Below, piece by piece: positions 1 to 49,656 of a DNA stretch of 49,656 nt. The DNA lies in contig LT649271.1 of assembly GCA_900128395.1 (NCBI GenBank), positions 1 through 49,656 of the forward strand, read 5' to 3'. The notes below the pieces were generated by a model. It was not told where the DNA came from. It did not search any database and saw nothing but the letters and a program-made list of their open reading frames with translations. Each line of letters starts with the position of its first letter. Position 1 is the stretch's first letter. Position numbers and translations under genes: made by a program. The stretch is from Stramenopiles sp. TOSAG23-2. Taxonomy: Eukaryota.

Positions 1-101
1 ACATGTTGTTAACATAAAATAGATTTAGATGTATAGATGTTACATGTAACATTAGTAAACTATCCAGGCTATTATGGAGACTCTCCGTAGCTTAAGCAGC
101 A

Positions 102-937
102 TACTGTAAATCCTAATAGTAATGCCATGCTAATATTTTACAAGCCTTTTTTATTTACTTATAGGTGCCTATTTTATTATATTATTAGACTTATTTAATT
201 TGATAGTAAACTATGTGTATTTGTACTTATTAGGATATACTAAATTTGATTTTTTATTTGTACTTATTAGTATATATACTAAATTTGATTTTTTATTAGC
301 AGAAGTAGAATAAATAGGTAGGGAATGCTGTGTTGGTATGTACTGACTATCGATTGGAATACAAGGTGGATAGCATTGAAGATCCTCAAAATCGAGAAGG
401 AAGAAAGGCAAAAGGCAAAAGGCGGAAGAAGATAAATAAAAAGAAGGGGAAAATTACAAATTTTATAAACTAAATGTGTGTGTTACAACTTGACAACATA
501 GAAACGTAGCATCGTTACAGATATATATATATATAAATTAAACGATTTATCATTGTTGAGATACATTTTATTAATCTATCTATATCTATATCTATTGATA
601 TATTGATATTTATATACATCTGATAGAAAGCATGGAGAAGAAAATTGATCATATGTAGATTTTGCGACGTGAGAGAAAAAAAGAGTATTTATGTGTGTAT
701 CATATGTGTGATGAGTGGTGTGTGTGTGTGTGTAATAATGTATCAACTTTGTATTTTTATAATTCAATGTTTTTATAAATTATGCATTAATTAAATACAT
801 ATATATAGTATTTATTATCGTTTTTATATGTATTTGGTTTATTTTGGTCTTTATATTAATATAATAATGCATTACTGTAAATCCTATTAATAGTAATGCC
901 ATGCTAATATTTTATCTTTTTTTTTTACTAGGTGCCT
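102..937. repeat. Pair of imperfect ~65-70 bp direct repeats (102-170 and 873-937)
   Basis: TACTGTAAATCCTA(TTA)ATAGTAATGCCATGCTAATATTTT...TAGGTGCCT occurs at both sites. Confidence 0.8.
220..297. repeat. Imperfect ~40-bp tandem duplication
   Basis: TGTACTTATTAG..TATACTAAATTTGATTTTTTATT twice in tandem. Confidence 0.7.
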
Positions 938-1164
938 TAGTAATAATACTAAAAAAAAACAGTAGTATAGTACTACTAATATAAATAAAATAATAGTAGT
1001 AAACAAATAAACTTCATCACTTTCGTTCTTGCAAGTATATTATATATATTCATCGGTATAGCTATATCCTCCATAGAAAACGACTTTGTAGAAAGAAACG
1101 CCAGTTAATCATCTTCTGCAAAACAAATATACTTGTACATATATATATACACATATTAAAAAAC

Positions 1165-3168
1165 ATGGATTGCGATGATCGTGATGCACCGATTTCACAA
1201 TTATATCAATATTCCATACCTGCATGGCGTAATACAACCGTCGAAATTGTTGAAAAATTAAGCAATAAAAACCCTGGAGCCTTGGTAAAACGAGACGGAG
1301 ATTATGGGTATTACCCATTGTTTTATGCAATGTATTACAATGCCAATTTGTCCGTCATTAACTATATCGTTAAAGAGATGGTTGAAACTTATCAATATCC
1401 GTCAGAATGGAGAAATAATTTAAAGAAAGGTATGATCCATTCATTGTATGAATCATCGCATTGTTGGAAACGTACTTCAATAAAACATATTCAATTAATT
1501 GTAAATCAAGATGTAAAAGTATTAGTAAAAAAAAATGTATTTGGGACGATACCGTTGTTCTATGCGATCAAAAATGGCGCAAAATTAGAAGTGTTGATCT
1601 GGTTATGTGAACAAACTGGAATTGATGTCGTGAAAAAGTGGAGAAGCGATGGATGGACTGACGTGCGTAGCAATACAGAAGCAACTTTTCTTCACGTAGC
1701 TGCTTGGTATAAACATTCACATATGATACCGTATTTATTAACAATATTTCCAGAGGCAATAGATATAAAAAGTAATTATGATTTTACCCCATTAGATTGG
1801 GCGAAAAAATGGAAGTTTCCGACTATTTACGATTTATTAATAAAGCCTGAGGCAACGAGGAAAGAATATAAAGAAAATCGCAAGAAATTGATTCATAATT
1901 ATGAATTAGTAATGCAAATTCCATCACTTCATGACCATACTGATAAATGGAAACGGACGACATTATCACATGTAAAAAATTTAGTTTTAATTGAAAATAA
2001 TAAAGATAATTTTGATGTAAACGGGATGCCAATATTTGATGATAAAAAGTTTCGCAATGGTATACTAGAGGCAAAAGATGATAAAGGATATTTGCCTATA
2101 AGTTATGCTATAAATCATGGTGCAAAATTAGAAGTTATTGTATGGATGGTTAGTATTATTGGTATTGATATGTTAACTTCATGGCGTGGTAGTATGAATG
2201 AATGCCATTTACATTACGCTGCATATAATCAACCACATTTATTACCATACATGCTTTCATTGTTCGGTTCTTCTGGATTAGAAATAATAGACGATCACTT
2301 AGATGAAACTCCATTGCAATGGGCAGATAAAAAACAAAATGTAGACTGCTTATTGTTTTTAAAAGATGTTCCAAAAACAATTGAGGAATTCGATGCAAAA
2401 TATACTGGTGGCGCTATTAACCTTCAAGCAGATCAAGTTGAATCATTTGAAATAGAAAGTTTACATGAGTTTTCAGATCGATGGCAAAAAACAGGAGTGT
2501 TAACTGTTGAAAATTTAGAGAAAAAAAATATTGGAACGTTAATTACTGAAGATGAAGATAAATATTTACCAATTGTATATGCAGGTTGGAATGGTGCTCC
2601 GTTGAATACATTTAAATGGATTTGTGAGCATACATTGCTATTAAGGGGTAGTAGTATGTATAAAAGTGCAGAGGAAAAAAATTTAATTAAGCAATGGCGT
2701 GATAGCTCTGATTGGACGATATTGCATTACATTGTATTTTTTAACCATTCACATTTAATACCGTATGTATTATATTTATTCCCAAATGCAGTAAAAATGA
2801 TTGATGATAATTATCATAAAACACCGTTGGAATATGCACAATTACAATATGAAAAAGAATTACAAAAACAAAAAGAAGAGGAAGAAAATAGAGCAAAAAG
2901 TCGTGTTAATAGTTTTGAAAGTGCAGATGAAAAATATGAGAAAGAACAAATTATAAAACGTTACAAAGCTTCTATTAATTATTTAACCAATCCAAATCAA
3001 GCAGTGGAGGAATATTGTTATAAAAATGGAATAGATTATGAAGAACATGTAGAAACCATAGAAGAGGAAAACAATCGTAGGGAAAGTAAAGAAAAAATAC
3101 GTTTATGGAAATTAAAATTAAAACGTGAAAAAGAGGAACAAAGTGGTCGCATCACATCATGTCCATAA
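1165..3168 (+). CDS. Divergent ankyrin-repeat protein built from large internal repeats, with a charged C-terminus
   Basis: 667-aa ORF; ankyrin-like motifs GTIPLFYAI, TFLHVAA, TPLDWA, GYLPISYAI, TILHY, TPLEYA. Confidence 0.75.
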   Translation: MDCDDRDAPISQLYQYSIPAWRNTTVEIVEKLSNKNPGALVKRDGDYGYYPLFYAMYYNANLSVINYIVKEMVETYQYPSEWRNNLKKGMIHSLYESSHCWKRTSIKHIQLIVNQDVKVLVKKNVFGTIPLFYAIKNGAKLEVLIWLCEQTGIDVVKKWRSDGWTDVRSNTEATFLHVAAWYKHSHMIPYLLTIFPEAIDIKSNYDFTPLDWAKKWKFPTIYDLLIKPEATRKEYKENRKKLIHNYELVMQIPSLHDHTDKWKRTTLSHVKNLVLIENNKDNFDVNGMPIFDDKKFRNGILEAKDDKGYLPISYAINHGAKLEVIVWMVSIIGIDMLTSWRGSMNECHLHYAAYNQPHLLPYMLSLFGSSGLEIIDDHLDETPLQWADKKQNVDCLLFLKDVPKTIEEFDAKYTGGAINLQADQVESFEIESLHEFSDRWQKTGVLTVENLEKKNIGTLITEDEDKYLPIVYAGWNGAPLNTFKWICEHTLLLRGSSMYKSAEEKNLIKQWRDSSDWTILHYIVFFNHSHLIPYVLYLFPNAVKMIDDNYHKTPLEYAQLQYEKELQKQKEEEENRAKSRVNSFESADEKYEKEQIIKRYKASINYLTNPNQAVEEYCYKNGIDYEEHVETIEEENNRRESKEKIRLWKLKLKREKEEQSGRITSCP

Positions 3169-3255
3169 AATCTAATAGTGTATAGTTTTGCTAAAACGTA
3201 TTTGTACTATTATGAATGTATTAGTATTGTACTATGTTCTAATCTTCCTATCTAA

Positions 3256-4521
<1,266 letters not shown>

Positions 4522-5034
4522 ATCAAAAAAATTCTATGATATGATATTCAGAGATTGCGATTCATCAAGGAAAAGGGAAATAAATAAAAAAGAGAGAGGG
4601 TGCAGCAGAAAACAGAATTTTTTCTTCTGTATTTTTCGCTCACGAAATTGTGTGTGTGTGTGATATTTGAGAGAGGCCTTTAAAATACTCACACATATTT
4701 TTTTTATTATATAAGTACATGTACCCACCAGATTATTTGTTTTTACACCCTGTCTCCCATGTTACAGCAGTTTTTTTTATTATAGTACAAAGAGACACAA
4801 TTTTTATAAGTTCAATGTATGATACACAACAATCAAAAGTATTATACGATTCGTACTTCCGTATAATATATAATATTAATAACTCTCTTACAGAAAAAAT
4901 ATAATATTTTTTATTATAGGTCATATCATACTTTTGTATTTTTATATATGTACTGCTACTCTCTCATTTTTCAAATGAATAAAATATAATACAGATTTTT
5001 TTACATGTAAACAAAGCATTTGCTTCTAATAGGT

Positions 5035-5487
5035 TTATGCTTGGGTGTAATTAAAAAATAAATCTAAGCAAAGGTATGATGCATGTTGATCATCTTGAGC
5101 TGTAAAAGAACCTTGGAAATGCCCGCTGGTATGCGCAGGCGGCATGATAAAATCAAAATCAAGTGCATATGTGGTGTTTTTCTCGTCTAAAAACTTTACA
5201 GCTTTCATTAAATCTCCAGTATTGGTTTGGACAGGATGACTTAATCCTAATTCATAAATACGCATCGACCATGATCCACTTAATAATGGTCCATGAAGGT
5301 TACAATCACCTTTACCAGTAACAGTTGCTTTGAAACCTTTTCCCCACGTACCTTCTGGTGTTTTCATTTCTAAATCAGTTGTGAAAAGTCTATCATTCTT
5401 TGTTCCACAACTATCCCATGAAAATGGTGCAGCTGCGTTAGTCAGTGCAACAATTGCAAATAATGTTAATACTACGAATAATTTCAT
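5035..5487 (-). CDS. Secreted ML (MD-2-related lipid-recognition; NPC2/GM2-activator-like) protein
   Basis: Signal peptide MKLFVVLTLFAIVALTNA, then PFSWDSCG; C-terminal YLCLDL; ~130-aa mature beta-rich domain. Confidence 0.6.
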   Translation of the reverse strand: MKLFVVLTLFAIVALTNAAAPFSWDSCGTKNDRLFTTDLEMKTPEGTWGKGFKATVTGKGDCNLHGPLLSGSWSMRIYELGLSHPVQTNTGDLMKAVKFLDEKNTTYALDFDFIMPPAHTSGHFQGSFTAQDDQHASYLCLDLFFNYTQA

Positions 5488-6122
5488 TGTTTAATTGATC
5501 TAGTTATAATAATAATACGTATAATTTGTGGTTTTTGATATTTCAATCGTTTGTTTTTTGTTGTTATTGGTCTCTCTTTCCTGTTGTCTTTCATTTACAC
5601 AAGCTTATACAATCATCCGAGAGAAGCACCACAGACAGAAGTGGGTATAAAATTGTGGACAAACAACGAGGAGATGCATATTAATACTATCCCTATCAAA
5701 CTGGTTCAAATATAGTATGATACCAAGTATAATACTAACAAACATTAGCATCTGTATTTAGAATTATAGCATCATTTTTTTATTAATGAAATTAAATTTT
5801 GGTTGTTTTTCGCTTATTTTGTTGTGCTCTGATGGGTGCTGTGTTGTGCTGTGTTGTAGATTTTAGTTTGTTGTTTTGTGTTGTTCTTCCACGAACAAAG
5901 ACGAATAATTGCAAAATTCATCTGAAAATATAAAAACAAGAAGATTATAGAAATGAAATGTGATTCATATAGTATATTATAGATATCGATCCGATTAATA
6001 TCCAGCTCTTAAATCCCATCGTATCAATTGCTTTTTATATACGTAGAAAATAAACACAATAATATTAATTGTTATTAGAGAAAAAACAAGATATAGGGGG
6101 AAAATAATAATAGTTACTCAAG

Positions 6123-6503
6123 ATGATCAATTCAACTTTATTTGCAATGCAAAATGTTAGCAGAAAAATTGTAAATAATTGTAAACCAACAAGGATAGGA
6201 AGAAAAGGAACGACGCAATGTCAACATAGTAGATATATGCATGTTACTCGTACTAGAAAAGATCAATTGAGAGAAGTCCAGAAAAATGAATTTCAACGAC
6301 AACCTGCACCACATTTGCCTGGACAACCTGGACAACCTTTACCAGGTGATCCACCAGTTCCAGTGGGAAGAAATTATATAGTAGGTGGTTTGGTAACATC
6401 GTTTGTTGTTGGTGTTTATTCATATACTGTATATCAAATGAAGAAACAAAATGAAATGGATTTTTTAGATGATATTGATAATGAAGTACAGGCTAAAAAA
6501 TAA
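6123..6503 (+). CDS. COA3: Cytochrome c oxidase assembly factor 3-like mitochondrial protein
   Basis: Arg-rich transit-like N-terminus; RNYIVGGLVTSFVVGVYSYTVYQMKKQ..DFLDD resembles the COA3/CCDC56 TM motif. Confidence 0.65.
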   Translation: MINSTLFAMQNVSRKIVNNCKPTRIGRKGTTQCQHSRYMHVTRTRKDQLREVQKNEFQRQPAPHLPGQPGQPLPGDPPVPVGRNYIVGGLVTSFVVGVYSYTVYQMKKQNEMDFLDDIDNEVQAKK

Positions 6504-6637
6504 AGAAATATTTACATAAAAAAATTATCTTAGTTTTATATGAATATTCGTACGAGTGTACGAACAGGTAAAATACACACCGAGAGAAGTGTAGTTTTCA
6601 TAATACTGAAAGCATATATGTATGATACGCATATTTT

Positions 6638-8496
6638 TTAAAATTTAAACGGTGCTGGTTTCTTCGCCTCTTTTTTTATTGCATCCATAGGGCTCTTTTT
6701 TTTAGCACCAAAGACCGCACCTTTTTGACCTTGAGCCATTTCACTTCCAAAAGCCTCTTTACCTTGCTGTTTGATTTTCTTCACTCCATCTTCATTGTCC
6801 TTTATTTCACCACCATGTGTCAGTTTACCACTTGGCTTTAGATTTAACCGACTTTGCATCTCTCTATTATATTTATGATCTATACCATTTTCCATCCACC
6901 ATTTAAATGTATTACTAACGGCTGGCTCACTTGGCATAGCAAGTGAACCGCCCATCATTTCTTCAGGTGGCTCTGGATTAGGATTGCCTTCATTTCCTTT
7001 CTCTATTTTACCAACGTCGGTGGAAACAGCGTAACTTTCATTCTCCATTTTGTCTTGTAATATTTTTATATCTTGCTTGACACTTGTTAGGATTGCCTTC
7101 ATTTCCTTTCTCTATTTTACCAACGTCGGTGGAAACAGCGTAACTTTCATTCTCCATTTTGTCTTGTAATATTTTTATATCTTGCTTGACACTTGATATT
7201 GACTGAGCAGCAACTTCTGGTATCGATGGCTTTTCCGCTTCAATGCGCTGTGGTATCACTGGACTATCACTAGGATTCATATAGTTCAATTCTTTAACAT
7301 CATTTTGATTAGTAACTGCATGTAATTTTTTTTGTAAAACCTCGGACTCGGTTAATTTTTCAGGCTCTTTCGTTTTATTTTCATATCGTTCCTGATACTC
7401 GCGTGATTGAGCTATTTCCATGGCTTTCTCCGCCTTGCCAATATCTTCCGGTGCTTTAGTTAATTCAGCTCTACGTGCCAATTCTTTTGCATTTTCATAT
7501 AGATCATCGCTATTTTCAAGCTTAGTGCCATTTGGACCCAATAATGCACTGTTTCCTTTTTTTGCATTCATAGCCGATGTCCCATTCGCACCAGTTGCAT
7601 TCTTTTCATTCTCATTCTTAATAATACCATCCTCGTGTACATCATCCTCTCGTAATGCACTTGCATAGTATAGATAGAAAGAAAACAGAAAGAAACAAAA
7701 CAAGAAGAAAAAAAAGATGGGAACAGCGGCATCGTTAGTGTCGTCTGATGATAATAAACTTCCACATTTTGAAGATTTACCTGGTATATTACAAATATGT
7801 ATTGGTACTGATACAAAACCAGGTCTCATAGCATATTTTGATGATGATATACTTGCAATGATAAATATGTTTGCGAAAACATGTAAAAAATTTCTTGAAT
7901 ATGATCCCTTGCGTTGTTATTATTTTAGAGTTGTATTAATCATTCTTAATAATACCATCCTCGTGTACATCATCCTCTCGTAATGCACTTGCATGTTGTG
8001 GATCCTGCTCACGTTTATGTTTTTGTTCTTGTTCTGTTTTTTTAATCTGTTCCCTCGTGTGTCTTAATCGCAACATATCCGTTTCCGTGGCTTTAATAAC
8101 CTCTTCGGCTGTATCTTTATCAAATGGACGTTCAAATGGTAATTTATCTTCGCTTGTTACTTGTGAGTTATACAACGGTTTTACTCTATGATCTTCTAAA
8201 ACAGACAAATGTTTATTTGTAGGCGATGCTTCGCGAATTCCTAAAGGATTGCAATCACCATGTTCATTATTATTATTATTATCACTAGTATCGCAAGGAT
8301 TAGTCATAGCAATTTCATTACGATGAGCATTACTACTACTGCTTCTAAAACGATTATGTCTAAAGAATAAATTTTGATTTAATCTATTATTATTATTATT
8401 ATGTAATATATTATTATTATTCTGTTGAATATCTTTTCCATGTACATATAATAATATGACATTGATGACGATTACAATGATGATCATGATTTTCAT
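6638..8496 (-). CDS. Secreted charged protein of unknown function (~473 aa reconstructed), split by an insertion and a duplication
   Basis: Signal peptide at 8496; joining 8496-7940, 7611-7087 and 6977-6638 gives one uninterrupted 1422-nt frame. Confidence 0.7.
6978..7195. repeat. Exact 109-bp tandem duplication (6978-7086, 7087-7195)
   Basis: TTAGGATTGCC...GACACTTG repeated head to tail; frameshifts the host ORF. Confidence 0.9.
7612..7994. repeat. Exact 55-bp direct repeats (7612-7666, 7940-7994) flanking a 273-bp insert partly duplicated at ~8919-9049
   Basis: TCATTCTTAATAATACC...GCACTTGCAT identical at both sites; the insert encodes MGTAASLVSSDDNKLPHFEDLPGILQI, also present at 8970. Confidence 0.9.
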
Positions 8497-8969
8497 GATG
8501 GTATATTAATTATGTATGATATCCAATTGACTCTTTCTATATATGTTATCCAATGAATAATGATATAATAAACTGTATATTTAAATGTGAATGAGTCGAT
8601 CCATCCATCTATTTTCTATATTACACATTCCAGTATTATATTATATATATTTATCACAGTCATATCTACATGGCACCATGCATCTAAAATCCCTCTTTTT
8701 TTTTAATGCTTTCTTCATCAAAACGATTTATTTGCATCGATTTGGATTTTTAAGTATGAATAGTAGTATATTAGATAATAGCGTTTTTGATAGGAAGAAA
8801 TCAATTCAGACATCAAAAATCAAAAATCGCTCACGCACCATTCTTCTTCTTCAACATTTTTTCAAACTCACTGTACACATTTATTACAAGATATACAAGA
8901 TGGATATAGATAGATTGATAGTATAGATAGAAAGAAAACAGAAAGAAACAAAATAAGAAGAAAAGAAAA

Positions 8970-9049
8970 ATGGGAACAGCGGCATCGTTAGTGTCGTCTG
9001 ATGATAATAAACTTCCACATTTTGAAGATTTACCTGGTATATTACAAAT
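8970..9049 (+). pseudogene. 5' fragment of a gene with an MGxxxS (myristoylation-like) N-terminus; a longer copy lies at 7717-7939
   Basis: MGTAASLV... matches the 7717 copy until ~9049, then switches abruptly to unrelated sequence. Confidence 0.5.
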
Positions 9050-9262
9050 AAAAGATACAATATGCGAAAAAATTTAAATATCAAACCATTGTGTTGTACT
9101 TCACTTGGTGATGTTGGAGGTGCATTTGAAGACTTGATCTGCTTATCATCCTGTTTATTTCCTTGTGCATTATCCCAAATGCATGATGAAGTAAATGTGG
9201 AACCTGTGTATTGCTGTGGGGGCCAAGATCCAGGCCATGTTGATGCTAATTTAGTTGTTTAA
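9050..9262 (+). pseudogene. 3' fragment of a PLAC8-family cysteine-rich protein
   Basis: KRYNMRKNLNI...EDLICLSSCLFPCALSQMHDEV resembles the PLAC8 C-terminal D-x-C...CALxQ motif; N-terminal half absent. Confidence 0.6.
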
Positions 9263-9975
9263 AAAAAGAAAAAATAATAAAAGCTTTTATTATATACGAG
9301 TATAAAAAAAAATTCGACACGCGTGTATAAAATATACGGTTCGTAAAAAAAAATATATGTAAATGGAACGCGTAGATTGAAAAAAAATTTATTCGTAGTA
9401 TAAGACAACAGGAAAATTACTCGTATACTAGAACCGAGATGAGGTCATACAGTGGTAATATGATGTATGATGTATGCATATGTGTGTGTGTGTGTTCTTT
9501 ATATATATTAAAAAAGAAAATAATAAAGAGATTTTTGCTTTAAAATTTAATCACCGCACACTAAAGATATACTCAATACTCAATTATTAAAAACTCTCTT
9601 CAGTTACACTCTCGTATAACGAGACGTATCATATTAACGCTCTATAACCCTTTACGGATCATGGATATACCAATAACAATACCTGTGGGACAACTATAGC
9701 AAAAACACAAACTAATGGTAATCCAACCGAGCGAAATCTATATTTTTTAATTCGCCATCACTTGCTGCTTGAACAATTACTAGATATATTTTTTATGTAA
9801 TGATGTGTTTAAAAATATATTTGTATAAATATATATATATATATTAGTATTGTTAGATAACGTTTGGTCTTATGCTGAAATATAAAATATAATAAAATTG
9901 ACGTTATTATTATATCATATTATGTGGAAATATCATATGTACTTACCGTTTGTTTGGTAACCTGATCCCACGGAA

Positions 9976-10191
9976 ATGGAGACGGCGCTCCACAAAGCTT
10001 GCAGGAACGGGCACGAAAAAATTGCAAAATTGCTGATTGAAAATGGCTCTAGGATGACCCTTGATCGCCTTGGGTTGTCTCCCGTGTGTCACGCAATAGC
10101 ATGTAACTTTGGGTGGAAAATATCTATTGAATGTGCTGATCCCGTGGAGGGAGAAAAGGTCGACGATCAAAAGGAAGATGCCCTGCATTGA
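9976..10191 (+). pseudogene. Ankyrin-repeat fragment in a short GC-richer patch
   Basis: ETALHKACRNGHEKIAKLLIENG is a canonical ankyrin repeat; the ORF is only 71 aa. Confidence 0.6.
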
Positions 10192-10779
10192 AGTGAAGCA
10201 AAAGAACGGAAATAAATAATATCATAGTATTATTAAAAACAAGAAAATTGGCTGTTATTTAAGTAATTAAATTTAGCGTCCTCATACCCTTATTAAACTT
10301 AATTTACGCATACCCTTATTATATTATTATGTCACATTGTGTGATAAACGATTATATAGAGACGGGGGCGTGTTTATATTCCCTCATTCCTATTATTTAT
10401 AACATTTTTTTTTCTTTATAAAAAAAAACAAATTTTTTTGTATTGTCTGCTCTGATTATACTGTAAACTTATAGGGTTAGGGTTAATAATGTTGGAACGC
10501 CATCATCGAAATACATCATTATGACTGGCAGTACTAGTCTAGAAGAAGATGATGTTGATCCATAAAACTTTAAAAGATTAAAACTTGCATTATTGACTTA
10601 GCTTTTACGATTTTCAATTTGCTCAATTATCCTGAAGAATAAATGAAGTTTTCTAATTTTTTAAAAGCAAGAAAATTGGCTGTTATTTTATTTTTAAAGA
10701 GGGTGTTTCTTGAAAATTTCCATGTGCTGACTGTGCAAGCAACAACAATGAGTGTTGGGATGCACTTGTCAAACGTTTT

Positions 10780-12396
10780 TTAGATCTCATCAGATACTTC
10801 TGGCAGAGTACCTGGAGACATTTCGTGTTTTCTCGAAACAAGAGGGGTGGATAAGTCATCATGAGATGACAATGATATTTTCTTTTTCGGATCCTCGTAA
10901 AATAATGCCACGCATGTGGCTACCAAGAAAATCAAAGTGGCGTCAACTAAGAATGTTGCGTAAATGCCTATATTGTCTGCAAGTACGCCGGACAGATAAG
11001 CACCCACAGCATATCCTAAATCTCGCCAGAAACGGTAAACACCCAATGCTGAACTTCGCCAGCTGGGTTCAGAAAAGTCGCACACAGCCGCAAGCAAATT
11101 CGTGTACATGACACTTGTTCCAATTCCAGCCAAAGCTGACCCCACCGCGAAGCCAATGGCAGCGCTTGACTTGTTCTCTGCATAACCGGTAGTTAAAGCG
11201 AGACAGAAAAGCCCAAGGGCTACTGTGTATAGACCACCGTACATGAATTTTCGTCTGCCATATGTATCTCCAAGCGTACCGAAAATCACCTGAAATGTGC
11301 CTTTGGTTAAGCCGTAAAAGAGTAGGATGTTGCCAATTTCCTGTTTCGTAAACGGCTCAAACAATGCCCCTTTTGCTGTGCTATCTTTCATTATAATCTT
11401 CAAAATAGACCAGACAACTGCGCTGACAAAGTTGTTCATTAACCCGCAGAGGCATACCAGCGCCAGAGATGGGCTCACAAATGTGGTGTAAGCGCATACC
11501 GCCCTCGGAACGGTTGAATAACTTGGCGAGCCTGACGGCCACACCAAAGTTACTTCTTTCTTTGAATTTCGTGGCGTATCTGTTTCGGCTTCAATAATAT
11601 TTTTCGATTCTTTTAGGAAAACAATAGACACAATGAAATTTACAAACGCGATGCCAAACACAACTGTAAACATTGGTATTCGTGGTCGACTTTCATCCAA
11701 GATGAGAGGGGCAACAACATTGATAATTGCCAGAGTTGTGTATCCCACAGTTTCATTTAAGCCAATAGCAAAGCCGCTGTGCTTTTTAGTCGCGTAGTCG
11801 ACCATAATGAAAATACTAGTTGACCAACACACTCCCTGTTGAATGCCCATGAGCACGTACGCGGATACAAATGTTGTAAAATTATTAGCAAAAATTGCGA
11901 CAATGGGCATTGCAAGTCCAATACACCACCCCACCACCTCCATAGGCTTTCTCCCGAAACGATCAGCCGATACGCCCGTGACGAAATTCATTAACGCTTT
12001 TGATATGCCAAAAGCAATCAACGGTCCAGCGCGAGAAGCAGTCTTTCCTACAATGAAATAGCCTTCGGGCTCACTGCAGCTCATATCTTCTTTTGTCCAC
12101 TTGAATATGTCATATTTATAATCCCCGTGAACAAATGTTGTGCTACTTCCGTTTGTACTACCTCCCAGAAGATATTCTCGGTAGTAAGAGTTGACTATTC
12201 CCACTTCTTTCCCTTTTATTGGGAGGACACAGTTGGAGTTTCCAGCAATATACTGCACGGGGAAAAAGTTAAACTTTTTCGTAGCACCACAGCTCAAACA
12301 AATTAAAATTGCGATGCAAAATTGCACTTTGTGTGAGAAACGTAGGCCATAATAAATATCCCTAGTGAGCTCTTCCTTGATAAGTCCAAACGGCAT
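10780..12396 (-). CDS. Major facilitator superfamily transporter, bacterial-like subfamily
   Basis: Motif A twice (GVSADRFGRK, GTLGDTYGRR), ~12 hydrophobic segments, WRSSALGVYRFWRDLGYAVG; first ATG at 12396. Confidence 0.9.
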   Translation of the reverse strand: MPFGLIKEELTRDIYYGLRFSHKVQFCIAILICLSCGATKKFNFFPVQYIAGNSNCVLPIKGKEVGIVNSYYREYLLGGSTNGSSTTFVHGDYKYDIFKWTKEDMSCSEPEGYFIVGKTASRAGPLIAFGISKALMNFVTGVSADRFGRKPMEVVGWCIGLAMPIVAIFANNFTTFVSAYVLMGIQQGVCWSTSIFIMVDYATKKHSGFAIGLNETVGYTTLAIINVVAPLILDESRPRIPMFTVVFGIAFVNFIVSIVFLKESKNIIEAETDTPRNSKKEVTLVWPSGSPSYSTVPRAVCAYTTFVSPSLALVCLCGLMNNFVSAVVWSILKIIMKDSTAKGALFEPFTKQEIGNILLFYGLTKGTFQVIFGTLGDTYGRRKFMYGGLYTVALGLFCLALTTGYAENKSSAAIGFAVGSALAGIGTSVMYTNLLAAVCDFSEPSWRSSALGVYRFWRDLGYAVGAYLSGVLADNIGIYATFLVDATLIFLVATCVALFYEDPKKKISLSSHDDLSTPLVSRKHEMSPGTLPEVSDEI

Positions 12397-12598
12397 TTCC
12401 CACAAGAAATAGATAGATCTTGAGCACAAGCTTGAGTAGTAATCCTGGGTTATGGTTTGTAAATTTTGTCAATGTTTACTTCCAAAAAAGAAGTTGAAGC
12501 GTCAAATCCAAGTCTGACTTTCTAGGGATCACAAAGTTTGCCTTTTTTTCTTTAACGACTACCAACTTAAATTTGGACGTGGGAAAATAAATCCTTTT

Positions 12599-12736
12599 AA
12601 TAATATTACTGATGATAGTGGAATACAAAGTATTATTGATGGGTTAAAAACAAACAATACATTAGGATACTTGCGCCTAGGTAATAATCAACTTAGTGAT
12701 AATATGAAATCACAATTAAAAGCTATAAAACAATAA
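12599..12736 (+). pseudogene. Ribonuclease-inhibitor-like LRR C-terminal fragment
   Basis: My translation: NNITDDSGIQSIIDGLKTNNTLGYLRLGNNQLSDNMKSQLKAIKQ*; no start codon. Confidence 0.6.
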
Positions 12737-12953
12737 GTGGAAAGGATGTGGATAGGCGTATACTAAAATATATTTTATATTATATATACTACCAACTACA
12801 ATATCCTATATATAAATAAATACGAACCATCCACTCACTCCAACTCCCGTCAAATTTCTAGCATGCAAGAGATCAAGAGAAAAAAAATAGAAATACATGA
12901 GAGAGAGAGGGGAAAAAGAAAAAAAGAGTAGTCATCACAACAATAAAACAAAC

Positions 12954-13388
12954 ATGGGAATTTTCACTGATCATTTACCCTTACTTCGTAAAATATGCAG
13001 AGGACTCGTGACTGTTCATTTTTTCCTCGGCTTTGCAATGACTGCCATGGGCTTTGGTCTTATTGAAGCACCAGAGGATTTAAAACAAATAACTAAAATT
13101 GGGTATAATGCAATATTTGGAATTGATGTTGATCCGCTATTAGGTTTAAAAATTATAGGACCTTGCAAGGTTATTGGTATTACTGCTATGTATGGTTATT
13201 TTGGTCCAATTCTTGATAGATTGGCAAACATATGTTTTTTTTTACCTGTATACGCTGCATATGTTGGTCATAACGAGCTTGGGGCGAATGAAAATGTTCC
13301 AATTATTATTGGTTCTCTCTATTTTTTAGTATTGGTTTTACCAAGAGGAAGTTCATCGTCTACTACGGAGCAAATAAAAAAAGACTGA
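12954..13388 (+). CDS. Small multi-pass membrane protein (possibly DoxX-like)
   Basis: ~144 aa from the ATG at 12954, with about four hydrophobic segments. Confidence 0.55.
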   Translation: MGIFTDHLPLLRKICRGLVTVHFFLGFAMTAMGFGLIEAPEDLKQITKIGYNAIFGIDVDPLLGLKIIGPCKVIGITAMYGYFGPILDRLANICFFLPVYAAYVGHNELGANENVPIIIGSLYFLVLVLPRGSSSSTTEQIKKD

Positions 13389-13827
13389 AAGGTTGCAAAG
13401 GAGGAGAGAGAGAGTGTGGAGAGACCCAAAATAACAATTATTTTACATATATATTAATAACACACCTATTAATAATATCTCGTTTTTATTTAATACGCTT
13501 CGTCTAAAATACAACATTTTCTTTTGCTTTAACACACCCAACAAAAATAACACCTTTTTATACCTTCTCTTCTCCAATGATATTTTTTAATATCAATATC
13601 GTGCGAAATTTCGTCAATGATAATTTTTAAATTCTCTCTTCTGTCTCCAGTTCCTTTTTTTCTTTACTACGCGAATATATTTTTAATTATATAAATGATA
13701 CAATATTGCTGCTACTATTATTTTTCCTTTTTTTTACTATTCTTTAATTTGAATTAATATACACATTTTTTGCCAAAATATTTTAGCTTTTTTCTTATTT
13801 AACAAAAATACGACGGATAATGAGTTT

Positions 13828-15295
13828 TTATAAAAGAACTTCTGAACTACCATTATTACTTTTACTACTACCTTCATGTCGCTTTTCCCAATTTACAATT
13901 TTATCTTTGTACTCGTCGATATTTCTAGCATTTAATTTAGTTAATTGTCTCCTAGTCAATGGTTGATTTGTAAAAGGGCATGTATTTGGACGATGTTTAA
14001 ATGGACCTGGATCATCTTCGTCATCTGCTCCGCCATATGACATCAATGTTTGCATCCAAGAATCGTAGGACATTACATGGCCATATATTGAGATAGCAGG
14101 GTCGTAACAAAAATCTTGTGTCATTGGATCGCGAAAGCCTGGCATGATATTTACCCAATTTTTTGGTCGCTCGATACGTTTTCTCTCTTTTACTGGTTTC
14201 TTTTTCTTCGCTCTTGGTTTCTTTGGTTTTTTCGGTATTGATAACCTTGGTTTCTTAGCTTTGCGGCCGCCACCACCACCAGTCCTTGGTTTTTGATGTT
14301 GCGCAGCGGCATAATCGCCCGTTACTTGCAATGATTGTGGGACTAACACTTTAGGTCGAGTAAATTTCAATTTCTTTTTTATTTTACCAGTTTTCTTATC
14401 TTCAACTTCTATCAATTGGTAGTTTGGATCTTTCAAAACGCCCTTTTCAATTAACAAGCGGTAGTAATTAGAACATTGGTAACCAACACGACCTGGAACC
14501 TTGATACTTAGCTCCCCCCAACGATAATCAACACCACCTTTAATTAAAGTTAAGAAATGGTTATGCTCCGCTTCTGACCATGCACCTGTTGCTTGAGTTT
14601 CACCTAAATCATTGAAACGGTAATAATATGCATTTGGGTTTTGTTTTCTATGCATGAATGCTTTGCACCTTGCTTTGCTCCAACCCATTGCGAGTAATTT
14701 TTTCGCCTGGTCTGTTTCTAAGCAATCATTCATATTCCCAGATTTAACAGATATTTTTTTTCTCTTCAGGATTTTTTGTGGCTTGTGCACTTCATCTTTT
14801 TTTGCAAAAGCTTCAACTGCACGTTTTGCATCTTCGAGTGATAAATCCTCTTCATCCCCATCATCCATGACATTGCGATATGCTTCTTCATCTCCTTCTT
14901 CTTTATCCTCTGGTGCCCAACAGGAAATTTTACCATCAGTTGGAACATGTGCGCCAAAATATCTTCTCGTTCGTTTGCCTACTAAATCGCTTCCTTCTAT
15001 TTGAAATCCTTCTGGAAGTTTCTTCGTCACCTTTTTTTTAGCAGATGATTTTGCTTTTTTCTTGGAAGGTGATGTTTTTTTCTTCGGTGTTGTTGCCGAT
15101 TTTTTGCTTTTTTTATTGCTTTTGCTCGTTGCTGGTATATCAAAATCGTTTAAATCGTCTGCATCCGCATTATCATTTAAACGTACAGTCGTTTTCTTAC
15201 TTTTGCCTTTTTTAGCCTTTACTTTTGATGGTGTTGGGGCATTTTTCTTCTTCTTCGTCGTCGTCGATTTTTTCTTTGCACTACTACTACTACTG

Positions 15296-15327
<32 letters not shown>

Positions 15328-16071
15328 GCTGCTGCTGCTACTAGAACTTTCATTTACACCATTTTCCTTATCATTTGTGTTATTACGCGTAAGCTCTTTC
15401 TCTTCACCTGTCTCATCAATTATACCTGCTTTCATAGCCATAGCCATAGCATCTCTTAAGACCAAACGTTTGCCACCACTTTTTGAACTTCCAGTATTTT
15501 GCTGCCTTGCACGTCTTAAATGGTCTTCCAAAGCGTCTGTTGAATTAATTTCAATAGCTGTTGTAATACCACGTGATCTCATCTTTGGACCTCTTGGTTT
15601 TCTTACACGATATTTACGTGCTGTCATTTCTTTAACCGCATCTGCAAATTCTGGATCTGTGACTAAGCGTGTTTTTGCATGGATTTCGTTACCAGCACAT
15701 ACATCCAATGCCATTTGCGCTTCTTGCTCTGTCAAGTGTGGTTCCACAACTTCTTGTATTTCCTTTAAGGTTTGCTTTGCTAAATCCTCTGAATGCTTTG
15801 CAAATTTTGCTTGCATTTCTTTAATCTTTTGCTTCATTAAACGTTTTTGTTCACTAGATAAACCATCTTCCTCTTCATCGCTTGATTCATCGGATGAAGA
15901 TGATGAGCCATCTGAATCAGAATCAGAATCAGATTCGGTATCCGTAGCTTGGCTATCTTTAGTTGTCGTTGTAGTCGTCGTAGTCGTCGTTGTTGTTGGT
16001 GGTGTCTCAACAAAATCATTATCATCATCGACTTCCATGGTTTGAACGTGTCCTTGTACAATTGTTGCCAT
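13828..16071 (-). CDS. Nuclear protein with UBA-like, Tudor-like, Myb/SANT and C-terminal U-box-like regions
   Basis: LVGKRTRRYFG...DDGDEEDL (Tudor-like); WSEAEH...WGELSIKVPGRVGYQCSNYYR (Myb); FRDPMTQD..DPAISIYGH...CPFTNQPL (U-box-like). Confidence 0.75.
15281..15343. repeat. (CTA/CTG)n microsatellite encoding poly-Ser
   Basis: Direct reading of the sequence. Confidence 0.9.
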
Positions 16072-16770
16072 AGTATAATTTGAAAATTATTTTAATTTAT
16101 ATATATATATATATACTTTTCTTTGTAAAAAATAGTCTCGTTCGTAATGAGTATAAATTATTTTATTTTTAATAACTAAACTTGTTTAAATCAATGAAAA
16201 TCCGTAATTGTTATAAATAAAAATGTAAATCTATATTTCTAATATTACAAAATACAAAATATAAAACTATTATTAATAATAATAAATAATAAAAATGCAT
16301 CAATCACAAGTGCACAACAAACAAAAAGTCATCAAAAAAATAATAATAATTTGAATTGCATTTTTGTAATAGCATCGATGTATCATTAAAAACCCCGCTG
16401 TGGCCCGCGCCAAGTCAACATATCACAGGTTTAAATTTTTGATCAGAGTTAGAGCAAAAAGAGCAAAGAAGAATATTACCCTAATTTCTAACTATATTAA
16501 TGCTGTGTCGTGTATAGTTGATGCTATGCTCCTAGTAATCCATCACACAGATGATGTGCCGAGACGAGGAAGAAATTGCGCCACAAAAGACCACAAACTA
16601 GAACACTTTTTGAATGAATCAAGATATATTACTGTAGATGATGGATGTGATCGAGAGATGTATAGATACACACACACACAGAACAAATTGAAGAAATTGG
16701 ATTGAAATATCAGATACAACGGTAAGATTAGGAAATACATACATACATATATTCACGTACAAATTATAAT

Positions 16771-17166
16771 ATGGCATCAATTACAACTGCTGCTACTGCA
16801 AAACCAGCTGCCAAGAAAAAAGAAGACGGGGATGAAGTACGTGAGCAAGATAGATTTTTACCAATAGCAAATATTAGTCGCATCATGAAAAAAAGTCTAC
16901 CACCAAATGCAAAGATTGCAAAAGATGCAAAAGAAACGGTACAAGAATGTGTGTCTGAATTTATATCATTTATAACAAGCGAAGCAAGTGATAAGTGTCA
17001 ACGTGAGAAAAGAAAAACTATCAATGGTGATGATTTATTATGGGCTATGAGTACATTAGGTTTTGATAAATATTATGATCCACTCAAAGTGTATTTAACA
17101 AAATATCGTGAATCTATAAAAGGAAAAGATGATGATAAGAAGAAAAAAGATAAAAATTCAAAATAA
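16771..17166 (+). CDS. NFYB: Nuclear transcription factor Y subunit B (HAP3)
   Basis: [68 protein letters not shown]. Confidence 0.97.
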
Positions 17167-17455
17167 GTACGAATATAAATATACCATATATAATATACTT
17201 TTAAATATATAAATTAATATTTTCTGTTTTATAAAATACTTCTTTGCACGAACTTCTCGTATAATATGTAATTACGAACTTTGTACATATTGGAATACGT
17301 AGAATTACACTTCGTATCATACTCATCATATAGCATTATTTTATTTTAAAAATAAAAAACAAACAAAAATTATTAATAATGACAAAAATATTTTTGACAC
17401 ACACCACACTGTTTTCCTCCTAAATATAAATAAAACATATGCACAAAACGTATTA

Positions 17456-18634
17456 TCAATTATTCGATTCTTCATTTGTCCATGCATGTTGAATTTTCAA
17501 ATCCAATGCTTCTTTACTAGAAGTAAATAAACCTTGAACTTTACAAAAATCAATTAACAATTCATAAAATACATTTGGATTCTCTTCGTGTATAACATGT
17601 CCAGAGTTTGGTATATTTTTATATTGAAATTTTCCTTGCATATGTCCAATTGTTAATGGTGTATCAAGCCGATCCATTCCAGCTACAATTAATAATTTTT
17701 TTAATTTATTGCCTGTACCTAAAAAATAATTCGACATACCTTTATACCAACCTGACCAATACGGCATTGTGTTGATCAAGTCTGTACGCCATCGATATAC
17801 ATTCTTCCCTTCAATAAATTGTAGCCGAGAACATACAGATGCTTTAATCGTATTGTATGATGTTGGATTAATCCTTTGCAACATTGTATTGCAAACATAT
17901 TTAATCCCATCTTCTAACGTTTTAAATTCCTTCGGTATTTTCTCAACAAATTTTTCCATACTTGGAAGTGCTGCTAAAGCAGTTCCTTCCACAACATCTA
18001 CCACTACTAGCCCACATATTTCAACTATGTTATTTAAACGTTCTTGAGCTTGACATGTGACATGTGTAGCAATTGCACCACCCATACTATGACCAATTAA
18101 TACAATGCGAGGTATTGCATCATCAGTTGTTAAATTTAACTTTTCTTTGGTTAATGTCATTGTTAAAATTTTAACTACATCATCCGTAAAGCGTTCAATC
18201 GAAAAATTCTCCTCTTTCAAATTCGGACACTTAAAAGTATTATTATCATTAACGCCGTCAGTATTAGTTGAATTAGATACATATTCAAAGTTGCCATGAC
18301 CATATAAATCAAATGCTAATATTGGCATATTATTTCCAGCGCAAATCTTTGCAACTTGTGCAAATGTCATTGCAGAAAATCCACCACCATGTATGAAAAC
18401 AAAGATTGGGCATTCTAATAAACGATTTTCATTATTATATAAATTTGATGAATACAAATGAAAAATACATTTTCTTTCATCTAAATCTGTAATTTCAATC
18501 GTTTCATGATTTTGAAAATATGCTGTTGCTGCTGTTGTGTCACCATCATCATTTTCAGTTGATGTAACATTGTTAATATTATTATTATTATTATTATTTG
18601 TTGTTGGCATTGATGTTGCCATCATAGATGCCAT
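17456..18634 (-). CDS. PPME1: Protein phosphatase methylesterase 1
   Basis: HGGGFS, GHSMGG nucleophile, VDVVEGTA, DRLDTPLTIGHMQGKFQ, GHVIHE. Confidence 0.93.
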   Translation of the reverse strand: MASMMATSMPTTNNNNNNNINNVTSTENDDGDTTAATAYFQNHETIEITDLDERKCIFHLYSSNLYNNENRLLECPIFVFIHGGGFSAMTFAQVAKICAGNNMPILAFDLYGHGNFEYVSNSTNTDGVNDNNTFKCPNLKEENFSIERFTDDVVKILTMTLTKEKLNLTTDDAIPRIVLIGHSMGGAIATHVTCQAQERLNNIVEICGLVVVDVVEGTALAALPSMEKFVEKIPKEFKTLEDGIKYVCNTMLQRINPTSYNTIKASVCSRLQFIEGKNVYRWRTDLINTMPYWSGWYKGMSNYFLGTGNKLKKLLIVAGMDRLDTPLTIGHMQGKFQYKNIPNSGHVIHEENPNVFYELLIDFCKVQGLFTSSKEALDLKIQHAWTNEESNN

Positions 18635-18974
18635 ATTATTATTATGAGAATATATATATATATATATTCCTTCAAATACTTGATACTATTTCGTTTTCGT
18701 TGAATGTAACAAATGAATTAGTTTGCTTTATTTTTTCCTTTTTGTTTGTTTTCTCTTTTATTAATTATTTTTTATTTACTGTGCCTGGCTATATATTATT
18801 TGTGTGCGAAGATGTTTTATATTTCGTTTTTCTTTTTTCTTGTGTTAAAATATTTACGTTTTGTTTTTTGATCTGTTTTTTTCTTTTTTTTTTTTTACTT
18901 TTGTATGTGTACTACTATAATTTTATATCTCTTATTAAGTCTCTTTTCGTTTGTCGTTAAGTGATAAAAATAAT

Positions 18975-19382
18975 TTATTTGCCTTCGGCAGCTTTAGCCT
19001 TGGCTTGTTTTTCCAATTCAAGTTTTTCAGTTAGTACATCATGTAAAAAATCAAAAATATCAGTATTTTTAACAGCAATATATATATCATCTTTTTGTAA
19101 ATTTCTTCGATCTGTATTTTCAGAGTTACAGTAGGCACGTAATGTTAATTCTAATATGAATAATTCACAAGCTTTAGCAAATAGCACAGGCGCTTCAGCA
19201 CGGATCATTCTAACATCTTCATCTGATTTCATAATACGTTTAATTCGCGCTAATGGCAAATCATTATGATTTTTAAAATCACTATTTTCTTCACATAATT
19301 TTTTAATATCTTCACCTTGTTTTTCCCAAAAGACTTTTAATTGTGAACGTAAGTTACCACTGGATGAATCTGAACTCGACAT
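18975..19382 (-). CDS. NFYC: Nuclear transcription factor Y subunit C (HAP5)-like
   Basis: [38 protein letters not shown]...DIFDFL; ATG at 19382. Confidence 0.9.
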   Translation of the reverse strand: [135 protein letters not shown]

Positions 19383-20172
19383 GGTATGGTATACTATGGT
19401 ATTATTAAAGAATAAATCGTACAACAATGGTTGTCTAAAACTATATTCCTAAGAATAAGTCTTTCTGCTTCTGTTATATTGTTATATATCTCACATGTAT
19501 ATAGGTGTATTGTATGTCATTCATTTATTCATAAAGACAGGCAATCTTCTTAATAAAATTCTGGCAACACAAAGATATTATTATTTGTGGCAATCCCTAA
19601 TTCCCAATAGCACCACACAGCATTCCACTACTGGTGGTAGAGCGATCACAATGCTATAGACGACCATAACCACAGTATAGTAATAGTATAGTGAGGATTT
19701 TTGGCAAATTTACAAGCCGTCTTTTTGAGCTCCTCGATTCTATAATACGGAAATATACTATCTTTTGTGTATTAGAGACTTCTTCATAATAACTTACTAT
19801 TGCCAATGATGAGATACCATATATTATTAATATTTGGTCATTTTTCGTATTATAAAAACCTAGTTTTGACCTCGATCCCGCTTTTTTTTTTTTTTTCGAA
19901 TAATTTTCCATGAAAATTGAATGATGATTGTGATGTTTTGTCCCATTGTAATTAGTGTTAAAATTAGAAATATATAGATTGATAGATAAATGTATAAAAT
20001 GAAGAACTAAAAATAAATTAATACATTTCCAGTCGTGAATCAAAATAGTATATAGGTAGAAAGAATAAGCAGGTAAATAGATAGATACATACATATATTT
20101 GATCTTTTTTTTAACGCATCATATAAATAAATAATATAGATATATATAAATACACATTTATCTTTACGAAAA

Positions 20173-22557
20173 ATGGCAACGGAATCCTGGAATAACATTA
20201 CAGAAGGTGTGACAAATCTTTCTGGAAAATTTTCAATAAATAATAATGGTTTGAAATGGGAGTCTAATGATTCAGAAGAACAACCAATTGAAATGGCATC
20301 GTCTGAATTGTCTGGGGCGCAAATTACATGGTTAAGTGCAAGACCAAAATGTCAGCTACGTGTATTGACAGCGTCTGGTTCTACCAAACGTTTCTATGGC
20401 TTCAGAGGCAACGATCGTGATAAAATTAAACAATTTTTTCCAAAAGATAATTTAACTTTCAACACGGAGGAACCTGCTATTAATGGACAAAATTTTGGCC
20501 ATTTAACTTGTACCGATAAAACCATCACGTTTGAAAACGAGGATAAAGTAGCGTTTGAAATGCCAGCAAAGGATATTTCCCAAGTCATTTACAAAGCACC
20601 AAATCAAATCGAAATACAAATTGAGGAATCAGGTGTAAGTCGTAATAAAGATGATGCACAACTTGTTCAACTAAATTTTTGGGTACCGACAGAAAATTTA
20701 GACGAAGAAGATGAGGCTGAAGGAGCAGATGAAACATCTACATGGGGTAGTCAATTGCAGGCAAAGATGATGGCTGAAGCGGACATTCAAAGTGCAACTG
20801 GTGATTTAGTCACACAATTTCCTGATACTGTTGGCACTTTCAAATCACCACGTGGTCGTTATTCCATTGAAATGTATCAAAAATTCTTTCGTTTATATGG
20901 TTCAACATATAATGATAAAATCAAATATGATGAAATTAGTGCATTGTTTTTGTTAAATCATCCAGATTACAAAGAACATAGTTTCGTCATTAGTTTGAAA
21001 GAGGGTAAAAATGTGATCCAAGGTAACCAACGTTATCAACATTTAGTCATGTCGATGAAAGCAGATAAAGAGTTAACTGCGGATATATTTTTAAATGAGG
21101 CAGAATGTATTAAACAATATGGTAAAGATTCCCACGGAGAAGCAGCGTTAAAACCACGTATGACAGGTGATTTGCATACCTTAGTAGCTACTATTTTTAA
21201 AGTATTAACGAAAAAGAAAGTATATGTATCTGGGAAATATAAAAATTTCAGAGGGGGCGATGCAATACATGCTACCATGAAGACTCACTCTGGCTTACTG
21301 TTTCCATTACAACGAAATTTATTGTTTATTCACAGACCGACAACTTTCATTCGTTATGGTGATATACAAAATGTTGAGTTTGAAAGGTATACAGGTAGTA
21401 AAGGTGCTTCGCATACATTTGATTTACGTATACGATGTCGTAGTGTTGGTGGTGAGCAACCGCGTGAATATTTCTTCAGTGGCATTGGACGTGATGAATA
21501 TACTAACTTGTTGACGTTTTTCATGGGTAAAAACGTTAATGTTGTCGGTGCACGTTACGCTGATCCGCACACAAAAAGTGGTCGAAGAACAAACCGAGTT
21601 AATTACGCTGGTCAAGATGGTGGTGTCTCCTCTTCGGAGGAGGATGCGGAAGCTGACGATGATGAGGAAGATGGTGATTTTAAAGTGGATGAACATTCTG
21701 AATCCTCATCTGCTGATTCAGATGATGAGATTGATGAGGAATCGGATGAAGATGGAGACGTAGATGACTCTGCATCTGATGAAGATGATGATATGAAAGG
21801 ACGTCAAAAGAAAGCAACCAAACGAAAACGCACCTCTAAAAAAGGTGGTAGCAGTAAGAAGAAGAAAAGAGTTAGTAAAAGCAAAGTGCCAATTGGTAGT
21901 AATGGTAAAAAAAAGAGAAAGAAAAAAGATCCAAACGCACCAAAAAGGCCATTATCAGCATATTTTATTTTTATGGGTAAAAAGCGTACTGAAGTTAAAG
22001 AACAAAATGCTGATTTGAGTACAGCTCAAGTTGCGAAAAAATTAGGAGCAATGTGGAAGACAATGACGCCAGAGGACAAAAAAGTATATGACGATGAAGC
22101 GGCAAAATTAAAAGCTGATTATCTTGTTGTCAAAGCTGAATATGATAAAAATAAACCCCCATCTGAATGGGAGACTGATGAATCGGATTCTGGTAAAAAA
22201 GGAAAAAAGAAAAGTCCATATCCAGATCCTCCAAAGCGGGGTTTATCTGCGTATATGTTCTACGTTGCAGACATGCGTAATTCTGTCAAAGAGGCCAATC
22301 CAAATTTAAGTTTTGGTGATTTGAGCAAGTTAATTGGTCAAAATTGGAAAAATTCTGGTGATGATGTTAAAACTAAATTTAATGCAAAAGCAGCAGAAGA
22401 TAAGAAACGATACGAGGTAGAAAGGAAGAAATGGGAAGGCGAAAAACGGTCTATCAAGGCACAACGATTGTTGGATGGTTTAACCGATAGTTCTGGTTCA
22501 GATCTTAGTGAGGATTCTAGTTCCTCAGAAAGTAGTGATGATGGTGCAAGTGATTGA
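20173..22557 (+). CDS. SSRP1: FACT complex subunit SSRP1/Pob3 with two HMG boxes
   Basis: GQNFG, PRGRYSIEMY, GLLFPL..LLFIHRP, VEFER, TFDL; acidic tract; KKDPNAPKRPLSAY and PPKRGLSAY HMG boxes. Confidence 0.93.
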   Translation: MATESWNNITEGVTNLSGKFSINNNGLKWESNDSEEQPIEMASSELSGAQITWLSARPKCQLRVLTASGSTKRFYGFRGNDRDKIKQFFPKDNLTFNTEEPAINGQNFGHLTCTDKTITFENEDKVAFEMPAKDISQVIYKAPNQIEIQIEESGVSRNKDDAQLVQLNFWVPTENLDEEDEAEGADETSTWGSQLQAKMMAEADIQSATGDLVTQFPDTVGTFKSPRGRYSIEMYQKFFRLYGSTYNDKIKYDEISALFLLNHPDYKEHSFVISLKEGKNVIQGNQRYQHLVMSMKADKELTADIFLNEAECIKQYGKDSHGEAALKPRMTGDLHTLVATIFKVLTKKKVYVSGKYKNFRGGDAIHATMKTHSGLLFPLQRNLLFIHRPTTFIRYGDIQNVEFERYTGSKGASHTFDLRIRCRSVGGEQPREYFFSGIGRDEYTNLLTFFMGKNVNVVGARYADPHTKSGRRTNRVNYAGQDGGVSSSEEDAEADDDEEDGDFKVDEHSESSSADSDDEIDEESDEDGDVDDSASDEDDDMKGRQKKATKRKRTSKKGGSSKKKKRVSKSKVPIGSNGKKKRKKKDPNAPKRPLSAYFIFMGKKRTEVKEQNADLSTAQVAKKLGAMWKTMTPEDKKVYDDEAAKLKADYLVVKAEYDKNKPPSEWETDESDSGKKGKKKSPYPDPPKRGLSAYMFYVADMRNSVKEANPNLSFGDLSKLIGQNWKNSGDDVKTKFNAKAAEDKKRYEVERKKWEGEKRSIKAQRLLDGLTDSSGSDLSEDSSSSESSDDGASD

Positions 22558-22970
22558 ATGAAAAAGAGATGGTGAGAAGAAGTGGTGATATGATATGATA
22601 GCTATGATGTTGTATTTATTTTTTTATACATTTAAAAAAAATATTATATATATAATACTCGTACATATTTTTTATTTTTTAGTATATACGTACACTGTCA
22701 AGAGGATTTTGATCATTTTTTCTTTTGGTGTTTTTTTATAAAAAAAAATATTTTTGACGTAAATTGAAACCTATCTCTGCACAAAAACGCACACCACACA
22801 CAACACGCAAACTACGGCTCGTAAAAGATATTACCACACAGAACTTTTCTCTCTTTCTTTTAGCACGCTAAATAATATATATATATATATTTTTTATTAT
22901 ATATAAGATATATAAAAATTAATGTTTAATCTTTATATATATATGTATATTCTTTTCGTATGTATTACAT

Positions 22971-24636
22971 TTATTGTTTTTCGCAATAGTCTCTGATCCA
23001 TTCAGGTGTGACTGATTTTGGTCTTTCCAATGGCAATCCAAGTGCTCTGTCCCAGAACAATTGTGATAAACAACCCATAGTACGACTAACACCGAATAAT
23101 ACAGTGTAGTAATCCTGTTGAGTGAAACCGTAATGCCACAACAAACAACCACTATGGGAATCAACATTTGGCCATGGATTTGCTGCTTTACCATGCTCTT
23201 TTAAAACATCTGGTACTACCTCAAAGATAGTGCCAACAATTTTGAACAATTCATCATCTGGCATATGTTTCAATGCGAATTCACGTTGTGCAGAGTAACG
23301 TGGATCAGTTTTACGTAATACAGCATGGCCGTAACCTGGAATAACTTGACCACCATTCAATGTTTCCCATGCAAATTCTCTGATTGTATCGTGGTTCACT
23401 TCTAATCCTTTGGATTCAAAATGTGCTTGTACATCGATAATCCAATTAAGTACCTCTTGGTTTGCTAAGCCATGTAATGGTCCAGCTAAAGAATTCAAAC
23501 CACCAGCCATGGATAAATATGGATCAGCTAATGTACTTCCAACTAAATGTGCAGTATGTGCGCTAGCATTACCACCCTCATGATCTGTATGAATAGTTAA
23601 ATATAAACGCATTAATTCATCAAATTCTGGATTGTCGAAACCAAGCATACGGCAAAAGTTGGCGCTATAATCAAGGCTACTATCGTATGCTGCGACTTTG
23701 CCATCGTGGTATGTTTGGCGATAGATAATTGCAGCTATTTCTGGTAATTTTGCCATTAAATCCAATGAATCTTCTAGCGTAGCTTCCCAATAATCTGATT
23801 TGTGGACACCAGCATTATATGCGGCTTGAAATTTACTTTCCGTTTGACATGCCATAACACCCATGGATAATTGTGTCATTGGGTGCATACCTTTTGGCAA
23901 GGATATCATTAATGGTTCAACGTGTGCTGGTAATTTTGCACGTGCATGCAACTCCTCTGTCAAACCCTTTGTTTGTTCAGCAGTTGGTACGTCACCAGTT
24001 AACAATAACCATAATAAAGCTTCTGGAAGTGGTTCATCATCTTGTTTTCCTGAATATGTAGGTAATGTCTGTTGTAATTCTGGGATGGTAAAACCACGGA
24101 AACGGATACCTTCATCTGCATCTAGCAATGATGTCTCCCATACCATGCATTTAACGCCTCTTGCACCACCCAAAGTTTGTGCAACGGTGACATCACCTAA
24201 TGAAACATCTCCGTAATTCTTTTTTAAATCGTTCCAGTCGGCCCTTTTTTTATCAATTTGACCTGCTAGAGTATCTTTTAAAGTAGAAGCAAAACGGATG
24301 TTGCGTGGAGCAGCACGTATTGTGGACTATGTATATATTTTAAAAGGAGAAAATTATTGTTAGTACAATGCAATCGCATATATATATACATATATGTATG
24401 TATCGATAAAAATCAAATATATTTAAGATTCTGGTTGAATATGTTTTATATGTACAAGATTTGTGGGTGTACATATATATATTATATATATATATATATC
24501 GTTAACATTTTATCAAAAAGAGTAAAGAGTATGGAATATTTATATTAAAATGGTGGTTGGATAATTATATATATATAGTATGATAGTTGTTCGAGAATAA
24601 GTTTGAAATACTTACATTAGCGATTTTAGATAACAT
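22971..24636 (-). CDS. CS: Mitochondrial citrate synthase (exons 24636-24616 and 24326-22971)
   Basis: [55 protein letters not shown]; spliced N-terminus [21 protein letters not shown] is transit-peptide-like. Confidence 0.96.
24327..24615 (-). other. Spliceosomal intron of citrate synthase (289 bp, phase 0)
   Basis: GTAAGT donor at 24615, CATAG acceptor ending at 24327; splicing keeps the frame. Confidence 0.85.
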
Positions 24637-24969
24637 CGTATATATATTGAATGATTTCTTGTTCTTTGTCGTCTTCGTCTGTAAGTGTCTGTAATATTTG
24701 TATGGTATTAACTCTTATTATCTTGTCTTCCATTCTATGTCCATCTATCTGTTTTCTTTCTTTTTGGTAATCGAACGTCTATTACAAAGATATATTATCG
24801 ATAAGTCCAATCAATAACCACAACATTGATGATGAAGAAAAATAAGAAGTTGGGTGGTAGGTTGTAAGTCAATGTAATGCTATGTGAATGCTAATGCTTC
24901 GTCCCATCACTGTAACTTGCCTTGGGCTTGCGGGCTTGGGCTTGCTATTGCCATGGATTGCCAGGCAAT

Positions 24970-25098
24970 GCCACACAGCGGATTTAAGATGACGCGTTCA
25001 TGTATTGTACTTGTTAGAATATGAAAAAAATAGCCACACAGCGGATTTAAGATGACGCGTTCATGTATTGTACTTGTTAGAATATGAAAAAAATAGCC
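24970..25098. repeat. Exact 63-bp tandem duplication upstream of CS
   Basis: GCCACACAGCGGATTTAAG...AAAAATA at 24970 and 25033. Confidence 0.9.
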
Positions 25099-26635
25099 TA
25101 TCCAACTCTACTTTTTCGCAATTATACCTGGATTACAAGATTTAGATTACCACATTACCACAGGTACGTGCGTACCAACAACTCTTCTTGTTGTTTTTTT
25201 TTTCTTCTTATTATTTCTACGATCTGTTATAATTCATCCCTTTTCAATACTGAATAGTGTTAATTTGGATGTAGACAGAAAAATATCATCGAAAATTATT
25301 CGGATATATACATTTTTAGATATCACAAAATGGGAATCTTGGTAATTTAATGCATTGAAATCAAAAAATAATATACTAGTACGAAATCATATTTATCATT
25401 TTTACTTACATTTATACTTTTTTTGTATTTTATGCTTTGTACAAAAATGTATATACTCGTATTAAAATACATTTTTATAAAAAGTTTTTACCAACGACAT
25501 TTCTCTTTTCATACAACTCCTTTCAAAACGATCTTACCCATAAATTTTTAACTTTACAAGTAATACAAATCGTATGTTATATATTAAAATATACGTAGGA
25601 CTACACGGCTTTGTACCATATTCAATTTTTAACATAAAAAACTCTTAAACTAAATCCATATTATTACCCACATTAATAGCTTCAAAAGCATATGCAAGCA
25701 TCAACAAATACATATTTTCCGTTTCATAACGTATTCATAATACTATGACTGATACGATAAATCATCTACAATTAAAATAATTTCCCAACCATTTGTATTC
25801 ATAAAGATCAATATATACAAACATATTTAACATATGATCTATATAACATTCATAGTCACCTCATGTTCAATTATAGTTATGTTCAATGTATTCTTTGGTT
25901 TCAAATAACATTTATTCACAATATATATACATAAATACAACAATGATACACACAAGATAAACCCAATTATATACGACGAAAGAAAAATAACAATATACAC
26001 ATTAAGATATCAAACAAACGAAACAACCGATCTATGATTAATAAAATTTTTATGTGTGAGAAAGACTTGGTTCATTTAAATATTGTTATTGTTATTGTTA
26101 TATAAATTAAAAACCACTAATATACGTGAAATGTATTAGTTAATTTATGAAAAAATAAACTAATAAAACGAAATAGAAGTATTTAAAATTTCGTGTTTGT
26201 GGCGGAATCGGTATTTATGAATGTTATAATAAATCGTTTGAAGCTATGATATCAATGATATGTAACGATTTGATATCTCTTCTATATATATTTTTTTTCT
26301 ATCTATTACGATATATATATATTTATTTTAATGTATATTTTTACAATAGTGTATAGTTTTATTTTTAATTTTAATTATTTTGTAAAGTGTTGAGGTCATC
26401 ATAAATTTTTGATATTTGATATTGGATTTCTAGATTTTCACCTCAGACCAAGGATCGTAGAAATTATTATACTCTTATTAATCTCTTGCCGGTTGCCGGC
26501 CAGCTTGTGCAATTCAATTGATCAATAATAAAATAAAAAATAGGAATGAGTGTGGGAGTGGAAAAGGTACAAAACAAAATATATTGTATTGTACTGTCCA
26601 AGAGAAAATAATAGTTAAAATAAATACAATATATT

Positions 26636-28063
26636 ATGAGTAGAACAACAAGAAGTAGTGCAAAAGAAGATCCAGTCCCTCCAATCATTCCACTGCTTAA
26701 TGGAGACTATGCTTATAAAATATATGATGATGCATATGAAGCAGGAGAACTTCCTGATGGCAGGTATTTCGAAGAGTTTGTTTGTAGGCATTTACAAACT
26801 AGGCTAGAAGGTAAAACATCAAATAATGGAATTTCTCCTCTGTTCAAAGTTTTAAAATATGGTAATACAATGAATGATATGAAAAATAAAGTATTCATTG
26901 AGGATTTGATGTTGAAATGGGCATTAGGCTTAGATGAAGTTACGGGCTATGTAAACTGGTTACCTACAAATGACAAAGTCACTGATATATTTTATGCAAT
27001 AAAAAATATATTATCATCTATTTTTTCTGTTTCTGATGGCCAGGTATATTATCCAGCAATAGATACAAATGTAGATAAGTTTTCAGGTTTTCATATTATC
27101 AAGAGCATACGCATATATGAGCCATTAAAATTTATAATGGAAAAACTGTTGAATTGTACATCTGAGTCTGGTCATACCACTCGTTATGCAACTCATAATA
27201 ATAATAATCTTTACATATGGCTGAATTGGCGGAATACAGGAAGGGGACGAGGGGAGGTTCGAAATTTATATTTCCATGGTTACGACCATGTGGAAAAAAA
27301 AAATGTGACTAAAGATCACAAAATGTTTCTGGATTCAAATATGCAGAATAATAATGCAGCATATTTGAATCCAGAAACATTTTGTGAATATGCTCCAGAT
27401 TGTTTTGGTTTTTTAAATTGGCAAATCATGAAGATATTACATGAAGAGTCAACCTCGCTATTTAATATGTCTCACTATTTTTTGTTATGGGCTCAAATTA
27501 TTGAAATTCCATTTGATCGAGAAAAAGATTTTACCCTTGCACTACATAAAGATCGTCCTAGAGAAGGAGATATTATAGTGTCTGTTGAAATCACAGAAGA
27601 GGCTAAAATTCTTATAAAGAACAATGCGAATCTTGAAAGAAACTGGCAAATAACACCTGGCCAGGCTTATGTCCTGGAACGGCAGGCAAGGACAGAAATG
27701 TTTCATGGAATAAAAGTTGTTGGAAATATAAAAAGACGTGCACCCAGATATGCTGTTATTCTGCGGTATTATGACCGAAATATTGAAATGGGGGACAATA
27801 ATGGTAGCAGTAGTAGCAGCAACTATGGATCCACTATCAATGGTAGTACAAATGGTATAACAACAACATCATCTACTACTGATAAAAAACGTAAATTCAA
27901 TAATGGTATTACAACAACAACAACAACAAAAACATCTACTACTGCCATTGGGAGATTAGAAATATTATTGGATGAAGTAGAATCTCTGTCGCGGACATCA
28001 GATGATGCCAAAAAATTCGTAAAACAGCGCTTTGAACAGATGATCAATAGCAGACTGGTCTGA
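26636..28063 (+). CDS. Unknown N-terminal region fused to an AlkB-like 2OG-Fe(II) dioxygenase domain
   Basis: LHKD (HxD), PGQAYVLERQAR..FHG (distal His), RYAVILR (RxxxxxR). Confidence 0.65.
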   Translation: MSRTTRSSAKEDPVPPIIPLLNGDYAYKIYDDAYEAGELPDGRYFEEFVCRHLQTRLEGKTSNNGISPLFKVLKYGNTMNDMKNKVFIEDLMLKWALGLDEVTGYVNWLPTNDKVTDIFYAIKNILSSIFSVSDGQVYYPAIDTNVDKFSGFHIIKSIRIYEPLKFIMEKLLNCTSESGHTTRYATHNNNNLYIWLNWRNTGRGRGEVRNLYFHGYDHVEKKNVTKDHKMFLDSNMQNNNAAYLNPETFCEYAPDCFGFLNWQIMKILHEESTSLFNMSHYFLLWAQIIEIPFDREKDFTLALHKDRPREGDIIVSVEITEEAKILIKNNANLERNWQITPGQAYVLERQARTEMFHGIKVVGNIKRRAPRYAVILRYYDRNIEMGDNNGSSSSSNYGSTINGSTNGITTTSSTTDKKRKFNNGITTTTTTKTSTTAIGRLEILLDEVESLSRTSDDAKKFVKQRFEQMINSRLV

Positions 28064-28318
28064 TCTTTTATTTGATTCTACAATGTTGTACAAATAACAT
28101 AATTTTAAAAAAATATATAAAAAATATACGGTATGATATAAAAAATTCTCTTATTTATAATTTAAAGATTTTATTTACTCATAAGTATACATATCATAAA
28201 AAAAAATTACAAGTTCAAAATATATTTTATATTATATACGTATCATATTTTAAAAATATTATATTTTTTAAAACATCTTAGATTTTAAACATCATCTTTA
28301 TATTAAAATAAATACACC

Positions 28319-29654
28319 TCAATCATTTCGTCTACGTTCTCTTCTTGGTGTCACATTTAATTTCCATGAAATAATTGCTACTAATGTTGGTATTAATGCC
28401 AATGTAAATACAACTAAAGATGCAATAAATGCACTGACATAATTAATAATACGTTCTGTTTTTTCCGAGGTTGCTAAAAAACAGTTTCTTTTCTTACGTC
28501 TCAAACGTGCCGTGCCAGCACGTGCCCTTGCTCTTGCAGCACGTAACAACGATTTAGCACTAACTCGCCACAATATTGATGTAACAGGTGGTACATCCAA
28601 TTTATCAATAGATTCAATATTATCAGCATCAGACAAAATTGTTAATCGATTTGCGCTGGTCATTGGACTTAAATCTAATGCATGAAAACCAGCAACAGTG
28701 CTACGTGTTTCAAACGTCCATCCACCATGTATTAACATAATACCTTTGGAAATTGTCGCTTGATGTGCAAATCTTTCCCAAGGTATATCTCGATTTGCCC
28801 AATTTTCAACCGTTTTCCAACAATGGTTTCTACAGTCAAATATTGTAATGGGGACGGAACGGGTAAATTTCATACCGATGCTGCGACTTTCATCTCTGGA
28901 ATATCGTACAAAACCACCAAAAAAGATTACATGATGTCCAATAGCAGTAGCGCTATGGCCTCGACCAAGGGCTTCAACGGAAGGTGTTAATACATCATCT
29001 TCCTTATTAATTTGAAATGACGGTACCATGTTGTCATCTCTTTCGCTTCCTATTTCGTAGCTATTTTCATTGCTATTATTATCACGAGATCCTACATTAT
29101 CAATTGCACCTGGCTGTCGAATAATTGTCGAAGTTGGATCCATAATACAAGACCATACATTATTGTTAATATTATACATATGTATATCAAACATATCATT
29201 TCCTTCGTTGAAATAATCAGCGCCAGTTGCACCACCAAAGACATATACGCGATTTTCGCATACAACCATAGAACACCCATATCGAGCTGTTGGAGATTTT
29301 CCCTTTGATTTTTCAAATAACGGTGTCCATTCAAACGTTTCAACATTTAAACTTGCAAATTCATCAATTGTATGTCCATCACGTATACCACCAAATACAT
29401 ACATAGTTTTTGTACTCCATTTATATGCACATGCGTGATTTCCACGATCATATCTATGAGTTAGTTTATTCGGACTAATCTTTTCGTTATTACTAGTCCT
29501 TCCGCCTTTTCTTAATTTTTCTTTTGGAAATTGTTTTTTCCATATCAAAGTTGAAGATTTTAATGTCCATTCGGTATCTATGTCATTTTCTTCCTCTGTA
29601 TCAACATTTATATTTGAATATTTTGATGATGATGATGCTGCTGCACTTACTTTG

Positions 29655-29696
<42 letters not shown>

Positions 29697-30490
29697 CCAT
29701 TAAAATTATTGTCATCATCATCATCTGTCCATTCGATCGTATATACATCATTTAAAGAGAATCCAAAATATGCCTCTCTAAATCCACCAAATAATAAAGC
29801 TTTCTTGCCAGTATTATTTCTACCTAAATTAATCATTGTATGGCCATAACGAGCACATGGAATATCACCAATTTCATTTGGAACTTTTATTTTTACAGCT
29901 AATTTATTATCATATTTAGTATTACTAGTTGATACAATCGAATCACTTTGTAACGTTTTGAAAGCAAATATTTTTGCACGCTGTGCTAAACCCCAACCAT
30001 CTGCATTCCATGATGTACCACCAAATCCTCCATAGACAATGCCACATTCTTCACCTAAATTAACCATAGCATGTGCACAGCGAGGGACACGGTCGATCGC
30101 ACGATTTTTCACATTCCGCAATACAACTGTTGGTTTTCTCATCCAACTAGCAAAAGACAAAGTTTGTAACTGTAAAGCAACACGTGCAATGTCTTTCCAT
30201 TTCAAACTGTTGATATTATTATTATTATTAATGTTATTACTGTTATTGTTATCAAATCCTTTCCGTAATTTCAACAATTCATCAACACGTTGAACTGCAC
30301 TGTCGTATACTTCACGACATACGGTAAAACGCATTGCATTACTAAGAGTACCATTAACAGTTTCTGCTTCATTTAATATACGTTGTATTTCTTTTGAAAT
30401 AGAAGTTAAATAAGTTAATGTTTCTAAACCAATGTATTGTGATATGTACAATAAATAATCATTTTTCGATAATAATTGTGATAATTCCAT
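28319..30490 (-). CDS. F-box-like/kelch-repeat protein with C-terminal membrane anchor
   Basis: Kelch blades (RCAHAM..YGG, ARYGHTM..FGG, YVFGG twice, RGHSA..FFGG, RFAH..HGG); F-box-like N-terminus; TM helix near the C-terminus. Confidence 0.8.
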
Positions 30491-31114
30491 GATGCTATAT
30501 TTCCTTCTTTAATATATATATATGTAAGAAAATGAAACCAATTGATTGAATTTGATTACATGTTGTTCTTATTTTTTCTTTCCATTTAAACATTTACTTG
30601 AGTTTCTATACAGAAGAAGAAGAAGAAAGATTGATCTATTTGATAATGCATACAAATTAATATAAAATTAAAAATGTGCATAATGGATGGAATAAAAACC
30701 CAACAATAGTGCAATACCTGGGAATAGCACAATAATAATACCAGGTACAATATTTAAAAAGAAAAAACGAAGAAGCAAATACTATTCGTTTTTTAAGTCG
30801 TTTAAGGAAGAATATTCTTTAATATTTTACATACATTAACATATAAATACCATCAGTCCTATTTTGATGTTATATATTATTTTTAATGCTATGCACTGCC
30901 TATTTCGGCGTGCGAGCAAAAACCATTAATACCTTACTGGCGTGTGGAGAGATCGAAACTAAAAAAAACATAAATAAATAATGTGTGTAGTATGGTAGTG
31001 CACTAGTGTGTAATTATTTTTTTTTAACAGTGAGACTAAAATGACAAACACGCTGAAAAATACAAAAATATATATATTACGAACACACACTCCTTCTTGA
31101 ATGTGTGATATCTC

Positions 31115-32101
31115 TTATTGTAAATTCATCTTTTTATTTGCATTGAACCATGGCAATTCACTCTCTAAACTTTTTGCTTCTTTTCTATTAATATTTGTAT
31201 TATCTGTACTGCCTTGAAGGAACATTGTATTCATAAACTCTTTTTTCTTTCCTCCATCAGTCAACATATTTGGTATTTTACTTTTACTTGATCGTGAAAA
31301 TAAATTTCTACTAGATGAATCATCATCACTTTTAACTTGTCTTGTATTTGGTTTTAGTGGTTCCATAACTGGAGTCTTTGGTATAATAGGTTCAGGCGTA
31401 TCTACCACCGGATGGTCTGGTTTTATGTATGGCATCTCTTTGATATGTATAGAAAATCCTCTACTCCATTGTTACATTTGCATGTCATAGTTTTATTATC
31501 AAATTCACCATTACCATTAGTACAATCTGTATAATTTTGCGTAATATCAGTTACCATATTTCGTCTAAAATCAGCCATGGCGTTGTAATGGTCTGTACTC
31601 CATTTCGTCTTAATCTTTTTAATACGTTCTTGTTTATTTACTTGCTCATTTCTTTTCGCCTCTTGTGCTTTTTCTTTCATTTCAAGCGCTGCATCTCTCT
31701 TTACATTTTGTTCATACTGCAATGAGGAGTGGAACGATATATATGCATTGATATACTTTCATCATGAACTTTTCTTCAACGGGGAATATATTATATCTAT
31801 ATATATATATATATATCTTTTGTTATTTGTTCTGTACTAATGTATGTATGTACACATCTATTCATATTTTATATATCGATATATCTAATACCTCCCTTCT
31901 TTTTTAGCTGATTTGCATTCATCATCGATATTTCTTCCTTCATTTCCCAAAATGACTATACGACAGTTTCGTACTTAATACTGATGTTTGATAGAAAGAT
32001 ATTAGTATATAAATAACACCAAGGCTATTAGGTCAACAAATCTAAATCTAAATCAAGTGTTCTAGTGTTCTGTGAAGAACGTTAAATTTAAGGTTTTTCA
32101 T
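31115..32101 (-). pseudogene. Frameshifted gene for a probable secreted coiled-coil/EGF-like protein
   Basis: ORFs 31423-31722 (CTNGNGEFDNKTMTCKCNNG) and 31115-31435 overlap in different frames; upstream hydrophobic pieces and candidate GT-AG introns also need frameshifts. Confidence 0.4.
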
Positions 32102-32307
32102 CGATTTAGTATATATATAGCATTTAATATTATTCTGGCTATCTGGCTATCTGTAAGTGCCTAAAAATTCTCTTCTTCTTCTTCTTCTAGGAAATGGAAT
32201 GGCTAAAATAATTTGATTAAAAATGAGGAAAAATATTGATAGATAGATGAACGTATATACATAGACGAGATAGATTTTATTGTCATCATATTGTAAACAA
32301 GAAAAAT

Positions 32308-33885
32308 ATGGCGTTTTTATTTTTACCGACGATACATAACTCATTGTTTAACCAATCAAAAGATGCCGTTGCTGTAATAAATTCGATGCAAAAGGGTAGC
32401 AGCAGTAGTGGTAGTAGTAGTAGTAGTAATGGGAACCAAAAACCATCACCAATATTAGACGCATTTTGCACCTCTATTGTCAAATTAGTTATCTTATTTC
32501 AAATGAATAGATATATTTTTTACATCGCTTGTGCCATTTATTGGGGAATAGATGAAACGTTTGGGCAACATTTGATTTGCTGCTGGGCGTTGGGTGTATT
32601 TGTATCCCATTATATGAAAGATTTATTAATGATTCCACGTTTAGTGAAACCTAGGTTAAGTCAAGAATATTGTAAGAAAATGTGGAAAACCAATAATGTT
32701 AATTTTGACTCTTGTTGGGATATACCGTACGAACCGGTTGTATCCTTCACGTCAGCTGTTACTTCCGTAGGAACAATCTGCATTCTTCTTTCTCCGGAAA
32801 GTGTTGTGTGGATTATTTTATTGATGTTAGGCTCTATTGGTTTTTCAGCATATTCGTTCTTTCAATTAAATATTACTTCTATTACTAGCATTGTAAGCAG
32901 TTTGTTAGTCGGTATTACCATACCATTTCTATGGATATATTATTTAATAGGTAGTCAATTTAATACAACAAAAAATACTGGTTTAAATCAAAATTATGGT
33001 ATGGTATTTTTAATGGGTAATGATAACACTATTATATACAACGTTACATTTACTTTTGTTGTTGCATTCGTGTTATTATTGGCATATCCAATTCCATTTA
33101 AATATAATTTTTCATTACCATATGTATCGAAATCAATATTCACCGCAACTGGATTTATTATTGGTGTATTGATGCGTGAATATCTTTTTTATAGTGTTGG
33201 TAATACTACTAGTACTAATAATAATAATAACAATATTGGTGAATGTAATCCGTCATATTCAACATTGTATCAAACAACATTTGAATCTGTATTTCTCAGT
33301 ACTAATACAAAAAGTAATGAAAATATATTAAGGCATCACCAAAGAATCAATCATCATATTAATAATAATGATAATTATAATGAAGACAATATAAATCAAC
33401 AAAAATCCTCCGATTGTGTATATATTGGATCATTTAATGCAATATTTGCATTATTTGTAATGACAATGATACAATTTTTTTGTAAGACTGTTTTCGTCCA
33501 AAAATTTAGGTATTCTCAAATGTATGGTGCGTGTTTTCGTCCACGAATAAGTGCAAATGCTACTTCCATCTTGGAAAATTCCGTTCATAAATTAAATCCA
33601 TCGATTGAACGAGCAAGGGAACAATTATATGAATGTAAGCGTTTAAGAAGACAATTTGAAGAAGCTTGTATCGAAATGAAAAAGAAGCAAAGGTTATTAA
33701 TTGGTGGCAACAATAAGCTTTATAACAAAAATAAAGTGAAATCGTTGGAGAAGAAATCATTGTCTGCATATGAATTTATCATTTATGAATATGCAATACC
33801 AACAAATATTTGTAATGGTTTCTTTGATGGATTTATAGCTAGTTTTATCTGTCCATATTTTGTATCGATGATGGGGCGAGTATAG
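32308..33885 (+). CDS. Sphingosine-1-phosphate phosphatase (PAP2)-like membrane protein, probably inactive
   Basis: YWGIDETFGQHLICCWALGVFVSHYMKDLLMIPR resembles SGPP1/2 around motif C1; many TM segments. Confidence 0.55.
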   Translation: MAFLFLPTIHNSLFNQSKDAVAVINSMQKGSSSSGSSSSSNGNQKPSPILDAFCTSIVKLVILFQMNRYIFYIACAIYWGIDETFGQHLICCWALGVFVSHYMKDLLMIPRLVKPRLSQEYCKKMWKTNNVNFDSCWDIPYEPVVSFTSAVTSVGTICILLSPESVVWIILLMLGSIGFSAYSFFQLNITSITSIVSSLLVGITIPFLWIYYLIGSQFNTTKNTGLNQNYGMVFLMGNDNTIIYNVTFTFVVAFVLLLAYPIPFKYNFSLPYVSKSIFTATGFIIGVLMREYLFYSVGNTTSTNNNNNNIGECNPSYSTLYQTTFESVFLSTNTKSNENILRHHQRINHHINNNDNYNEDNINQQKSSDCVYIGSFNAIFALFVMTMIQFFCKTVFVQKFRYSQMYGACFRPRISANATSILENSVHKLNPSIERAREQLYECKRLRRQFEEACIEMKKKQRLLIGGNNKLYNKNKVKSLEKKSLSAYEFIIYEYAIPTNICNGFFDGFIASFICPYFVSMMGRV

Positions 33886-35145
33886 AAACACTGTGCATGT
33901 GCTTCTTTTTAACTTTAGACACACACATGTAGTATAATACCTCGTATAAGATACTGTGTGGGATTATGTTTGTATATGAATATGTGTTGCATCTTGTGCC
34001 ATTGTACCTTTATATATATATTGTGGAATATTTAAGAGTGTAATAGTAAGGTTTGTACGTAAAATTTCGTATGGTAAATTTTAACATTAATAATTTCAGA
34101 TTAGACTAAATATATTTTTTTAAAAAAAAATATAAAATAAACGCACGTCACTTCCCCAAGCGTGAATAAATTAATAAAACAATAAATACGGCAGCTCTAC
34201 AGCGGATCCTCTCTAGGCAGCTCCCAACCATTGCGGCACATTGCAGCACATTCTGACACACTCTGTCCAAAGGCCTTGATTTTTAAAGTAATTTTAAAAA
34301 TGAAAAAATATTATATGCTTTTAATTCAAACATGGTATTTGCAACTGGTGAAAATTTTAATTGGGACGAATAATATATATGATAATATACATCAATATTT
34401 TAAAGATTTTTAATTTATAAAAATTTAAAAAAATTAAATTGTGTACATATTTAATTTTTTTTATATAATATTTTAAATATATTTTTTAATTATATATATG
34501 CAATCTCTCTCTTGTCCAATACACACTACGAAGCTCGTAATTATATGTATATATATACCCGGTATATATTCACTCTCATTCAAATAAAATATTTAATTGC
34601 ATGGATATGGTGGTGTAATTTATAAATTATATAAATATTTTTGAAAATTGCACTTTTTTTTCTATAAATTTAATTCTAATCGTTTTAATCTAAGAATACA
34701 ATTTATTTTCAAAAATAAATATAAACCATGCAAATATATATATTGAATCTATGCGTGTATTATATTGTATATCTTAATATATACATAAATATATATATAT
34801 ATATATATATTATAAGTGTGTGTCGGTATGTATGTATGTGTCGTCGATATAAAATGTTTTCCCTCCATCCTTTTTTTTCTTTTTTTTTTTTTAAATTTTT
34901 TTTCTTTTTTTTTAAATTACGCGATTGTTACGTTTGATATTATTATATTGATATTGTATTTAATTTTGGGACTTTCTATACATGTGGAGATCTTCTTCTT
35001 GCGTTGTTTCTTTTATTTAATAGTATATATGAAGTATTTTTTTTATTTATCTGTATTCTTCTTTTGAATTTTATATTTCTTGTATGTGTATTATTATTAT
35101 CTATATCTGCCTTTATAATATATATATATATATATTTCATCTAAG

Positions 35146-35733
35146 TTGGTTATGATACTATTTATTTTCCATCAGCGAGAAACTTTAGTTTTATCTTTAT
35201 CTTTAAAATTCTTTAAATCTATATATCTATCAAGTTTCATAACAAATGGTTTGGTATACTGTATCAAGGAAGTCAAGCAAATAGAAAATTATACCTTTGT
35301 AGATTTTTTGCTTTTCCTTTGCGAATGAGTATCCCTTGGTGCACCAGGTGCAGCGGATGCCATTGCTACTGCTGACATAGTACCATATTTAGGTCGTACA
35401 GCAAAATATTTGAGACGTGAAATTTTAATGAATCCATTATATGAAGACTTTAGAAAAAATGCACCAAATTACAAAATTAAAAATATGATGCCAAAAGTAG
35501 CAAAGTTAACAAACAAGAAAAAGAAGAAGAAGAAATTACCAGATGTGAAGAAATTAATTGATGCAAAAATGTCGAAAGCAACACTCCCTATGAAATTGAT
35601 GAAGAAACAGTTAGAAAATTCAAATAGTGCTACTAAGCAAGCAGAAAATGTTGTTAATGGTGTTCCAGAATTGAAGAAACAATCCCTAATTGCACAAAAA
35701 AAGCAATCAGAAAATGAGATAGCAATGAAATAA
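35146..35733 (+). pseudogene. Interrupted ORF with a basic, coiled C-terminus
   Basis: Coding-like frame VSLGAPGAADAIATADIVPYLGRTAKYLRRE... from 35329, preceded by an in-frame TGA (35326-35328). Confidence 0.4.
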
Positions 35734-36031
35734 AAATACTGTCTCTTCGCCATAATAAGAGAGAAAGAGAGAGAGAAAACGTTTTTTATAACAAAGAAGA
35801 TCTTCGATATAGAGAAAATAAAATGGTGTTTTTAAATGATACGACGAGTATCATATTTACGTCCTCAATATTAGGTAATATGGTACCATACGAATCGTAT
35901 CATATCATACTAATATCATATCATACCGAATACTTCGTACACGCCTTCAGTACAAACTCTACTTTTTTATAAATGTGACGAATTTCTCGTCACACCTCCC
36001 AAAATAATATTTCTCACCCTCTTCTAATTCT

Positions 36032-39000
36032 TCATTGCAATCCAAATCCACTTGCATTTTCAATTGCAACTAATAATAGTCGCTTTAATTTTAATTTACT
36101 ATCATACTCTGGCAAAAGTAATGTGTTGAAACAAGTTGCACTGGTTGGAAGTGACACTTTATCTGGCCCATTTCGTTGTATCTTAAATTTAGGCTCGAGA
36201 TTTTTTAAACCACCAATAGGTGCACGATCAGCACCAGTACAAAATCGTAAAAACTTTTTCTTTTGCTCAAAATCGAAATTATGTAAAACTTCCCATAGTT
36301 TCTTAATATATGGATGTTCTTTACTAAAACCACCTTCGTATGTAGAATGTTCCTCAAGTTGCTTAAAATCCAACTCTATCTCTCCTTCTACTAAGCCTTC
36401 TAATTCTTTTGGCGTAAATAAATGCAATGCCTTTCCATCAACAACTTTTAAGAATCCCGTTGCAAAATGTTCAAATTGATCTTTAATTGAATCATGTAAA
36501 ATAAATTGAACATATTTATCTATATACTCGTGTTTATTGTCGCTTGTCACAGATATATTCGCACCATTTTCAATTAAGTCATGTTTTACTTCAACGCCCA
36601 AATTTGTTTTGTATGTAACTTCAAAGCATAAACAAAAAATATCTTCAACATCGTCCCCATCGTAATCACGCAATTGTTTCAAACCATTGTATATAAATTT
36701 GTCAATTGTCTTTAAATCATGTAATGAAAAATCATCGAACCCTAATAATTTTTTATACACAATTTGAGGGAAATGCAAATCAAGTATAACACTGTTATAC
36801 ACTGCTAATCCTGCTAATAAACCAACTAAATAATAAACATCTTTTCCTTCTACTTCATTTAAATTTTCGTCTTCGCTATCGATTTTGCCAACACTGGTAA
36901 ACCAGAAACAGCTATCATCACCAACAACTTTCCAATGTCCGAAATTCGGATCAAATAGTTTCTCTGTCAATAAGGAAAAATATTCACGTTTCACACCACC
37001 TGCGTCAACACCATCTTCTCGATAGAATTTCACCTTCAATGGTTTGCGCAGATCTTCATCTCTTAACTTGCCCGCTATCGATATGCTATCTTCCATGATA
37101 TGGCTACGACGTATTTGTATTCCTAAAAACTTAGTTTCGAGTTGCATGTTTCTCATTGAACGCACCATTGCATTTTGCATTGCATCATGCATCCTCAAAT
37201 TAGATTCAACAAATAAAATTCGACGTTTAACATTTGGATTTAATAAAAAACTGTATTTACAAAACGTAAAAGTTGATCCATGCCCTTGTTCATCTGTAAC
37301 CCAAGACCAATAATCTTTTGCAAAATATTGATATGATAATTTTGCTGTAAAATCTGTATAAAATATATGATCTTCTATCATTGCACCATCATTAGCATCA
37401 TCTATTGAAGATTTAGCTTTATGTAAACATGATAAAAATTCAACAATGCCTAATGCCACACCGTCTTTGTCTACGGCACTTCGCCCTTGTATTTTCATCT
37501 CGTTGGAAAACAACCATACCAATTGTTTAATTTGTACTTCAACAATGTCCTTAGGGATATTTTGGATAAAACTCTCTGCTAACACTTTCAACGCTAATGG
37601 TTTCATTTTAACAAAAAGGTGGCAAATTTTCAAATATTGATTTGACCATTTATTGCCTACGGTTCTATTCATATACAATGGATTTAATAGCAATATAACT
37701 ATACAACGTACTTCCTGTAATTTATTTGCATTATTAATCACATCTTCAATGCGTAATAAGCCGTTGTGTGTAGCATTGTAAATAGTATTTTCGATTTCAA
37801 TGTTTTTGGAATATGTTTCATATAATTCTTTAATATCGCTATAATTTATGGTTGATTTTCTATTGATGAAACAAACATTCAAAGCAGCTGGATTTGAAAA
37901 TAATTCTAACATTTGCTGTATAGCTGCTTCAAAACTATTAGATCTACTGCAATTTCTTGCTACAATCCGAAAGTAGGACAAATTCAATGCCTGTACTAAT
38001 TTTCGTTTCGGTATCATTGAATCCGATCTTTTGGCTCTATTTACAGGTTTATTATTTGTTCTAGCATCAGTAGTATCGCCAGAAAATAAGCCCAATATGC
38101 TTTTCGCGCTATTTTGCGATGACGGGTGGCAAATGATGTACTTTTTGTCGCCTCCAGCTGCAATTTCTGCCACGTTGCCCTTAATTTTAAGTTTTCCATT
38201 ATCAACACCTAAACAATATACATTACCACTCTCTGTTGCAACAATTGATTCTTTATTGTTGCATGTTACATGCGTAAATTTTAATGTTGAATCGTTGCTG
38301 TCATTGCTTTTATCTAGTGCATCTAAATTTAACAATGTTGGTACTTTCAGACACTGTTGAAATTTTCCAACACTGTTTGATAATGCTAATTGAGAGTAAA
38401 TATTGCTGCCACATCCATATAGTTTGCCACGCTCCGTTACAAAACAAGAATGATAAGACCCGGCACTAACTACAACTACCTTATCAGCTAGCTTCTCCAA
38501 TTCCAATTTAAATCTTTTCAACAAGCATGGATACGATTTATAAGTTAAATTGGATAAACTATGTTCCTGAGTCAAACCCAACTGTCCATGTGAATTGCTT
38601 CCCCATGTAAAACAACCATTTTTCAATGTAGTAGCAACTACGTGATATTTACCGACATCAATATCAACAACTGCATACATTGTTAACCCAGATACATGTT
38701 CCATTTTAAAACGATTTCTACGTTTTTTATCTCCCAAACCCAATGCACCGCCATAATATTTACCTGCTGACCAAACTTGTCCTAAATTAGTCAATAAAAT
38801 AGTAAAATTATTGCCACATTTAATTTGTACAGGTTGTCCAGCATGTTGTTTTATCATAACTTTATACGGATGGTATATTTCATACGTATCATCCATTCCT
38901 TCATCTCCATCTTCTATCAAATCCTTTCTATTATTTTCTTTTCCATGAGCAAGTTGACCAAACTCATTTGATCCAAACGTTAAAACAACATTTGTAGTTG

Positions 39001-40543
39001 TCAATACTGCGGTGTGATTATATCCACAACTAACTTGGCTTATACGCACAGCGACTAATGATTCGATTAATGATGGCTTTGGCACATATAAAACTCGTTG
39101 TTCTTCTTCAATCATCCTATTCTCAACATCCTTTTGACTCCCATCGTCATTATTTATGGATGGGATAACAGGGCGTGGATAGATCTTTCCAAATTCATAT
39201 TTTTGTACATATATATAATCCTCGTCTAATGTTGCCGCATGGCGTCTGTTCTGGTACAATAACTTTAAATGATTACGTTGAAAGCCTTTTGCTGGATCAG
39301 CTCTGACTGCATGGCACATTCCAGACCATGCTAATTCAGGGACACTACCATTTGTTCGTTTTGCTAACAATTGCATTTCCTTCAGATTAATAAATCCATC
39401 TTTGTCTTCATCAGAACTATCAAATATCAAATCGATCACGTGTGCCTTATTTTTCAATATTATAGTATTTAATTGATGTTTAACACGCACCAATGACAAT
39501 TTTTCGTGTAATTCAAAAAATTGCTCAAATGTTAAACCCTCTTCCTCTGCTACATTTGCTAATTTACATAGCAGTTTATACTTCTCCATGTTACGATTAT
39601 TCATTTTTATAAGTAAGTCGACGCCTACATCAACACCATATAATGAATGCAACATATTCGCAAATCCATTGTAATCAATTTTATTGAGTTTTGATTTCGA
39701 TGTATATATGTTGAAGATTATATATGTATATAACTTCAACTCGTAATCCAATAATTCTTTTTTTCTTCCCCCAATACTTCTACTACTACTACTACTTTGA
39801 TCTGAATCTTTATCCATGCATAAACAATTCATAAAATTATCACCCCAACCATACAATTGACCAGAGCTAGTTAGAGCTACGGTGCGATCGCCAGTCGTTT
39901 CAATTTGAGTTATTGTCGATGGTAATAACATTTCATTGATGTGAGATGTATTACAATCATATTCATAGACAAGAATTTCTGTTTCAGAAGACTCTTTTGA
40001 TATTGGTGTATTACTAAAAAATTGCGATCGATTACCATCCCTTATATCGTTATCATTTATCCGTTCTTCCTCTGGAATTGTATCGATGTTTGTTTGATAA
40101 AATTCATCTAAAAACGTTTCTAATAATATTGAATCTTGTCGTGATATTGGCGGTGCTTGAACTTTACTTAAAAGATTTTTTGTTGAGGAATGTCCGATAT
40201 TAGGATTTGCAAATGTTCCAGAACTACTGATATTCTTATTATTATTAGCTTGAATAGTACTACCATTGTTGTTGCTGGTGTTGTTGTTGCGTTCTAATTT
40301 CGGTGATAGAAATGCATCCCTTCCTGATACATTGCTGCCAATATCATCGTCGCTTACAAAAAAATTGTCCAGCTCTTCATTTAAAAAACTGCTTTGTTGT
40401 CGTGCTAATAATCTTGGTGCTAATAAATTATTTTCCTCTAATGCTTCATTTAACGCATCATTTAAATGATCTTCTGTATTTCTTCGCGCAAGCAACCGTG
40501 GTGGCTGCAGGTCATTATCGTTGTTCGTGTTGTTGTTGTTCAT
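36032..40543 (-). CDS. HERC-type E3 ubiquitin ligase (RCC1 repeats + EF-hands + HECT)
   Basis: RCC1 repeats (VSCGYNHT, FGSNEFGQL, WGSNSHGQLG); HECT (LKVKFYREDGVDAGGVKREYF, LPTSATCFNTLLLPEY); likely ATG at 40543. Confidence 0.93.
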   Translation of the reverse strand: MNNNNTNNDNDLQPPRLLARRNTEDHLNDALNEALEENNLLAPRLLARQQSSFLNEELDNFFVSDDDIGSNVSGRDAFLSPKLERNNNTSNNNGSTIQANNNKNISSSGTFANPNIGHSSTKNLLSKVQAPPISRQDSILLETFLDEFYQTNIDTIPEEERINDNDIRDGNRSQFFSNTPISKESSETEILVYEYDCNTSHINEMLLPSTITQIETTGDRTVALTSSGQLYGWGDNFMNCLCMDKDSDQSSSSSRSIGGRKKELLDYELKLYTYIIFNIYTSKSKLNKIDYNGFANMLHSLYGVDVGVDLLIKMNNRNMEKYKLLCKLANVAEEEGLTFEQFFELHEKLSLVRVKHQLNTIILKNKAHVIDLIFDSSDEDKDGFINLKEMQLLAKRTNGSVPELAWSGMCHAVRADPAKGFQRNHLKLLYQNRRHAATLDEDYIYVQKYEFGKIYPRPVIPSINNDDGSQKDVENRMIEEEQRVLYVPKPSLIESLVAVRISQVSCGYNHTAVLTTTNVVLTFGSNEFGQLAHGKENNRKDLIEDGDEGMDDTYEIYHPYKVMIKQHAGQPVQIKCGNNFTILLTNLGQVWSAGKYYGGALGLGDKKRRNRFKMEHVSGLTMYAVVDIDVGKYHVVATTLKNGCFTWGSNSHGQLGLTQEHSLSNLTYKSYPCLLKRFKLELEKLADKVVVVSAGSYHSCFVTERGKLYGCGSNIYSQLALSNSVGKFQQCLKVPTLLNLDALDKSNDSNDSTLKFTHVTCNNKESIVATESGNVYCLGVDNGKLKIKGNVAEIAAGGDKKYIICHPSSQNSAKSILGLFSGDTTDARTNNKPVNRAKRSDSMIPKRKLVQALNLSYFRIVARNCSRSNSFEAAIQQMLELFSNPAALNVCFINRKSTINYSDIKELYETYSKNIEIENTIYNATHNGLLRIEDVINNANKLQEVRCIVILLLNPLYMNRTVGNKWSNQYLKICHLFVKMKPLALKVLAESFIQNIPKDIVEVQIKQLVWLFSNEMKIQGRSAVDKDGVALGIVEFLSCLHKAKSSIDDANDGAMIEDHIFYTDFTAKLSYQYFAKDYWSWVTDEQGHGSTFTFCKYSFLLNPNVKRRILFVESNLRMHDAMQNAMVRSMRNMQLETKFLGIQIRRSHIMEDSISIAGKLRDEDLRKPLKVKFYREDGVDAGGVKREYFSLLTEKLFDPNFGHWKVVGDDSCFWFTSVGKIDSEDENLNEVEGKDVYYLVGLLAGLAVYNSVILDLHFPQIVYKKLLGFDDFSLHDLKTIDKFIYNGLKQLRDYDGDDVEDIFCLCFEVTYKTNLGVEVKHDLIENGANISVTSDNKHEYIDKYVQFILHDSIKDQFEHFATGFLKVVDGKALHLFTPKELEGLVEGEIELDFKQLEEHSTYEGGFSKEHPYIKKLWEVLHNFDFEQKKKFLRFCTGADRAPIGGLKNLEPKFKIQRNGPDKVSLPTSATCFNTLLLPEYDSKLKLKRLLLVAIENASGFGLQ

Positions 40544-41120
40544 GTCTCTTTTGTACGGTTGTGTATATACATATATATATATCTCAGAATAAGCTGTTAT
40601 GTTTACAATATACGAAGGATTCATGTATTCAATATTAGTCAAAAAAAACCAACATTTGTGCATTTTAAAATTTATATATATACTTGTGCACCTAAAAATC
40701 ACAAAAAGCAAAAAAAATCAATTTTTCGGAAATGTCGTATCTGTAATATTACGAACAACATGTTTGAAGTCCTGGAAATGGAAAATCGGGCGGTAGAAAA
40801 TAGAAAAGAAGAAAAGCCTGGAAAGCACAAAAGAAGAAAAAATCGCTTCAACCACACAATTCATTTATGCAGTTGCTTGTAATACATGTAGCAACTTAAA
40901 CTACATTTATGTATTTATTTAATTAGAACAACAAATATAGAAATGTAAAACTATATATGCACATCATATCAACAAGATTGTCGTCTACAAAACAACCAGT
41001 AACATATATTATATTATATATGTATATATTAGTTTCTTGACATTATATTCATACCACTGTACATATTATATAGGTAGTTGAATAATTCAATCACGCAAAT
41101 ATACTATACAACTACAAAAA

Positions 41121-42032
41121 ATGATCATCAAGAATATTGCTAAATATTTAGATAAAACTTATGTAAAAAATAGATTAACATATGCAATTGTTGAAAATAT
41201 ATTATTATCTGGTTCGTCACAAGATGATAACGCTGTACAGAAAAAATTAAAGCAAGAAGAATTATTTGCACCGAAAATCAAACGGTGGGATGTACGTAGT
41301 TTACCGACTGGTAAAGCAACTGAACATGAAGATATGCCTGGATTATGGATTATTCCTAATGTACTAAATGATTTAGAAGTACAACATGTTAGTGATTTAT
41401 TGAAATACATCACCAAGGGAAATAAAGTTCAAGGTGAAGATAATGTACCTTTTCGAACGGAGGGAAAAGATCAACAATTTTTGGAGTGGTATGAATATCA
41501 TAGCGGGCGTTGGATGTTACCGCTACAGCCTTATCCAAAAGTACAAGATCATATAGCTGAAACGATGTTGTCAAATCTGCATTCTACTAATAATACAAAA
41601 CCTCAGTCATGGCCTAATTTACAACTGTTGTTGGATTCTAAAAATAATAACGAAGAGGACAAGAACACTGCCGCAAACAAATATGCTGAGCAAATTATTA
41701 AAATACAAAATGCAATACAAAATTTAATACCGGATGTAGGAACAGAGCCCTGTTTATTCATTCAAATGCAACGTTTGCAAAGAGGTATTAGAGTCGGCAA
41801 ACATGTGGATGACTTAGTCAAAGGTGGTAAAATTATTTCTACTGCAGTATTACAAGGTGAAAATACTATTCGAGTGGGCCATATTGAGTTTAAAGTTGTT
41901 CCTGGTGATGTGTACGCGCTTAGCAGAACAGCACGATATGACGTACAACATGAAGTTTTGCCTTTCTACGAAGATAGACTGAGTGCAACAATACGTTTTG
42001 GAATACATGGAGATGAAAAGAAAACTTTTTAG
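41121..42032 (+). CDS. AlkB-family 2OG-Fe(II) dioxygenase (ALKBH7-like features)
   Basis: PGLWIIPNVL, KHVD, PGDVYALSRTARYDVQHEV, RLSATIR. Confidence 0.8.
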   Translation: MIIKNIAKYLDKTYVKNRLTYAIVENILLSGSSQDDNAVQKKLKQEELFAPKIKRWDVRSLPTGKATEHEDMPGLWIIPNVLNDLEVQHVSDLLKYITKGNKVQGEDNVPFRTEGKDQQFLEWYEYHSGRWMLPLQPYPKVQDHIAETMLSNLHSTNNTKPQSWPNLQLLLDSKNNNEEDKNTAANKYAEQIIKIQNAIQNLIPDVGTEPCLFIQMQRLQRGIRVGKHVDDLVKGGKIISTAVLQGENTIRVGHIEFKVVPGDVYALSRTARYDVQHEVLPFYEDRLSATIRFGIHGDEKKTF

Positions 42033-42979
42033 TTTTGAAAATTGTTTGTGTAAGTATATCCACTCTGATGTACTAATGCTATGCATATATATATATTATA
42101 TTTAATATATGTGTTTTTCTCTTACTATATATTTATAAATATATATTTAATTATAGTACCTAATAAATCATAATTTGAACAATTTGATATGATGATATAT
42201 AAAAGTTAAGGGATTTAACTCGATTGAGCTCTTTGCTCCTGACGATGACGTACTTTTTCTGATCACTTTTCATTTTATGAAACTATGCACACATTTTTTA
42301 GAAACTCTAAAATAGGTTCACTAACTCTGCTTCTTTTTACGTACAGTACGCCATCATAAACATATATATATTATATATATATATATAGAAGGATAGAAAC
42401 CTATCATACTCATGCTTGTATCATAGAGTATGATACGAGATATTAGAGTGCAGGCGTGCATTAGAGCTTTTACTAATAGTAGGATTGACTATATTTCTAA
42501 GATAGAGTATTGAGCATAATATTTACGAGATGTAAAACTATGATATTTATAAACATTATATGATATAGATTTGAATCTAAATATTATCAGATATCTATGA
42601 TAGATGATATAAAAAAATACAGATTAATTAAAGGATGTGACTTACAACTTTACGAGGGAGTATCATACCTTTTTCACCTAAACTCTGAATCACAGACAGA
42701 GGAAGACTCTTTTGAATACTAAAATACGAAGTAATTTACACTGTGTTTATATTAATAAATGAGCATTTAAATCATTTTTGATTTGAGATGTTAACTTCCG
42801 GGAGTAAAAGAAATTTTAAATATTACGAAGCGTAATATATGAGTATGATAAGAGAAATAATATATTCTAGATATCATATCATAATATCATAATGATGTAT
42901 GATACACATGCCACTTTTACACCACCACATATGCGTATATTTCAAAATGCCACATCTCTTCATCTATCATACGAAAGTT

Positions 42980-45900
42980 TTATGCATTACCAATTGAACT
43001 TCCCACAACATTAGATGTAAATTGTACGAATAAATTGTACGCATTTTGTTTTCCAATAACAGGAAGTACAATCATCTTCTTCGCCAAAGCTGATGAAATG
43101 CAAGGTAAAACTGTATTTTGTCGAGAAGCAGGATCCGCTACGGCCAATAATCGTTCCCAGCTTACCCTTATCAATCTCATAGTATCTACAAAATTACTCG
43201 TTGAGGTTATCTTCTTCTCCGTTCGTTGAAGATATATCTCAAATGCCATGTCAGATAATCGCTTTAATTTATACCGGTTCTTGTACCTTTCACAAATTTC
43301 GTCTGATTTATCAAAGAAATCTTTCACCGTTGAAATCTGTATTTTGGGAACAATCCGTTTTAAAATATTTGCCCAAGTACACCATTCAGTATTTTCTTTC
43401 ATTGCACTTTCCTGTAGGAATACATCTATTGACGATTCATCCATCATGCTCCCCCCTTTATTTTCACTTGAATTAATACCTCTAGCGATATGATTTGAAG
43501 CATTCAATTTCGTCGGCCTTGTTATTGTAAGGTTCGTAAGTGACCTAGAGCCCTCTTGAGGTTTTGGCCTAAGTGGCTTAAGTTTTTGTTTTTTATTTTT
43601 GGAAACAGCATTGGCGGTATTTGTGGTATCTGTATCGATATTTTCTCCATGTTGAGATACTTTTATCTGAGTATTATTGCTACCACCGATGAAATCATCG
43701 GAAGAACCATTTACTGTTTTTCGTTTTTTTTGGATGATCTTAATCCATTGTTTCTTCTTTTCCTCTTTATCAAAGCCATTGCAGTGTCCGTTGGAGTCTC
43801 CTTCATTATTGCGCTGCTGGATTTTTTCTCGATTTAGCGACGCTTTGGTAAAGTCCCTTGCCTTTTGTTTCAATTTTTCTTTTTCATATACTTCTTTGAC
43901 TTTTAAAAACTCATGAATTGTTGCAATTTTTTTTTCGGCCTGTTCCTGCGTTTGTTTTGCCTCCTGCTCGTTGTCCAGCTGTTTTACTTTTTCATTGTAT
44001 TCTGCAAGCTGTTCCCTGAATTTCTCAAGATATTTCTCTTTCTGGTTCTTTGGTATTTCGCATTTCCACATATGATACATTTTCCTTGTAATATCTCCAG
44101 ATTTTAAGTCTGGGAACTTAGCTGTCAGTAGTTTCCGCTGGTTCGTCAATCGTATCCAAGTATTCATTGCATTGACTGGCCTTTTTAGTTGAGGATAGCG
44201 AGGCTTTTTCCTTTTTCTCCTAACTGGTTTCTTCAATTTTTGTTTGTTACCAGCTACATTATTCTTATTTATCTTCTTTGATATATTTACATTGGTTATC
44301 GATGGAGAGCTACGATTCGTCCTATTCAAATATGGTTTCAAATTTCTTGGATTCACAATAATTGAAAATACACGGTCCTCTTTTTTTCGTGAATTTTGCT
44401 TTTGCTGCTGTAAACCATTTTTAAATGAATCGAATTTAAATGCCGTTTCTTGTCCAAGCAATAAATATGTTCTTTGAAAGCACTGTAGGGGTGAACGGAA
44501 ATCAAACAAACGTGCCACGTGAATCCATGAACCGGCTGTATTTTTTCCAATAAAACTTACAAGAGCCTCATCTTCTTCATTTGACCAATTTAGGGTATTT
44601 GCATTGCATTTACGTGTATATTCTGCAATATCTTCAGTAACGTCTGGCATATAATGTAATGTGTAGATGAATATAAGTGGTTAGAAGATAATCATCGAGA
44701 TATTAAAAGGTTTAGGTTAGGATAATTACTAAAACAAAGTTCTTCCCGTTGTGTACATTACTTACCATCTTTCAATGTAACACTTCTAATAAATGGAACC
44801 AACTGCTGCTCGGCATTTCTTTTTTTAATATGTCTTATTTTGAATCCTAATGCATCGGCGCGTTTAAATAATTGTTGATAAGGCTCATTAGGAAATTCTT
44901 TCTGGAGTTCTTCATAGGATATCACTGGTCGCGCTAAAAGAAGGAATAACTTAAAGTCATCTTCAGACAATGTTTTCACAGCGTCATGGAATATGAAGCT
45001 GGTATGACTTTTGATTACTGGAACTTGTACACGACGCTTTGATGCTAATGCCTGCTTTCTTTCAACTGCATGCCTAGTCATGAAGTCCACATGCAGTTTC
45101 AACATCATGCTATTGGATGTAGTATTATATTTTTTAAGTGTTTCTGTTTTTTCTTTTCGACCATGTTTTTTCTTCCTCACATTACCATTTGCTGATCTTT
45201 TTTTTACATACATAGTTGGCTTACTTGATGGTATTGCATACTGATTACCAAATCCAGGTATATTCAACACATCAAAATGGTATTCATCGGAGGGGCTATT
45301 CATTGCATTTATATCGTTCTTGCAAATTTTATCGCTACTTTGAGTGTTATTTGTACTAGCCATTCTTGTTGTTATTGCTGTTCCTGTTGTCATAGCTGTG
45401 TGCTTATTGTTCCTTTTTGTTAATGGTTTTGTAAACAAGTAAACATTATTTTCGTGATAATCATCATTACCATGAGTATTATTAAGAAGGATATTAATTT
45501 CCTCATCATCATTATTACTACTTTCGAACTTTTCCATCTCATATTCTTTTTGCTTTAAATTGTCTACTTTATCAAATTCAGATTCCGATTCAACATGTCC
45601 TTTGTTCACATCAATAATTTTAAATCTTGCTGGAAACATCGCTCCACCCCAGTTTAAATTTAAATTTTCAACTCTACGAAAGCATCTTATATTTCCATGT
45701 ACACTCCTAAAAAATATAGCATTTGAAAAGGCATTTTGCACATATATTTCAGGATAATATTCACGAAGCGTTCTACGTTTCGCGTCATCATGCGGTATTG
45801 TTATTGGCACGTTTATCATCTCGTTTGCATCCCATATATCCCATATGCATAAGCTATTTCTGTCCCTTCCACCTCCATTGTCTAAGTAATGGTCTCTTAA

Positions 45901-47277
45901 GCCAATCAAATAACTTGTTTTACTTTTAGTATCATGCATTATTTTACCACAATGAAAATGATTATACTGACCCAATTTTTTACTGAAAAATAGAACAGGC
46001 TTTTCATTTGGCTTATCTGGATTTATGAAATAAAAGCCAATATGACATGAAACGAAAATGCGGTTTTCGGATTGAAGCCATTGAAATTGAAAACCTAAAT
46101 TATTCAATCGAGTTTGAGACGCTACGGAAAGTTCATCTGGAAATGTAATTGCAACTGAATTAAATGCCGTTTTCTTCAAATTATAAATTAACATATGCTG
46201 GAACTTTGGTTGGCTTTTAAAGTGATCGTCACCGTTTCTTATAAAAAACGCAATATCTTGGTAATCATTAATATATATTGCTGATAAAGCTTGATACTCG
46301 TCTATCAATTCTTTGGCTTTTTTGCTTTTTAAATCAAATAAAATTATTTTTCGTTGTTCACTTACTATTATTTTATTAGTAGATAAAGAAGAATTATTTC
46401 CACCATTATCAAATACCATTTTGACTTCAATCTCTTTTTTTTTAGGTTTCTTATCATTGTTCTCGACTTCCAGATTTATCTTTTCATTATTATTATTATT
46501 ATTACTACCTTCCATATTCGTTGGCCAAACACTAATACGAGGAGTGTTGTTGTTGTTGTTGTTGTTGTTGCTGCTGCTGCTGCTGCTGCTTCCTTTCTTA
46601 ATAATTTTTCTAGCAGCACCGTTCGCTATGCGATTATTTTTATCAACACTGGGTGTGACAATTTTCTTATTGTGTCCAGCATTCTTCTTCTTCTTATAAT
46701 TATTATTATTATTACACTTGATTGTTATCAATAAATTATCTACATCTTTTGGGGAGCATACCAAGTCCACGATCATGAATCCATTATCTTTTTGAATAAT
46801 TTCGTGACTTGCTGGGTTTAAACTAGGTGAATTGATATCATAGCATAATACAACGCCATTCAGTGTTCCTGCGTATATATATTTCATATCAAAAGACCAA
46901 CACAAACAAGTTATAATTTTTGCAATTTTAGTATTACAAGTTAAATGTTTTATACATACTATACGACCAGTATAGATTTCAAAAATACGTATGATGGTAT
47001 CAGTAGCCGAACTACTTTCATTGTTTCTATTTGACGATTTTCTTTCACTTTTACTCTTTTTTCTCATTCCATTTTTTGACCCTCTAACTTTGCCATAACT
47101 TTCATCATCATCATCTTTTATCGTCAAATCATACCCGACAGCTAAGTATCTTTCGTCTTGTGATAACGCCATTGCATTAATATGTAAACGTCGCCCTTCG
47201 GTGTCTATACCCCCCAATATCCATTTATATTCATGGAGAACCGTAGATAAAACGGCTTGTCCGTCGCCTCTTTCCAT
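42980..47277 (-). CDS. RBBP5/Swd1-like WD40 protein fused to Myb/SANT and HMG-box domains (exons 47277-44766 and 44643-42980; ~1391 aa)
   Basis: WD40 repeats; WGGAMFPARFKIIDVNKGHVESESEFD resembles RBBP5 WSAFAPDFKELDENVEYEERESEFD; Myb WSNEEDEAL..W..VA..RSPLQCFQR; HMG KRPVNA..MW..QKEKY; in-frame intron. Confidence 0.75.
44644..44765 (-). other. Spliceosomal intron (122 bp, phase 1)
   Basis: GATG|GTAAGT donor, CTAAC branch-like site ~35 nt from the 3' end, GCCAG|AC acceptor; G+AC restores Asp in frame. Confidence 0.8.
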
Positions 47278-47740
47278 CTTTTATCTGTGGTTGGATAGTT
47301 TGGGTATGTTATATGAGATATAGTACTGTATGTATCGACTATTTTGCTTTTTAGTCGTCTATTATATTTTTTATCATATTTTATTACTATCATATTAGTA
47401 TTATAAATGTATTTTAATTTATTGGTGTTGTTCATCACTAAAATAATGCATCACATTTTTTTTGGTTTTTTTGTTTTTTTTGCTATCTTTTGATAGACGA
47501 CTGTGAGTATAAATGTACATGCTGGTACGATATGCAATGGTATGCTGATGCTATTAACGAATTTTACCTGGCGTGTGCTGCTGCTGTGTGGCCTTTTTGG
47601 GCACTATCACTTCGTAAAGTCTTATTATACTATCCTCGTAAAGTTGTAATAAGTTAAAGTCGTAAATTTGAGATATTGCGATATTATATTGCAGTCATAT
47701 CTTCTTAATATTGGTATTTTAGTAAGTATAATATTTACAC

Positions 47741-47867
47741 NNNNNNNNNNNNNNNNNNNNNNNNNNNNNNNNNNNNNNNNNNNNNNNNNNNNNNNNNNNN
47801 NNNNNNNNNNNNNNNNNNNNNNNNNNNNNNNNNNNNNNNNNNNNNNNNNNNNNNNNNNNNNNNNNNN
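47741..47867. other. Assembly gap (N run)
   Basis: Run of N characters. Confidence 1.
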
Positions 47868-48152
47868 TTGAAAAGATCTTTCTTGGATCTTTTTTTTTTT
47901 TTTTTGTGTGGTGTTGTAGTAACAACTGTAAAGAAAGTAAATAAACAAAAGATATTTGTAGTAGAAGTTATTTGTAGTAGAAGTAAAAGTGTTTTCGAAT
48001 AATCTTTGTTTGTTGAAATTAGAGCATAAAAATTAATACGTCTTTATAGTAAACATAAAAATACGAGATAGAAACTTTTCTTTTAATACACTATTCAAAA
48101 TATAACTTCATTTACGTAAGAACATTAGTTATTATTATTTATATCATACATT

Positions 48153-49103
48153 ATGCGTATGATCATACGAAACGATAGCACTCACGTTGCAGATTATGTT
48201 GCTGCATATGTTTACAAACGTATAACTGATTTTGCTCCTACAAACGATAAACCGTTTGTCCTAGGTTTGCCAACAGGCAGTACACCAATTAAAACTTATG
48301 AGCGATTAGTGAAATATTATGAAGAAGGGAAATTATCCTTTGAGAATGTCGTTACTTTTAATATGGATGAATATTGTAATATTACTCATGACCATCCTGA
48401 ATCATATCATTTTTTTATGTGGAAGCATTTATTTGGAAAAGTTAATATCAAGCCAAAAAATGTTAATATTCTTGATGGAAATGCATCTGACTTACAAAAA
48501 GAATGTTTAGAATATGAAGAGAAAATTTTATCTTATGGCGGAATTGAATTGTTTTTAGCTGGTATAGGTCCAGATGGGCATATAGCTTTCAATGAACCAG
48601 GATCGTCGTTGACATCTCGTACAAGATTAAAAACTTTAGCTTATGAAACTATACTTGCCAATTCAAGATTTTTCGATAATGATGTGACTAAGGTTCCAAA
48701 AATGGCACTTACTGTCGGTGTACAAACTGTAATGGACGCTAGGGAGGTGATCGTTATCATCACTGGAGCGCATAAGGCAATCGCATTGAGTAAATGTATT
48801 GAAGAAGGCATTAGTCATATGTGGACTGTTTCATGTATTCAAATGCATCCGCGTGCTATGATTGTCGTAGATAACGATGCAACTCTTGAATTACGAGTTA
48901 AGACGGTCAATTATTTTAAAGGTTTGGAGGATACGATGACAAAATTAAAAATAAAGCCAATGGGAGATGTCAATTCAAATTCTACTAGATTATCTCCGCG
49001 TGCATCTCCATCACCAGCATTGCAACTTTCCGCAATTGATCGATCAAAAAAAAGGAAGGTAGGAAGTGGTAGCAGCAGTGTCCCAAATTTGAAAGAATCA
49101 TGA
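48153..49103 (+). CDS. GNPDA: Glucosamine-6-phosphate deaminase
   Basis: FVLGLPTGSTP, TFNMDEY, HPESY, GIGPDGHIAFNEPGSSL.SRTR. Confidence 0.96.
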   Translation: MRMIIRNDSTHVADYVAAYVYKRITDFAPTNDKPFVLGLPTGSTPIKTYERLVKYYEEGKLSFENVVTFNMDEYCNITHDHPESYHFFMWKHLFGKVNIKPKNVNILDGNASDLQKECLEYEEKILSYGGIELFLAGIGPDGHIAFNEPGSSLTSRTRLKTLAYETILANSRFFDNDVTKVPKMALTVGVQTVMDAREVIVIITGAHKAIALSKCIEEGISHMWTVSCIQMHPRAMIVVDNDATLELRVKTVNYFKGLEDTMTKLKIKPMGDVNSNSTRLSPRASPSPALQLSAIDRSKKRKVGSGSSSVPNLKES

Positions 49104-49656
49104 AACGAAAAAGAAAACTGTTCTTATTGCCATAGCTTTTATGTTTTATTCATTTTATTATATTTAAAATTTAATAAATAATTACCTATTATACCTTTTT
49201 CTATTTTTTCTTAATAAATTAATATAAATATAGCTACCACTGGTGGTATACTGTAATAATATAAATAGACACAATGGTATGTTCTGCTTAATATTTTTTT
49301 TGTTTGAAGAAGGATTCGCACACTACCTGGTACATTTCCCTGATGATGGATTGATTATTGTGCGATTCTTCCTAAAAAAACTCTACATGTATCTTTATCA
49401 CACATACGAATGGATTATCACCTCAAACTAATACATGTAGTCATTAAATCATTCATATATATATATATATATTATATATATACGTATATATACTGGTAGA
49501 TGTGAAAAAAATAAATATGATACACAGTATACAAGCTGCTACATGATGTATGATACTAATATTTTGTTTTTGTTGTTTTGTTGTTGTTGTTACGATAAAT
49601 CATTGCAACTTACTTAATAATTTATTTTTTTTCCATGCTAATGCGCGCATTTCTTC

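Follow-up and report, generated by a model that had tools for sequence, protein, structure and literature searches.

Two neighbouring open reading frames (ORFs) on the reverse strand of contig LT649271.1 raise the question of whether they are two genes or two exons of one gene, in which case a protein resembling RBBP5/Swd1, a core subunit of COMPASS-type H3K4 methyltransferases, would be fused to domains expected to contact DNA. The whole stretch of DNA that was analysed, 49,656 nucleotides in length, is referred to below as the window. The features of the locus are listed in Table 1. On balance we favour, by a little over an even chance, the view that exons 1 and 2 form a single gene of an uncultured marine eukaryote and that this gene includes a highly divergent RBBP5/Swd1 orthologue.

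Table 1. Features of the ORF1–ORF2 locus (positions are those of the window)
Feature	Position (strand)	Place in protein	Remarks
ORF1 / exon 1	44766..47277 (-) as exon 1; unspliced ORF 44758..47277	839 aa (unspliced)	likely RBBP5/Swd1-like protein
WD40 beta-propeller	45646..47244 (-)	ORF1 aa 12-544	interrupted by insert
Low-complexity N/S/K-rich insert	46288-46713 (-)	ORF1 aa 189-330, inside propeller	about 140 residues
Post-propeller segment WGGAMFPARFKIIDVNKGHVESESEFD	45571..45651 (-)		resembles RBBP5 activation segment and ASH2L-binding motif
DDEEINI	45490..45510 (-)		candidate WDR5-binding motif
Winged-helix-like domain	44782..44973 (-)	ORF1 aa 769-832, end of exon 1	conserved in P0040 and P0035
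Putative spliceosomal intron	44644..44765 (-)		122 nt, phase 1, GTAAGT donor, two CTAAC, CAG acceptor
ORF2 / exon 2	42980..44643 (-) as exon 2; stand-alone ORF 42980..44650	556 aa (stand-alone)	
Myb/SANT repeat (PF13921, Myb_DNA-bind_6)	44471..44587 (-)	ORF2 aa 22-60	26.5 bits, cut-off 22.9
HMG box (PF00505), SOX/SRY-like (KRPVNAMNTW...)	43979..44185 (-)	ORF2 aa 156-224	29.3 bits, cut-off 25.4
C-terminal region of exon 2	42983..43450 (-)	ORF2 aa 401-556	no Pfam or PDB sequence match

ORF1 terminates with ...GAT GGT AAG TAA, the unspliced stop codon occupying positions 44758-44760, and ORF2 opens with ATG CCA GAC, its stand-alone start ATG being located at 44650. The putative intron between them starts with GTAAGTAA and ends with TGCCAG; CTAAC is present at offsets 45 and 81, and the in-frame stop TAA sits within the donor. 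The terminal AG is the sole AG 3′ of either CTAAC and yields an in-frame junction, with the split codon G|AC placed between ..TLKD and VTED... Removal of the intron joins 2512 nt of exon 1 to 1664 nt of exon 2 in a single 4176-nt frame of 1391 aa that contains no internal stops. As can be seen, a GT donor, a branch motif, an AG acceptor and a frame that is open after removal, the signs by which a spliceosomal intron is recognized, are all present. This recount of ORFs and junctions reproduced the 122-bp GT-AG intron with CTAAC and the 4176-nt frame of the preliminary description, whose positions for the post-propeller segment, DDEEINI, the Myb repeat and the HMG box were also confirmed.

In the 99,312 nt that the two strands of the window comprise, the GTAAGT..CTAAC..AG pattern was retrieved four times. 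One occurrence is the ORF1–ORF2 site; another is the 5′ intron of a citrate synthase gene (24327-24615), whose signals match those of the putative 122-nt intron. Apart from these two, the window has no clear intron. GTAAGT occurs 21 times in the window and CTAAC 40 times; rough arithmetic from these counts gives a chance of ~1e-5 that a donor, a branch motif and a first-AG acceptor would bridge the end of ORF1 and the start of ORF2 in frame. Such a value argues against two independent neighbouring genes, one coding for an 839-aa RBBP5-like protein and the other for a 556-aa Myb/SANT and HMG-box transcription factor, with the GT..AG signals being coincidental or a relic of a former intron. We consider this arrangement, the best of the alternatives, to be the less probable one. 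The start codon of ORF2 also speaks against it, having T at -3, while 14 of the 15 other ATGs have A and one has G at this position, so that, of 16 ATGs, that of ORF2 alone lacks a purine there. The distance between the ORFs is 107 nt, compared to 282, 343 and 627 nt for three other same-strand spacers in the window; however, a further same-strand pair, which counts in favour of two genes, is 106 nt apart and has no intron signals in its spacer, and a short spacer therefore proves little.

The intron signals are unchanged in four metagenome contigs and in the RNA-run contig described below, with variants located elsewhere in the intron. The donor is conserved, since all nine full-length strain variants of ORF1 end with ..SVTLKDGK. 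Between strains, the 122 nt of the intron differ by 0-2 changes and the exons by 0.4-2.8%, which is too little variation to distinguish an intron from a spacer. An Rfam scan in and around the putative intron matched no family. Judged from the sequence, support for the intron is strong.

Four RNA runs were compared with the locus as assembled contigs rather than as raw reads. The junction is covered by one run only, X1, with a 1796-nt contig (44297-46092, depth about 8) that retains the intron and extends unbroken from ORF1 into ORF2; it may derive from DNA or from unspliced RNA. The preliminary description had proposed that spliced reads over 44766^44643 be looked for, and no such junction was found among the four runs, of which X3, X4 and X11 lack coverage of this site. 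The absence of joints in four runs and the unspliced state of the only covering contig are what two genes would produce. The same can be said of X4, an oligo-dT run that covers ORF2 (43096-44576) and nothing unique in ORF1; however, this pattern also fits the 3′ bias of oligo-dT priming, and the X1 contig bridges both ORFs. Differences in depth between ORF1 and ORF2 were left unused, as the depth of a contig is no basis for ranking parts of one gene. With 26 nt of the exon 1 end as an exact search pattern, four metagenome contigs of the same species were retrieved, all of which retain the intron; they are probably DNA and are thus uninformative on splicing. The only joint listed, 46352>46675, was set aside, as it lies in low-complexity sequence and has a 21-letter side. 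Of the fusion that had been proposed, then, the intron is strongly supported by its signals, while the spliced form is absent from the RNA runs; we regard the joining of the RBBP5-like ORF to the Myb/HMG exon as probable.

No fused protein was found in databases. The ORF1 search (461-1469 aa) gave only an 846-aa form, while the ORF2 search (305-973 aa) gave 21 matches, none of them longer than 576 aa and all running from the same M; no fused orthologue with the same architecture was retrieved either. Database proteins thus all correspond to the two separate ORFs, as two genes would require, but the gene calling applied to metagenome contigs in databases is unable to join exons. An exhaustive HMMER protein search gave 11 matches, eight of them relatives or fragments and three generic WD40 proteins. 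A word-based search with the family alignment returned near-identical fragments only, a metagenome profile scan yielded 600 pattern matches and no relative, and profile scans of genome contigs and viral contigs returned nothing. In the relatives P0040 (793 aa) and P0035 (683 aa), the ORFs stop close to the point where ORF1 does, which also fits a natural C-terminus. The ORF1 terminus directly follows a complete folded domain that resembles a winged helix. Both observations count in favour of two genes. The orthologue of another species, P0040/P0041, ends with ..K-G-K-Y/C.. at the aligned place, and, at the level of protein, read-through of G|GTAAGT would produce such an ending.

A further alternative is that the intron serves as a switch, which we think unlikely. 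Since the donor GTAAGTAA holds a stop codon, unspliced mRNA would give the 839-aa scaffold, while spliced mRNA would give a 1391-aa DNA-tethered form, and intron retention would toggle the H3K4-methyltransferase core between an untargeted and a DNA-tethered state. The unspliced X1 contig would then be the short-form message, and the G-K-Y/C tail of P0040/P0041 would indicate that a further marine lineage has this intron too.

The preferred reading, a single gene, includes an exon 1 that is related to RBBP5/Swd1. The modelled ORF1 propeller (a full propeller, with a mean pLDDT of 47.6) was compared by VIA-align with 965 aligned chains, and RBBP5/Swd1 chains took ranks 1-14, at an identity of ~12% and with a Z margin over unrelated propellers of at most 1.6. 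The seven-bladed N-terminal propeller is thus nearest to RBBP5/Swd1 structures; this is the outcome of the structure comparison with RBBP5 that had been suggested earlier and, together with the profile matches described next, it upholds the earlier assignment of exon 1. A Foldseek search with the propeller failed to separate WD40 proteins from one another. When the single ORF1 sequence was searched against PDB, RBBP5 was absent at E<=1, so that significant similarity at the level of the whole sequence was not found. A profile of five family sequences matched SWD1 (1.5e-4) and RBBP5 (7.4e-4) through the post-propeller segment; in the profile searches, the match on SWD1 was located at 354-391.

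In the description of RBBP5 given by Han 2019 (PMC6821195), the SET, ASH2L and WDR5 motifs are placed at residues 330-381, right after the propeller, with the human activation segment and ASH2L-binding motif at residues 330-360. A propeller-proximal region of this kind directly follows the ORF1 propeller and contains the segment WGGAMFPARF..ESESEFD, which resembles the activation segment and the ASH2L-binding motif. With a profile of this segment alone, six of the eight PDB matches were SWD1/RBBP5, with E-values of 0.022-0.11 and with the alignment falling on RBBP5 331-377; the profile also matches a 27-aa RBBP5 peptide (5f6k_D, E 0.024), in agreement with the likeness noted in the preliminary description. 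In the candidate WDR5-binding motif, HMMER pairs ..teeinv with ..EDEEVDV of RBBP5 (residues up to 377); E-I-N is constant in three species, and the D of the human motif is replaced by N.

That the WD40 part is instead another propeller outside COMPASS, e.g., WDHD1/AND-1-like or lineage-specific, with a convergent likeness of motifs, would agree with the generic WD40 matches in Pfam (one repeat at aa 108-147, whose 27 bits equal the cut-off, and a weak WD40_WDHD1_1st match of 18.2 bits vs. a cut-off of 109.9), with the atlas neighbours of ORF1 (generic WD40, WDR75-like or unnamed clusters), with the modest SWD1/RBBP5 E-values (1.5e-4 to 0.11) and with WD40 plus HMG being the known WDHD1 architecture, but it is made improbable by the fold ranking, by the position of the six segment matches, which is homologous, by the lack of a Pfam match at E<=1 in either ORF to the Mcl1/SepB middle domain of WDHD1/AND-1/Ctf4, and by a plant 'RBL' cluster (which we take to mean RbBP5-LIKE) at atlas rank 10 for the distant relative P0009. 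The joined protein would share with WDHD1/AND-1/Ctf4 an N-terminal propeller that is followed, a long way downstream in the same polypeptide, by an HMG box; unlike them, it has a propeller that ranks with RBBP5 and an RBBP5-type motif region. We conclude, with considerable confidence, that ORF1 is likely a divergent relative of RBBP5/Swd1.

As in RBBP5/Swd1 (Cps50 in fungi), which PMC6821195 describes as a propeller with a variable tail and without DNA-binding domains, the seven-bladed propeller of ORF1 is followed by an acidic motif region and then by a variable C-terminal tail; the earlier statement that animal and yeast RBBP5/Swd1 carry no such domains agrees with that description. In contrast to RBBP5/Swd1, exon 1 has a tail of ~240 aa with a winged-helix-like fold, the low-complexity insert and the D to N replacement in the WDR5 motif, and splicing would add a further 553 aa with Myb/SANT and the HMG box. 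RBBP5 tails as given in PMC6821195 vary in length between 25 aa in yeast and 158 aa in human and are described there without domains of this kind. In a limited search of the literature, no report of HMG or Myb domains in RBBP5/Swd1 was found.

Target finding by SET1/MLL is usually ascribed to accessory subunits and transcription factors, and DNA-binding modules are known on COMPASS/MLL subunits: the winged helix of ASH2L, CFP1/Spp1, and the CXXC and AT hooks of MLL. The joined protein would be similar to ASH2L, CFP1 and MLL in being an H3K4 methyltransferase subunit that bears its own contact to DNA or chromatin, but here the modules would be on the RBBP5 subunit and of the Myb/SANT and SOX-type HMG kinds. 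RBBP5 is described as a scaffold whose propeller contacts nucleosomal DNA (PMC6895043), and its C-terminal tail, known as the most variable part of RBBP5, aids nucleosome recognition in vertebrates according to the account in PMC6821195. By analogy, the propeller and motif region of ORF1 would scaffold the core of a SET1/MLL-type H3K4 methyltransferase, as RBBP5 does; the 122-nt intron would join exon 2 to exon 1 in at least part of the transcripts; and the enlarged C-terminal tail would supply contacts to DNA and chromatin by which the complex is tethered or steered, with no additional recruiting factor being needed. If this is true, the tail of RBBP5 would be able to accommodate whole DNA-binding modules (a winged-helix-like domain and perhaps also a Myb/SANT repeat and an HMG box of the SOX type), and nature would offer a case in which the direct tethering of a catalytic core can be examined. 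In addition, the analysis has recovered, from abundant uncultured marine protists, a likely RBBP5 family that ordinary sequence searches miss.

The Myb/SANT repeat and HMG box reported earlier for exon 2 were found again, each with Pfam scores above the cut-off and with matches in PDB. On the Myb/SANT repeat, PF00249 remained under its cut-off (19.6 vs. 24.4), and sequence matches in PDB were to SNAPC4 (1.4e-3) and c-Myb (2.7e-3). The HMG box had its best PDB match to SOX-5 (3.8e-4), and 14 of 29 were SOX/SRY among the matches listed. As with SOX/SRY/MATA-type factors, the box aligns best to SOX-5, SOX-9, SRY and SOX-17; in contrast to them, its E-values are 3.8e-4 and weaker, and it adjoins a Myb/SANT repeat and possibly stands behind an RBBP5-like protein. 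The 21 strain variants of ORF2 (85-100% identity) all start with MPDVTEDI. The Myb/SANT repeat is the least variable stretch of ORF2 (3 of 70 positions vary in 19 variants), and in the C-terminal region of exon 2 variation among strains affects 31 of 156 positions.

The preliminary description had proposed that a hidden intron fuses ORF1, an RBBP5/Swd1-like WD40 protein (exon 1), to ORF2, which carries a Myb/SANT repeat and an HMG box (exon 2). Its motif and domain coordinates proved correct within a few bases by Pfam and translation, and excision of the proposed 122-bp intron from the sequence was reproduced: segments of 2512 nt and 1664 nt are joined into a 4176-nt frame of 1391 aa with no internal stops. 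The codon split at the junction, G^AC, is flanked by ..TLKD and VTED...

Features of the window discussed in the text
Feature	Coordinates	Strand	Description
ORF1	44758..47277	-	839 aa; 3′ end ...GAT GGT AAG TAA
ORF2	42980..44650	-	556 aa; opens ATG CCA GAC
Putative intron	44765..44644	-	122 nt; 5′ end GTAAGTAA, 3′ end TGCCAG
Tandem duplication, in frame	44242-44327	-	~29 residues (NRTNRSSPSITNVNISKKINKNN...); some strains; between Myb repeat and HMG box
Citrate synthase gene	24327-24636	-	7-codon first exon MLSKIAN
Citrate synthase intron	24615..24327		289 nt
SSRP1/Pob3-type FACT subunit	20173-22557	+	C-terminus with two HMG-box stretches (Pfam HMG_box, 135 bits)
747-aa protein	13831-16071	-	weak Myb repeat, 20.4 bits, under cut-off
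HECT ligase	36035-40711	-	1559 aa; RCC1-like domain
ORF pair	7041-7829 / 7936-8496	- / -	263 and 186 aa; no Pfam family; spacer just 106 nt
Assembly gap	47741-47867		127 N, in divergent spacer between ORF1 and glucosamine-6-phosphate deaminase gene

CTAAC occurs in the putative intron at offsets 45 and 81, and the terminal AG is the sole AG downstream of either. The citrate synthase intron reads GTAAGT...TACTAAC...32 nt...AG and closes exactly where the long frame opens; the source genome therefore uses these signals. Across roughly 20 long ORFs in the window no further clear intron is seen, so introns seem scarce in this genome and their signals yeast-like. GTAAGT (21 copies) and CTAAC (40) are uncommon words in the window; the full GTAAGT..CTAAC..AG pattern occurs four times on both strands, and in a looser scan the two words were combined at an ORF boundary only at the ORF1/ORF2 and citrate synthase sites. 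By our estimate, an in-frame bridge would arise at the former by chance with a probability of about 1e-5. The ORF2 ATG has T at -3, versus A (14) or G (1) at 15 other ORF starts. The intron signals are invariant in four metagenome contigs and in 9/9 ORF1 variants, while strain differences do fall elsewhere within the putative intron. In two ORF1 relatives from one species (P0040 and P0041, 37% identity), the protein sequences read ..K-G-K-Y/C.. at the aligned place, with a stop 18 codons on, which is exactly what a translated G^GTAAGT would give.

The alternative, that two separate genes are transcribed, draws on the RNA and protein data. Of four RNA runs, only X1 covers the junction, and its 1796-nt contig (44297-46092) passes through the putative intron without a gap; the spliced joint 44766^44643, suggested earlier as the check, was absent from the assembled contigs of all four. 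Coming from assembled metatranscriptome contigs, the X1 sequence is ambiguous: DNA carry-over, pre-mRNA and true retention all fit. Protein searches with either ORF found no database protein joining the two, and the ORFs of ORF1 relatives terminate near the same point as ORF1. Spacer length argues weakly for an intron, because next to same-strand spacers of 282, 343 and 627 nt one ORF pair is separated by 106 nt. The splice signals and open frame of the proposed fusion stand, but its spliced form did not appear in RNA contigs; we consider a spliced, fused ORF1-ORF2 message fairly likely.

Single-sequence searches of ORF1 tell little: Pfam gave one WD40 repeat scoring exactly at the cut-off, PDB sequences gave no match below E 0.049, and the atlas placed it in WDR75-like or unnamed clusters with low recognition. 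When 1.84 billion representatives were searched exhaustively with HMMER, 11 matches emerged: three generic multi-WD40 proteins, and otherwise relatives or fragments, among them P0002 (59% identity), P0004 (37%) and P0009 (26%); cluster look-ups added the fuller P0040 (793 aa) and P0035 (683 aa). A five-member family profile matched yeast SWD1 (6ven_M, 1.5e-4; 6bx3_B, 1.8e-4) and human RBBP5 (6kiu_N, 7.4e-4; 5ov3_A, 1.7e-3) in PDB. Its best-matching stretch is no WD repeat but the segment that directly follows the propeller, which aligns to RBBP5 331-377. With this 83-column segment alone, 6 of 8 PDB matches at E<=10 were SWD1 or RBBP5 (E 0.022-0.11), including the 27-residue RBBP5 peptide from crystal structures of MLL-ASH2L complexes, and the alignment extends to ..EEVDV versus ..EEINV. 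Han et al. 2019 (PMC6821195) place the SET-, ASH2L- and WDR5-contacting motifs of RBBP5 at residues 330-381, immediately past the propeller, and report that the distal tail varies greatly (yeast 25 aa, human 158 aa). The proposed likeness of exon 1 is thus supported by both profiles, and ORF1 is likely kin to RBBP5/Swd1.

P0004 and P0043 share one 71,587-nt contig from a related species, where the orthologue of ORF1 lies in two pieces (487 aa and 265 aa) with frame-shifted ends; P0040 is one 793-aa frame from a 2986-nt contig. Indel errors rather than introns probably explain the split.

Both domains assigned to exon 2 passed Pfam cut-offs (Myb_DNA-bind_6, 26.5 bits; HMG_box, 29.3 bits). PDB matches of ORF2 include SOX-5 (3.8e-4), SNAPC4 and c-Myb, with SOX/SRY accounting for 14 of the 29 listed. 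All 21 strain variants (85-100% identity) begin MPDVTEDI; among 19 full-length ones, the Myb part varies least (3/70 positions) and the C-terminal part most (31/156). The tandem duplication is visible as a 576-aa variant (P0026), a join in contig L004 and a back-joint in RNA run X4.

If fused, the propeller and motif region would scaffold the methyltransferase core as in RBBP5, and the tail would add a winged-helix-like domain, the Myb/SANT repeat and a SOX-type HMG box, modules that could contact DNA or nucleosomes directly. The human RBBP5 propeller is reported to contact nucleosomal DNA and the H4 tail (PMC6895043), and a vertebrate RBBP5 tail motif to help nucleosome recognition (PMC6821195); the fusion would thus carry a known trend further, without introducing a new principle. 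Literature searches turned up no RBBP5/Swd1 carrying an HMG or Myb domain. With a stop codon within the donor, a retained intron would still give a complete short form; the boldest possible reading is that splicing control switches the gene between short and long forms. Whether or not the fusion holds, a divergent marine RBBP5-like family whose tail is enlarged and probably folded is a finding in itself.

The window (G+C ~31%) is gene-dense, with largely single long ORFs, and the public runs containing it are marine or seawater metagenomes and metatranscriptomes; its source is thus an uncultured marine eukaryote. Its genes encode an ankyrin protein, PRMT, an MFS transporter, SSRP1, citrate synthase, a Kelch protein, a HECT-RCC1 ligase and glucosamine-6-phosphate deaminase. 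The strong preference for A at -3 helps in recognising true starts in the source genome. The assembly gap leaves the ORF1 promoter region incomplete. The 106-nt spacer lacks GTAAGT and CTAAC signals, and the pair around it could be either genes packed very closely together or genes split in error.
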